Source: Hydrolagus affinis (Eukaryota). Taken from it: 64,000 bases of DNA. The notes below the pieces were generated by a model. That model worked only from the letters and a program-made list of their open reading frames with translations, made no database searches and had not been told where the DNA came from. Below, one piece after another: positions 1-64,000 of this stretch. How positions within the stretch are numbered: position 1 is the stretch's first letter; every line of letters starts with the position of its first letter. Both the position numbers and the translations under genes were made by a program. The DNA lies in NCBI GenBank assembly GCA_012026655.1, contig JAAILG010001574.1, positions 1 to 64,000 of the forward strand, read 5' to 3'.

Positions 1-490
1 CTGGTCACCTCCAGCAGTCTCGACGTCATGCTTCGCCACTGTCAAGCGCTGTGGGACACTACCTTGTGTGAGGAGCGCTATGTTAATGAAAGTATATATA
101 ACATATATAAAAGTAAAAATGTTTCGCTCACAAGAATATACAGTCAATTCACTTTACAATATATTCTGTGAAGCACTTCAAGATGTCTAGAAGATGTGAA
201 AAGTGCTATATCAAGTGCAAGTATTATTATTATTACTGTAGTTTGAGCAAGTTTGCATAGGTCAGTTGTATCTGATGCCAAGATTCATTACACCATCTAC
301 ATGTGAGCCTGAAGAGCCTGCTGAGCCAGTGTGCTAAATAGAAGGAAGCGTGATTGCATTCGAGTTGTGAAGATGTAACCACAGCAAACTGAGACACTAC
401 AGCCTGTGTATGTCTCACAGCTGACTGGCACACACACCCAAAGTGCTGACAGTGTTATTCTGGTCTGTCATTTTTTTTAATTGCTGGAAT

Positions 491-536
491 ACACAACACA
501 CACATACACACATGCACACATACACACATACACACA
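491..536. repeat. Imperfect (CA)n microsatellite
   Basis: acacaacacacacatacacacatgcacacatacacacatacacaca. Confidence 0.85.
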
Positions 537-3289
537 GAGTCCACGTTGTCTTTTCTCAGTGTGAGGTTTAATTGCATCTGATAATCCACGTGGAACAAAC
601 AGTCTGCAAACTGAGCTTCAAATTATATTTCTTGCACGTCGACCTCGGACGTGGGCCCGTTTCTGTCAGCCCACATCACAGGTCAAGCAGGCTCTCGGCC
701 ATTGATCTTGCTGTACCTCGAACACCCGTCAGCTTCAGTGTAAAGCCAGCGGACTGACTCCGTTTCCGTTAGTGGACGGTAACTTGCTATTTACAGCACA
801 ACTCCCACATGGATCATTCGAGAGGTCTACAACAATAGCAACAACTTCAACAACTTGCATTTTGTATAGCACTCTTCACATGGTGCAGAGTCCTGTGGTG
901 AACATGTATTACAGGGGAATTGGAGCGAGCTGCTGTTAGCACTCTGGCCCTGACTTGTTCCAAACAGCAGTGATGTGCAGCAGCTCTTGTTTTACACCAT
1001 CTGAAAAAGCAACAGAACAGTCTTCTCGCACTGGCAAGAGAGGTCCCAGACTCAACGTGCCAGGACTCCATACATGTCATCAATTAGCAAGTTAAAATAA
1101 TAATGAGTGCATTCTCATCATGTCAACACTCTGCCATGCTGGATCTAACACTTGCTGTTTGTTGACGCTGGGAACATTTTGTTCCGTGCTTATACTTTAT
1201 TGAGAAATCTTATTTATTTCGGTGCCCTCAAAGTTACATGTCTGATTTCTGGAGAAACTAAAATGGAATTTTTGATTTGTTTTGCGTAATCCGGCAGTGA
1301 CTGAGTGTCTGGTCTTGCGCGGTCTGGTATTGATTGGTTAATGGATGACGTTTGAGCATTGGGTGAGATAGACCTCTTCATCCTTGAAAGGCTAAAAATA
1401 CTGAATGTGATAAAGAAATAATTCCTGGAACAGTACTTGGAAATAAAATACAATTTACACTTATGCAGCGCCTTTCGAGTCAGAGGGACGTCACAGAGTG
1501 CTTTGCAAATCTGGCTACCGGTGGGAGCTGAGGGGAGTTGTGGAGGATAATGATGACCGAAAGCTAGGTTGATGGGGCAAGTTTTGAGAAATACCTTGAA
1601 TTAAGTGAGGCTGGCGTGTGTGTGGGAGATGACGCAGGCTGCGGAGTTCTGGAGAGTTTGCTGCCTAAGAGCTGAAGTGTCTGGCAAGCAGAGTGTTGGC
1701 ATCATCATTTGGATATAATAAGGCGTGAATGTGCTATTCAGTGTCAGTGGCCTTAGTAATAATGGACAAGGCATACAGTATTGCAGAGGTTCATTGTAAC
1801 TACTGTCATCTGTGTGTCTGAGATTTTTATGAAGCGTAAGACAAGAGAGTACAGGTTCAGGGATGTGAATGGCAAGTTTAAGACTGGCACCAGGAAATAT
1901 TTGCACAGCAGTTAATGAACACCTGGAGAGGGTTATCAGGGCTAATGGGAAGGTCAGGACACAGGAGTCATTTAAGAATGGATGGATGCTGGCATGGGCA
2001 GAAGGTAGAAATGGTATTTTAAAATAATGAGCTCAGAAGAAGGGCATTCTTCAAACAAACCTTTCTTGTATTCCCTGGCCATCCAGTGCTGATATGCAAG
2101 GTTTATTTAGTCGTGCGGCACGTTTGCTTGGCTTCAGAATCTCTAAAGATCTAATTTGGTGCCTGCAGGTTTTGAGAACTGAATAAGTCATGGCAGAAGA
2201 AGTCATGATTGTGATCACACAGGTAGCACAGTATTGAATGTGTGAACCCTGGATACAGGTTTGCATTTGTGAATCACTATCAAATTGCCTGAATTAAAGA
2301 AAGTGAGATCCGCTGAGACAGAAGAAATTGTGCGACTGGGTCATGGTAGAGTTTAATTACTGATGGGTTAGAGCCTGATGTGGGTGTCTGATGCTTGCAA
2401 ATACCTTTTGAAAGGCACGGCATCTTGGGATTATCATGTTGACAGGTACCCTGCAGGGCTCCGGTAACAGAGACACATTGATTCTGACCATTTGTTGGTT
2501 GTGGTGCAGTGGGATTGGGGATGTTTAATCTTAAAGCAGAATTAGTGAGTGGGTGGAGTGAATTCCTCGAGCTGTTTAATCTTTGATTTCTGTTTTCTGG
2601 GATTTTGTACCCGAGTCGGGCAAAGTTTGGCAACATTTTTTGTTTGGCAAAGTCAGGAGACTAGTTGTTGCACCGCAACCATCACCCTATCACTTCCATT
2701 TCAGGATACAGCTGTTCTGGCCATTCCCTAGTCTCTATTTCCCACGAGGATGTAAACCTCCACCAAGATTCTCAGCTGCTGTTAAAGTCTCCCCGAAAGG
2801 GCAGTATTCTGGATTTTGCCCTAACCAGTGTGTTAACTGGAAGCTTCCATATACAATTACGTACAACTGAGGGCAACCAAAGGTGACCTTCACAGGGTCG
2901 AAAAGAGGTTATCCTAAGCAGTGAATATGATAGGGTCATTTGCAGGTCACTGAACCCGCTGGCTGTCTGAAATTATTTCTGTGAGAAGCTCTCAGCAGAT
3001 GTGGATGGGCTACAGTTCTGTCCTTGGATCCAGGACTCTGTGTTGTAAACAACTGGGGAGAGAGGACATTTCATCTTTCACATCTATTCGTTCGCTGTCC
3101 TGAGTGCAAGTCTGATAGATAATCTAAAATACTGCATTCTTTCTCAAGGGGCATTAAAACTTTTGGGGGGGGCATATTTTGTGGAGTAACAATGCTATGC
3201 AACTGGTATGAGGACAGAGATTAGCCAACATTGAGTCCGGTGGTAGGCGAGAGGCAGAAATATAGATGCTGAGTTTTAGAAGGTAAACA

Positions 3290-3545
3290 TAGTGCTCCCA
3301 ACGAGCCACTCTGGCACCAACCTCTGTAACTCCAACCCGCAATCCCTCTGCCTCGCCCCCTCCCTGGCCTCCTTCACATCCCGCCTCAAGACCCTCCTCT
3401 TCGATGGTCCCAGTGATCACCCCTAATCCCCTCCTTTCCCTGCACCTTCTCCGATCCCGACGGGTCTGAAACACTGACTGTCCAGTACCTTTGGATGTCC
3501 TCCTGACGTGAAAGGCGCTATACAAGTGTAATTTTGTTATTGTTC
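3290..3545 (+). mobile_element. Diverged L2 3' end
   Basis: C-rich UTR and tail gacgtgaaaggcgctatacaagtgtaattttgtt. Similar remnants lie at ~1452-1720 (-), ~4500-5050 (+) and ~36890-37305 (+). Confidence 0.6.
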
Positions 3546-6500
3546 AGTAAGTGTAGTTTTTAATATTTATAATAATAATTTGCATATAAAGGACAAAGTA
3601 TCAGGAAACTGATGTCTAGAAAAACATTCCAATGATGTGTCTGACAAAAGTAATGCCAGATTACTATTGGGTATGATCTGAAATGGTCCGATCTAGGTCT
3701 TAACGTCCAACATTGAAAAATAGCTATTTCTGCAAGATTCAGATAAACCCTCATTGCTGACCTAGTGAAAAATGTGACCTATCACCTAAAATTATTTATT
3801 GTTGCCAAAGCAGATATCTATACATAGATGATTTCATATTTGCAGAACCCATGATCGTATCCCAGAAAAGTTGTAGAGTCCAGTAGTATATATATACTTA
3901 CTATAATAAAATATTATGCTTTTCACTTTAAAAATGAAGTGCTTTACAAAATATAATTATTATTGCAAGTTTACTGTAACCTAAGACAAGAGTGAACTAT
4001 ACTGTATGTCCTTTGTAATAGTGAATTCTTCTATTATACAGGTCATAACATGATTTTGTAATTATGCAACATGAAAATCGAAGCATATCATAAGAAATAA
4101 TCGATTGATCTGTTTACACATCATAGTTTGACCATTTTAATAAACTTTGTTTTCATTATTTTATACACCATACTGTTACACCAGGGCAGAGAGGAAATGT
4201 AACACTATCAGTCTTATACTCAGACAGTGTACAATGGATATAGCCAGGCCCTTGAAATGCAGAGTGGTTCTCGACAGTTGGTGATCAGTAACTAGCGAGG
4301 CACATTATACCTTACTTTCTCAGTTTGTGGATTTGAATGCTCATTGTTATTTGCTCTGTGCCAATATTGTGCATTATATCTTTTGTTTAACCCCACACAC
4401 ACCATTGTGTTTGAAGCCTACCTGAACATCTCTGTTTCAGTCCCTTTTTATATCATGTTACAGCCCTGAGATACTTTTAATAAATCACCGACCGCTTCAA
4501 AAGGTTCAAAGAAATGGTCTATTGTGGTTCCGGAACCCTCCCCCCACTTTTTAATCTCCACACCCAGTCTGGATTCCCTTTGTCCCCTGGTAACCCTCTG
4601 GGATGCAAGGCTTATGGAGGAAGGCTGGGTCAGAGTCAAATAACAACCTCATAGCGGTCTTGAAAACATCACTTGTCTATCTATCTAAGAGTCACTTACA
4701 GGCAAACTCTCCAGTGGTCTCGGTTAACCTTGTTCTGCTCTTCTCTTGTTACAGATCTCTGCCCCCCAATTACAAAAAATTTAATTAGAATTTGCTAACG
4801 AATTCAAAGAAGCAATGATTATAAAACAAATTGCTGCGGTGCCTATAAACTCAAACCTCTCAAAACGCTTCACCAAGTTTCGGTGGAGCATAGTGACCGA
4901 ACTTGTAGGTGAATCCAGCAGCCAACCCAGCTGCAAAGCCCCCAAACCACTATTTAATGAATGGTTCATTTCACTTGAAGAATTGTTAAGCGCTCCAGGA
5001 TGCTACCAAGCGTGAAGGGTGCTATATAAATGCAAGTTGTTGTTGTTTTTGGTCAGGCCACTAGTAGATACTCTCTTCTTGTTTTAAATAGCAACACGGC
5101 ATATCTTGACCTTCAATGTTAATTTTTTTAGTTGGAGTCCTGTGTCACCAAATGGTACAATTACAATTTACTAAAATTGTACATGACCATTTACACTTGT
5201 ACAGGCCTTTCACATCAGGGGGCATCCCAACGCATTTCATGATGTGAACAGGGTATAACAGAAGCTAAGCATTCTCACAGTTTACAATGATATTTTGTTA
5301 TAAAGAGCGGTGCCAGGAAGTCCTTTTTGGTTTGTACCCAGTGAGACATCTAGAAGACGTGAAAAGCGCCATATCAAATGCAAGGATTATTATTATTTTT
5401 TAACAAAAAATTTAATTAGAATTTGATAATGAATTGAATAAAATCACAATGTTAATGGAATTTTTTTTGGAATCAGGATTACACAACTGTGGCTTTCGCT
5501 GTAAAGTGAAAATGGTGATTACGAATGTTAGTGATGCTTTCCTTGGTCAAAAGGAGGAGGATTGGTTGTTTTTTCTTTAGAACATTATGCTCGTAATTGC
5601 TTCTGAATATTTTGCAACCGGATCATGTTAATGGTTCTTTCCCATTCCCCGTGTAAGCGGGGAGGTCAAAGTAATAAATTCTACATGATTCCCTAAAATT
5701 CCAAAGGTCGTTTACGTAGCCAATATAATTTGAGGACTTGTCTTGCCCAGTGTTAGTTAGCCAGTTGGAATGTATTATTTTATACTTTGCATAGTGAAAA
5801 TGTCAATGTAATCTATGAACTATTTAAAAGAACAGGGAATTTCTATTGGTTTTGTGCCCTGTGGCACTGATGCAAGTAGTTTCATAGAATAATTATGTAC
5901 TTATCAAGTAGATGGGACCCAAAAGGAGTTGTCTTTCAGTGATGGATCACACAGTTCACTGACTGCATACTGTTTAGATCACAACAAGGTTATTTAATGT
6001 TTTCATTATAGTATTATGTATCATTCTGTCACTTATCAATATAATGTGGGAATTTATCCTGCCCCATGTTGGGTCTCTTGTGTAACAGTGCACTTTCATT
6101 CCCCGTGAGTTGTCAGTGTAACTCTTTCAGGGATGTTAACATCAGCAGCTCACTCGCTGGCCTAGGAGTACTCACATAACAAAGTAAATAATAAATGTGA
6201 ATCCTACAGAATCCCAACAGTCTATTAATAGCAATAACAATAAACAGATGCTCTGCCATATTCAATTTACATGGATTCTGGAGAAAATAACATTTTGTGC
6301 TTAAAGTCCCGAATAATATCTTATTGGTGTGGTGGCAAAAGGCACCTGCAGTCTTCCATTTAGAGAGCAGACAAAAGTCTGAGCTCCAATCATTACTGTC
6401 AATGGGTAAAAGCATTTCTTAGCATAGCCAGGTTCTTGCTGATGTGGGTGTGGCCCTAGGTTACAGGGTCTTTGTGTTATTTTATTATCATTTTGCAGAT

Positions 6501-6958
6501 TGGAAAACAAATCTGGTCTCCAAAGGGATAAGGACTGGGCCACATACTGGCTTAGACAAACAAAAGAATCAAGTTCTCTTTCCTTCCCCCATAAATCCAA
6601 GTGGAATGTGAAATGGGTTAGCCAGTCCTATCACCTCTGAATCTTTGTTTTGAATCTAAATGGACAGGAATGTAGTTCTGCTCTTTTGGTTGGTAATAAT
6701 GTGAGTCTCACTACAAAGCTACGGGATGTCGGGTCTAGTAAAGCCTTCTCTTCTAATGTTGGGGTATTACTGGGGAGGAGTGGAAGGGAGGATACTCTAC
6801 AATCCAATTTTACTGTACTTGAATTTCGGAGCTCTCGATAATGAGTTACTTTCTTACACTTGCCGCCCTCATTGCATGGTGCCGAACTCAAAATGAAAGC
6901 TCCACCCTTACACGATAGAAGTCACATGCAAAATAATGCCCCCCCTTCAACTTATCGT

Positions 6959-7268
6959 GGGGCTCCACTAGCTCAGTGGTTAGAGCACTCGCCTTACAAG
7001 CATGAAACCTGTCAGGGCGAAACCTTGGGCAAGTTTCCTTACTCTACACACCTAATAATAATCCATCCATGATAAAACTACAATAATAAAAGTTGGTCAT
7101 TTCAGTCCACGACTGTTTGCGGAACACTGCGGCACGCAATTGGTTGCTGTGTTTCATCCACAAAATATACAGTCAATTCACTTTACAGTCTATTCTGTGA
7201 AGCGCTTTGAGACGTCGATAAGATGTGAAAAGCGCTATATCAAATGCAAGTATTATTATTATTATTTA
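6959..7268 (+). mobile_element. tRNA-derived SINE (Deu-domain body, L2-like tail), near full length
   Basis: Head tagctcagtggttagagcactcgcc; body actgtttgcggaacactgc...aattggttgc; tail gtgaagcgctttgagacg...aaatgcaag(tat)n; many copies in the window. Confidence 0.85.
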
Positions 7269-10200
7269 TTGCACTACGTCTTTCTGATGCACACAGTGCT
7301 GTGAGTGAGACAAGGCAGCTCATGTTGAACTGGGGTTTCAACCCACTATTAACAGCACAACAAGACACGCAGCTTGTTTGCGGGCTCAGTCTCGACCAGA
7401 CATATCCTTTCGGACACTGCCCTGCTCCACCACCACCCAGACCAGACCTACCCCAGAAATTGGAGAAGAAATGGGTCTTAGAAAAGATTCACAAGTGGTC
7501 GCTTAGACTTCAGGAAAAAGTTATGTATCAGCAGCTGCATACTACATGGGAATCAGTTTGTTCTGAACCAGCTCTGATATCCTCTGCCAGCTAATTGCAG
7601 CATAATTTGCCAATGGCTTTGCTCTGGGCTGTGGTAGCAACAAAGAGGAATTTAGTACACTGAGATCAATACTGAGCGATATTCTCGCAAACAATACTTA
7701 ACAACGGGCCAGAGATCAAAAGGCGCTGGAGCCAAAGGGAGGGTCTCGGGCTTAGACTCACAGGATTGAGGCACCGCTCGTTTCCAAATAAGTTGTTAAG
7801 TTCTTTCTCCCCCAAGATTTCATCAGTCTTGGCTACAGCTGGGGTTACTATAGTTACCAAAAGCTAAGGGGTGTAAATACAAATGTCAGCCATAAACTGC
7901 AACAAGCCACCACTCCAGAATTATATTTGTGACCAGTTTCAAACCCTTCACCCGCAGCTAAGCTAAATGTACCGGATAACTCATTCCCAGCGCTTCATTA
8001 ATTCTAATCATTTCACTGACGCATACAAGAAATTGTTACTAAATGACAAGAAATTGTTTCTAAATGACTGCAATCAGCCATTCGGTACTGGTAACTGTAC
8101 TGTAGTTGTGAGCATTTAACTGCCTTTTTACTCGGCCAGTTTTGGGGATGAGGAAACATTACATGTCATCATACCAGAGCACTCTAATTTGGGGCTTTTG
8201 AAATTACTCTCAGTAAGTGCATGGAAATTATAAGTAGTGCGATGAGTGCTGCTGGCTAAATCATAGAGAAAGGTTCTGTGTGTTAAGATCAAATTAATAT
8301 CTAAATTTACTTTCTGAAGTTGGGTTAAATTTAACAAGAATACTAAACCCACTCAAAGATTTCTGCATATGGATATAATAACAGCCTTGCTGGAATCGCA
8401 GAGTTTCCTCTTTTAAAGTGCTGAATCACAGAGGAGCTTCCTGACTCAGGGATTTGGATTCAGAGACAAAGAGAGTGAGAGATTGTGTGTCCCGGAATTA
8501 GAGCGAGAGAGAGACAGGGAAAGTCCGCAATCAGAGTCAATGAGATCATAATAATAATAATCCTCGCATTTGATACAGTGCTTTATCAGATAGTTAAAAC
8601 ATCTCAAAGCTCATCGCAGAAATATACTGTAAAGTGAATTGACTGTATATTTGGTGTCTGATTATGCACCCCAGTATTAGGGATTATACACCCCAGAATA
8701 TACACCCCAGAACTAGGAATCAGAAACTTATTGTGCGTTTGTCAGGATTGGGAGACTTGTTGAGGCAGCAGTTTCTGCTCTGATCAGACTGCTGGTTGAC
8801 AGAGAGATTATTGTACAATAATCACGCTCCCTTGACCGTTTTTGATTTTAATAACCTCCCCGGTTGTAAAGTTAAGGAAAGTCCTCCACATGCTCTGTAA
8901 TTAAAGTTTCTTGGCAAACCTCCTAACACTTGTTCTGTTAGTAATGCATTTCAATGATACGGTCAATAGTTCAGCTGTGCAAACATCAAGTAAGAAAGTT
9001 TCAGTGCAACCAAGGCTTTAAGTTTTGCTGTCTTCAGGAACGCTCTTTTAAATAAAACTACAAAGTCTGCATTCCATTGAAGGAATGAGATTCTAAGATG
9101 CAAGGTAACCTTGGGTAAAATCCCTTTTGGTACAACAACCTCAACCTGCCTGTAGTCAGAGAATGGCTGCCGGCATTGCTTTCAATAACTGACAAGTTGC
9201 TCTCTCACTCTATCTGGGGACTGGGAAAACCCACATGTTTCTCAGTGGATCTGGGCAGCGCTTCATATACTTACAACACTGCTGACAGTGAGTGAGTTCA
9301 GGTAAAATGTAAGAGGCAATTGAGAGGCAACTAAGGGGATGCGAAGGGGGGGTTGGGGGGAGGGGTACGTACAATGCATCTTCTCCCTCTCATTCACTGC
9401 TTGAACCCCTGCCCCCCCCTCCCCCCGCCCCCTCACACACACACACACACATTCGCACACCCACACACCCGATCTGGAGTTGGACATTGCACACTTGTCA
9501 GAAAACACTCAATACTCAGTCCTCTGGACTGGAAATTGAAACAAAACCAATTGTTTTACAATCAGTTTTTTAAAACTGATTTCTTGTCTGCTCTTTTGTT
9601 TCACTTTTGTTACTTTTGTTCTTATAAAAAATGAATAAAACACAACAAAACTGCCTTCATAGCTTCAGCAGATAAACGATAAACTGAGCAGATCACTTTA
9701 AAAGTGAATGAGAGTCTGACAATGTATAATTATGTATTCCTGAATCCAGGGGATAATAAGACAGTAACTTTGCTTAATCTTGAGATATGTATATATTCCA
9801 GCTCCCTGTAATAATAATAAACCTTGCATATTGGTATAGTGCCTTAGTTCATTGTTGAGGCATCTTGAAGCGCTTCATAGAAAATCCTATTAAGTGAATT
9901 GACTGTATGTATATGTATAGAAGTTACTTCTGAGCTAACTACAACTATGAAAAAAGCCACAAAAAATTCCGAAACTCTATTGTTTCACTCCGTTGTTGAA
10001 GCACTTCACAGGAAACCTTTCTCTGAAGTGCCTCTTGGATTCAGAGAGCTGGGAATCTTGTGTCGTATGCAAAGTGTAACTTAATTCAGGGTGAAAGTGA
10101 AAAACAAAACTCCAGCTTTAGAGGCCCCAGGGAATTACAGCCAATAAACAGCCTCCTGGTTCTCTTAGTCTCTTTGACCCTACCCTCTGTAAACCGCATA

Positions 10201-11795
10201 GGAGAGAGGTATGGTAAGGTCAGGTTCCTAAGTAAAACATATCCAATCCCATCTCCCCATTTCACTTCCCATTATCGTCAAATTCTCTGCTTCGCCTCCT
10301 CTCCCTTTCTTTACCTTGTTCTTGCAATGGTCTCGTCTCAATTTCAGTTCTGGGTCACACACATTCACAATCATTCCTGTTTTATTTTTCATCATGTATT
10401 TTTTTCAACAAAAAAAAAGGCACTCATTAAAATAACAAGCCTCCAGAAGTGCTTGTCAAAAGAACACATTTTAGTTTAAGATTCTAGGAGCTCAAGATAT
10501 TAAACTGGTTGTAAAACATTGTATTTTACAGACACAGGAAGAATTATAAAATTAAAATAAGCCAATTTATTCCTGTAATTATTCCTATAATTTATTCCTA
10601 AATTATGGGATGTTTTCTGCATGCGAGAGCTCTGATTGTGAGCATTGCTAAGCTTTTTCTACCATGGAGGATAAATTTTGTTCTCATCTGACATTAATGC
10701 ATGTTCACCTTCCCTTAACAGTGATCAAGAGTGGGAACTCTGGCATTGGGTTATCAGTCACCCAGCTCGCCATGAAACATCTTTCATTGCTATTCCTATG
10801 CTATTTCATTCAACATTTCATACCTACTGACACGGGCCACGGTAAATGAACTATCTGTATATAGCATCTTGAAATATATAACTCAACTCACTATTCAACA
10901 TCCACAGGGTTAATCAAGTGCTTTTAAAACTATATGTTTGGAACAAAGCCTAATGGCTATGTCAGATCTGGAAACCCAGTGACTTAAGTTTAAGGTTTTC
11001 AAACCTGATAGAACACACAGTCAGCACTTGGGAATAGCAACAGTTTCACTCTCAACCCTGGTGAGATCCAAATGATTTAATTCAACTCGATTTGAATTGA
11101 AGCACTGGAGATTATTTCCCCCGTAAACCAGAGGTGCAAAGCTGAAACTACTCAGCTCTTTTGTGATTTATTGGTGGAAATCCTTTCACTCTGATATTTA
11201 TTTATTTGATATAAAAGGTACACATTCAGTCAGGCTGCAAACTTTGTCTCAAGTACACATACCATCAATATAAGCCATGAGCTCTCTGGAGTTGCAGCCG
11301 AAATGTTGCACAAAATAACCTTATCATCCTTGTTTGGGAAAAGATGCTATTTTCTGCTCCGTCAATTTGCAGTTAAGTTGCTGCATGCTTGTGTCATACA
11401 GTGTGTCATACAACGGCAGTGCATGCTTGTTACTCTAATTTCTTCTCAGTTTTAATTTGGTTATTAATAACTTAGCCAAAACAAATTTCCTGAGGTGAAA
11501 CCAACTTCACTTGAATTTATTGGCCACCAATATCATTAGCGAAAGCATGTCATACATCTATTTGCCTTGCAGGTTCAACACAAGATGTCATGATTTGGAT
11601 TTTTCTCTTTCAATAGGACTTAATTGATTTAGCGTAAGTTAAATCTGGTGCGTTTGCCTTAAACCCGGATATTAAAAAAATGTTTTTATTAGTTTGTCAT
11701 AATATCAATCTCTATTTATATAGTGATCGCTGGCTAAACACTAGCAGAAGCCCAACACACACTCTGTGTTCACCACATATTGTTTCTATAACAGT

Positions 11796-12108
11796 ATTAA
11801 TAATCCTTGCATTTGATACAGCATCTTATCACATCTTCTAGACCTCTCAAAGCACTTCACAGAATATACAGTGAAGTGAATTGACTGTATAGTATATTTG
11901 TGGGAGAAACACGGCAGCCGATTGTGTACTGCCGTGTTCCACAAATAGTCGTGGATTAAAAGTGAATAATTTATTATTTTTTTCCTTGAGGGATTATTAT
12001 CAGGCATGTGGAGTAAGGAATCTTGCCCCAAATTTTGCCCTGCCAGGAATCAAACCCAGGTCTCTCAATTGCAAGGTGAGTGCTCTAACCAGTGAGCTAC
12101 AGGACTCC
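11796..12108 (-). mobile_element. Same SINE family, full length
   Basis: Reverse complement of the family, ending gagctacaggactcc. Confidence 0.85.
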
Positions 12109-13462
12109 ATGCTATGGTTCATTGTTGGGCTACAAATAGTCTTGAGTATCTCATCAATATTGCAGTGATGACAATCAGAATTATAATACAGTACTCCATA
12201 CATTTGATACAGCACCTTATCATGTCTCTTAGATGTCTCAATGCACTTCTTATGTTGCTTTGATGATATGTAGTTCTACTTTCTGTTGTGGCAAGTAACT
12301 AAATAATTGTTATTCTAATGTTCAGGAGTCATTAGGAATAATAATAACAATAATGAATACTGTATTACTATTCTTTTTATTGAATGTTCCTTTGCTGATA
12401 ATTGCTACTTTTTTAATACTACGAGATGACTGTGTTCATACTACTGAAAGTGTCACAGTTTGCCTGAGGAAACAGAGTGCATGTACTCTGGTACAAATGT
12501 GTGCTTTTTTCCCCCCCCCGAGCTATGTTAAGCTTGTCAAAATTGTCAGCTGTAAAGCTCCATAAAGCGAGCAATTAAATGCAATGAGATATTTCTCCAG
12601 CTCCTAGTTGAGAAGATGTATCGGGGGGTATATGACATTAAGGTGATTGACATGCACAGCAATGTTGACTTGAATTTTATTGAAAGCGTGAAATAAGGTG
12701 TTTCGAGGCATTTGATTTTGCAATCTATAAATTGGAGGAGTGGTGCGTCATTCTCAACTAGATGTGATTTGTGCAGTGAATCGAATGCTAAGGTCCACCT
12801 CGACAGAATTTGATTGTCGTCACGAGCAGTTATGATATTCCTGTGTGGTTTCACTGGAAAGGCCACGTTTGAAAATAGTAAAACAAAGAGAATGCCTATG
12901 TTTGATTTAGTACCTAAAACGAGGAAACACCTCAAAGTGCTTGCATGAGAATTGCTATCGTGGATAGTGACTGAGTACTTGTAAACAAACATGGCAACCA
13001 AAGCCTAGGTACCTTGGACTGGGGTACATAATCAGTCACTGCCTCCTGATATGCACAAAGCTCTTATTTTACGTCAGTGGAACAATGACCCCTATTGTGA
13101 TGCATGATGCTGTGGTTTTGGGGTCGAAAATGCGTGTTGAGTGAACCCAGCACACGGTGCAAATTCCAGCCTCATTAATACCATAGCCAACAAGCCAATG
13201 TGACAAACTACGCAATTTACCCGCAATTTACTGTGAATTCACTTTGATTCAAAATTTAATTGATAATTTAATTAAATAATTTAATTAAAATTATGACCCA
13301 ACTCGCAAATTGGAACCCTCATTCAACCAGGTAGCCATTTCTGCCAGAGTTCTTAGCAGAAATGTTGACTCCCCGTCACTCTTGCGTCCTCACGCATGTC
13401 CTTTGGGCTGTTCACTTGTACACCTTTTACTCAGTGGGCCTATTAGCAATCCTTACCCTGCC

Positions 13463-13700
13463 TACTGTGATGATTCTTACCCCAGTGACCAGGTTGCACA
13501 GATATTGTGACAGTTGTCACCCGGTTACCAGGTTACTCAGGCACTGTGACGATTCTCACCTAGGTTACCAGGTTATTCATTTACTGTGATGATACTCGGC
13601 TGACAGTTACCGGATTAGACAAGTACTGGGAAATTCTCACCTCAGCTATTGACTTACACAGGTAATGTGCCATTTTTCAAACAGGTTATACAGGTACAGT
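13463..13700. repeat. Degenerate ~39-42-bp minisatellite, about 5-6 units
   Basis: Units such as actgtgacgattctcacctaggttaccaggttattcattt and actgtgatgattcttaccccagtgaccaggttgcacagat. Confidence 0.75.
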
Positions 13701-16700
13701 ACTATGTTATGAATTCACCACACTTGGAAATAGTTCTTGTGTGTGAGGTTTCCGAACCCGCTTCCCAACAATGGCTTACTAATCCTGTGTGGCGGATTGT
13801 GTTGATATTTTGAGGCTGAAACAGTCAAACAATCTATTTCAAAAACGTGAGGTATTCTTGCAGCAGTTTGATAATTCCATTCATAATTTCAAGGTTTAAA
13901 CAGTGTGGTGAGTCGCAAACACAAATGTAAAAAGAATGACAATGTGAAGCATGTATGATTTGTGTGTTTCGAAGAGCCTAGGTCCAACCCTCCATTGCTT
14001 GTATACTGGCAACATTGTCAACCTGGCTATTAATTTTATTGATTTTTCTGCTTTGAAGAAAATCAACAAGTGCAGCATTGAATACAGCAAATGCATTAAA
14101 CTTTACTGATGGACACAAATGATGAGCTGTACTGCTTTTCCCCCAGGCTTTGATGTGATATGTCCTTATCACCATTCTAGACCAGATGGGAAGACTGCTT
14201 CTTGGCAGTGAATCCACTAAAATCTTTAAGTTTCAATTGCCAATGGGAGAATCAGCAGTTCTCTGATGTAAGGTGATCCCCAGAATTAACCCTGTTGTGG
14301 TTTCGGAGCTCCCACTGTCAGGAATGTTAGTGCTTTCACTCTTAAGCTTCCTACAGCAACTTCTGTAGCACTGCAACGTGTTTAAGCCCCTGAACCTACC
14401 AAAATGACAGCATAAGACAGATAGTAGATAGTCTAGTTGAATTGTGGAGAGCACTATCCTTCCCAGTGAAAATCTGTAAATTGTATTAAATCTGTTAGTA
14501 CGATTAACAGAATATAAATACTTGAAGCCTTTACACATGCTGTCAATCTACGAACTAGGCTTCCCACCCTGCCAAACAGAATGCCAACCCTTCTTTGAAA
14601 TATTTAAGAATATTGGTTTTGTCATCACTGGCCATATGGCTCTTCCATTCATGAAGAACAGTTGGTGAAGTGTTTATTGTGACCATCTGCTCCTTTATGC
14701 CTGTTTGTCATGACCGGTGTGCATAGTGTAGAGCAACTCACTTCATCACGGGAGTATTTCTGACTGCCATTGAAGGATCTAGCACAAAAATGTTTTGGTT
14801 ACGTTTCATAATAGTATTTTATTTCTAGAGCTCCCAAGCAAAGAGATTGGTTATTTCTTTGTAATAGTACCTCTGTAATCCTTTGCTGAGTTGTTGAAAT
14901 GTAGGGGGGAAAAAAGTGGGAATCTCACTCTGTGGACTAGACAAAAGTAAATACAGGAAGGTCCATTATAATGCAGCAGTTGGTGGCCAAATAAATCCTA
15001 GCCAACCTTATAATTGGGCATGTTTGCCTCCTGTGGAAATGATATAGGTGACAGACTGATGGCCTAGAAGTCAGCCAATTATTGGACACATTGGCCTACA
15101 AGGTAACATTGTTTTGAGTGGACAGAGTTTTATAATAAATATGGTTATAACAAAGTACATTATTACACAGCTTCTTGGTAATTATTCTTCTCCATGTGCT
15201 TTGAACTACTTCACAGAGAGGATATCACAGAAGGTGGTAATGATGGGGGTGGGGGGATGTGTGGCTGCGGTTTAAAGACTGGAGTTTAAATTCTAGACTG
15301 CTGATCTAAATCCGATTCCCCTCAATAGAGAGGTGTCATTAGTGTCTTCAGCTGTCCATCTCAGGAGGGGGCATTAGGGCCCCCTTATTGGCAGATCAGG
15401 ACCATGCTGTCGTTATCAACAGGAAGACATGCGCAAGTGGAGGCTGCACAAATAAAGGAAATTTCTTCCTGTGGACGCAGCTATTCAAGTTTGCGTCTAT
15501 TTTATCTCAGTGGCAACCCAATTTCTGTGTACCGTTATAGTCAATGTGGTCTAAGGATCCCACCACCAAAGACCTAGACGTAGTTCAGAGGCAAGTGACA
15601 AGGCAACTGTTATGAGGTTCGATAAAACAATTAGCTAAGCCAGGAAGTAAACACGGAACAATTCTCCCAGCTATTTCTAGGGCAGTAGTGCAAGACATTG
15701 TAGTTTCAACAACAACAACAACAAAATTATATGTATAGAGCGCCTTTCATGTCGGGAGGACATCCCAAGTAATAGGTAGAAGCTGGTAGTAGGAAAGGAA
15801 TTTTTGGGACAGACAAGTCCATGTATTCAGCAACCCACTATTTTTAGACAGCTTGTACTTTGCAAAACATTAAGTAGTGATAAGCAAAATTGAAACCCTT
15901 AACCTACGCATCTGCCAAGGTTAGAGCATCCCATTAGCCCATAACTATTGGAAACTCAGCAGTAACTGTTCATTAGGATGAAAGCTGTATTTGCCTCAGT
16001 CACTTACTTCATTACAATGCCGCCTCTAATATCCATTACTGTGCACAATTCATTTCAGTTTTTCGCTCCATGTGGACGATTTCTGGCAGAAAGTAAAAAT
16101 TGTCCTGTCTGATGGCAAAGCAACGTTTGAGACCCGTTATAGTTTGAAAAATTGGGGTCAATTGTGTAATGTTGGTTAATTGAGAAATCCATCAAGGATT
16201 CCCTCCAGTGACCAGATGTAGGGAGTTAGCATGAATTCAAGGGATTCCTATTCAGAAAATAGACCAATTTGAAGTGATCCTGTGAGTTAACACGCCGGCT
16301 ATTGCGTTTCTTAATAAATATTGCATAATTGAACTCTTATGTCCTGTACTTATACTAATTCGATCAAATAAAATGCATTTCGTTGGCCAATCACAGAAGT
16401 TGACCACCACTGCTTTACACCTTTTTTTTTCACTTGGATTTATGCTCTGTTAAATTCTTTGTGTTCGTCTTCGGAGCAGTTTAATTGGAACGCATGCAGA
16501 GCCGTTGTCCCTTCCACCCCCCCACCCCCTCAAATCTCCTCGCCAGTAGCTCAGGATGCTTGGCACACTTTGATGCCACTTGGCTCAATGAAGCTGATGA
16601 TAGCATGCGGGCACTCATGGCACAACAAAGCACAGCTGAATGATGCTTGGCAAGACCCATGGACGGGTTTAGATGCACTGTACCAAACCAAACAGAATCT

Positions 16701-17514
16701 GACATAGCAACAGGGTAGCAGCCACACAATGGCACGCGCTTGCCAACAAGCGAAGCATCGTATGGTATTTGATGATAACAACGCTCTGGTAGAAGAAGTC
16801 CCGCTGTTTGTAAAGAACAGCGTGAGAAAATAAGAAGCACTGATCCACCAGAAGGGTTAGCAGTTGGCAGAGGATCTCATCACTGACAATGCAAATGCAC
16901 TGGATGTTGGTGAGAAGCACTGAACTGACACAGATGCGAGGCAATGCTGAACAGAGTTTCTCTTTAGATTCTAGTGTGCTGGTGGCAGACTGCGCTCAAA
17001 CACAAATAGCAGATATTCTTTGTGCCACTAATTAGTGTTGAGATGAAAGTCTGCCTCGTGAGTTATTATTAGGGAGTTCGTTTTTGTACAACTTGCCATG
17101 ATTTTTTTGTTAGGTCTGTGATTACTTGTGGAATTGAATAGGTGGGACAACCTGTTGCTGACGTTCTATCTAACTGAGAAATAATGTAAGAAATGCAACT
17201 CAGCCAACCTCAGGGTCAGCATTTAACCCTTCCCCGTCCCCACCCCCGAAATATTGCCGCTCACTTCTACAGCCTTGCCGCTCAATATTTCTTTTGACGA
17301 AGCATCAAAATATTTGCAAAACGAATTTCTTTAAAACCCACTGACCCAATGGTCTCATTCATCTACTAACAGTCTGCCAAAGGTTCACAAGAAATGAAAG
17401 TTTTTTGAGAGTCACTGACTGCGTTGGTTCTGCTGTTAAGCGCGAGCCATTCGCCGTAGCTTTGTTGTGAATGTTGCTGATTAACTGTTGTATTTCCCTG
17501 CACTGAAACCTGCC

Positions 17515-17598
17515 TAAGGTTTCACCCTGCATGGAATCGAACCCAGGTAACTCCCGCTTGTAAGGTGAGTGCTCTGACCACTGAGCTACAGGACTCCC
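17515..17598 (-). mobile_element. SINE tRNA-like head only
   Basis: ggaatcgaacccagg...accactgagctacaggactcc (B and A boxes on the minus strand). Confidence 0.75.
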
Positions 17599-17710
17599 AA
17601 TTGTTATTACCGTACAAATGTATCAAAGACTGCAAAGTATACACGGAAAGTATATATTTTTCGATCCCTTTCGCTTTCTTGATCGTGATCCCCCCCTCTG
17701 GTTTCCTCAG

Positions 17711-17893
17711 ATGATAGTGCCTCTGCAGCCAGCAGCATGGAGGTCACTGATCGGGTCGCTTCTCTGGAGCAGCGAGTGCAGATGCAGGAAGACGAGATCC
17801 AGCTGTTGAAGTCGGCGTTGGCTGATGTCGTCCGACGCCTGAACGTATCTGAGGAGCAACAGGCCATGCTCACCAGGAAAGGACCAACCAAAG
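17711..17893 (+). CDS. EML1: EML1 exon 2 (trimerisation coiled coil), 183 nt, phase 1-1
   Basis: ttcctcag|AT GAT AGT GCC...ATG GAG GTC ACT...CCA ACC AAA G|gtaaat; encodes DSASAASSMEVTDRVASLEQRVQMQEDEIQLLKSALADVVRRLNVSEEQQAMLTRKGPTK. Confidence 0.95.
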
Positions 17894-19180
17894 GTAAATC
17901 TGAGCGAGTACCACAGCAGGATGTGAATTAACCGGGCTGTCCATCATGTGTCTCTGTAGCCACCACCACATCGTACAAGGGCTCGTAAGTGTCCTTGACT
18001 TGACAAAGTGTGGGCTGGGTGCGAGTTAAATTCAAACACGTACGGTAGACAACCAGGAGAGACTCAGATATGTTAGGAACTAAACCAGCAGAAGTTCAGA
18101 AACATGTCAGTCATGATACTATAAGGGGTCAGGTACATGGCAAGTGCCAAGCCATCAGATGCTCAGGTATATACAGGTATGAGACCTTCAGGAATTGATC
18201 TCATTACCCGTCCCGTCCCCCCCCCCCCCACACACACACACACACACGATATGTGTTCTCACTCAGATCCATTAATTGGATGAATGTTAATGCGGTGACC
18301 AAGATTAGACTCTTGAATGGTCTTATCCTTCTTATCCTTCGGTATGCCTCTACACATATTTTGCTGTTATCGATAGACCATGAGTGACATCATGCCTCTT
18401 TATCTAATGCTGCCTATTCTCATTGGAGAGGTGTGTGAATCAAGCGGCTAAGTGATAAATGCAACATATTTCAGACCCTTGTCTATGAAACGAGAAATCT
18501 GTGGCAATTTAAAAAAAAAGTAACTTGTAAATAGCTCTGAATAGTAAAGACTAACCAATGAACCTTATCCTAATTACAGTCTTTTCTTAACTTAATTTAG
18601 TGAAATGCCTACCTTGGCCTCTGTGCTTAGCTTATCCACTGGTGGTAACTAATTTAATCCCAATTCCCTGCTTTTTCCCTTTATGTCGTTGCATTTGGGA
18701 ATATTTCTGTTGTCGTTTGATGACCACGCTGATGTTTTGATCAGTGCATCATTGTACAAAACCTACAATTAAAATATGTATGAAAGCGCTGTGTGAAATA
18801 CTGATTTTCAAAACTATCAATGTTACTATCCCTTTACACCAACATGGAGGACAGGACGCTGGATACGTGAGCATTCTTTGTAACAGTCAGTCGAAGTCTT
18901 TATCTTTCTGACCTGATGATTTTAATATCTTAGCATAAATAATGAAACCCAGTTGGAGCCAATGTGTGTTTTGTGGGGCTTTTATCCTTCCCTTACTGCT
19001 GAGATACTTTCAGTGGCTTATTTCTTTGATCTTTTTTTTAACTTGGATCATGCTGTTCGCTTTATAGTTCTGTTTTTTTTTGTTTGTATTTCAGTCACGT
19101 TTTCTGCATTTTATTTTCTCCTTCCCTTCTGTTTCTGCCTTTCTTCTTTTGCCAAATCTTCCCCGTTCTGGACTTTTTAG

Positions 19181-19246
19181 ATCAGGCAGCATCTGAGCGA
19201 GCAGCCAGTACCACAGCTGGTAGACAGGGCAGTGCTAGCAAACCAG
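19181..19246 (+). CDS. EML1: Candidate EML1 cassette exon, 66 nt, phase 1-1 (DQAASERAASTTAGRQGSASKP)
   Basis: Long AG-free pyrimidine tract ending tttttag; strong donor CAG|gtaagc; symmetric and stop-free between exons 2 and 3. Confidence 0.6.
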
Positions 19247-19550
19247 GTAAGCAGTGGACTTTCACATCCCCTCGACTCAATAGATACAAGTCCCCTATAG
19301 TGTACTGAGGGCATTCGTCGAAGATGCTGACAATCGAGTTACTGCTACAACTCCTTATGTTGAAAACCATGCAATTAAAATTCAGGCCCGTTTCTGCTGC
19401 AGACTCGATAATTAATTAATGATAATGGATTCAATGTAAAGTCTATTTCTTTTCTGACTGTGTTATTAAGCTAATGAAACCTTGGTGTCTCAATAATAAT
19501 CATTTTTATTTTAACCCCAGTTGCTGAGTTGCTTATCTTCTTTCTTTTTT

Positions 19551-19556
<6 letters not shown>

Positions 19557-19582
<26 letters not shown>
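19557..19582. repeat. (CT)n microsatellite
   Basis: Directly visible; another at ~46315-46343. Confidence 0.9.
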
Positions 19583-19583
<1 letters not shown>

Positions 19584-20601
19584 GCTCATTTTTATGCCCC
19601 TTAATATGCGGCCCCTTTTTCTTTGAATCTCTTTGGGATCTTACTATACACAGAATTTCTCGTGTTAGGTAGATAAATAGAGTGAGTGAGTTGAAGTCTA
19701 TGACCAAGTCCATGGGCTTTTTGCATGGTCTTTTCAGCTGTGGGCTTAATGGCCAAATGCCCTTTCTTGTCCCGTGCTATTTTGTTCCTTTGCACTTATG
19801 TGCCTGTTAAATAGTCAAAGCCGGGTCCAACCCAAAGGGTTCCTTCACACTGTTCCTTGTCTGCCCTATTTACTTGCTTTGGAAGCATGTTGAACACAGA
19901 GGGTCCTGGCAAACAGCCACCACACATCAATGACTGCTCATTTGTTTGCCCTGAATTAGCAACTGACACACTAACAAGCAAGGTTTGCAAATGGCACTCT
20001 GATCCGACACTGAGGGGAAAAGGACGTCCCCTGATAGATGGCAAAATCCTTAATAAGCAACAATACCATCCTTTTAATTATTGCATTCAATAAGGCAGAG
20101 ACACAGGATAATGAAGAACTTCAGACTAGTGTTTAAACATCATTCCTTGTTAAACGACCAAAGTACAAAGGAAATAACCTTTGAACAACAGCAGGAGTCG
20201 CCTCAAGGCTCACTCTATACTTATCGAGAGAAGCTGCATTCAATGTCCGATTTTTCACATCGTCTCGAAATGCCTTGTGGTGGAGATGGCAGTTCTTTGA
20301 ACATTCTTTAAAGAAAACTTTTAGATTTGTTAGTAATTTTCATAATTTAAATACAGATTTATATATATATATATATCCAAACGCTTGGCACCGTACCACA
20401 CAAAGCCAAGTACTGTAATATTTTATTAGAGAGCTGCCACTTTCTCAATCAGTCTAATTGCTTTCAATTCATTACCGTTGAAATTCCTATTGTCAGCAAG
20501 TGTCAACAAATAGAAAAGCATTCCCAATAAATAGTAAATTATTGCTTTGATCATTCATTTATTGCATTCATTTATTTCATTTACATTCATTGTTGCTTTG
20601 T

Positions 20602-20893
20602 GGAGTCGTGTAGCTCAGTGGTTAGAGCACTCGCCTTGCAAGGTTCGATTCTAGACAGGGCGAAACCTTGGGCAAGTTTCCTTACTCCACACACCTGATA
20701 ATAATCCCTCAAAAAAGCCAATAATAAATTGGTCATTTCAATCCACGGCTGTTTGTGGAGACACTTGGCTGCCGCTTTAGCCCCAAAATATCCAGTCAAT
20801 TCACTTCACAGTATATTCCGTGAAGCACTTTGAGACGTCCAGAAGATGTGAAAAGCACTACGTCAAATGCTGGATTATCATTATTATTATTAT
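20602..20893 (+). mobile_element. Same SINE family
   Basis: ggagtcgtgtagctcagtggttagagcactcgcc...ggattatcattattatt. Confidence 0.85.
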
Positions 20894-21659
20894 TTACAAT
20901 CTCTGAGATGCTGTAATCAATCAACAACCCTTGCACAAGACTTTGTATGGTGTCTCATCTTGATGGCTAAGTGGGTTAAGGTTCACCCCAATGTATTTCC
21001 ATAAGGCCATTCAGATCACATTCACTGTTGGCTTCTCTTAGTAAGGGTTGTGGAACATGTCTGCTAGTCCCAGAAAGGGAATGGAGGAAAAAATCAGATA
21101 GAATTCCCTGATCTTGAGATATCTTGATTCAGTGACTCCCACTGGTCATCTTGAAATATGGGGACCATGGATTTTATATTATTGCAGGTAATTAATTGTC
21201 AGCACCTTGGGATGTCCTCCCGATGTGAAAGGCGCTCTACAAATGTAATTTTGTTGTTGTGAAGTTTTCTCAGGTGTTTCAATGTGACCAGGTATTATTG
21301 AGCGATAATTATTCATTTGTTTCTTTCCAGCTCTCTTTTCAATAGGCGAGGCATCATAAAATGGCTTTTCTTATGATTCTTTCCCATGCAATTTTTGAGA
21401 GTGATCACTTTGAATTCTTGCTGCTCAACCCATGTCTTGGAACGAGTGCAATGCTGTTTTTGGAATAGAACCAACAGTGCTGCAAATCACCACAATGCAC
21501 CTTTTCCTCCCGTGCATTCATCTCTAAAGTGAATAGAGTCTGCGATGGAAGAGTGACACCAATGTATTTCAGAGATAATATTCAAAGATCCTTTACTTCG
21601 AGTGTAAAGTTCCCTCTGTTCATCCACAGATGGTAATATGTTCCCTGTTTGGTTTGCAG

Positions 21660-21792
21660 CGAGACCCTTAGTGCAAGCTCTACCATTGAGGCCTACAGTT
21701 AACAATGGAACTGTACTACCAAAGAAACCAAGTGGCTCTCTACCATCTCCATCTGGCATCAGGAAGGATAACACATCACCAGCAACCAAAAG
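21660..21792 (+). CDS. EML1: EML1 exon 3, 133 nt
   Basis: ttgcag|CG AGA CCC TTA...ACC AAA AG|gtgagc; ARPLVQALPLRPTVNNGTVLPKKPSGSLPSPSGIRKDNTSPATK. Confidence 0.93.
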
Positions 21793-24700
21793 GTGAGCAG
21801 CTACTGCCAACTGCAAAGCAACAGGTAACATTACTAGCCTTAACATATCAGGCACCTCTTACAATAGCCCATTACACCACCCAGAGCATCTATAACTCCA
21901 CTGTCCAAAATAACAACATTATTGCATTCTCTACAATGCCATTATTTTTGTCCTGATTTTATTTCAAATGTAGGAAAATTATTTTCCCAATATAGAAACT
22001 CCCGATGTCCACTTGTTATGTAGAGAAAGGAAAGAGAAGGAGATAGTCCAGGGACCCGTTGAGTCCACTCACAGAATAATTTCTCTCATTCTACCTCCAC
22101 CCACAACTGGAACCCCACCTCCCTCCTTCTGATGGTCACTCGGTCTCCTCCTCAGAAAGACGAAAAATTGAGAAAAAAATATCTGTTTTCAAATGGCCAT
22201 TTTAAATTCCTCTTTGACACTCAAAGGCAGTTGAGCTATCTCCGGGAGATAACTATCTCCTAGTCTAATTGAATCCATCCTTTTATAGTATTATTCCCCG
22301 CAGTTTTTACCTTGATTGTTTGCTTTGTTCTACCATTCAGTGTAATGTTAAACCTTTTCATGATCTTGCAGTTACAAATATTGGCCACAATCCCCATACT
22401 TGTGTTTGTTCATGGTAACTTTATTTATGATTAGTATAACTGAGACATTTCAATAATGCCTATGGCACTTTGTAGCTCTTTTTGTAATAAAAGATCTTCC
22501 GAGAGTGTCATAAATCTTGCAAGAATTCACAGTGTAATCTCAGAAAACACCAGGAATTTATAACAATGGCATTTTATGTGATGGTTTCATAACGTGTATC
22601 ATGTTTGCAGTTATGGGCACCAAAGTTCGATCAATGTTCGCTTATTCAGGTTTTCACTTTCCCAATGCGTTTGGGTCCGTGTTTCAAGCCTTGAATAAGA
22701 TTTGAAATGAGATTATAATAAATGAACAAAAAAGAGCAAAATTGCGTTTGCCGTGATTCACAGCACCCTTCTCCCCAGCTGATACTCCTGCCAGTCACCA
22801 GTGAAAGGCCAGTTTTCACAGAACTGAACTGTCAGCAATGAACACGGCAGGAAACAACAAAACTCACTTTGCCAGATCGAAGCTTCAGATCTTTTGTAGA
22901 GACGCAGTTTGAAACAGCCATTAGCTTGCCAAGGTTTTGTGTGTGTACAGACGAGACGGTCTGTGGGGGCAAACCCACAGCTTTAGTCAATGTGGATTGT
23001 TGGGCAAATAGTTTTTCGATTAAATCTGTATCACTATTTAATAGCTGTAATTACAGCTTCCTGCAAACATAATGACCACTGAGGGGAATAAGTGTATTGC
23101 TCACATCCAGGACGCAGTGGGCATAGTTACAACATCCCAACAAATGAATTGCTGAAAATACACCAGTATTTATTTTACAGTTGTTAGGTTGGTGGGAAAA
23201 GATCCCTCAGTAATACTGCTGTTTCTTGAATTAAATGGTGGTATTATTACTTTTTGCAATCGTCAGTTTTAACTCTTGAGCTGTTATCGCTAACCATTGA
23301 CTCAGTCGTCAAGCACTGATGAAAGGGATATGTGGTTAGCATCATGGACGCTTGTAGGACGTCCTTCCGACGTGAAAGGCGCTCTACAAATGTAATTTTG
23401 TTCTTGTTGCTGTGCGCAATTGGCAACCACATACCGCCCACAAAATACACAGAAAATCCATTTTACAACATATTCCGTGAAGCACTTTGAGATGTGATAA
23501 GGCGCTATATCAAATGCAAGGATTATTAAGCGCATTCCTCTGTATCTGAACTCTTTTTATTTGCTCCTTAAATGAGTTCCTTTAAGATAATCTGCTTGTA
23601 GGTTTCACTTTCTGCCGCTTTGCAGAGGTTTACAATGGTGCAGTGCAACATTTCCACACGATACAATTCTTTTACGACTCAATATATCTGTACGTTAAGA
23701 ATGGATGATTGATATTTTGTCCTCAAGTTTTTATTTTGGTTGACAGTTAGGGCTAAACTTGTTTGGCGTTTTCCCAAGAAGTCTATTCATGTTATTTACA
23801 TTGAGACGGGTATTCCCAGCTGCTTTGGACAGTGGGGTAGAACTTTAATGACTTTCTGATTATGTATGCAGAACAGCTTCGCCTGAATAATTCAAAGTTA
23901 AATTACTTTGAAAGTAGCTAACTACACGCACAAAAAAATGTCACAGTACCCACACATAACTGCAAAGATACCATTCTGGGTAGCAGTTCATGGATAATTT
24001 TCGAGTACAGTTAACTGCGACTTAACCGTCATTGTTAATATCTGAATAAGCTCTCAAAGAGACAAAAAAGAACTGCTCTTTCACGCCTGGTAGGATAGAC
24101 CTGTTTATGCAAACGTTCTTCTATCTGATCAGACGAATGTTACACAGATTAGCTGGGGTAGCACTGGGATGAAACTGACAAAGATTACATTGATGTGGAC
24201 TTGATCAGAGCCCGGCTTGCCACAAATTGCCAGTCAATGTAATATTTTGTGGCATTTAAATTAGGAGTCATCATTAGGGGCAATCTTACTTTGGCTAATT
24301 AGGTGAAATTGTTAAATACAGAGAGATTTTTGAGCATCATTAGCCAGTGTAAATTCATCTGCCATTAGCTCTAACATTTACATTTAAAGTGGAAGGGACT
24401 ACAAATCATTGGAACTATCATCTTTGTATGTGGAGTTCTGGTGATTAAAGCACTCGCTTCACAAGCGTGAGGACCTGGGTTCGATTCTCGGGCAGGGTGA
24501 AATGTTGGCCACATCTCCTTACACCACACACATACTTCTGTTTAGCTAGCATTAAGTAGAAATTTGGTTGTTAGTAGATTGATTTGCCAGCAAGGAACTA
24601 AAGGGTAGGTGATGGATAGGAAGCCCTGCGTCCTGTATACACACACACACAAACACATGACACATACCCCACTCACAAACACATAAACAAACTCACACGA

Positions 24701-26168
24701 GCATTGCCAACAGGGGTTTCACAACTTGTCTGTTAGATGGAGGAATATTGTGTGGCCCTGCAGCACTTAATAAAAAAAAGAGCAGAGAAACCATATTAAC
24801 AAAAATGGGAGGTGATGAATGTATCTTTCTGCGCAAACTTATAATTATAAAGCTTTTCTTCTTTCATGGAAGCAAACATCTCATCATATTCTAAGTTGCC
24901 TTTCGTTTGGCAACTCCTTTAATGATAATGTTCAAAGGTTACTTTGCAAACGCCCACAATGGGTTTCTTGTTGATGTACTCACAGGGTCACCAGCTGCAG
25001 CAGAACCAAACTGCCAAGGGCAGGTCAGCGTCAGCCTGTCGTTACCTAATTTCACCTTTCAGGTCCGATATGCGTTGTGTGTACCAGGATTTGTGAATAT
25101 CCAATCATGTCAATACCAGGTGTATGTGTGTGTGTCACACAGATTCATGGAGATTCTGTTCAGAAACCATCTCCTTCAGGGCTATGATCCCATGTGTCAA
25201 CGTACACACAAATGCGATTGAGATCTTACTCGCTTTGTAAATACAAGTTGTTGTTGTTATAATAGACGTCTATTGCCTGCTGGAGGTGAACTTAGGAATT
25301 CTATTCATATCCCGTTCTGAATCCTGAATCCTGCATCTTAGACCCGGTTGTCAGTGACTTGGGATGTCCTCCCAATGTGAAAGGTGCTCTAATAATGCAA
25401 TTTTAATTTTGTTGCTACTGTTTCAGTGCTTTGGGACGTCTTCCTGACGTGAAAGGCGCTATCTATACAAGTGTCATTTTGTTTTTCTCGCTGTATGTGT
25501 ATATTCAAAAGGTATTGGATTTCCCTTTGGTTTTCTTTGTCTGCTCCTGTTTAATCTCTCCATAGTATTACTAACGGTGCTCAGTCCTTCAGGTTCTGAT
25601 GAAGGGACCACATTTCTATTTTTCAGATCTTTACGCATACCTGGTGTGCATTTGCAACCATTTCGGTTTCTTTTTGTGCTTCAGATTTCCAGCATGCATG
25701 TTTTGTATTCGTTTCATCTCTTATTCAATTGCCCCACAGGCTTTGGATGTGCCTACTCCACAATTCCCTCCCTGCAAAATCTTATTTCATCCACAGAATT
25801 CCAAGGAGTATGTTAGAAATGCTTTGCCTTACAGTGTGTTGTGCATTAACCCCTCTTGTCAATGGCCATGTGTTAATGGAAGTGACACACTCACTAATAG
25901 TTTTGTGCTTAACCCAGTTGGAGTTCTTTGATCTTCATGATACAGTAATATATCACCGCGAAGATTTATTTTTATTTCACTGGAATGGGTTACCATTACA
26001 GATAATGAACAATTGCCCTTCATGCTACTGTCGTCTCAGTTTAACATCGCAGCATTTGTTTTCTGTCATCTGTCACGTGAGTGTTTTCCATGTGATCTGC
26101 ACTCGTATCTTTAGCGTTTCATTCTTTGTGTTTTCTCTTTCCATAATGCATCTCATTTCTGGATACAG

Positions 26169-26219
26169 CAAGCAGGACTGTCTGGCTAGTATTTCTAAAC
26201 TGAATAAAATTCCCAAAAG
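26169..26219 (+). CDS. EML1: Candidate EML1 cassette exon, 51 nt, phase 2-2 (SKQDCLASISKLNKIPK)
   Basis: Pyrimidine tract then atacag|C AAG CAG...CCC AAA AG|gtgagg; symmetric and in frame between exons 3 and 4. Confidence 0.5.
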
Positions 26220-26348
26220 GTGAGGTTATTGCAAAAACAGTTCATGAGGCATCGACCTACATCTGATTTTCCACATTACAGAACACACTTATCTGGGAAT
26301 TAAAAATTGCAGGTCGGGTAAATTGTAGCTGTAATAAGTTATGATATA

Positions 26349-26955
26349 CAACAACAACTTTGATTTATATAGCGCCCTCTATGCCGGACGGCTTCTCAGA
26401 GCGCTTTACAATAGTGGATCCTGGGACCACAAGCCAGGGGCAGGGGCAGAAAGATGACCAAAAGCGCGGTCGAAGAGAAAGGTCTTCAGCTGTGACCTGA
26501 AACTAGGAAGAGAAGGAGGCGAGGTGAAGGGACTGAGGAAGGGAGTTCCAGAGCCTCAGGGCGTGGTGGCTGAAGGCACGGCCACCGAGGGTGAAGCGGA
26601 GGATTCAGGGGACATGGAGGAGGCCAGACCCAGAGGAGTGAAAGCAGCGGGTGCTGGTTTGGGGGGAGAGGAGATCAGAGAGGTAGGGGGGGTGCAGAGG
26701 AGTGGAGGGATTTGAAAACAAGGGTGAGGATCTTGAAGTCGATCCTCTCTGGGATAGGGAGCCAGTGAAGTCTGCCAAGGACTGGGGTAATGGGGGAGCG
26801 AAGCTTGGAGTGGGTGAGTATGCGGGCAGCAGAGTTCTGGATTAGCTGGATTTTGTGGATTGTGGTGGAGGGGAGATTGGAGAGGAGGGCGTTGCAATAG
26901 TTCAGCCGAGAGGTGACAAAGGCATGGACCAAGGTTTCAGCGGCATATATGACCG
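26349..26955 (-). mobile_element. L2-clade LINE 3' fragment (RT C-terminus, 3' UTR and (GTT)n tail)
   Basis: Minus-strand ORF VHAFVTSRLNYCNALL...IQLIQNSAARILT...LHWLPIPERIDFKIL, typical of the L2 ORF2 C-terminus; tail gggcgctatataaatcaaagttgttgttg. Confidence 0.88.
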
Positions 26956-27420
26956 GTTATGAAACATTTTCCTGGTTAAATAAGGAGGTGTGAGATTACC
27001 TGAACAGTTGGAAGGAACTGTTAACAGACTCATGTTTACAAGCCTTGTGCTGTATTTAACCTGTATTTCCAATGCTGCAAAGATCGACACTCACTGAGTA
27101 TGTACCAAGATGACATCAGACAACTTAAATCACATAGATACTAAGTCACACTGAAACTTAGCCTTTCTAAATAATACTTGTGAGACCTGGGAGCTGTATC
27201 TGAATATTGAACACTTTTGCTCCCTTTGCATTTGGTCTCTGTTGCTATTATTTAAATAATAACGCATATTCCCCCACCTCCCCAACACCCTTTTGGTTGA
27301 ACATCTGATTGCATTGCTGCCATAGAGCTGCTGTTGTACACTACTGTGGAATATTTGAAGGTGAAAGCAGCAGCCAACTTGCTCACAACAATATCCTACG
27401 AACAGCTGTGGAGTGAATGA

Positions 27421-27915
27421 CTAAGCTCCACTCCTCTGCACACCCCTACCTCTCTTACCTCCTCTCTCCTCAAAACTTAAGAATATAAGAATTAGGAGCA
27501 GGAGTAGGCCATTTGGACCCTCAAGTCTGCCCCACCATTCGATAAGATCATGGCTGATCTTCTGACCTAACTCTTAATTACCTGTCCTATCCCCATATCC
27601 CCTAATATCCCCTAAAGACAATACTGTAACCGGTGCCTTTGCTCCACCGGGTCTGGCCTCTTCCTTGTCCCCCGAATCCTCCGCTCCACCATCGGCGGCC
27701 GTGCCTTCAGCCACTACACCCCAAGGCTCTGGAACTCCCTTCGCCTCGCCCCCTCTCTTCCTGATCTCGGCTAAAAACCTTTCTTTTCGACCGCGCTTTC
27801 AGTCACCTACTTCCCCCTCCCCCTGGCTCGGCCCTGGGATCCGTTTTTGGGAAGCACTCTGAGATGCTGTCCGGTGTGGAGGGTGCAAGATAATTCTAAG
27901 TTATTCTTGTTGTTA
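27421..27915 (+). mobile_element. L2 3' fragment interrupted by a CR1-like 3' end (~27477-27612)
   Basis: ctccactcctctgcac...gccgtgccttcagccac...gaagcactctgagatgctgtccgg is homologous to 26349-26745; the insert taagaatataagaattaggagcaggagtaggcc resembles a minus-strand CR1 3' end. Confidence 0.75.
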
Positions 27916-27929
27916 CTGGGACACTGGGA

Positions 27930-28170
27930 GAAACTCCCTTCCGTTTGAGTGGAACATTAAAGCTGATCTTTAATGTCCACCTAAACAGACAGACGTGAAC
28001 CTGATTTAATATCTCGTCCAAAGCATGACACCTCCGACAATGCAGCACTTCCCCTAGCACTGTATTGGGATGTCTATCTCCTAGACTATGTGAGTTCAAA
28101 GCCCTGATTTGGGGCTTGAACCCATAATCTTCTCACTCAAGAGTCTCCCAACTGAGCCAAGCTGACACAA
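27930..28170 (-). mobile_element. Older DeuSINE/SacSINE1-like element
   Basis: Minus-strand head (aactgagccaagctgacac; ggggcttgaaccc) and body (acctccgacaatgcagcact); reverse complement resembles 31614-31910. Confidence 0.6.
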
Positions 28171-30359
28171 ATCACTTCCCACATCACATTCTGCTAACAA
28201 GATGAATTCAAGATATACAAAGAACAATGAAATCCTCGTGTTCTCTCAGCACCATTTGGGGCAGAACTTCTTTAATTGGAGGCGTATATAAGTGTTATTC
28301 GCCATTCTTTAGACTTACAAAATAAAGCCTCTCATCCGTTACAAAGCAATCAATACATATTTCTCTTTTTCCGCACATCAGTAATCCAGAAAATTATTCA
28401 AAAGAATACTATTCCATGCAATTAAATGATGAATTGTCTTTTGTTCAAAAATAATGAAGATTTGCTTGAGGTGCTGCTAACAGTGAACATTAAATAATCT
28501 ATATATACAGATTGGTCTATCAGATATTAAGAGTGATTTTCCATTCAAAGAGAAAAGCTTTTACAGACTTAAATTATCTTTTTTATTTTTGTGCATGAAT
28601 TCTCACCACACTCAAGAATATGTCTCTTACAATTTGGCTTGGCTTCAAACAGTATTAGGTAAATCTGCTCCAATTCTGGGGGCAGTGATGTAAAAGATAT
28701 ATGAGTTTTACAGTAGTTATCGCTTGAACATGATCCCTGAAAGTTTAAATGAATCCAAGTCTTGGTCCCTGAAGGAGCATTCATCTCTTTGCCCAATTTT
28801 ATACAACCTCCTACATCACTGATTGTGGGATTTTCAATCAGACCTGGTCACAGAACCATTAATTCAACCAAGCTTTTAGGGTTTGTTATCAGTGCTGGTC
28901 TTCAAAACACGCTAAATGAGTTAATTAGACATGTCACAGGTCCTACTGTAGAAACTTGGAGGCTGCATTTTACACCGAATTAATGTGATCAGCTCTGCAT
29001 GCCTTTTGACTCATCATATAAAATATGCTCTTAGGTAAATAATTTAAAGAGTCTTCATTATCAGTTCTCAAATCCCTAATAGAATAGTTGATTGTTATTT
29101 CCTGCAAAAGTAACCATCTTAGAGAGCTGAAGAAGTTATAGAAGTTGCCATTTTATCTCTCTCTATCTATCTGTCAGATTAAGGGTAGTTTATTGCTTTG
29201 AGTTTACATTTGTTATGTCAGCCTGGTTCAGTTAATAGCACTCTCACCTCACATTCGCCCACAAATATACAGTCAATTCACTTTACAGTATATTCTGTGA
29301 AGCGCTTTGAGACGTCTAGAAGACGTGAAAAGCACTATATCAAAATGCAAGGATTATTATTATTATTAGTAGTAGTATTATTAGATAGTCTATGTTGACA
29401 CTCCAGTGCAATGCTGGGGGTATGTTGTTGCATTGTCAGAAGTGCTGTCCTCCAGATAAGACACTAAACCAAAGTTTTATCTACCCGTCCGTACAAGTTG
29501 ATATTCTTCTGGTATTCTGGCCAACAATCCTAAATTAAAATTGGTCATTTACTTCATCACTGTTTGTGGGTCGTTACCGTCTGCAAATTAGCTGCCGGGT
29601 TCACCTGCAAAATTATACACAGTTCCTACACTTTACAGACTCAAAGGGAGATCTTGAAAAAAATCTTCATGTCTGGGGGTTTAAAAAACAAGCTCTAGAG
29701 GTGAAAGGACAACAATCTAATATACTGACCAGCCTCCAACTGTGAATTTTTTTTGTTTGCAATATACAATAATAAGATGTCATTCTGCAATCCACCCCTT
29801 TTCATTTTCATGGCTGCACCCTACAATCGTTCGTATTATCAGGTCAGTTTCACACCTTATTTATTCCATGTGGTTAGAGTATAGGCAGTCAGTGTTCAGT
29901 TCGCATTCTGATTAATTATAATGTAAAGCAGGATTGTTATTAGAAATTAATGTTCAAACTAGTTTTGGACACTTTGTACAAGTATAACCAAAGATGAGTG
30001 TATTCAAGACTGTGTGGAAAATTAACTGTGTGTTTAATAAGAGGTGGCATTCTAATTTTTAAAGAGCTTCATAGTAGTTTTTATTGTTTCATGTTCTTCA
30101 CCCCCACCAAAAATCTACTTTGTTGACGTTGCAGCATAGAGTCATAGAATTATGGATTAGCGGGAACATTATTGCATAAAAGGAGGCCATTCAGCTCGTA
30201 GTTTGTGTTTGTACTGCGTTGATTTAGCCAAAAGAGCGATGATTTGCAGACAATTGGTTTTGGAAATGCTCAGTGGAAATTATACTAATTGACAGTATTA
30301 TGCTATGCCACTAGCTTGCCTCGAAGGAAGAGCTAACTCACCATTTTCTTTTGACCCAG

Positions 30360-30494
30360 TGGTGTGAAGAGAAGCAACTCCTCTGATCGGGTGCCACCAG
30401 CGGCTCGCCGAGAGAGCTTTGGAGATTCCAAAAACGTCAGGACACGTACAGGATCGACCAGCAGTGGTTCGAGTGGAAAGAAGACCAGTGATAG
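30360..30494 (+). CDS. EML1: EML1 exon 4 (Ser/Arg/Lys-rich basic region), 135 nt
   Basis: acccag|T GGT GTG AAG AGA...AGT GAT AG|gtacac; GVKRSNSSDRVPPAARRESFGDSKNVRTRTGSTSSGSSGKKTSD. Confidence 0.92.
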
Positions 30495-31613
30495 GTACAC
30501 ACGTTCATAACCAAGAGAACACACTATATGCAGTGTCAAATAACTTTTAATGATGTGTTACTGCCCTTTCCATGCAGTAAAGATATAGAACGTACAGAAT
30601 GCAAAGAAAGTGTTGGAGGAATCTCATCAAAATATGTAAATATAATACATTACATAAACAGTAATGAATAAGAACTATGTATAAAACTGACATGAAAAGT
30701 AACGGTCTTCAGTCAACAAATTGTGGACTCTTAATTGCGATATTCTTAATGGCATTCTAGAATCTGAATCACACGAACGGCAGTAAAGCACAACAACTGG
30801 AATCCAAACTACCGGGACTCTTTGAGTGCTCCACCACAAGCTGCTCCCAGAGATTTCTGATAGAATTCTTTACTGATTCATCTTGTTAAGCTCCATCGCT
30901 TGGGGTCTGACTTGTAGGATGACAGTATGGACATTGGGTCACTATTGAGATTCCCATTGGCTGACGGCAATGCACGTCTGTGATTAAGGCTCGTCGGAGC
31001 CCCAATGCAGTATTCTCAGAGACCTTGAAATAAATCTGCAGCAGCACAGATGGTGCTGGCCACTAAATAAATCATCTGCTTGACAAACATTTGTCTTTGG
31101 AAGGTAGAAGGTCAGAACACAATTGAAAGTGGAGAAGGCTGAACAACAGCAAAACGAGATGATGTTAGAGGTGGGGGAGAGAGCACGCTTTTGGCAATCA
31201 GAACACAATTGTACTTTTGCTCATAAATATCAGAACCTGACTTAATGAAACATGATCTATTCCATAGTACATCAACTTCGGGGTCAAAAGGATTCAGTTT
31301 CTCTGAATTATGGCATTGTTTTTTAATTAAAGTAAAAGCAATGCAAACCAAAATCCATACTGCAGTCATATGCAATCCCAGCAGAAGGAGGACTGGAACT
31401 AATGTGTTAAAGGGGAAGAAGACTTTAGGAGTAGGAATTTTGAACATGTGGTTATTAGCTGTCCTAGTACTGTATCAAACGTGCCCAAGCAACTTTATTT
31501 TTAACTGTGAAAAAACTCCCAATTGCTGTAAAACCACAGGATCTTGGCAACTGCAAAGGCAAAATAGGTTAATGTTTCATGCTGACTAACCTGTATTCTT
31601 AGCATTTCTCAAG

Positions 31614-31910
31614 TGTGTCAGCCTTGTGCGGTGGTAGCACTCTCACTTGTGAGTCAGAAGGTTGTAGGTTCAAGCCCTACCTCAAAACTTGGAAATACAT
31701 AGTCTAAGCCGACGCTCCAATGCGGTGCTGGGGGTGGGGGGTGTTGCATTGTTGGAGTTGCTGTCCTTCGGATGAGACATGACATTAAACCAAAAGTCCC
31801 AACGACCTGCACAAGTGAATGTCAAAGATCCCACTATTTGAAAGAGAAAAGATTTATTCTGGTGTCCTGGCCAACAAATTCACCCCAAATAAAATCGGTC
31901 ATTCACCAGA
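31614..31910 (+). mobile_element. Older DeuSINE/SacSINE1-like element
   Basis: gtgtcagcc...ggtagcactctcac...gagtcagaaggttgtaggttcaagccc...tgcattgttggag...ctgtccttcggatgagac. Confidence 0.65.
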
Positions 31911-32050
31911 TGTTTATTAATACTATCATTTTAAAACAAACAATGAATTTTGTTTTAAAAAAGCAGGAGAATAATTTAAATCCATTGAAAGATAAGCCTC
32001 TACGCTATACTGAGATTGATGTTAGTCCTCTGTTGTTTCTATTTTTACAG

Positions 32051-32079
32051 CAAATCCAAGGAGCCTCTCTTCAATGCAG
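32051..32079 (+). CDS. EML1: EML1 exon 5, 29 nt, phase 2-1
   Basis: tttacag|C AAA TCC AAG GAG CCT CTC TTC AAT GCA G|gtgagt; KSKEPLFNA; needed to keep the exon 4 to exon 6 frame. Confidence 0.9.
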
Positions 32080-32446
32080 GTGAGTGGCATTCAGACTGCA
32101 TTGTTCATTTGTTAGGTTTCTGGGTGAGAATAATCATTTCAACTTTTGAAGAAATGTATGTTTTTGAGTTTAGGGTCTTTCATCCTATATGCCTTCAGAA
32201 ACCTTTACACTTTCAAACTCCATTTAAAGTCTTAATTTTGGGAACCATTGAATGGTTTCAGTCTAAATAGCCCAATAGTGTGTCATCCACATCAGGGCAA
32301 GAGAGAGAGATGTTTTGAACCTTTTGTGGTAACAAGTGATCCTAGTGATTGGATGTATGACTAAGAATTCTAGATGTAGATGATGAATAATAAATGAGTC
32401 ACTCTACGACTGTGCCAATGTACCCTTTTTTTATTTTCCTTAATAG

Positions 32447-32478
32447 ACCGAAAGCACAGCCACTATGCAATTTGGCAT
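32447..32478 (+). CDS. EML1: Candidate alternative exon 5b, 32 nt, phase 2-1 (RPKAQPLCNLA)
   Basis: ttttttattttccttaatag|A CCG AAA GCA CAG CCA CTA TGC AAT TTG GCA T|gtaagt; same phases as exon 5 and a loosely similar peptide. Confidence 0.5.
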
Positions 32479-33146
32479 GTAAGTGCTTTTTGGAGTGTTT
32501 TGCCCTGTTTCTCTCTCCCTTCATCCTTCACTTGCTGCTTGTTTGCAGCTAGGAATGTCTCATTTTATTGCCTAAAACCACTCCATGTTGCAGGTTCTAA
32601 CAAAAGGGGCATTGAGATAGCCTCCTTTCCTCATAATTCTCAGTAGGCAAAAATGCCCTGGCAACTCAGGTAATCAATGTATTCACTTGTGGGGCTCGCA
32701 ACAACCGAATGAGAGAGATTACATTCAACAGTGAGAAGAGATGCAGTTTTAGAAATGACTGGACTTTAGTTTCCTCCATAAAGTTTGAAATCAGTATTTA
32801 CATCCAGACCAGAGTGCTTCTCTCTGTATATACACAGTGAGTCTCCAAGGGAGACTGTGGGCGAAACAACACAAATGACTTAAATATTGAGCACTGAGGA
32901 AAATGTTCTTCACAATTCCCCCATTAAATACCAATGCTGAAGGGATAAATTCATTGATTGGACTGGAATCAGAAGTGCAAAGTTTCGGAAGTTTATCTGT
33001 GACTGTGTTTCTATAAAAATTGTTTTTAATTTTTAACCTATTTTGCCTTCTGGAATTAAAAAAACAAAAACAAAATATTCAATTCAGTTTACGTTTTTTT
33101 TGTGGTGTAGGGTGAGGGACTAATCAGATTTTCTCCCAGAGGTATT

Positions 33147-33439
33147 ATAATATTAATAATAATCTTTGCATTTGATACAGTGCTTTTCGCGTCTTCTAGA
33201 CGTCTCAAAGCACTTCACAGAATATACTGTAAAATGAATTGACTGTATATTTGTCGGCGAAACGCATATAGCAGTGTCCCTTAAACAGTCATGGATTGAA
33301 ATGACCAATTTATTATTGATTTTTTTCAAGGGTTTATTGTCAGGTGTGTGGAATAAGGAAACTTGCTCAAGGTTTTGGAATTAAACCCAGGTCTCTCACT
33401 TGGAAGGCGAGTGGTCTAACCACTGAGCTACAGGACTCC
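33147..33439 (-). mobile_element. Same SINE family
   Basis: Reverse-complement copy with head and (taa)n tail. Confidence 0.85.
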
Positions 33440-34609
33440 ACACTTTCGCCAGATTCCAGTCACTTTCTGGTACCATGCCCAATACTGGCCATTATTCCTG
33501 TCTAAGCAGTTCACATTGACTAGCTGATTGATAATCGAGAGATCAAAGCTGAACCCAGTTCAATCTTTGGCAGACCGACACAGGGGCACTTTCTACTATT
33601 GTACCATGTAGAAATCAGGAGTGGGGACCCTGGCTAATTTCTCCTTCTTAGCCCAGGGGTATTCATGCTATTCTGATACACATCAAAGCTCTCAATAAGA
33701 ACTAGCCTAAAATTGAGACGTCCAGAATCGTGCTTTATTTTGGCTTCACTTAAAAAACATCCACCCTGCTTGTAATATATTAATTGTATGGTCAGAGAGA
33801 AGTACGGTTGGTGAAATTTAGTTTTGAAACATTATTTGTGAAGTCTCAATCTACTGGAGTTGATAGAGAAAATAATTAATTAGTAACATGGCAACAGTAT
33901 TAGCACAAGTCGATCATTGATGAATCCCTTCAATTACCCATCCAACTTCCTAACAGATTCCCTTAAAACATTTAACTTGTCATGCTTTGACCCTGAATCA
34001 CTTGTGTCTTCAATAAAAGGGGAGCTGAACCAAAACCACATCCTTTAGATTCGACTGTTCTCTGTCTCTTGAGTTTCTCACTCTCGTTGAGTATCTCACT
34101 TTCTATATCTCTCTCTTTATCTCTGATGATCTATCTCATTATCTTATCGTTGTGCTGCTGGTACAAAACCAATCCAGTTGTGTGTGTGAGGTTACTAAAA
34201 TGCAAGTACATCTCATTCCTTGGAGTCTCGTACCCATGAGTATAGCTTCACACGTAAACACAACTGGATGCCCCATTACCTGTCTAATTGTATTGTCTAT
34301 CCTGGTGGAATCCCAGCTGTTTGGATGTGTGAAACTCAATAGAAGCAGACTATGAGGTCCTCAGCCTCTAATGACAGGCTCACATCTGCCCTGGCTCCTT
34401 TCTGACAATTTCCAGGAACCATGTTTGAAGCTCTTTATTGGTGCAAAAGCAATTGAGGGATGTTTGAAATGTTTTGTCCTGTGAGGGGTTAGTTAGAAGC
34501 TGTAAATGAACGATGGCTGCACAGCCGCTAGCATAGGTGTTAGGTGAAGCTGACTTTCCTCATACACATCTTTATCTAGCACTTCTATCTCTGTCTCTGT
34601 AATCACAAG

Positions 34610-34636
34610 GGAAGCGCCGTGTGACATACTGCCAAG
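34610..34636 (+). CDS. EML1: Candidate 27-nt microexon, phase 1-1 (GKRRVTYCQ)
   Basis: cttctatctctgtctctgtaatcacaag|GG AAG CGC CGT GTG ACA TAC TGC CAA G|gtaggt; symmetric with a good donor. Confidence 0.6.
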
Positions 34637-35801
34637 GTAGGTCTCATTTGTGCACCGTTCTAGCTCTCTGAAGCCTCCCGTTCCCCCAGCCACCCAGACT
34701 TAATCACATGTACTCACAGTCCGCTTCTGCAAGCATGCTTGCCTTCACTTTGAAAATACTAAACGTTCCAAATGATTTCCAGCCAAAACTTCCCACTGCA
34801 TTAATAAGTCTTTCCTGTGAGCGTAACCTCCCTGAATTTTAAATATTTCAGCTCTTCTGTCATTCTGCGGAAATTGAATTAATGGAGTGGGTTCAGGACT
34901 TGTGTTGTCTTTATGTCTCCATGGCTTGTGAGTCGTGTGACTGAAGTACTATATGAGGTATAGACAGGGAGCTATACAACATATAATGTAGTGCTGATTT
35001 GCCTAATAACTTGCTACACATATTAACTAGCATTTGAAGACAAAATAGACGCTTTACGCTGTAGTGTGAGTGTGTTCTACGTCTGCAGTGGTTTGTCAAA
35101 ATAGACGTCTTGATGTTTAAAAATGATTTTAAATGATTAGAAATAGAAATTGAACTGTAAAACAGATGTGAATAATGACCTTGCAAATGTCACATAATTC
35201 CGAGCAAACAAAATACAAATTTGATCTCCGCTTGCCACAATCTATTTTTCAAACAGTAAATCTTGTGCAATGTTTGTCGGGTGTAAAATTAATTTGGGAG
35301 AATGTGAGACTTAGGGTGTCAAACCGAAGAATTTTATACATTGCACATTGTGCTAACTTGGAGATATAGACAACAGCAGACGGACTTCAACTAACCTGTT
35401 GGGCAGCTCTTGTTTTCAGCTGGACTTTCTAATCATTCTAATAGCATTGTTCATTTAGCATTCCCATCTGGCCAAAACAGTCATCAGACTCTACATTCCC
35501 ACTTATTATCACTGTCTTCTCTATTATACTGTGCATTGCTGCTTAGTATAGCTATCAAACTGTACAATAGAATAGATCATTGTCGATTCGATTTTAGTAA
35601 CGGCAGTGATATAAGTAATCTTTATGGTGAAGAGAATGTTGAAACTCCTAGTTCTATATTAGTAAGAACTGAGATTAGCTGCTCTTTATATTTTCGTTCC
35701 TTAAAAACCAAAAATTGAAACCACCGCCAATCATTACATTTTGTAATCATTTTATCACTTCTCCCCCTCCGATCGTCCATATCCGTGACAACGCCACATA
35801 G

Positions 35802-36091
35802 TAACGATGCAGATATATCTGAGTCAGCCTCCAAAACTGATTGGTTCTTCTGAGAGCAAGGTTGACCCCCTTGGTCTAATGTTGAGCCAGCCATCATCTG
35901 GCCAAGAATCTGGAGCCACCTCAGTTAATGCTGTTGGGAAATCTGGAATTCGCAAGACACCCTCTCTGCCCTCGTCGTTTACAAACAGCCTGAGCCAGAC
36001 ATCAATAGTCAGTCCCAGTGACATGTCAAGGTCTCCAAGTTTTAAGAGCCAAATAAAATCTCCTAATCAGTACTTCCAGATCTGTTTTTAA
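35802..36091 (+). CDS. EML1: Candidate alternative terminal exon of EML1 (VTMQIYLSQPPKLIGSSE...KSPNQYFQICF*)
   Basis: acatag|TA ACG ATG CAG in phase 1, matching the exon 5 and microexon donors; 290-nt Ser/Pro-rich open frame ending TAA at 36089-36091; AATAAA at 36431. Confidence 0.65.
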
Positions 36092-36430
36092 ACTCCTTTT
36101 CTTATTATGTCCGTGATGGACTTGAGGGGGAATGCATCTGTCTTGCCTGTCCGCCATATATACATGTACGTCTTCTCATGTCTCTGTCTTTATTTTCTTT
36201 GGCAAATTTTCTGTGTGTTGCATTTTTAATTCTTATTTTTGGGTGTGTACTGTATGTTGGTTAAATAGCATGTTAGGCCACTACTGCTGTCTGGTCATGT
36301 GGAATGTCTCTTTGTTGCACTTGGGGATAAAACTGCATCCTTTCCTTTTTTTCTTTCTACGTTGTTTAACATTAACACCATTCACTGCATGTAACAACCC
36401 TGTATGTCAACGTTTTATGCTCTTATCAGT

Positions 36431-36436
36431 AATAAA
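36431..36436 (+). terminator. Intronic polyadenylation signal for the short isoform
   Basis: AATAAA 340 nt after the alternative stop, followed by GT/T-rich sequence (ttttggtgttggctgt). Confidence 0.5.
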
Positions 36437-36599
36437 GACAATTTTAAATTGAATTGAATTTTGGTGTTGGCTGTACTTCAATCTCTTTCTCTCTCTCTTT
36501 CTCTCTTTTCCCCTCTCATCTCGGATAACCTTATCCAATGTTCATTCAGTAGCAAACCATTCGCGGAGCGAGCATTCATTTTTTTCCTTTAACTTTTAG

Positions 36600-36729
36600 A
36601 AGAAGGATACGTGAAAATGTTCCTGCGAGGTCGACCGATCACCATGTACATGCCCCAGGAATTTAGAGAAAACTATAGCTTGGAAAATAAAGCTGAACTC
36701 CCATCCAAAAAGCTGAAGTTGGACTGGGT
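36600..36729 (+). CDS. EML1: EML1 exon 6 (HELP motif start), 130 nt
   Basis: ttttag|AA GAA GGA TAC GTG AAA ATG TTC CTG CGA GGT CGA CCG...GAC TGG GT|gtatcctt. Confidence 0.95.
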
Positions 36730-38275
36730 GTATCCTTCATTCTGTGGACTTGGCATATTTTCCGTATTGTGTGCTATCTATTTCTATCATTCTTTGCAAT
36801 GTCATTCAGGATCCTCATCCTCGCATTCAAATCCCTCCACGGGCTGGCCTCACCCTACCTTGGGATATCCTATAGATTTCCTCCCGATGCGCAATAATTT
36901 TGTATTGTACATCCATGGCTTCCTTAAACCCACTACCCAGGCCATACCTGTCACTTTGCTAACAACAGCTTGTTACATGCCCCCTGGCTGATCAGCCACA
37001 CCATCACTGGATGAGCTTTCAGTCATTCTGCCTATACTCTGTGAAACTCCATCCCAGAAAGAATCTTTCCACCTCACCCCCTCCCTCCCTACTTTGAAAG
37101 CCCACGTTAAGTTCTATCTCCTCAAATGCGCTTTTGGTCCCCCAAGCCTTCTTCCCCATCCTCCTGGCTTCCCTCTGCTCCCTTTCCCCAACCACACCAC
37201 CACCCCACCTCACTCCAGCTTGGATGCCCAATGAGCTGTGAAAAGTACTCTGAAATGTCCTCCAAACAGGCGTGAAAAGCGCTGCATAAATATAAATTGT
37301 TGCTGTGGACACATCAGCAGTGAACAAAAAACATCAACAGTTGAGAAATGGAAAATGGTTTACTAAATTGAATGCAGTGCCTAGATTTTTCCTCCTCCAC
37401 TTCCCCCTGCCCACCCATGTATTCTGCAAGATAACTTTTGTGAACAGACACTATTTTTATACACCCCTTTGTGTTCAATATCATGGTTACCCAGCGTTTG
37501 TTTTAAAAAGAGCTTGTCTGACTAGTTTTGGAAAAAAATAATCAGTTTAGATTTAGTGCAGTAAGTTACATGGATCTCTGTTTCAGGAATGTTTTAAACA
37601 AACCATTGGTGCATTGAAAAATCCGACAGTAATAATGTGCAACTGATTATTTTGGACACTACATATTTTATTACTGCAGCTCTTGTTTCAACTACAGGAA
37701 GCTGCTAGTTTATTTAGCTCCTATTATATAAATAGTTAAGGCCCTCAAGAGAATGGCAAGCAGTTGCAATGTAGATTGATGCAGTCAGCACCTCCTGGTG
37801 AAAATCGTGTTGCAGCACTTAATAATAATAATAATAATAATAATCCTTGCATTTGATACAGCGTTTTTCACATCTTCTACATACCTCAGAGTGCTTCACA
37901 GAATATACTGTAAAGTGAATTAACTGTATATTTTTGGGTGAAACACAGCTGCCAATTGCGCACAGCAATATCCCACAAACAGTCTTGCAATTGAAGTGAC
38001 CAATTTATTATTGTTTTATTTCTTGAGGGATTATTATCAGGCATGTGGAGTAAGGAAACTTGCCCCAGGTTTTGCCCTGCCGGGAATCGAACCCAGGTCT
38101 CTTGCTTTGGAGGCGAGTGCTCTAAACCACTGAGCTACAGGACTCCACTTCATCCACAATGCAAGGTTTAGAGAACTATGACTGCATGTAAAGCACTAAA
38201 ATCCGCTATATCTTGGCCTACGCAGTATGACGTTTCAGCCGTTATCTCAGTGCACGTCCTTGACAAACCTGCCAG
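36730..38275 (+). other. U12-type (minor spliceosome) GT-AG intron
   Basis: 5' splice site GTATCCTT; branch site TCCTTGAC at 38257-38264, ending 11 nt before the exon; no polypyrimidine tract. Confidence 0.9.
37820..38146 (-). mobile_element. Same SINE family, inside the U12 intron
   Basis: (taa)n tccttgcatttgatac...gggaatcgaacccagg...gagctacaggactcc. Confidence 0.88.
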
Positions 38276-38425
38276 TTATGGTTATCGAGGACGAGATTGC
38301 CGCTGTAACCTCTACCTGTTACCTACCGGGGAGATTGTATATTTCATTGCATCCGTGGTCGTACTGTACAATGTGGAGGAGCAGCTTCAGAGGCATTACA
38401 CCGGCCACAATGATGATGTCAAGTG
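38276..38425 (+). CDS. EML1: EML1 exon 7 (HELP/WD40), 150 nt
   Basis: YGYRGRDCRCNLYLLPTGEIVYFIASVVVLYNVEEQLQRHYTGHNDDVK; donor TG|gtgagt. Confidence 0.95.
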
Positions 38426-38977
38426 GTGAGTTTTATTGGCTCCACAGTTACAACCACAGCTGTACAAAGATTTATATACATCATGGAAACAGGCCATTTG
38501 GCCCAACCAGTCCATATCACGTCAGCGATTAAATGTCTATCCCTTCTTTCCCCCATGTGTACTTCTGTAATCTTTACTGAAACCGCAGTCAAAATATTTT
38601 ATTCTATTGAACTGTTGCCTGTTGTGATGAACATAGCGCGTGGTGTGAAAGCAATTGATCTGTGTTAGCTCCCTACAATCGAGAGTTTAGCATTAATAGA
38701 AGCCTTGCTGGAGGGTATCTGCGGGTTACAGCGCCTTACCAATCAGAATGTTGATTTATTTGCTGGATGACTCTATCGCACACATTTTCTGATTCCTTTG
38801 TTTAAGCAGCAGCAGTGTGCGGGATGTCATTTCAAAAAAAGTAACCCTATTCCAATATAACCGGGCTGCCAAATGACACTGATGTAATCATGGGCATTAG
38901 CAAATCTAGTTAGGAGTAATGTGTGATTCACGTATTGGCCTGAACTCAACAGCTGACAGATGTTTCCTTCTTCACAG

Positions 38978-39047
38978 CCTTGCTGTCCATCCTGACAGGA
39001 TCACTATAGCAACGGGCCAGGTTGCAGGGATAACCAAGGATGGAAAC
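38978..39047 (+). CDS. EML1: EML1 exon 8, 70 nt
   Basis: tcacag|C CTT GCT GTC CAT CCT GAC AGG...GGA AAC|gtgtgt; LAVHPDRITIATGQVAGITKDGN. Confidence 0.92.
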
Positions 39048-39400
39048 GTGTGTGGTATTTTTCATTGAGCAGAGTAGTATGTAACGTCAAGTACACAGAC
39101 ACTGACTGCGTCTCGTCAATTTGGGATGGAGAGACAGATGTGGGAGGGGAGGGGTTGCTGAATTTCAACAGTGTCTGAACATTGATATAATTCTGTTAAA
39201 CTTTTCGAGCCAGCCTTTTAAATTAGTCCATTCAATTGCAACGTTGGGGCAATAAAAGAAACCATATGGGAACACCTTTTAATCTTTTCACTGCAGATTA
39301 TTGTTGAGCTGTTTTGCGCGTTTTTTTTTGCTTGAGAAAGCCTGTCTGTAACGTTGACCAGAGTGAAATGAATGATCCTTTCTGCTTCACTTGCAAACAG

Positions 39401-39511
39401 CAAGCAGCTCCTCACATTCGAATTTGGGATTCTGTAAGCTTGAATACCATGCACATCATTGGAACTGGGTTCTTCGATCGGGCTGTCTGCTGCCTTGCCT
39501 TCTCGAAATTT
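39401..39511 (+). CDS. EML1: EML1 exon 9, 111 nt
   Basis: QAAPHIRIWDSVSLNTMHIIGTGFFDRAVCCLAFSKF; aaacag acceptor, gtaagt donor. Confidence 0.93.
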
Positions 39512-39541
39512 GTAAGTGTGAGAGCTCTCTTCCTGAATATG

Positions 39542-39844
39542 ATAATAATAATAATTGTAATTGCATTTGATGTAGTACTTTTCACGTCTTCTAGATGTCT
39601 CAAAGTGCTTCACGGAATATACTGTAGAGTGAATTGACTACATACACGTGAGCGAAACGTGGCAGCCAATTGCGCACAGCAGTGTCCACAAACGGTCGTG
39701 GATTGAAATGACCAATTTATTATTGTTTTTGTTTTTGGAGGTATTATTATCAGTCGTGTGGAGCAAGGTTTCGCCCTGCCGGGAACCAAACCCAACTCTT
39801 TTGCTTATAAGACGAGTGCTGTAACCGCTGAGTTACAGGACTCC
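39542..39844 (-). mobile_element. Same SINE family
   Basis: Reverse-complement copy filling most of the intron between exons 9 and 10. Confidence 0.85.
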
Positions 39845-39942
39845 ATGAGAATGTCCATATATAACCCCCTTTAAGTCAAGCTCTTGTGATGGTCCCATTG
39901 CACACTGTGTAACCTGCGCATCAATTGTATCTCTTTTCTCAG

Positions 39943-40038
39943 AATGGAGGCTCTTTCTTGTGTGCAGTGGATGACTCCAATGATCATGTCCTCTCCGTGT
40001 GGGACTGGCAGAAAGCAGAAAAAATGTCTGATATCAAG
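39943..40038 (+). CDS. EML1: EML1 exon 10, 96 nt
   Basis: NGGSFLCAVDDSNDHVLSVWDWQKAEKMSDIK; tctcag acceptor, gtactt donor. Confidence 0.93.
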
Positions 40039-40452
40039 GTACTTTCTGTTCTGTGCCAAAGTCAAAATGTTCTTATGACCACATGATTGGATTATTGCGG
40101 AGATTATATTTCCATGGCTTTTTAGGATGTGGTGTAATGGCCTTGACATTAGCTAATCAGGTAGATTATCTCTATTGCAGCTGTCACCTCTGTAATCCTT
40201 TGTGTTTGATCTTGTTTCACTTTTTGTCCTGTTTCTGGGGATGGGGGAGAAAATGAACTAACAATGTTATTTTTTGGAGGTGGCTGGAATTCCTCTTGTT
40301 TCTCGAAAGAGAATTTAAAATATGTATTAAATATACAGTGAGTCAAAGGCAAGGGAGTGGGCAAATATTCCTGTGAAGCTATCTGTGTTTTGTCATCTTG
40401 ATGGTCTCTTAAAAAGCATCCAATGAACATACAACCATTTTGCATTCCCCAG

Positions 40453-40587
40453 TGTTCCAACGAGCCAGTATTTGGGGCAGATTTCCATCCAACCGAGACC
40501 AACATCATTGTCACCTGTGGCAAATCACACATTTACTTCTGGACACTTGAAGGAGGTTCCTTCTCAAAGAAGCAAGGATTATTTGAG
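40453..40587 (+). CDS. EML1: EML1 exon 11, 135 nt
   Basis: CSNEPVFGADFHPTETNIIVTCGKSHIYFWTLEGGSFSKKQGLFE; ccccag / gtaagt. Confidence 0.95.
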
Positions 40588-40978
40588 GTAAGTTTGCGTG
40601 GCATAAAAAAGCAATTGATTGGGTTCAAGTATAAACGGGACAGTGAAGATCTTGTAACTTGCTACGAAACAAAAGTTCTAAGTGTCATCTTAACAAGTCT
40701 GAAGGGAGTTTCTCCCAACAATTGGCCCACATAAAATTGGTCATTTACCTTTGTGAATGTTTGTGTTATATTGCTGTGCAAATTGGCAGCCGTGTTCGCC
40801 TACAAAATATAAAATGGGCTTTCCACTTCAGGTTGTTTTACCATTGGAAGCAATATCGCTTGACTTAAGATGTTGTATATGAGGCATTAGCGATGTGAAA
40901 ATGCTTTTCTGCATCAATATTGAATCCAGAATCCACGGCTGAACTTTAAAAGGCAAATGTTTTCTAAATGTCTCGCAG

Positions 40979-41078
40979 AAACACGAGAAACCAAAGTTTG
41001 TGCTGTGCGTGACCTTTGCTGAGAACGGCGACGCGATAACTGGTGATTCAAGTGGAAACATTTTGGTTTGGGGAAAAG
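40979..41078 (+). CDS. EML1: EML1 exon 12, 100 nt
   Basis: KHEKPKFVLCVTFAENGDAITGDSSGNILVWGK; tcgcag / gtagga. Confidence 0.95.
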
Positions 41079-41475
41079 GTAGGATCAAGCCAAGTTTTTT
41101 TTTATTGAATGACATTTTGATGCAGGAACAGGCGGTCAAAAGGTGGATAGATTTATTTTAGGAAATAATATTGTGGGATACGCTATATAGTTTAGGTCAT
41201 GAAGTATGCAGACAACTGCCAGGCTGGCGTAATGCAAACTAGATGGACCTTGGTCTTTTTTCGTCTAGTAATTCTTATGTTCTGATGGGTATTCTAGAAT
41301 ATTGTGAGCTGCATTCGATATGTAACATATGTTCCCAAGTGACCAAATGACTTGCAAATAAGTGTTCAAATTCAATTTGGAAAAGTGGATAGTTTTACTT
41401 ATGTTCTCTTTGGAAAAGTAACTTTGTGCGTCTGAATATAGCTTTTTACAATGATGGCGATGATTTGTTTTCCAG

Positions 41476-41630
41476 GTACCAACCGGATTAGCTATGCTAT
41501 ACAGGGAGCTCACGAAGGGGGTATTTTTGCACTTTGCATGTTGAGGGATGGGACATTGGTATCTGGTGGAGGGAAAGACCGTAAACTCATCTCCTGGGAC
41601 CGGAATTTCCAGAAGATGCAAGAAACCGAG
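41476..41630 (+). CDS. EML1: EML1 exon 13, 155 nt
   Basis: GTNRISYAIQGAHEGGIFALCMLRDGTLVSGGGKDRKLISWDRNFQKMQETE; ttccag / gtgaga. Confidence 0.95.
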
Positions 41631-42292
41631 GTGAGATTTCCAACCCAAACATCCATTCGGTCACCTAAATTGCTCTTTTCTTCTCAACACCAGCTTCCTA
41701 ATGATATCAACAAGGAAACTAAGAGAACATTGAGTCAGGAAAGACCATTTGGCTCATCAAGCCCACTTCCTCCATAATCCATCAAAGAAAAACACACTGT
41801 ATCACAGGCCACACTTCTCTCCCAGGGGAAAGGTTTCCATAGAACCCAAAGACAGTGAAGACAAGACTCCAGAATAGTCATTCATCACATATTTCCACTC
41901 TTTGAGCCGACAGACACCCCTATCTGTCCCCCCACCTCCTCCAGCCCCACTCAGGGCCCTGACAACACAGAAATCATTGTGTTCCTTGTGGTACTTGTTC
42001 ACCTCAGTCTGCACTTATCCCTATAATATTCCCAAACAGATAGATACTCATTCACTCTCTTTCATGAAAGAGTTAAGTGACCCAACATTAACCACTTTTG
42101 TTGGGAGAGTAGTGTTTCTCTTTACTGTATAGCCTTGTTGACCAGTTAAAAGTTTAAGGAAGTGTAATGGTATCCATTTTCAGCTTGTTGGAACTATTGT
42201 TGATAAGCATAAAACAAGTCCGTGTTGCAAGTTTACTGCTGTGAATGAAAGCACAGTGTGGGTATACATTTCAATACTTTTACTGTCAGTTT

Positions 42293-42597
42293 GAAGCCCT
42301 GTGGCTCAGTGGTTAGAGCACTCGCCTCGCAAGTGAGAGAGCTGGGTCCGATTCCTGGAAGAGCAAAACCTTGAGCAAGTTTCCTTCCTCCACACGACTG
42401 ATAATAATCCCTCAAGAAAAAAACCAATAATAAATTGGTCACAACTGTTTGTGGGGTACTGCTGTGCGCAATTGGCTACCATGTTTTGCCCACAAATATA
42501 TAGACAATTCACTTCACAGTATATTTTGTGAAGTGCTTTGGGACACCTAGAAAACATGAAAAGTGCAATATCGAATGCAAGGATTATTATTATCATC
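42293..42597 (+). mobile_element. Same SINE family
   Basis: ctgtggctcagtggttagagcactcgcc...gcaaggattattattatc. Confidence 0.85.
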
Positions 42598-43246
42598 ACT
42601 CTTAAAACATTTAGACATCGTCAGTCTTGAGGACTAAGATGTTCGCTTTCTTGTGAACACGCAATGGCCACCACATTTGCTAGAATAATGTTGAAGTAAA
42701 TCCTTGCATCCTATTTAGGATCTTAGTGAAACGCTGCCTTTTTTTCAATTAAAAGAAAGCCACTCCGCTTTGCCCTGTCTCTTTTAAATTACCTTCACAA
42801 AATCACTCCCACAACAAACACACTTCAAATTTACTCCCAGACTTGCAGTACCTCACTAATTAGCAAAGCTAACAATCATCTTGGATGGGAGGAGAGATTT
42901 AATAGTATTCTGTCAGATATGGCTGAAAAGAAGCAAATACAAAATCTAAGGTGATCTCCAGAGTAAACTTGAGTGCTAAAGTCATTAAGCCCCTTAATGC
43001 TGCTTGTTATATTACATCTGAAATGTTTACATTACAACCATAAATCTGACTCTGATCTTAAACACTCAAACATTCATGTCTATTAATATACACCTGGGTC
43101 TAGATTTACACTAATTTATGTAGCGTTTTAGAGCATACAGAATTTGGCAAATTCTCAATTCTTGAGATCTACAGAAAATCTGGGCTTATTACTGAAATCA
43201 ACAATTTCCCAAATTCTAGATGGTCTGAAAAGCTACACATGTAAAG

Positions 43247-43650
43247 CAACAATAACAGCTTGCATTTATATAGCGCCCTCCACGCCAGGCGGTGTCTCAG
43301 AGCACAGTGGAGAAGGCTGAGGCCGAGCCAGGGGGAGGAGAATGGTGACCGCAAACGTGGTCAAAGGCAAAGGTCTTCAGACGCTACCTGAAGATGGGAA
43401 AGGAGGGGGCAAGACCAAGGGGTTGAGGGAGGGAATTCCAAAGTTTCGGGGCGTAGTGGCTGAAAGCACATCCACCAATGGTGGATTCGGGGGATAAGGA
43501 GGAGGATAAGGAGGAGGCCACATCCTGTAGGGTGGAGGGAGCGCTTACTGCTGTGAGAAGAGAGGAAGTTAGAGAAGTGGGGGGGTGGGGGGGGGTGGAT
43601 GCAGAGGAGTGGAGCGACCTAAAAACAAGAGTGAGGATCTTGAAGTCGAA
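43247..43650 (-). mobile_element. L2 3' fragment
   Basis: ttgcatttatatagcgccctcc...ggggcgtagtggctgaaagcac...gtgaggatcttgaagtcga; homologous to 26349-26745. Confidence 0.8.
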
Positions 43651-45339
43651 AATTTATACCTTGGTGGAATTTCTTCCCAGTAATATTTTTTTAATGTTAA
43701 GCTGTCAGTAACATTAGACTGGATAAACTTTACCCAAGTACCTCTCATAAATGGGCCCTCTATACTGTACTACAGCTGTGCAAAACAACAGGCCTTTCAA
43801 GGGAAAGTAGTCTGGTGAGGTCCAAGAGTTAAAACAAAATTACACCAGGAACAAAAAAATGTTAAATGTTGTCTTTTTGGAGTGCAGTGTCTCTGGCAGT
43901 CCAGATACCTTTATTTACATTGTTACTCATTAATAATTGTCATTCTGATCAATAAAGTGAGATTTTTCTAATAAATAATAATAATCCTGCATTTGATATA
44001 GTGCCTTATCACGTCTTTGAGACATCTCAAAGCGCTTCACAGAATATACTGTCTAAAAATCTCATCTATATTTTCTTAACTTATTTATAATTCTTTAAAT
44101 GTTTCTGTCGCTTAAATAGTGGGTCTTAAAAATTCTAAATGGAATTTCTAAGGAGTCTGGTTAAGAAATACTCCCAAATTAGACCCCTCTACTTTGAGGA
44201 ACTGTGATTATTCCTGCTTTAATGAAGGAAATTATTGACATTGATTTATTGATGCTGTTCAATTGAAACTAAGCCTCTGCTATCTGTAAAGTTCCATGAT
44301 TTTTTATTGATAGTAAATGTGTGCAAATTGTTTTAGGATTACTATTCAAATCCTTATTTCCAAGATCACGATGCTGGTTGAAAGAAAACCCCTGAGGTGT
44401 TTAGTCACACTTGGAATATCAAATTACAGCAACAACAAAAACAACTTGCATTTATATAGCGGACTCCACGAGGAGCATCTCGAAGTGCTTAACAGTAGCC
44501 GAGTTTAGCGTTTAGTTGAATAAATATATTTTTTTTAATCTGTAAATATTTTTTGAGGGATCTGTTTGTCGGTATAGGTGCAGTCATTTAAAGATTAAAC
44601 TGGTTTCATGTGCACTATTGAGACAAAAAACAACGCTAGACAAAAAAAGGTTGATTTTTTTTGAGCAGTGCAGAGAGAGTGAGGTTTATTCTGGATTTGA
44701 TAAGGTACTTACTGTACCTGACCTGGGGTATTTAATCGCTGAAAGCAGCCATGCTCCCTAGCACATGACAATCTAACCTTAGCGTAGGCAAAAATGATTG
44801 TCGTTAACAAAAACATGTCATGAACATTTCAAACAGTGTCCTTGGTCATGGCTCCAGATTGAAGGCAAAAGCTTGTATGGTGACGATAATGGAACTGACA
44901 TCGCAGGAAACGGGTATTTGCCTATAATCTCACAGTAAGCAATTAATCCTGACATTTGTACTGTCTGCTGCTGCTGCTTGGGTTTTACCGTTTAGAGAAA
45001 CAGGGTAATGCTTGATGACGAAGGTACACTATCCTCATAACATGAACAGCACAGCCTGTTGCAGAGTTGCATATTAAATCTCCGAAAATCAGTCGGCCTG
45101 CGGATCCGGACTGCATAAGCTACATAAATATTGGCTGGCAGCCTAGAGGCTAGACAGTAACCAAAAGTTGTCATGTTGCCAACCATTTAGTTCAATTGCA
45201 CAAAAGTGCATGCACTGTACAAAGTGGGGTTTCATAATGTTGCCTCAGTAACACAAACCTCGGAATACTCGAGGCAAATAAACTTTACTGCTAAATAAAG
45301 TGTATTCAGAAGCCCAGAAGTGACACTCTGTCATAAAGG

Positions 45340-45530
45340 TAGTGCAGAGGACAACATCGAGAATGATCCCCCAGGATTAAAGGATTAATGAGCAACCATT
45401 AGAGAAACTTGGCTTCTTCAGTTTGGAAAAGAGACATCTTTTCTAAATTGAAATGCCCCAATTTCGGGACCTTATGAAGGTATTCAAGATTTTAAATGGG
45501 ATTCAGAAGGTAAACTTGTGTGGAGGCAGC
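45340..45530 (+). mobile_element. Decayed CR1-type LINE fragment
   Basis: gtgcagagga...agagaaacttggcttcttcagtttggaaaagagac...gaccttatgaaggtattcaagattttaaatggg resembles the CR1 ORF2 C-terminus (LGxFSLEKR, DLxEVFKIL-like). Confidence 0.6.
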
Positions 45531-45895
45531 AGAACATGAGGTCCTGGGGTTTAGGGTTACAGAGGTCCATTTCAGGACAGACGCCAGCAACTAAATCTCC
45601 AACCGGAGACTAAATAACAACTGGAATGGTTCAACAGGAAAGTTGGTTGAAGCCAAGGCATGGACTATTTTGAAACAAAACAGCTTGCTACTATAATAGC
45701 AGGAGTGAAGGGGTAGGTGTTCTGGGAAGATGAGACCAAATGAGCCGAGCAGTTTCTTCATTCAAACCTCTCTTGCGATCCATTCTTGACCCATTTGTTT
45801 ATCGATTGCGATGTTGGGTAGATTCGAGGGGACCATATTGTGAAGTTCTCATAATGGAGATTATCCGCGGTTCCTTTGTTTGTCTTTAAACGCAG

Positions 45896-46021
45896 GTTCC
45901 TGAACAGTTTGGCCCAGTGAGGACAGTCACTGAAGGGAGGGGAGAAGTCTTGCTCATTGGCACAACAAGGAATTTCATCCTACAAAGCACTTTATCTGGG
46001 GACTTTCACCCAATCACCCAG
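45896..46021 (+). CDS. EML1: EML1 exon 14, 126 nt
   Basis: VPEQFGPVRTVTEGRGEVLLIGTTRNFILQSTLSGDFHPITQ; acgcag / gtaaaa. Confidence 0.94.
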
Positions 46022-46310
46022 GTAAAAGCAGCCGATCTGACAGCAACTCACTCTGTATCGCTTTCATTTCAACAACAACAACAATTTTGATTTATATAGT
46101 GCCCTCCACGCCGGATGGCATCTCAGAGCACTTCAGAGCGCTTCATTTCCTTTCTTAGTTACCTGGAAAACCTTTCCACCAATGAATATCACAGACACTA
46201 ATAGTACGCGGATTGTGCTCAATCAATCTGCCTGATTAATCCTCGTTTTAAATCGCTCTCTCAGCAGACAGCTTGAGTTTTACACCGTCTGTTCTGTGAA
46301 GACTTAAAAC

Positions 46311-46346
<36 letters not shown>

Positions 46347-47009
46347 GTCTGTGAATGTTCTTGACTGACTTGCGAAGAAGCTATGAAAGATAACCGGCTA
46401 CCTTGTTAAGCAGCCGTGTGAATTTTAATTGCTCCCTTTGTACATTCCATTCACCGCACTTTGAGAGATGGCTTTTGTTTTGTTGTTTTATCACCATCCA
46501 CACAAAAGTAGTCAATAAGTCTCAGCATTAACCAACAATGAACGGCGCCCAAGCAACCTTGTCAGCTGGATAATCTGTTCCTCTTTGTGTGGGCTGTCCT
46601 TAAGCAAGTGATTTACCCTTTCTCTCCCAACAAATCTCCTTTCGGAACCAGTGGTGCAGGCTGTTAAGTAAAACTAAAGAAGAACTGAACCATTAGTCGC
46701 TGCCAATGAAATATTCCACTCAAAGAAGCCTGGGCGTAGTCACGATTGTCCCACACTGCGGCGTGCTACTTTGGAATCCGCTTTTGACTTGCACTGGAGC
46801 AAAAATAATGACTGCGGACAACTGTACGCCGTACTGGAAACTTAGAAAGGGTCACATAGTGATTCAAGTTTTTTTTTACTTGAAACTTCCCATCTTCTAC
46901 AAAACCCGTTTGCATCTTTTGATTGCAAAATGTGCATCGCTTGATTTGCGCCTTTACTAATTCAATTTGATTTGTTGTTGAGCAAGGAACAACATGAAAT
47001 GTTTTACAG

Positions 47010-47141
47010 GGTCACACCGATGAACTGTGGGGTTTAGCAACTCATCCAAACAAGGAACAATTTCTAACATGTGGGCACGACAAGCATATTACTCTCTGGG
47101 ACGCCCTCGCTCATCAACCCATCTGGAGTAAAATCATAGAG
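47010..47141 (+). CDS. EML1: EML1 exon 15, 132 nt
   Basis: GHTDELWGLATHPNKEQFLTCGHDKHITLWDALAHQPIWSKIIE; ttacag / gtaaca. Confidence 0.95.
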
Positions 47142-47807
47142 GTAACAAATTATCTTATTTTCTAGGTGGTCTGTTACAGCACAGAAACAGGCCATTCCAC
47201 TCAGCTAGTCCATCCTCACAAGCCCGGGTCCCTCCTGTTCCCCTCACCTATACTCCACAATTTCCTTCTCCCGTATCGATACATCCAAGTTTTCTCTTAA
47301 ACACGTTTGTCCTCCTTGCTTCAGCCAGAGCTTCCAGTAGTGAATTTTAATGAAATTGCTTAAATAATGAGGCCTCGCGCGTAAGCAGTTTATTTACAAT
47401 GTAAGCTGAGAATAATCTTTTTTTTGAGGGACTTAGCGAGGATCAAAGTTGCCCAGTATAAATGTTTGCGAGATTAACATTTTTTTGGGTAGTCATTTCT
47501 GATAATGGGAATACGGTTAAATGGGAATTCCTATTCACTTGGACCCAAGTAATTTGTGTCAGTGGAGCCAATAAAGCTGGCCTCTGTACCGCAGTGTCAA
47601 GATTTGCTGGTAGCGGAGTTTAATTATGGAAACACTATAATTTTTTAAGTAAATGTTTGCTTGACAGGAAACATTCCACCTATATAATTACCATATTGCA
47701 ATTGAGATTTACAACCTTTCAGCATGGTGCAGGGCAATTAGTTCATTACCAGCATTGGTATTGTTGTGAATATCATTTTCTGTTCCCCCCCCCCTCTTGT
47801 ACTACAG

Positions 47808-47875
47808 GACCCGGCTCAGTCTGCTGGTTTTCATCCATCAGGGTCCGTGGTTGCTATAGGAACGCAAACTGGAAG
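47808..47875 (+). CDS. EML1: EML1 exon 16, 68 nt
   Basis: DPAQSAGFHPSGSVVAIGTQTG(R); ctacag / gtaagt. Confidence 0.94.
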
Positions 47876-48849
47876 GTAAGTATGATAAAGTTGCTTTTCT
47901 GTGGGTTCGTTTATCAGTCGAGGCATGTCCCGTTTTCCTTTATTGCCGTTGCTATGTTATTATATTCTAAGAGCAAATTCTGGCTCACAGCAAAAAAAGA
48001 AGGGAGAAAATTCCTTGCATAGGAACTTAATGTGCAGCCCAGGGGGGGGTGGGGAAATGTATTTTTTATGATCGCGGATACGTTTGGGAGCAATCCCTGG
48101 TAATGGGAATATAGTTAATTGGGAATTTCCTTTGATTTGGAAGCAACTCATTTCTAATCGCTTTAAATCCGTCCCTCGCTCGCAACCACGGTTATTAATT
48201 TATCACTGAACACATCGGGGAACACAGGCGAGCTCAGTCAGGGGAGGTTTGAAAAGCCTGCGTTTCATTCCCTGAGTTAGTTGTGTAACCATAGTGAAAC
48301 CTTCTGGTGATCGGAGGGATTGCAGGCATCGCAGTGAGTTCACGGCAAGTTCAGGCTGTGGGTTTGCCTGTGACGGCGTTTCGTCCACAAAATACACAGT
48401 CAATTCGCTTCACAGTATACTCTGCTTTGAGACGTCCTAACGACGTGATAAGGCGCTGTATCAAATGCAAGGATTATTATCATTATTATTATTATCAGAT
48501 TAAAAAACCCAGCCTCGCTTGTTTTCGCTCGCTTGCTGTTTCAGTGGCTGCCTTTGGAGCTGTCTGATGGTGTTCCAGAGAAATGCAGTGACGCCATTGC
48601 ATTGCCCACTGACCAACGCTGCCCTAATTTAGACGTGACAGCTTAGTCGATGTAGCGCTTGCCGTGGCTGTGGTTTAAACGTCGCCTGCAGCCAAACGAT
48701 GATTGCCAGCACCGAAACAACTATATGACAATGTGGAGTTGTAGGTTTAGGGCAGCAGCTGGTGCTGTATATGGGGAAGGGCAGGCAAACACTTAGCGAA
48801 CGCCTTCAAGGTCAGTGGTGACACAGTCTTAATTTCTTTTTGTTAACAG

Positions 48850-48938
48850 ATGGCTTGTTCTGGAGACAGAAACCAAGGATCTGGTGACCGTTCACACAGA
48901 TGGTAACGAGCAGCTCTCAGTCATGCGCTATTCACCAG
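48850..48938 (+). CDS. EML1: EML1 exon 17, 89 nt
   Basis: WLVLETETKDLVTVHTDGNEQLSVMRYSP; taacag / gtatct. Confidence 0.94.
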
Positions 48939-49581
48939 GTATCTATCTCTCTCTTACGACCACCTTTAAAAGATATTTCAACACCTTTAGTGGGGAGTGG
49001 GCGGGGGGGCTATAGTACACTTCGTCTTTCAACACTAATCATGGGGTGAAAATTCCACCTGGTTCTGTAACATTTTAAGGCATATAGAATTTGGCAAATT
49101 GGTGAATAAAGCTAGAGTTTTGAAGCTAGTCTCCTGTAAGTTCTTTGCTGAAAATAACAAACTTAATAAACTGACAATACTGCCAAACCGTGAGTGTTAT
49201 AAAAGGGGTAGTGGTGGGATTGACGCTCACTTCAACAGTAAATGCAATTACGTGATAGCCTCAGTGCCTCTTTGTTATTTCATTGCAAACCTCTACTATC
49301 AGCAATTGATTCTCTCCGTCTTGGCTTTGGAATCGAGATTCCAGTAACATTCAGAAGCGAGGATATTATGAATAATTTACACACTTCCTTCCATTTTCTA
49401 CAAATGTGCGTGTAGCCCATTCTGTTAACTTACAGTTATTTACATTTGTATTTTAATAATGAAAAAAACTTGCATTATTATTGTGTCAGCAAAGTGTGTA
49501 CATCTCTCCGTACTTGTCCAATGTCCTTTTAACTTTGTTTATCCCACATCATGCCTCCTCCCTGTGGTTTTTCTTTGGCAG

Positions 49582-49679
49582 AGGGAAACTATCTAGCTAT
49601 TGGCTCTCACGACAACTACATTTACATCTATACAGTCAATGAGAATGGCAGAAAGTACAGCCGTGTTGGTAAATGCTCA
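49582..49679 (+). CDS. EML1: EML1 exon 18, 98 nt
   Basis: EGNYLAIGSHDNYIYIYTVNENGRKYSRVGKCS; tggcag / gtaagt. Confidence 0.95.
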
Positions 49680-50020
49680 GTAAGTCACATTTCATCCTAA
49701 TTCTGTCCTGGGCCTGTATTGTAGCTAAGCTTGTTACAGTATTTCCAAATTCTCTACAGCCAGAAACTTGATGAATTCAACACGAAAGTGAATGACCATT
49801 TCGGTTCATTTTCAGTTTAGTGGTTTTCCTTCCTACAGCACTTAATAACTGATTGACTGATCAAGTCTTTCCTCCTGTAAAATGAGGCCTCACCTTGTTT
49901 ATTGGAGCAGTAATGCAGCCTCAATTTGTATGGAGTTTGGCAAGAGTTAAATACTTTTCTACATGTGTCATCGCAGCTGATTTGCTAAATCCCACTAAAT
50001 AAATCTAACTCCACTTGCAG

Positions 50021-50108
50021 GGTCACTCCAGTTTTATCACACATCTCGACTGGTCGATCGACTCACAATATTTAATATCCAATTCTGGGGACTACGAAAT
50101 CCTTTATT
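50021..50108 (+). CDS. EML1: EML1 exon 19, 88 nt
   Basis: GHSSFITHLDWSIDSQYLISNSGDYEILY; ttgcag / gtgagt. Confidence 0.95.
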
Positions 50109-50351
50109 GTGAGTATTAGATAACATAATAATAATACTTTTCATATGGCAACTTATCACGTCTTCGAGGCATCTCAAACCGTCTCACAGAATATATTGTA
50201 AAGTGCATACATGTGTTGTATTTGCCGTGAAGGTTTGGGGATGGGTGGAACTTTGTTTGCCTCAAACTTCATCTGTACCATCACTGTGAACCACTTTGTC
50301 AGACAAAGCCAGTTTGTCTGATGCCTATTTTGCTTTGCTCATGTGACATAG

Positions 50352-50447
50352 GGATGCCTTCAGTCTGCAAGCAAGTGGTTAGTGTTGAAAACGTAAGGGA
50401 TGTGGATTGGGTCACCTATACCTGCACACTAGGATTCAATGTATTTG
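50352..50447 (+). CDS. EML1: EML1 exon 20, 96 nt
   Basis: WMPSVCKQVVSVENVRDVDWVTYTCTLGFNVF; acatag / gtgagt. Confidence 0.94.
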
Positions 50448-51042
50448 GTGAGTACCCTGTACCATTTACACTGACATATTCCTGTGGTGTTCACCAGTGA
50501 CACTATCGTGTACCATGTAGGAATATTTTCATTAAAAGCGCTTTAAACCTGGGAGGGCAGTTACACAAAACACTATGCATAAGAGTCCTCTGTCAGTGGC
50601 ACCAATGAGCATTTAGTTTTCCTGGTTCCAGCTCCAGGTGTTGACAACAAAAACAACTTGCATTTCTATAGCCCTTCATGCAGGGTATTATCCCGAAATA
50701 AAGACTTAAACCCACAGAGCAGCCCTGTGAAAACATGGTAAACTGGGTCCAATATTTCAGTGGCCACATTGTGAATGACAGTGTGTAAAAAATGGCCAAC
50801 GTTTGGGTCATACTAGGCTTTACAAAACCCCCATTAAACATCACTTACCGTGAACCGTGTGCACCTTTGCAAAGTAACTTCATTGGTGCTTCCTGTGTGT
50901 ACAGTGAGTCTGGATCATTTTAAGGATAGCCCTTTTCATTCCTAGCACTCTACCGTTTCTATTTGACATCTGTCTTCATGATTGAATTCTCCGCAGGAGC
51001 CTCCACTTTGAATAACCTTCAGCCGTAACTCTTGTTTTGCAG

Positions 51043-51173
51043 GCGTTTGGCCCGAGGGCTCAGATGGAACCGACATCAACGCTCTGTGCAGATCCTCTGA
51101 CAAAAAGATAGTGACTACGGGAGATGATTTTGGCAAAGTTCATCTGTTTTCATTTCCATGCACACAGGCCAGG
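51043..51173 (+). CDS. EML1: EML1 exon 21, 131 nt
   Basis: GVWPEGSDGTDINALCRSSDKKIVTTGDDFGKVHLFSFPCTQAR; ttgcag / gtacag. Confidence 0.95.
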
Positions 51174-51740
51174 GTACAGCAATGTGTTTCTGACACAGCT
51201 ACTGTAATGCAGTGTGATGAAATGGGGGAGGTGGGGGGGAAGTGTGAAACCAATGAGATGCGACCTTGAATTCACAGAAATCGATTATAGAGATCGATTT
51301 AATAATAATAATAATAATCCTTACCTTTCATGACCACGGCACCTTTCATGGCAGGAGTACATCTCAAAGTGCTTCACCTGAAGTGTACGTCACTTTGCAA
51401 TTTGTTGGCAGCTGACTTGCATGTAATGATGTCCCACAAACAGTTATGAAGTGAATCACTAGTTTTATTTGGCCGATTATTGGTCAGGACACCTGGGGGG
51501 GAACTCCCTTCTTTTCAGATAATTCCATGGGATCTATAGAATGTTTCTCTTCCCCCACGCCCCCCACCCCACCCCCCCATACTGCAGATTTTTTTTAACC
51601 AGTAGTTTTGACATCTTATGATTTACCTTGTGGCTGCTTTCGCTATTTTAATCCTAAAAATACTAGCACTTACAGTAATTTCAGGAAACCCTTTGATTTA
51701 CATGTGACCGAAACAGAGTCTCTCTGATTGTTTCTCCCAG

Positions 51741-51866
51741 GCTCCAAGTTACACGTACGGAGGCCACAGCAGCCATGTCACCAATGTAAACTTCCTGCAC
51801 AATGACAGTCAGCTGATCTCCACTGGTGGGAAGGACATGAGTGTGATGCAGTGGAAGGTGATTTAA
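51741..51866 (+). CDS. EML1: EML1 last coding exon, 126 nt including TAA
   Basis: APSYTYGGHSSHVTNVNFLHNDSQLISTGGKDMSVMQWKVI*; tcccag acceptor. Confidence 0.95.
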   Translation, partial: APSYTYGGHSSHVTNVNFLHNDSQLISTGGKDMSVMQWKVI

Positions 51867-53130
51867 AATGGACCCCTCTGCAACATGGAATTTGCTTTGG
51901 ACGTCACAGCCAATACGGTATAACATTAAGATGGAAATTAATTTTTGCTGGGAGTTTTAAACTGCATCCGAGAACGAGCGAAGTTCCTGCGCTTTTGCAG
52001 TCTACCTTTGGCATTTGTGTTCAAATGGCAATTTTATTCAAACCTCAGGAAACTAAAGCCTCTGCAAGGTTACTGGTGCATGGTGTGGTTTGTGACTGCT
52101 TTAGCAGTTTCTGCTGATTATGTTAGAAAATAAAAAGACAGACTTGCTCCTGGTTTTTACTGGCTCCAATAATGTGTTTCTCTGTGGTAAAGTGAGGGTA
52201 TATCTGTATACTAATGTACAGTATTGTTTATACGTTTATTCCCCCCCAACATAATGTCTGTAAACACAAAAACTGTCATTTAAACTGTAAGGATAAGCTG
52301 TAAGAAACTGTTTACTATCAATGCTGTGTGCACTAAACTTGTACTGAAAGCCTTTAGCAGACATTGTGCATAATAATAATGTGTCTTAAATCTAATTGTC
52401 GGTCTGTTTTGTATCTACGTGTCAGTCGGTTACTAAAGCATGGGGAGACTGACTCCAATCGTCCTGCTGGTTGGAATTGCTTTGTGGATTCCCCTCTCCC
52501 TCCTGTCCCGCTCTCCCTCCACCCTTTCCCTCGAATCCCCTTCATCTCTCTCCCCATAGACTCCCCTTCCCAGGAGTTTGATCCTTGAGCAACAGTTGGC
52601 TTATAGTTTCACTTAAGAAATATTACCAAATGCACTCTTCAGCCTGCAGAGGCCGGTGTCACTGAGACGCAAGTCGGCACATCTATGACTGTGTGACTTC
52701 AAGTCTCTCTCCCCATAACCCCAGCAACAGATCAAATGTATGGATGTTTTATCCCAGTGTAAACAGAACAGCATTTCTGCTTGTGTAGCCAACAGCAGGA
52801 CACAGGACAGGTGCACGAACCGGCAGGTGAAACAGCTCCAGTTTTCAGCAGGATTATAAAATGTCCAGTTTACATTCAGAATGTCTGTAGAGACTTTTGC
52901 AATTGGTACATTCTTCGACAACACTAAGGTGCAAGCACTTGTTTTTGTGACTGACCGAAAATAAATTAAAACTGCTGAAAGGTACTGATGTGAATATGTG
53001 TGTATGTTTACTTTCCTTACCCTCGCCTACAATGAAGTAAACAGTAATTATTAAAGTGTAACCTTGTTTAAACTTTTGTTTATCTGCTTTCGGTGTACAT
53101 CTTTTGTAACTGTATATTAATTAAACACAA
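51867..53130 (+). other. EML1: Probable EML1 3' UTR with candidate polyA signals
   Basis: Repeat-free, TGTA-rich sequence after the stop; AATAAA at 52129-52134 and 52960-52965, ATTAAA near 53120; true 3' end unknown. Confidence 0.55.
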
Positions 53131-53451
53131 TTACAAAAAGACAGGTTTGTAATGAACGCTTATCTACTGGATGTTAACCTGATAAGCAATCAAGTGTCCT
53201 TGATATTCAAACATGTCCTGATAAAAAGTGATGCATATTCTTCAAACGCCAATCCAGTAATAGAAGTAATTAACAAACAGGGGAGTCTACTGGTGTGTTC
53301 AATGGAACCTGATCTGAGTAACTTGTATTATAAGCGCTCTGACACGCTACCTCACGTGAAGGGTGCTATACAAATGCTAAGTTGTTGTTGTGTCTTTATT
53401 ATTTATTATTGTCTGATAACCAACTGAACTACAAGAGATTTGAAAGATTGT

Positions 53452-53953
53452 AGAATCCTGCAGCTCAGTTGTTAGAGCACTCGTCTTACAAGCATGAGAC
53501 CTGTGTTCGAATCCAGGCAGGTCAGGGCGAAACCTTGGGCAAGTTTCCTTACTTCACACACCTAATAATAATCTGGCCAAAAAAAAACCACAATAATTAA
53601 AATTAGTCATTTCAATCCACAACTGTTTGTGGGACACTGCTGTGCGCAATTGGCTGCCGCATTTTGCCCACAAATATACAGTCAATTCACTTTACAGTAC
53701 TGTATATTCTGTGAAGCATTTTGAGATGTCGCTAAGATGTGAAAAGCCCTGTATCAAATGCAAGGATTATTATTATTATAAAATAATAATAATTTGGTAA
53801 CTCAATTCACGACTGTTTGTGGGACACTGCTGTGCGCAATTGGCTGCCCACGAATATACAGTCACTTCACTTTGCAGTATAATCTGTGAAGCGCTTTGAG
53901 ACAATATGAAAAGCGCTATATCAAATGCAAGGATTATTATTACTATTATTATT
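53452..53953 (+). mobile_element. SINE with tandemly duplicated 3' half
   Basis: Full copy to ~53780, followed directly by a second body and tail (actgtttgtgggacactgctgtgcgcaattggctgcc...gcaaggattatt). Confidence 0.85.
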
Positions 53954-55424
53954 TAACTGCAAGTGTTGAGAGTTCCAAACTCACAATGCAGGTAAACTGC
54001 AATTACCAGCATTTCAAGAGATGTTTGGTGGGGGGCGCGGGGGGGCATCTATGAATTAGTTTCACCCACAGCACCTGTGAAGTTCCTCCAACTCAACTGA
54101 ACTACCCAGCAATCAATCACATGGCTAGCACAAGACTGCACAGAACGCATCTCATCAAAACCTGGAATCCATCAGAAACATTGCTACTGTGAGTCTGAAT
54201 TCCTTTTCCCTTTCCCCTCCACCCAAATGTGGACTACATTTATTTGCAATCCATTTTCTACTCCTTTCCCGGAATCTAATTTTTGAGCATTAATGTATAG
54301 CAGTGATAAAACCGTGATCGTATTTTGCATTGAAGTACATGGGTCTATCGACCAAGTGACATTATGCTACAATGATAATCAGGATTGAGAACTGCTTTGG
54401 GTGACCTCAGCGCTATTTTATGATGGATCGGTCATTTAGGAGTGACATTTCCCATAATTTCCATTCATGTAGGTGGTCATTTACTGTGATATTGGTAAGT
54501 GACTGACAAATTGCTTTGGTTCGAGTGGACTTGCGCAGTTGATTTGTGGATCTGTACAATATACACTTCCAAAACTCCTCAGTTGAAAGTCCAAATAGAC
54601 CATAGGAGCATTTGTGAAATATGTAAATAGATGGAAGTGCATTTTGTGTAAATCATGAATTATATCCTTGCTTCCGAAGATTACAACAACAACAACAACA
54701 ACAACAAATTACATTTATAGAGCGCCTTTCACGTCGGGAGGACGTCCCAAGGCGCTGAATTACAAATTATTCGAATCTAGATTACAAGGACAGGACAGAG
54801 GGAGTGAATTACCGGTGGTAGATTTTAGCTTTGGGATCATGTGTCTCAAAGGACAAAGACTGAGCATGAAATAAAAGTTGTTCATATAAGACAGAGAAGC
54901 CTTTTCTGGTTTTGGCACCTCAACCAAAAGGAAAATAAACAAGATTAAGAGGTGACAACAGTGGTGTGAGGGAAAGGATTCACAATCCTTAGCCAGCGAG
55001 ATAGAAGATTTATTTTTGGTGAGTCCATGTTTTTAATCTAGACATGAGCCAAACAAATGCAAAACATTTTGAAGTAATCTACTGTATTTATTGGCCTTGC
55101 AATTTTCTCTTGGCAATGAAAGTGTGATTTGATTTTTACATTTACGGGAAGCTGATTCTAAATCGTTCACTTGGAAACTAACAAAACATTAATCACAATA
55201 GAATCACTCCAAAAAATCTGTGTCCCTCGTATTCAGCCAGCACGGCCTCCAGAACCAAGGGGAGGGAAATACTGACGTTCTTGTGTGTTGAACATAATCA
55301 ATACGACTATTTGCTGAATTCTCGCATCACTAAAGCCATTCCGACTCTGCAGTCCTCAGTGCCTTTTGGTAAACTATTAGACTCTGCTACACCTTTTGTT
55401 TACAACAGTTCTAACTGTACTAAT

Positions 55425-55435
55425 TGACGTCACGT
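55425..55435. promoter_or_regulatory. Perfect CRE palindrome TGACGTCA overlapping CACGT, in a promoter-like segment
   Basis: ttgacgtcacgtag followed by locally CpG-containing, repeat-free sequence; motif only. Confidence 0.3.
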
Positions 55436-58093
55436 AGAGCTGTCAATCCGGTGACACATCGGTGACATTGGAGGCGGTTGTTTTCCATTGCACCTTCCTC
55501 CTCACCGAGCATTTTGCACATATTTTCACTGTGTTGCTTTCTCAAAGAAAGGCGACATTTCTTCCCTCTGTTGCAGTACTTCCTCTGCCTCCTCCTCAAC
55601 TTTAGGGGACTTGAGCGTGTTTGGGGAGGAAAGAGGTGGGGGTGGGGGGGGGGGTTTGGGAGCTGTAATGGACGGATTGATTGTAACTTGGGTGTAAGAT
55701 GTTGATTTGGCCATCAAAGATCATTCTCTAATGCACTGCTTTACGAGTACTACATGACAGCCCTCTGAGGCACTATCCTATGTGAAGAGCGTTATGTAAA
55801 TCCAAGTTTTTCTTCAGTTCCACATTAAAGATCCCATGGTACCACTTGAAAAGAGAAGAGAGTTTCTCTGGGGTCCTGACCAACAATTGCCTAGTTAAAA
55901 TTGTTCCTTTGGTTTTTTTTACACACACACACACGCTTCATGGCTGCTTCTGGGCCCAGTGATAATAATAATCCTTGCATTGATATAACGCTTTTCATGT
56001 CTTCTAGACATCTCAAAGTGCTTCACAGAATGTACTGTAAAGTGAATTGACTGTATATTTGTGATGTGCACAAATTGACAGCTGCATTTGCATACAAGAC
56101 TACAGCTATAACACTTTACAGCAAATCCTGTGAAGTGCCATGAGATGTCCTCCCAACATGAAATGAGCTATATCAATGGCAAAGATTATTTGGTTACAAA
56201 GCACTAGCCTCTGTGGGTCGTGTCCTGATTGCTGTTCATGGCCAGATTCAAGTGCCCTGACAGTGGCGGCAAAAAGTGTGACAGCGCTCACATCATTAGC
56301 CACAAAGAAATGTTTATGACCTGCCTTAGGAAATTAATTACGATGCGCACTTGATTTTAATATCATTATTGAGTTTTGTGCTCGTTTGTGTCTGTAGTTA
56401 AACCATAAATAGTTAAACCATAGAGTGTGACAAATGTGACTTGTCAGTATTGCACGAAGATGTAGTTCCTTTGCTGACCTTTACCGTGTGTGGGACATGA
56501 AGCTGCATGTGATGTTGCGGGAAGACAAGCACTGTGAATTATTGCAGCTCACGCAATTATTCTGGGTTCCCACATAACTGGGTTCACTTCCCTGTGATTG
56601 CGTGATTTACAGTTTCAGGATTTTCCCAATGAGAAACGGGGGCCATTGAGCTACACAGGATTACAGAGAGCTGCTGGGCGAGTTTTGATGTGGTCCCTTT
56701 TTTCTGATGTATTTGTTCACCAGAACTCATTAGTTTAAATTTAATCTGTCCCCAGCCTCCTCCACATCACTTTCTGACAGCTATTCAGCGAGGGAAAGAT
56801 CAAAAGAGGCTTAGCGTCACAAAGGGTGAGATTAGGCAATAAATCAACAAAAACTTTGTATAAAACATTTACAAGAGGTAGAATAATACAACAAAGGAAA
56901 GGAAGGAACAGCACAGAGAAAGAGAGCGTGAAAAAAATCAATGGCCGTTTACAACGTAACATTTTACAATCGATAAAATAGTCAAGGAAAGTACAGGACA
57001 GAGACAGGATGGAAAAAATAAATGTACTGCCGATGGAAGGAGTGAAGATAGATTAACTTTATACCGATGCTTAGAAAAAGAAAACAGTATAAACGTAAAC
57101 AGAATATTTGAACGACTGAATTTAGTCAGGTGGAGTAACTGGGAAAATGTCAAACTATCTTAAGTTTGATTTGTGGAAGGACAGCCATATTTTTGGGACT
57201 ATGTAGGATTACCAATTTGGAAACATCCCACTAGTTTCTTGTAGTATCTTCTGCTACTTCTGATCCCAACCGTACAGCAAGGAGACCTTTGGGAGTAAGT
57301 CAGGTTGGTCGGCCCAATCAATATGAATTTACTTCAGTTACTTCAAGTGGCCCATTGATTTTGAAATCAAATTCTGAAAGTGCAGTCGAGTTCCTTTAAA
57401 GCATACTCCTAGGAAAGCTCTTTAAAGTTGCATTTGTGAACCTTTCCCTATTGTTTGCAGGTCTTACATTAAGTTTACGGTGCCTACATTTTCCTATTTT
57501 AACGGCTGTCTCACATCTATTGGGATTATAGTGGAGGTACTTGATGAAAGTGCAGGAACTGTTTCTCAAGAATATATTTTTTAAAAATTGACAAATAACG
57601 TGGTGGGGGAAATTTGGAGCATTTCACAATGATCAGATGCCATGCATTCAGGAAACCTGGCAATTGCCTTTGTGCGAAGTGCAAACTGATGGGAGTGTTG
57701 TTTCAAAGTCAAGACATCATCATGAAATCGGGCCTTCTGATAAGAGTGAATTGATACCTCGTTGCACACAGAAGCCACTGGGTGGTCTCAGTGAGCTGGC
57801 TGGCTTTACCACTGCAAATGAAAGTCTTAGAACAGAGAGATGTCATTACTCTGTGCAGGAAAGTGCACATGCTCTGCCACATGTTGACCACCAGATGGAA
57901 CTGTGAATTGAATAAATTGTAATTCCACAGAACATGCACTGTGTGTGATTACAGCTGTTTGTTTTACGAAGATTATTAAAAGATTGAAACTCAGATGGGA
58001 GTTGAAGCTTCTTTTGTGCCCTGTGACTCAAGGTGAAATCATTTCAAACGTGTGTGTGTGTGTGTGTGTGTTTTTTTTGACCAATTCTGACAT

Positions 58094-58359
58094 CCAGGCA
58101 GGTCAGGGTGAAACCTTGGGCAAGTTTCCTTACTCCACACGCCTAATAATAATCCCTCAAAAAAAAACCACAATAATACAAATTGGTAATTTCAATCCAT
58201 GACTGTTTGTGGGACGCCACGCCACTGTGCGCAATTGGCTGCCACATTTCGCCCACAAATATACAGTCAATTCACTTTACAGTATATTCTGTGAAGCGCT
58301 TTGAGACGTTGATAAGATGGGAAAAGCACTATATCAAATACAAGGATTATTATTATTAT
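58094..58359 (+). mobile_element. 5'-truncated SINE
   Basis: cagggtgaaaccttgggcaagtttcc...aaggattattattatt. Confidence 0.85.
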
Positions 58360-58599
58360 CCATCAGCATCCTAAGCATTACAATAAATCATCCTGGCTTC
58401 TTTCACATCTGGAGGACGCCTCAAAGCACTTCATAGGATTTACTGTAAAGTCTTACCTGGGACCTGGAAGCCCCAGTCCTTCCAATAGTCCCCTATAATC
58501 CTCCTCTCACAGAGCTTCACAAAAGACCAGCCAAGGACCAGAGGCATCCTACAGTGTATAATGCTCACAGTATGGAAGGAAGGCTGCTTACTGATTAAG

Positions 58600-58845
58600 A
58601 TAATAATAATATTCCTTGCATTTGATATAGCGCTTTTCACATCTTCGAGACGTCTCAAAGCACTTCACAGAATATAGTGTAAGGTGAATTAACTGTATAT
58701 TTGTGGGGGAAACGTGGCAGCCAATTGCGCACAGCGGTGTCACACAATTAGTCGTGGATTGATATGACCAATTGTTTTTGGGGGGGAGTGATTATTATTA
58801 GGAGTGTGGAGTAAGGAAACTTAACCACTGAGCTACAGGACTCCA
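58600..58845 (-). mobile_element. SINE with internal deletion in the head
   Basis: Reverse-complement tail and body, then aaccactgagctacaggactcc. Confidence 0.8.
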
Positions 58846-61276
58846 GGATACTCTTGAAGACGTCAGACACAGGCCAAGAAACATCACCTCTAATAGCAAT
58901 AAAATACAACAACAACAAATTACAATTGTATAGCGCCTTTCATCTCGGGAGGATTTCCAAAGGCGCTGCACAGGGCCAAGGATTTGTGCCCAAGCTGGTG
59001 GTTTAGGATCACCCATGGCAGCACATCACCCTTCCCACTCCTCAACACTTGTCTCCTCTCCTGCAGAGCAACAGCCAACAATCTCAGACACAATTCATTC
59101 CTGACGGGCCCACGGCTAAATGCACCAAATCCTCCCGTTGTTTTCCTTTCATTGACACGCAACAAAAACAAAAGCCTTTGCTAAACAACAAAAAAAATAT
59201 CCTTAGCAAGCACGCTGTCAAACCAGTGAATAGAGCACACAAACCAACCAATTCAAAGGGTCCTCTCTGCAGTCCTAATCATGGCAGTGATGGAAGAGCA
59301 ATTTTTGGCCACTGTTTTGAGAAGTTAATTCACTGCACGTCACATTACATTAATATGCAGTACATCAACCTCACTTTGGGATTTTTAAAAATCTATTCTA
59401 AGCTTAAGGATAGCCTTGACCAAAGCACAGTAGCAAGATCTAGGACCCTGTTGATAAAGCAAAGCATTTTGTCTAGGACTATCCCTAGTATATATATCAT
59501 ATTCCTCCTCTATGTTAGTGATATGCCTGTCTCTGTTGAAGATCATGACTAATATTGAGGTCTTGTTCCATGGTGCCAGGTGGCTTTCTAGTGATTTGCC
59601 AGCTTTTTGCTTGGAGTTTGAACAAGTTGTTCAATGATACGGGCATGACAAGGTTCCCTACCTAGCGATATGTAAAATGAACGTGAGTGGAATTTGGATA
59701 TGGAAACGATCAGTTTCCTCTGTGCTGTACCCTGTGGTCAAATAATCTGTTGGCACTCACCACTTTAGGATGACTAATGAAGAGTATTAACTTAGGTGAG
59801 TTACTTGAGTCTGCAGGCTCCCAATAAACCATAAGATATGTCTCAAAGATGTGATAAGGCGTTATAACAAATGCAACAACTATAATAATTATTATTGTAA
59901 GGCAGCGTAAGTCTGTATTCACGCGAGGTGGAAAGAAAGTTTAGGGTAATGTACTTCAGTGTCAATATTCCAATTGTTTTGACATTTGCCTTAATAATTT
60001 ACAGCACGTTTAAGAGTTATAGATTGATGAATGGTGCCATTCTCATCTGCTTTGCATATGAAAATTGAGTATGACAATTTCTCTGTGACGATTCAAAACC
60101 TGCAAGCCTTATTTTAATAAAACTGGAGCAGTTAAATGAAGTCGCCGCCGACTGTATTCAATTAAACTTCACTCAATGTTAGGCAGAATATATTTGACAA
60201 AACAAAATCACAATTGCAGTATTTCTTAAACGCATTCCTTAACTTATTGAAGGAATGCTTTAAGGAACAGGTGGCGCCCTTCTCTTTGGATAAGTGGTTT
60301 GATAATCCTATATAATCCTTGCTTTTGATTTAGAGCCATTCACGGCAGGACTTCTCAAAGCGCTTCGCAGGATTTACTGTAAAGTGTAGTGACCGTATCG
60401 TGTAGGTGAGCGCGTTAGCCAATTTGCACACAGCATTGTCCCACAAACAGCCATGAAGTGAGTGAACAATTTTATATGTGGAGTATATAGGCTATGCATC
60501 AATAAGAATTCTCTTCATTTGAATCAGACCGAAACATTTCCATATCAATTCCCGTTGTAACATACAATCTTTACAGTCATGAACGTTAAGCAGCAGTTCG
60601 TGTGTTAAACTTTGCAAGCCTGTTGCGGGGAACTAAGCACTAGATGCAGCCAAAGTTGATGACAAAGCTTACTCTTAGAGCTCTTAGCTTGATTACGCTC
60701 TATCTTACTGGCAACCAGCTAGTCGAGGTGGATGTTTCATTAATCGGTGACAACAGTTGATCAAAAGTTTTATCTGCTAAAGAAAACCAGCCAACTGTAA
60801 TATAAAACTCTTCTAACCTCACGATGACTGTGTTCCTAAACTCTAATTTTTGAGAAAAAGTTTGTCTTGCTATCCCTGTTTAATTTTCCCCTATCTGTCT
60901 CTAAATTTTTGTCATGGAATTCTATCGGCTGACAACACCGGTTTATTTCACTCAGGCCTCTTGATGGCGGTTAGAGAGATGACACTTTAATCTCATTTGT
61001 CTGGGTTAAGGTTAAACCTGTAGAAACACAGAGATGGTGGATTGCCTGTTCCAATGGGTTATGGCTTGCAGTTGCTCTATGAATCTCCTGCCCAGGTCTT
61101 TTATAGTCTGTTGTGACATTATGGTACATTTGGCACCTTTAACAATCCAGCACAGTCCAACAGGTTCAGAAGTTCCCAATTAAGGCATTTCTAGTATCAT
61201 TTCAGTTCCACCTCCACCCCCACCCCCATCCCACCACCCCCAATCCAATAGATTGCATTTTCCATCTCATCATCCT

Positions 61277-61580
61277 GTCCTGTAGCTCAGTGGTTAGAGC
61301 ACTCGCCTTGCAAGCGAGAGACCTGGGTTCATTTCCAGGTCAGGGCTAAACCTTGGGTACCTTTCCTTACTCCATATGCCTGATAATAAGCCCTCAAAAA
61401 AACAATAACAAATTGGTCATTTCACTCCATGACTGTTTGTGGGACACTGCTGTGAGTAATTGGCTGCCGCGTTTCACCCACAAACATACCGTCAATTCAC
61501 TTTACAATATATGCTGTGAAGCTCTTTGACTGACCGAGAAGTGGTGAAAAGCGCTATATCAAATGCAAGGATTATTATTT
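61277..61580 (+). mobile_element. Same SINE family, full length
   Basis: gtcctgtagctcagtggttagagcactcgccttgcaagcgagagacctgggttc...gcaaggattatt. Confidence 0.88.
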
Positions 61581-61792
61581 TAATTTGAAACCACAGTCTG
61601 AGTGAGTTCGCCTCATTATATTTAACTCATCTACGCCTCTCATCATTTCAAATACCTGGCTGTTATCCTCTTTTTTTCCATTGAAAACAAGTACAGCACT
61701 TGTACTCACAAGTGGGGGCTCACAATTTAACTATTAGGTCCCATTATTTTAGATTCACAGAATCCTCATTATCTCAGATTGACTTAATCCTC

Positions 61793-62112
61793 ATTCCAAC
61801 GCCTGATAATAATCCCTCAAGCAAAAAAAAAAATTGGTCACTTCAATCCACCACTGTTTGTGGGACACTGCTGTGCGCAACTGGCTGTCGCGTTTCGCCC
61901 ACAAAATATACAGTAAAACCTTTATAATCCGGCACGGTTGGGCCCACCACCTCCCGGATTTTGGAGGTTGCTGGTATTTAGAAACTACTTGTTGTAGTTT
62001 TGCTGTACAAGCAAAATTCACTTTCCAGTATATTCTGTGAAGCGTTTTGAGATGTATAGAAGACGTGAAAAATGCTCTATCAAATGCCAAGGGCTATTAT
62101 TATTATTATTAT
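61793..62112 (+). mobile_element. 5'-truncated SINE interrupted by a ~95-bp insertion
   Basis: Family body broken at aaatata|cag by extra sequence at 61911-62005. Confidence 0.8.
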
Positions 62113-63083
62113 ATGGCAGTTTAGCTAGTAAGGGACCAATAGGATGTTCTGTAATACGGGTCTATATACCATTGGTTCCACATTAGGTAACGTGTGAGGT
62201 AGATGCAGAACAAGGCTCTTTCTACTGTTTATTAATATTCTTGTTGTTAATTAGTTATGTTATATGGTTGTTGAATAATGTTATCAGTTTCCTTAAACAG
62301 TCATTTGTGAGGGACAATACCTGAGGAAGGAAATACATCGTACTTGAACATGTACAAGTAACCAGTTTCTCCAAGAACATTCCAAACTTTCTCTTCTCTC
62401 TGTCATCATAGTTTATAACCACGTAAATAATATATATATATATGTATGTGTGTGTGTGTGTTAAAACCAGCCTTATCAAGGCAAGCACTTTGCTTCTAAA
62501 AAAGAAATCCTTGCATTTCATATAGTACTGTATCTCACTGAAAATATCACAAAGGGCTACATAGAGTTTCTTGTAAAGTGGTGATCGCTTTGGAGGCGAA
62601 CCCAGCGGCCGGTTTGCACAGAGCAATGTCCTGCAAACGGCTTCTTAATCGTACGTTCTTAACTGATTTATTATTTTGCTGAGAAGAAACAAAGGTGCCT
62701 GTGAGGTCCTTATCCAGTGCCACACAGAGCTGCAGCACATGTCCTTTCAATTCTGAGACCGAGTTAAGGAGATATTTAATGAGGCCAAGGAGATAATAAA
62801 TATTGTGTGAAATAAACAAGAGAGAAGTCCATACGAGCTATAATGGCCTCTCTTCAAAGCAATTGGCTCTGATTGCTGACAAACCTTTACTCCAAAGTTA
62901 TTGTTTGATTTGGGCTGCATTCCTCTTTACAGAGATCTCACACCGAAAATGAGGAGCATCAAATGCAACAGAATAATACACCTAATTATTTATTTTAAGT
63001 TAAAGGTATTCTTGAACCAAATACTGTATAGCTTCTCAATGATTTCTATTTGGATACACACTGCAGAATGACTTAATAGGAAT

Positions 63084-63252
63084 CATAATAATATTCCTTG
63101 CATTTGACTATAGGCCCTAATCACGTCGTTGAGACATCTCGAAGGGTTTCACAGAATATACTGCAAAGTGAATTGACTGTATATTTTGTGGGTTAAACAC
63201 AGTCAAATTGTGCACAGCAGTGTCCCAAAAATAGTCATGGATTGAGTGACTA
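63084..63252 (-). mobile_element. SINE 3' half
   Basis: tccttgcatttga...cacagaatatactgcaaagtgaattgactgtata. Similar 3' fragments lie at ~121-235, 8548-8660, 23409-23528, 29253-29370, 43975-44053, 48378-48495 and 55962-56060. Confidence 0.75.
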
Positions 63253-64000
63253 GGCATTACAGTTCAGACATAGGCATCCATTTCGCACAGCGCATTTTCA
63301 GGCTTCAAGTCTTGAAGAAGGAAAAGAACTGCACTGCATTGTGATTGTCGATAATGTATCACAAGTCATTGTGGTTGCTTGTGGGCATTCGTGACAATTA
63401 TTTGAGCCATGTTTTCGGTCCTGATTGTAAATTGTATGTTGAGCAGGAAGTTTTCTGTTCTGGAAGAATAAGCCAGTGACACAGGGACAGCCCTGGATTT
63501 AAAGGAATTTGTTGGAAGATATTGTGGCCTGATCCGATTAGGATCAGCTGTTTTTTCTGTTCCATGTGATTACAGGATCATTGTTGCTGTGAGTTTTTGT
63601 TGTGTGTGTTGTGTGTGTGGGGGGAAGACTATCAACCTCTTTTTCTGTAAAACTCTCCTGACTATCTGACACTTTTGCTGGCAAGGCATCTTTGCAGCGC
63701 AGTAGACAACATACTAACATACTAACCACAACACAAACTATTGATTTTATTGTTGGGGAGATTACACTTCAATTTTTTGGGGAAAAAAATAAGGTGAAAG
63801 GCAATTTTCAGTGTATCATTGCACTACCAGTAATGTGATTTTGCATTTTCACTTTGTAAAATAGTAAAACACACACAGACACACACACGACTGAGCTTTA
63901 CTATATTTTGTCTTTTTGTTCAAAAAAATCTTGTGGGTTGTAAATTTCTACTTTTTTTTGTAAAAAGCGAACATCTTGGTGTTTAAAAAAAAGCATATTT

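What the first reader, a model, noticed from the sequence alone, without database searches (positions are those of the whole stretch)
32051..36602. Exon 5a/5b pair whose reading-frame logic couples to downstream exon choice
Seen: 5a (32051-32079, 29 nt, KSKEPLFNA) and 5b (32447-32478, 32 nt, RPKAQPLCNLA) share phase 2-1, have good splice sites and carry loosely similar peptides. Including both (61 nt) shifts the frame, so they would be mutually exclusive. 5b ends in T, so joining it straight to exon 6 gives T|AA, a stop codon. Joining it to the 27-nt microexon gives T|GG (Trp), and to the terminal exon T|TA (Leu). Inference: a tandemly duplicated exon that is productive only together with the microexon or terminal exon, and otherwise yields a truncated or NMD-targeted transcript. 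This would be a built-in combinatorial splicing switch.
Basis: partly seen in the sequence, partly recalled or inferred. Interest (0 to 1): 0.72.

Follow-up and report, generated by a model that had tools for sequence, protein, structure and literature searches.

The report
Skipped duplicate exon in chimaera EML1
In a cartilaginous fish's gene for the microtubule protein EML1, a 32-base stretch with intact splice signals is likely an old copy of the neighbouring exon, but RNA from one sample of a close relative shows it skipped inside a partly unspliced intron, so it likely acts as a rarely used stop-making (poison or decoy) exon rather than as a protein-level switch.

Summary
The window is EML1 of a holocephalan. 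Coordinates, phases and junction codons are correct. 5b has splice sites as strong as real EML1 exons. Its likeness to 5a exceeds chance: 1 of 1662 other open segments scores as high, and 2 of 23,262 simulated introns produce such a segment. A duplicate origin is therefore likely. The microexon and terminal exon are real and conserved to bony fishes.

Nothing shows 5b being spliced. In three RNA runs of one sample from a relative about 1.5% diverged, 30 reads join exon 4 to 5a, while no joint at either 5b site reaches the 3-read listing limit. None of 42 cartilaginous-fish records with the exon-4 end uses 5b, and 89 of 89 microexon records have Gly, never Trp. Instead the 4.5-kb intron holding 5b is unspliced in about 35% of reads.

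Best reading: a skipped duplicate acting as a poison/decoy exon (0.40). The proposed combinatorial switch is arithmetically possible but unsupported (0.22). Conservation of 5b in other genomes could not be tested.

The parts
30360..30494 (+). EML1 exon 4 (basic linker), ends in phase 2
   Evidence: tblastn 100% to C. milii EML1; spliced to 5a in 30 reads
32051..32079 (+). exon 5a, 29 nt, the exon in regular use
   Evidence: 30 reads in, 23 reads out; in 37 of 42 cartilaginous-fish records with the exon-4 end
32080..36599 (+). intron 5 (4.5 kb), partly retained in RNA of a close relative
   Evidence: continuous sense-strand depth about 4-15x in X4 versus about 0 in intron 4; 15 reads at 36577 versus 43 at 36604
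32447..32478 (+). 5b: 32-nt segment with strong splice sites, likely duplicate of 5a, no splicing seen
   Evidence: single copy in G000; no joint listed
34610..34636 (+). 27-nt alternative microexon
   Evidence: 7 reads in, 6 reads out; conserved in sharks, rays, coelacanth, gar and teleosts
35802..36091 (+). alternative terminal exon, coding part with stop; gives a short EML1 lacking the TAPE domain
   Evidence: aligns with the C-termini of zebrafish, gar and Astyanax short isoforms; no joint at 35802 listed in this sample
36431..36436 (+). AATAAA, candidate polyadenylation signal of the terminal exon
   Evidence: sequence; use not shown
36600..36729 (+). exon 6, start of the HELP/TAPE region; opens with AA
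   Evidence: 22 spliced reads in
36730..38275 (+). U12-type intron (GTATCCTT donor, TCCTTGAC branch site)
   Evidence: sequence; consensus recalled

Best explanation
5b is likely an old tandem duplicate of EML1 exon 5a that keeps strong splice sites, is skipped in the RNA examined, and likely works as a poison/decoy cassette that would lower full-length EML1 output rather than make a new protein. Shown: its sites, phase, likeness to 5a, the stop codons on the 5a+5b and 5b+exon 6 routes, its skipping, and partial retention of the intron that holds it. Inferred: the duplicate origin; selection on its splice sites (the flanks share no similarity with 5a's while both sites and the frame survive); NMD of 5b-containing transcripts, which would hide them from ordinary RNA-seq; and competition of 5b's sites with the intron ends as a cause of retention. 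The T|GG and T|TA routes would be escape routes that are possible but not observed.
For: Sites 9.4/8.2, median of real EML1 sites. Peptide score to 5a matched by 1 of 1662 other open phase-2/1 segments, DNA score by 13 of 1662; no flank similarity. 2 of 23,262 simulated 6.1-kb introns give such a segment, 46 under the loosest site cut-off. 5a is constitutive in the data, so the simplest way to include 5b is after 5a, which frameshifts to a stop within 25 codons. All 8 joints are listed and none touches 5b. Intron 5 is covered end to end on the sense strand with no step at 5b, while intron 4 and the next intron are near zero. This matches the decoy-exon profile of PMC6097662: cryptic cassettes of 29-56 nt with consensus sites in retained introns over 1 kb, junctions rare or undetected without NMD inhibition.
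Against: No 5b junction was seen at all, so even poison inclusion is unshown. Retention can be explained without 5b by the weak acceptors of the microexon (2.7) and terminal exon (-2.2) in the same intron; PMC6097662 notes that retained introns are enriched beside alternative exons. The RNA is one single-cell sample of unknown tissue from another species, 27-30% of each run read, and may include nuclear precursors. Identical residues with changed third bases (Pro, Leu) hint at coding rather than purely regulatory constraint. Conservation of 5b, a hallmark of decoy and poison exons, could not be examined. The segment was picked after the fact from a very large scan, which weakens the chance estimate.
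Confidence: 0.4

Rival explanations
1. One reading: 5b replaces 5a in some tissue (brain, retina, muscle) and is productive only with the microexon (Trp junction) or terminal exon (Leu junction); joined directly to exon 6 it makes TAA and is degraded.
For: The frames work exactly so. Peptide likeness with synonymous changes suggests coding constraint. Microexon and terminal exon are real and regulated. Only one sample was examined; with 0 of 30 reads the 95% upper bound on 5b use is 9.5%, and 18% if 2 reads were hidden below the listing limit. The protein records come from other species, where 5b may not exist.
Against: No 30494>32447 or 32478> joints, including in X2 where the microexon is favoured. 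0 of 42 cartilaginous-fish records with the exon-4 end, among them all 15 members of three C. milii clusters. 89 of 89 microexon records have Gly before it. All 9 short-isoform records with a recognisable exon 5 have 5a plus the microexon.
Confidence: 0.22
2. 5b is a chance AG..GT pseudo-exon; its likeness to 5a is coincidence picked out by a large scan. Retention is caused by the microexon and terminal-exon region.
For: 14 other 20-60 nt AG..GT segments on the + strand pass the lower quartile of real site scores, at least one of them a real exon and one the end of a real exon; Markov controls give about 10.6 per strand. The alignment is only 10 residues with one or more gaps. There is no RNA or protein trace.
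Against: Strong sites, correct phase, open frame and top-ranked likeness coincide 367 nt from 5a; the joint rate in simulation is about 1e-4 to 2e-3 per intron pair.
Confidence: 0.23
3. 5b is a real duplicate that was once a coding alternative and is now a dead remnant; the final T is a recent disabling change with no regulatory role.
For: Duplicate signature without any use. A single base at the exon end is enough to create the stop.
Against: After enough time to erase all flank similarity, a neutral remnant would be unlikely to keep the pyrimidine tract, AG, GTAAGT and frame (inference); it fits only if function was lost recently.
Confidence: 0.15

Closest known systems
Decoy exons in retained introns (SF3B1 intron 4 E4a-f, OGT, ARGLU1; PMC6097662, abstract and passages read)
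   Same: Short cassette with consensus sites inside a retained intron over 1 kb; junctions undetected in untreated cells; inclusion gives a premature stop.
   Different: Those are ultraconserved and shown by NMD inhibition and minigenes; none is described there as a duplicate of the flanking exon. For 5b, conservation and causality are untested.
Homologous mutually exclusive exons (PMC5740500; SCN-alpha exons 5a/5b, PMC12772994; passages read)
   Same: Adjacent, similar length, same phase, related peptide; double inclusion frameshifts.
   Different: Validated MXEs need bridging junction reads for each exon, and both exons encode the same protein region. 5b has no such reads and makes a stop with the default next exon. 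EML1, EML2 and EML4 were not found by name in that paper's 10 held supplements.
EML4 33-nt optional insert of EML4-ALK variant 3b (PMC2908583, passages read)
   Same: A small in-frame optional exon after EML4 exon 6, in a fusion variant that lacks the TAPE domain (PMC5615333); comparable to the 27-nt EML1 microexon.
   Different: It parallels the microexon, not 5b. Positional equivalence is recalled, not aligned here.
Short EML1 lacking TAPE (zebrafish cDNA AAI64638.1; fish CNG-modulin, PMC8370914 and PMC8861151, passages read)
   Same: The window's terminal exon aligns with the C-terminus of the zebrafish, gar and Astyanax short isoforms.
   Different: Those records reach the terminal exon through 5a and the microexon. 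That CNG-modulin is this short form is recalled, not checked; the two original papers were seen only as reference-list entries.

Membership tests
EML1 gene | N-terminal coiled coil, HELP motif and TAPE exons orthologous to EML1 | tested here: met
   HELP Pfam E 4.5e-16; coiled-coil exon 97% to C. milii EML1; exons map along the window
Homologous mutually exclusive exons | similar length, same phase, related sequence | tested here: met
   29 and 32 nt, both phase 2-1
Homologous mutually exclusive exons | junction reads from each exon bridging the other | tested here: not met
   met for 5a (23 reads skip 5b); none listed for 5b, one sample only
Homologous mutually exclusive exons | no reads joining the two exons, unless frameshifting | tested here: met
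   no 32079>32447 joint listed; trivial, since 5b has no joints
Homologous mutually exclusive exons | each exon gives an open frame with the default downstream exon | tested here: not met
   5b+exon 6 gives TAA
Decoy exon (Parra et al. 2018) | lies in a retained intron longer than 1 kb | tested here: met
   4.5-kb intron, about 35% unspliced at its 3' end; one sample
Decoy exon (Parra et al. 2018) | consensus splice sites, junctions rare or absent in untreated cells | tested here: met
Decoy exon (Parra et al. 2018) | junctions appear on NMD inhibition; deleting or mutating the cassette lowers retention | not testable with these tools
   needs treated RNA and a minigene
Decoy exon (Parra et al. 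2018) | high cross-species conservation | not testable with these tools
   no other vertebrate genome is held; differences of the relative over 5b were not among the 40 of 89 rows shown
Poison exon | inclusion creates a stop well upstream of later exon junctions | tested here: met
   5a+5b stops within 25 codons; 5b+exon 6 stops about 128 nt before the next junction, with many exons to follow
Poison exon | measurable inclusion, raised by NMD inhibition | tested here: inconclusive
   below 3 reads in untreated RNA; no treated sample

The most novel reading that the evidence does not exclude
A duplicated exon whose last base turns it into a logic gate: joined to the default exon it writes a stop, joined to the microexon or the terminal exon it writes Trp or Leu. 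Only cells that also choose those exons would make a 5b-type EML1; elsewhere the same cassette acts as a decoy that holds the intron unspliced. It would tie EML1 level and the choice of the short TAPE-less isoform to one junction codon.
Probability: 0.2. Interest if true: 0.6.

Novelty: new member of a known kind. Interest (0 to 1): 0.3.

Why it matters
If 5b is a working decoy or poison exon, it would show a route from exon duplication to a purely regulatory cassette. It would control how much full-length versus TAPE-less EML1 is made, in a gene tied to neuronal and photoreceptor positioning. If the junction-codon gate is real, it is a neat case of NMD enforcing coupling between distant alternative exons. 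As it stands it is an unexpressed candidate in one lineage, built from known mechanisms, so the importance is modest.

Tried and rejected
Protein search with the terminal exon alone: 0 of 183 candidates scored; homologues appeared through. Run search: no RNA holder listed; the three RNA runs came as same-study additions. The first read lay (19.9 kb, likeness 88) was swamped by SINE repeats and its joint table was useless; only the depth table was used. A 20-base 5b pattern in metagenome contigs gave 3 matches, all without flank similarity, so chance. ESM Atlas gave no hit for the short-isoform tail. A paralog in G000 (L002/L003, EML4-like by its peptide) showed no tblastn match upstream of its exon-6 equivalent in the stretch held, so it was uninformative. 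Steric hindrance between 5a and 5b was rejected: the intron is 367 nt and the only branch-like motif besides one at the acceptor lies 156 nt from the donor. No convincing long-range RNA pairing: only scattered 10-12-mers. 5b as the start of a read-through terminal exon (35 codons, hydrophobic) was rejected for want of an exon 4>5b joint or a depth step. Apparent low divergence around 5b was rejected as an effect of the table's depth cut-off. The Albula gene model P0260 has an odd exon before the microexon with a Cys-Asn-Ile-Ala run; I read it as more likely a misframed 5a-like exon, untested. Earlier scan notes: 5 look-ups, nothing relevant.
Full report
GENE. The window holds EML1 on the + strand. 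The exon at 38172-38426 hits Pfam HELP. The coiled-coil exon is 97% identical to Callorhinchus milii EML1, exon 4 is 100% identical, and tblastn maps about 20 exons between 17711 and 51863. Several exons differ from C. milii by a few residues, so the organism is likely another holocephalan (inference).

OBSERVATION. All coordinates, phases and junction codons of the finding hold. In-script translation shows 5a open on all three downstream routes; 5b stopped at the exon-6 junction but open through the microexon or into the terminal exon; and 5a+5b stopped after 21-25 codons on every route. Only T at the last exon base yields a stop with exon 6.

IS 5b MORE THAN CHANCE? A matrix from 20 acceptors and 18 donors of this gene (5a included, 5b not) scores 5b 9.4/8.2; real sites range 3.7-12.1 with medians near 9 and 8. 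Only 5a and 5b have both sites that strong among 20-60 nt segments on either strand. Markov controls give 0.53 such segments per strand, and 16 segments on the + strand pass the lower quartile, so site strength alone is suggestive only. Among 1662 other open phase-2/1 segments of 23-38 nt, 1 matches the 5a peptide as well as 5b does and 13 match as well at DNA level; the flanks share nothing. In 23,262 simulated 6.1-kb introns, a segment with lower-quartile sites, open frame and this likeness arose twice, and 46 times with the loosest site cut-off. The segment was chosen after the fact from a large scan, so I put a duplicate origin at about 0.75-0.8, not higher. The 5b region is single-copy in G000.

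IS 5b SPLICED? The run search listed one unlabelled contig set holding half the words and three raw RNA runs of one sample. Their reads differ from the window at roughly 1.5% of sites and lie on one strand. Over 30200-36900 the tool listed 8 joints, with none withheld. Four are splices: 30494>32051 in 30 reads (10/7/13), 32079>34610 in 7 (5/0/2), 32079>36600 in 16 (2/6/8) and 34636>36600 in 6 (4/0/2). The other four lie in a SINE. No joint at 32447, 32478 or 35802 reached the 3-read limit. The 95% upper bound on 5b use is 9.5% for 0 of 30 and 18% for 2 of 32; if the limit applies per run, up to 6 reads could be hidden. Only 27-30% of each run was read, the tissue is unknown, and whether this relative keeps 5b intact is not shown (40 of 89 difference rows were displayed, none in 5b).

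PROTEIN RECORDS. Of 348 records gathered, none has a 5b-like peptide; the best ungapped score is 22 of 55, in unrelated places. Of 45 records in the cartilaginous-fish set, 42 contain the exon-4 end: 37 continue with 5a, 5 are UniRef C. milii models with an unrelated odd insert, 0 use 5b, and 16 include the microexon. All 89 microexon-bearing records have Gly before it, never the Trp that 5b would give. Caveats: only 15 of the 117 members of the main shark cluster were listed, NMD targets are seldom annotated as proteins, and 5b may be absent from those species.

MICROEXON AND TERMINAL EXON. Both are real. The microexon is spliced in the RNA and present from chimaera to teleosts and coelacanth. 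The terminal exon aligns with short isoforms from a zebrafish cDNA, gar and Astyanax, with 21 invariant columns. Of 43 records carrying its C-terminal motif, 21 also carry a microexon peptide, 9 of them with a recognisable 5a; most of the other 22 are single-exon read-outs of genomic DNA. This isoform keeps the trimerisation domain and basic region that bind microtubules and loses the TAPE domain (domain roles from PMC5615333).

Intron 5 (32080-36599) is covered end to end on the sense strand: about 4-15x in X4 and lower in X2 and X3, with no step at 5b. Intron 4 is at 0-1x and other repeat-free intron bins are near 0. At the exon-6 acceptor 15 reads are unspliced against 43 just inside the exon, about 35%. 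Coverage runs past the terminal exon's AATAAA at 36431, so it is not only intronic polyadenylation. It could still be slow splicing caused by the weak microexon and terminal acceptors (2.7 and -2.2).

MECHANISM. I favour a poison/decoy role (0.40). 5a is in regular use. 5b, 367 nt downstream, keeps competitive sites. Its inclusion after 5a or in place of 5a creates a premature stop (shown), which would be removed by NMD (inferred), and its sites would compete with the intron ends and favour retention (inferred from the model in PMC6097662).

COMPARISON. It works most like a decoy or poison exon but is not shown to be one: NMD response, causality and conservation are untested. It is not filed as a mutually exclusive exon, because two defining features fail here (no bridging reads for 5b; stop with the default next exon). 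In PMC5740500, 60% of MXE clusters have lengths not divisible by three, so the frameshift argument is ordinary, and PMC12772994 found that NMD is not what enforces exclusivity of SCN-alpha 5a/5b.

LITERATURE SEEN. Abstract and passages: PMC6097662. Passages: PMC5740500 (plus a name search of 10 supplements, no hit; lists there may use other identifiers or be cut), PMC12772994, PMC4438066 (plus supplement rows: its brain-specific EML1 event is a 57-nt exon, not this one), 10.1101/2025.03.21.642423 (its supplements not seen), PMC13672295, PMC7101416, PMC5615333, PMC8861151, PMC8370914, PMC2908583. The two original CNG-modulin papers: reference entries only. I found no description of an EML1 5b exon in searches 17 (EML1 + microexon, 0 papers), 21, 40, 50 and 66; the library lacks most subscription journals.

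VERDICT. Sequence observation confirmed; duplicate origin likely; use as an exon not detected; switch unproven. New member of a known kind, interest 0.3.

Noticed in passing
window 36730-38275: U12-type intron right after exon 6 (GTATCCTT donor, TCCTTGAC branch site); the paralog L003 has the same donor after its equivalent exon. It is well spliced in the RNA.
   Followed up: partly
window 26169-26219: 51-nt in-frame candidate exon between exons 3 and 4 with good sites (7.2/9.2); its peptide resembles an insert in ray isoform P0139. It likely corresponds to the 57-nt brain-specific EML1 exon of PMC4438066.
   Followed up: partly
window 19181-19246: 66-nt in-frame candidate exon after the coiled-coil exon; ray isoform P0139 has a related insert at this position.
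   Followed up: no
P0168-P0170, P0176, P0177, P0179 (Alosa): A further lineage-specific cassette of about 15 residues between 5a or the microexon and exon 6, so this intron gains small exons in other lineages too.
   Followed up: no
P0217, P0219, P0224 and similar: Divergent teleost proteins named 'uncharacterized' or 'TPRXL' consist of coiled coil, basic region, microexon and terminal exon only; likely a second eml1 copy reduced to the short isoform.
   Followed up: partly
P0260 (Albula glossodonta gene model): Odd exon between exon 4 and the microexon with a Cys-Asn-Ile-Ala run faintly like the end of 5b; more likely a misframed 5a-like exon.
   Followed up: partly
window 33154-33442, 20600-20860, 23400-23530, 29250-29360, 31600-31900: High-copy SINE-like repeats, heavily represented in RNA and contigs.
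   Followed up: no

What the first reader, a model, noticed from the sequence alone, without database searches (positions are those of the whole stretch)
35802..36455. Intronic terminal exon predicting a short EML1 isoform without the TAPE domain
Seen: just upstream of exon 6 there is a phase-1 acceptor (acatag|TA ACG ATG CAG), a 290-nt Ser/Pro-rich open frame ending ...KSPNQYFQICF*, an AT/GT-rich UTR-like stretch and AATAAA at 36431. Exons 2-3-4-5, the 27-nt microexon and this exon give 256 aa counted from the ATG at 17737 (247 aa without the microexon). Established: the EML1-4 N-terminal coiled coil trimerises and, with the basic region, binds microtubules, while the HELP/WD40 TAPE domain binds soluble tubulin. 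Inference: this isoform would keep trimerisation and lattice binding but lose TAPE, so it could modulate or act dominantly on EML trimers through a different C-terminal tail. I loosely recall similar '...QYFQIC' ends in predicted fish EML1 proteins, but this is unverified.
Basis: partly seen in the sequence, partly recalled or inferred. Interest (0 to 1): 0.8.

Follow-up and report, generated by a model that had tools for sequence, protein, structure and literature searches.

The report
EML1 short-isoform (CNG-modulin-type) terminal exon
This is a real, evolutionarily conserved alternative last exon of the EML1 gene that gives a short protein without the propeller domain, the same kind of protein that fish vision researchers already know as CNG-modulin.

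Summary
An AG acceptor at 35802, a 287-nt open frame to a stop at 36089-36091, and AATAAA at 36431 lie between a 29-nt exon and a 27-nt microexon on one side and the HELP exon (36600) on the other.

The open frame alone is not beyond chance: five frames of 95 codons or more follow an AG in the same intron. Homology is what settles it.
- The 95-aa peptide finds 9 proteins among 1.84 billion. In 8 of them the match runs to the last residue.
- Follow-up searches brought the stored set to 179 proteins. Of these, 177 end in the same C-terminal motif, 167 carry the microexon directly before the tail, and only one has a HELP motif.
- They come from teleosts, gar, birds and a lizard. Most are named EML1 and one is named CNG-modulin.
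- Some come from short spliced run-assembly contigs, so they are very likely transcripts.

RNA reads laid on this window were inconclusive: even sense-strand intron depth, no drop after the poly(A) signal, and the junction rows were hidden by a repeat.

Verdict: a new member of a known kind. Its functional inference is untested, and it missed the published role as a Ca-dependent cone CNG-channel modulator.

None concern other DNA.

The parts
17711..17893 (+). EML1 exon with the ATG at 17737; encodes the N-terminal coiled coil (trimerisation domain)
   Evidence: tblastn of gar short EML1 P0135 residues 22-85 onto 17707-17898, 91% identity, E 8e-31. Splice sites read.
21660..21792 (+). EML1 exon, start of the basic Ser/Pro-rich linker
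   Evidence: P0133 residues 53-97 onto 21659-21793, 84% identity. Splice sites read.
30360..30494 (+). EML1 exon, Ser-rich basic linker
   Evidence: P0135 residues 127-171 onto 30358-30492, 64% identity. Splice sites read.
32051..32079 (+). 29-nt exon ending in phase 1, with a strong donor gtgagt; the branch point of the isoform choice
   Evidence: Sequence. Donor score 12.2. RNA depth 11-12 at 32063 against 1 at 32101 in X6/X7 (table 3).
34610..34636 (+). 27-nt microexon (phase 1 to phase 1) that precedes the tail in nearly all homologues
   Evidence: Sequence. Donor score 10.1. P0133 residues 166-176 onto 34603-34635. 167 of 179 stored homologues have the equivalent residues directly before the tail.
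35782..35801 (+). Weak acceptor region of the alternative last exon (AG at 35800-35801)
   Evidence: Pyrimidine fraction 0.55 in the 20 nt before the AG, against 0.70-0.85 for the five other acceptors checked.
35802..36091 (+). Coding part of the alternative last exon with its stop (36089-36091); encodes the 96-residue tail
   Evidence: phmmer: 9 hits at E 5e-7 to 9e-4 among 1.84e9 proteins, 8 of them matching to their last residue. tblastn of P0135 residues 191-283 onto 35801-36088, 48.5% identity, E 4e-19. No donor scoring above 4 inside the frame.
36092..36455 (+). Predicted 3' UTR (about 340-365 nt)
   Evidence: Runs from the stop to about 20 nt after the hexamer. The end is not confirmed by reads (table 6: none).
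36390..36404 (+). Two UGUA motifs 27-41 nt upstream of the hexamer
   Evidence: TGTA at 36390 and 36401. Their role as upstream poly(A) elements is inferred from general knowledge.
36431..36436 (+). AATAAA poly(A) signal
   Evidence: It is the only AATAAA or ATTAAA between the stop and the HELP exon.
36459..36474 (+). GU-rich stretch downstream of the predicted cleavage site
   Evidence: Sequence printed; G+T fraction 0.62 over 36437-36486. Its role is inferred.
36600..36737 (+). HELP-motif exon, the competing downstream acceptor that leads to the long TAPE-containing EML1
   Evidence: Sequence. Acceptor pyrimidine fraction 0.85. RNA depth 20.8 and 10.6 in X6 and X7.

Best explanation
Window 35802-36455 is the alternative last exon of EML1.

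How the choice works: when the donor of the 27-nt microexon (34636), or of the 29-nt exon (32079), is spliced to the weak acceptor at 35802 and the transcript is cleaved about 20 nt after the AATAAA at 36431, the mRNA ends before the HELP exon.

What it encodes: a 256-aa protein, or 247 aa without the microexon, counted from the ATG at 17737. It would be longer if an upstream first exon outside the window is used. The protein has:
- the EML1 coiled-coil trimerisation domain;
- the basic Ser/Pro-rich linker;
- a 96-residue disordered tail with two conserved short motifs, one at its start (continuous with the microexon) and one at the extreme C-terminus.

It is the orthologue of the short EML1 proteins annotated in gar, birds and a lizard. 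It is the co-orthologue of the teleost proteins of about 300 aa, one of which NCBI names CNG-modulin.

Shown here: the anatomy, the exon-by-exon colinearity, the conservation of the tail and of the stop position, and the absence of HELP/TAPE in the homologues.

Inferred: that the exon is used in this species; the cleavage site; that the protein trimerises and binds microtubules; and that it modulates cone cGMP-gated channels as reported for teleost CNG-modulin.
For: 1; 9 hits among 1,835,955,588 proteins (E 5.1e-7 to 8.9e-4, 38-48% identity). In 8 of 9 the match ends at the hit's last residue.
2; the hits read exon 5, then the microexon, then the tail. Gar P0135 (283 aa, 'EMAL1 protein, partial') and bird P0133 (261 aa) are complete short EML1 proteins.
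3. P0135 maps colinearly onto the window in six pieces that end at 36088.
4; 231 of 286 and 201 of 335 candidates score E <= 0.01 with the tails of P0008 and P0003. [quoted passage not shown] P0149 is named CNG-modulin.
5; of 179 stored proteins, 177 end in the same four residues, 167 have the microexon directly before the tail, 146 have the coiled-coil motif (median length 305 aa), and only 1 (P0004) has a HELP motif.
6. P0117 (281 aa, 1285-nt contig), P0043 (309 aa, 1620-nt contig) and P0003 (1569-nt contig) are intron-less across several exons. I infer they are transcripts.
7; no usable donor inside the frame. AATAAA with UGUA upstream and a GU-rich stretch downstream.
8. (quick tree, 90 columns): the window's tail groups with the gar and sauropsid EML1 tails (SH-aLRT 94).
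9. Literature, passages read: CNG-modulin is encoded by zebrafish eml1 (PMC8370914). The trimerisation domain plus basic region suffice for microtubule binding (PMC4761370).
Against: 1. No RNA proof in this genome. In one search the two poly(A) single-cell runs, X6 and X7, give even sense-strand depth over the whole intron.
   - Depth over 35741-36408 averages 5.6 (X6) and 3.4 (X7). The 13 intron bins 33570-35740 average about 4.1 and 1.3.
   - The bin after the predicted cleavage site (36409-36575) stays at 4.2 and 4.4. The HELP exon bin has 20.8 and 10.6.
   - Table 6 lists no pile-up of read ends.
   - No junction rows for 32079 or 34636 to 35802 were visible. The canonical 32079 to 36600 junction was not visible either, because 15 repeat-derived rows were shown and 156 were not.
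2. The acceptor is the weakest of six checked.
3. The window departs from the family at 2 of the 12 invariant columns of alignment A1 (the equivalents of P271 and Y283 of P0135). It also departs at two nearly invariant microexon positions, H188 and K190. A1 is dominated by teleosts.
4. No protein of this species with this tail is in the 5.8-billion collection (one search found none; none appears in the rows listed).
5. The protein NCBI names CNG-modulin belongs to the teleost group with a divergent N-terminus, not to the group nearest the window. Transfer of function is therefore by co-orthology only.
Confidence: 0.88

Rival explanations
1. Relic exon. The sequence descends from the conserved EML1 alternative last exon but is no longer used in this lineage, and only the long isoform is made.
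For: The acceptor is weak. The window departs at otherwise invariant or nearly invariant positions of the tail end and the microexon. No read ends appear at the predicted poly(A) site, and there is no drop in depth after it.
Against: All 96 codons are open and the stop is at the conserved position. The three conserved blocks of the tail are kept: 48% identity to gar over 89 aligned columns. The poly(A) signal has typical flanking elements. The tissues of the RNA runs are coded, and the teleost homologue is reported from cones, so absence in unrelated cells would be expected.
Confidence: 0.07
2. Poison (NMD) cassette exon. The exon is spliced in and out using a donor downstream of the stop, so that inclusion destroys the long mRNA and no protein is made from it.
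For: GT sites after the stop exist at 36166, 36243, 36252 and 36402, with donor scores of 4.3-6.2. RNA depth continues from the exon to the HELP exon.
Against: Those donors score far below the gene's real donors (10.1 and 12.2). Protein-level conservation up to a fixed C-terminus in 177 of 179 homologues, with short complete proteins annotated in many species, is not expected of a non-coding poison exon.
Confidence: 0.03
3. Chance open frame in an intron, with a fortuitous AG and AATAAA.
For: Open frames of this length after an AG occur 5 times in the same intron, and AATAAA occurs 58 times on the + strand of the window.
Against: E 5e-7 against 1.84e9 proteins, with matches ending at the C-terminus in 8 of 9 hits. 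Exon-by-exon colinearity with gar and bird short EML1, E 4e-19 for the tail within the window.
Confidence: 0.01

Closest known systems
CNG-modulin (striped bass) / zebrafish eml1 product
   Same: P0149 (turbot, 307 aa), which NCBI names CNG-modulin, has the same build: coiled coil, Ser/Pro-rich linker, microexon residues, and a tail ending in the same C-terminal motif. Reviews state that CNG-modulin is encoded by zebrafish eml1 and regulates the cGMP dependence of cone CNG channels in a Ca-sensitive manner (PMC8370914; PMC8861151).
   Different: The window's tail is only 29-42% identical to teleost tails. It groups with gar and sauropsid EML1 tails rather than with the 169 teleost rows. The teleost CNG-modulin-type proteins have a divergent N-terminus (135 of 175 tree rows).

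The original papers (Rebrik 2012, Korenbrot 2013) are not held. I therefore could not see the bass sequence, nor what those authors say about gene structure. The figure of 301 aa for bass CNG-modulin is recalled, not seen.
Annotated short EML1 proteins of gar (P0135, 'EMAL1 protein, partial', 283 aa), birds (P0133 Leptosomus discolor 261 aa; P0134 Cyanoderma ruficeps 267 aa) and a lizard (P0012 Lerista edwardsae 365 aa)
   Same: They have the canonical EML1 N-terminus, 83-92% identical to the window's exon at 17711-17893, and the same exon order. The tail is 43-48% identical.
   Different: The window ends in F where they all end in Y. It also differs at two microexon positions, and it has a longer middle part of the tail.
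EML4 part of the EML4-ALK variants 3 and 5 (trimerisation domain plus basic region, no TAPE)
   Same: The same parts of an EML protein are retained. [quoted passage not shown]
   Different: That is a somatic oncogenic fusion of a paralogue. This is a germline-encoded natural isoform with its own conserved tail.
EML2 splice variants that lack the coiled coil
   Same: Alternative processing removes one of the two functional halves of an EML protein (PMC4761370).
   Different: This is the reciprocal case: those keep TAPE and lose the trimerisation domain.

Membership tests
Short EML1 / CNG-modulin-type isoform | The same gene encodes, upstream, the EML1 N-terminal coiled coil and the basic linker | tested here: met
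   P0135 residues 22-85, 84-126 and 127-171 map to 17707-17898 (91%), 21659-21790 and 30358-30492 (64%).
Short EML1 / CNG-modulin-type isoform | A tail exon lying between the small phase-1 exon or microexon and the HELP exon, in a compatible phase | tested here: met
   Exon lengths add up to 768 nt, which is 256 codons.
Short EML1 / CNG-modulin-type isoform | Conserved start of the tail, continuous with the microexon residues | tested here: met
   V, T and L of the tail start are kept. The microexon is kept with 2 substitutions at nearly invariant positions.
Short EML1 / CNG-modulin-type isoform | Conserved extreme C-terminus with the stop at the same position | tested here: met
   the stop position is identical. 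10 of the 12 invariant columns of A1 are kept. The last residue is F instead of Y.
Short EML1 / CNG-modulin-type isoform | No HELP/TAPE domain in the product | tested here: met
   The stop at 36089-36091 precedes the HELP exon at 36600. 178 of 179 stored homologues lack the HELP motif.
Short EML1 / CNG-modulin-type isoform | The mRNA is made in this species: junctions into 35802 and a poly(A) end near 36455 | tested here: inconclusive
   sense-strand reads cover the exon at about intron level. No ends are listed. The junction table was swamped by the repeat at 33069-33569.
CNG-modulin (function) | Ca-dependent shift of the cGMP sensitivity of cone CNG channels; expression in cones | not testable with these tools
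   Known only from literature on teleosts. The originals are not held.
EML trimerisation-domain proteins | The N-terminal coiled coil forms a trimer and, with the basic region, binds microtubules | not testable with these tools
   The AlphaFold2 monomer model of P0135 gives one confident helix, residues 34-77. Trimerisation is known for EML2 and EML4 (PMC4761370).

The most novel reading that the evidence does not exclude
The CNG-modulin-type protein is not a separate 'fish photoreceptor protein'. It is the ancestral TAPE-less isoform of EML1 in bony vertebrates.

On this reading it is an obligate coiled-coil trimer that binds microtubules through the trimerisation domain plus basic region. 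It can co-assemble with full-length EML1 and uses the two conserved tail motifs to dock other partners, such as the CNG channel beta subunit.

If mammals also keep the exon, the mouse alleles used to test 'EML1 as the CNG-modulin homologue' would leave this isoform intact. Those alleles are described as loss of full-length EML1 and a stop in exon 18. The negative result in mouse photoreceptors would then not settle the question.
Probability: 0.2. Interest if true: 0.6.

Novelty: new member of a known kind. Interest (0 to 1): 0.38.

Why it matters
It places an isoform choice in EML1 just before the HELP exon. One gene would make two products:
- a microtubule and tubulin-binding propeller protein, mutated in neuronal heterotopia according to the papers read;
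- a short trimerising protein whose teleost counterpart tunes cone light sensitivity.

The microtubule literature and the photoreceptor literature I could read do not refer to each other's view of this protein. Mouse studies describe only forms of 783-814 aa (PMC7101416). They tested the CNG-modulin idea with a mutant described as losing the full-length protein (PMC8861151).

Knowing the exact exon makes isoform-specific deletion and detection possible. For this genome the practical value is annotation: two coding exons and a poly(A) site inside what would otherwise be called an intron.

Tried and rejected
- **Cassette-exon reading: rejected.** No GT with a donor score above 4 lies inside the frame.
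- **Chance ORF: rejected** by homology, although the ORF length alone is unremarkable.
- **Known domain in the tail: none.** Pfam found nothing in the window peptide or in P0149. P0135 gave only sub-threshold coiled-coil hits in its N-terminus.
- **Folded tail: not supported.** The AlphaFold2 model of P0135 with 127 aligned sequences gives mean pLDDT 55. Only helix 34-77 is confident, and the tail blocks score 41-67.
- **Close relatives of the window peptide among proteins of 52-166 aa: none.** 3 candidates, 0 scored.
- **ESM Atlas search with the bird tail: no usable hit**.
- **First exon of the long N-terminus** (first 22 residues of P0135): no credible match anywhere in the window.
- **Junction evidence: not obtained.** The single read-laying run spanned 31900-36900 so as to hold both donors and both acceptors. 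The high-copy repeat at 33069-33569 filled the joints and loose-ends tables.
- **Literature on an EML1 alternative last exon or intronic polyadenylation:** one search (165 papers held at least 2 of 4 terms, 10 listed) listed no paper holding 'EML1'. This does not show the idea is absent from print. Supplements were not opened. The two original CNG-modulin papers, which may describe the gene structure, are not held.
- **Careful tree:** it did not finish in 300 s, so the quick tree was used. It has 90 columns and many open forks, and I take from it only the grouping of the window with the gar and sauropsid rows.

Full report
**What is in the sequence**

The window carries a vertebrate EML1 gene on the + strand. 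One search shows open stretches with the coiled-coil exon, the HELP exon and many propeller exons. There are no N runs.

- an AG at 35800-35801;
- an open frame from 35802 to 36088, with codons starting at 35804;
- a stop at 36089-36091;
- AATAAA at 36431-36436.

The upstream exons, read from their splice sites, are:
- 17711-17893, with the ATG at 17737;
- 21660-21792;
- 30360-30494;
- 32051-32079 (29 nt, donor gtgagt, ends in phase 1);
- the 27-nt microexon 34610-34636 (donor gtaggt, phase 1 to phase 1).

I added exon lengths as numbers only: 157+133+135+29+27+287 = 768 nt, which is 256 codons, or 247 without the microexon. Searches used the terminal-exon peptide alone, and colinearity was tested exon by exon.

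**Is it more than chance?**

The open frame alone is not.
- In the same intron, five frames of 95-107 codons follow an AG.
- The + strand of the window has 27 stop-free stretches of 96 or more codons.
- AATAAA occurs 58 times on the + strand.

The evidence is homology. phmmer with the 95-aa peptide against 1,835,955,588 representative proteins gave 9 hits (E 5.1e-7 to 8.9e-4, 38-48% identity). In 8 of the 9 the match runs to the very last residue of the hit.

The ninth hit, P0004 from Coregonus (648 aa), reads the tail on into the HELP motif without a stop. I take this to be a gene-model artefact. That is an inference.

The sequences show the same order as in the window: the small exon, then the microexon residues, then the tail.

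**Who has it**

One search gives the sources:
- rainbow trout, P0002;
- milkfish, P0008 (289 aa; NCBI name 'putative protein TPRXL', UniRef name EML1);
- a skink, P0012;
- several unnamed run-assembly contigs.

Two further searches used the tails of P0008 and P0003. They gave 231 proteins at E <= 0.01 among 286 candidates, and 201 among 335, with the best 120 listed each time. [quoted passage not shown] One, P0149 from turbot (307 aa), is named CNG-modulin.

Non-teleost members are:
- alligator gar, P0135 (283 aa);
- the skink.

| Feature | Count of 179 |
|---|---|
| End in the same four residues | 177 |
| Microexon residues directly before the tail (164, plus 3 with one substitution) | 167 |
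| Small exon joined directly to the tail | 2 |
| Intron-like sequence before the tail (unspliced or genomic contigs) | 7 |
| Lack the tail-start pattern | 3 |
| Coiled-coil motif (lengths 134-359, median 305 aa) | 146 |
| HELP motif | 1 (P0004) |

These proteins were selected by similarity to the tail, so the motif itself is not independent evidence. Its position at the protein's end is independent, and so is the absence of HELP.

The length filter of the search for homologous proteins excluded proteins above about 420-505 aa. Long proteins carrying the tail internally would therefore not have been seen. One search had no length filter, and it found only P0004 of that kind.

**Colinearity and placement**

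tblastn of the gar protein P0135 against the window maps it in six colinear pieces:

| P0135 piece | Window coordinates | Identity |
|---|---|---|
| 1 | 17707-17898 | 91% |
| 2 | 21659-21790 | not recorded for this range |
| 3 | 30358-30492 | 64% |
| 4 | 32049-32081 | 73% |
| 5 | 34603-34635 | 64% |
| 6 | 35801-36088 | 48.5%, E 4e-19 |

In an alignment of 17 tails, the window is 48% identical to gar, 43-46% to the birds and the skink, and 29-42% to teleosts.

A quick maximum-likelihood tree was built on the tails. It had 175 rows; P0004, P0009, P0013, P0021 and P0176 were left out. It used 90 columns and midpoint rooting, and the careful search did not finish. The tree puts the window in a six-row group with gar, the birds, the skink and P0003 (SH-aLRT 94), apart from 169 teleost rows.

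**Transcript-level support in other species**

P0117 (281 aa, on a 1285-nt contig) and P0043 (309 aa, on a 1620-nt contig) run from the N-terminus through all exons to the tail without introns. P0003 (1569-nt contig) is spliced across the last four exons. Contigs of that size holding five or six exons without introns must come from spliced RNA.

**RNA in this genome**

The look-up of sequencing runs listed no holder recorded as RNA. It added three raw poly(A) single-cell runs. The one read-laying run (window 31900-36900) showed the following.

- **X5** is DNA of a near-identical genome. One 3416-nt contig is colinear over 33418-36840, with 52 other letters and 31 gap letters.
- **X3** is a guessed RNA run of a relative. 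It has a 1305-nt contig starting at 36598, at the HELP exon, and nothing on 35741-36408. At 93% identity even in the HELP exon, the faster-evolving tail could simply fall under the 92% threshold.
- **X6 and X7** have nearly all non-repeat reads with the first mate on the - strand. In most stranded libraries this means sense to EML1.

| Region | X6 depth | X7 depth |
|---|---|---|
| 13 intron bins, 33570-35740 (mean) | about 4.1 | about 1.3 |
| Candidate exon, 35741-36408 (mean) | 5.6 | 3.4 |
| Bin after the predicted cleavage site, 36409-36575 | 4.2 | 4.4 |
| HELP exon bin | 20.8 | 10.6 |
| Position 32063 in the 29-nt exon | 11 | 12 |
| Position 32101, 22 nt into the intron | 1 | 1 |

Table 6 lists no pile-up of read ends.

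The joints table showed 15 rows, all from the repeat at 33069-33569, and 156 rows were not shown. Neither the proposed junctions nor the canonical one could be seen.

My reading is that in those cells the short isoform is at most minor and the reads look like pre-mRNA. The test is undecided. It is also uninformative if the isoform is confined to photoreceptors, as reported for teleosts.

**Splicing and 3'-end signals**

- The acceptor at 35802 has the lowest pyrimidine content of six acceptors checked, 0.55 against 0.70-0.85. This fits a regulated alternative exon.
- No GT with a donor score above 4 lies within the frame. GTs after the stop score 4.3-6.2, against 10.1 and 12.2 for the gene's real donors. 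This speaks against a cassette or poison exon.
- The AATAAA at 36431 is the only AATAAA or ATTAAA between the stop and the HELP exon.
- It has UGUA at 36390 and 36401 and a GU-rich stretch at 36459-36474. Their roles are inferred from general knowledge of vertebrate poly(A) sites.

**The protein**

- Pfam finds nothing in the tail.
- AlphaFold2 on P0135 with 127 aligned homologues gives one confident helix, residues 34-77 (the coiled coil). Confidence is low elsewhere. The best tail block is the microexon plus tail start, at pLDDT 56-67.
- Alignment A1 has 12 invariant columns, all in the tail start and the last 13 residues. There are further nearly invariant positions in the coiled coil, the microexon and a central proline-containing motif.
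- The window keeps 10 of the 12 invariant columns. It differs at the equivalents of P271 and Y283 of P0135, and at two nearly invariant microexon positions.

I read the tail as a disordered region carrying short linear motifs.

**What is known**

From passages read:
- A review of zebrafish photoreceptors states that CNG-modulin regulates the cGMP dependence of cone CNG channels in a Ca-sensitive manner, that it is encoded by eml1 in zebrafish, and that knockdown reduces cone light sensitivity (PMC8370914).
- Mouse papers call EML1 the mammalian homologue of CNG-modulin. [quoted passage not shown]
- Another paper says the role in mammalian cones is unknown (PMC6829558).

The two original papers (Rebrik et al. 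2012; Korenbrot et al. 2013) are not held. The following is recalled, not seen:
- a length of 301 aa for bass CNG-modulin;
- binding to the N-terminus of the channel's beta subunit;
- 'an ancient gene present in all vertebrates'.

I cannot say what those authors wrote about the exon structure. Supplements were closed.

**Verdict**

The exon is real in the evolutionary sense. It belongs to a known kind, the TAPE-less, CNG-modulin-type short EML1 protein.

For this genome it is an unlisted member. No protein with this tail from this species appeared.

Its idea of action on EML trimers is a reasonable hypothesis that remains untested. The published function of the teleost counterpart is different and was missed.

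Use of the exon in this species, the cleavage site, and any function are inferred.

Noticed in passing
36738-36745: The donor after the HELP exon reads GTATCCTT, which I recall as the consensus of U12-type (minor) introns. It scores -24 on a U2 donor matrix.
   Followed up: partly
33069-33569: A very high-copy repeat in the intron. Summed depths were 1.7e6 to 8.0e6 in the DNA run and about 390-1830 (both strand columns summed) in the RNA runs. It filled the joints and loose-ends tables of the reads call.
   Followed up: no
P0149, P0106, P0051 and others against P0117, P0138 (stored proteins): Teleosts seem to have two loci with this tail. One has the canonical EML1 N-terminus (P0117, P0138). 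The other has a divergent N-terminus (135 of 175 tree rows) and includes the protein named CNG-modulin.

Many of the second group carry unrelated automatic names, such as 'putative protein TPRXL', 'extensin-like' and 'uncharacterized protein LOC...'. This hints at stand-alone genes without TAPE exons. It was not checked on DNA.
   Followed up: partly
P0004 (Coregonus, 648 aa); P0021 (177 aa, unnamed contig): These are the only 2 of 179 stored proteins that do not stop after the conserved C-terminal motif. P0004 continues into the HELP and propeller sequence. P0021 continues into unrelated sequence.
   Followed up: no
36598-36729 (run X3, record 8): A 1305-nt contig of a related organism starts exactly at the HELP exon boundary. 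A contig break there would fit alternative upstream junctions in that organism (table 8).
   Followed up: no
36743-36900: RNA depth is zero in both raw-read runs just after the HELP exon, while the preceding intron is covered throughout at 1-10. The DNA run's depth is raised there (194 against 65-113), so a repeat filter may be the cause.
   Followed up: no
36052-36057: A second AATAAA lies inside the coding part of the exon, 37 nt before the stop.
   Followed up: no
36474-36517: A CT-rich low-complexity run lies directly after the predicted cleavage region. The reads tool skipped it as a repeat, which blurs any read-end signal there.
   Followed up: no
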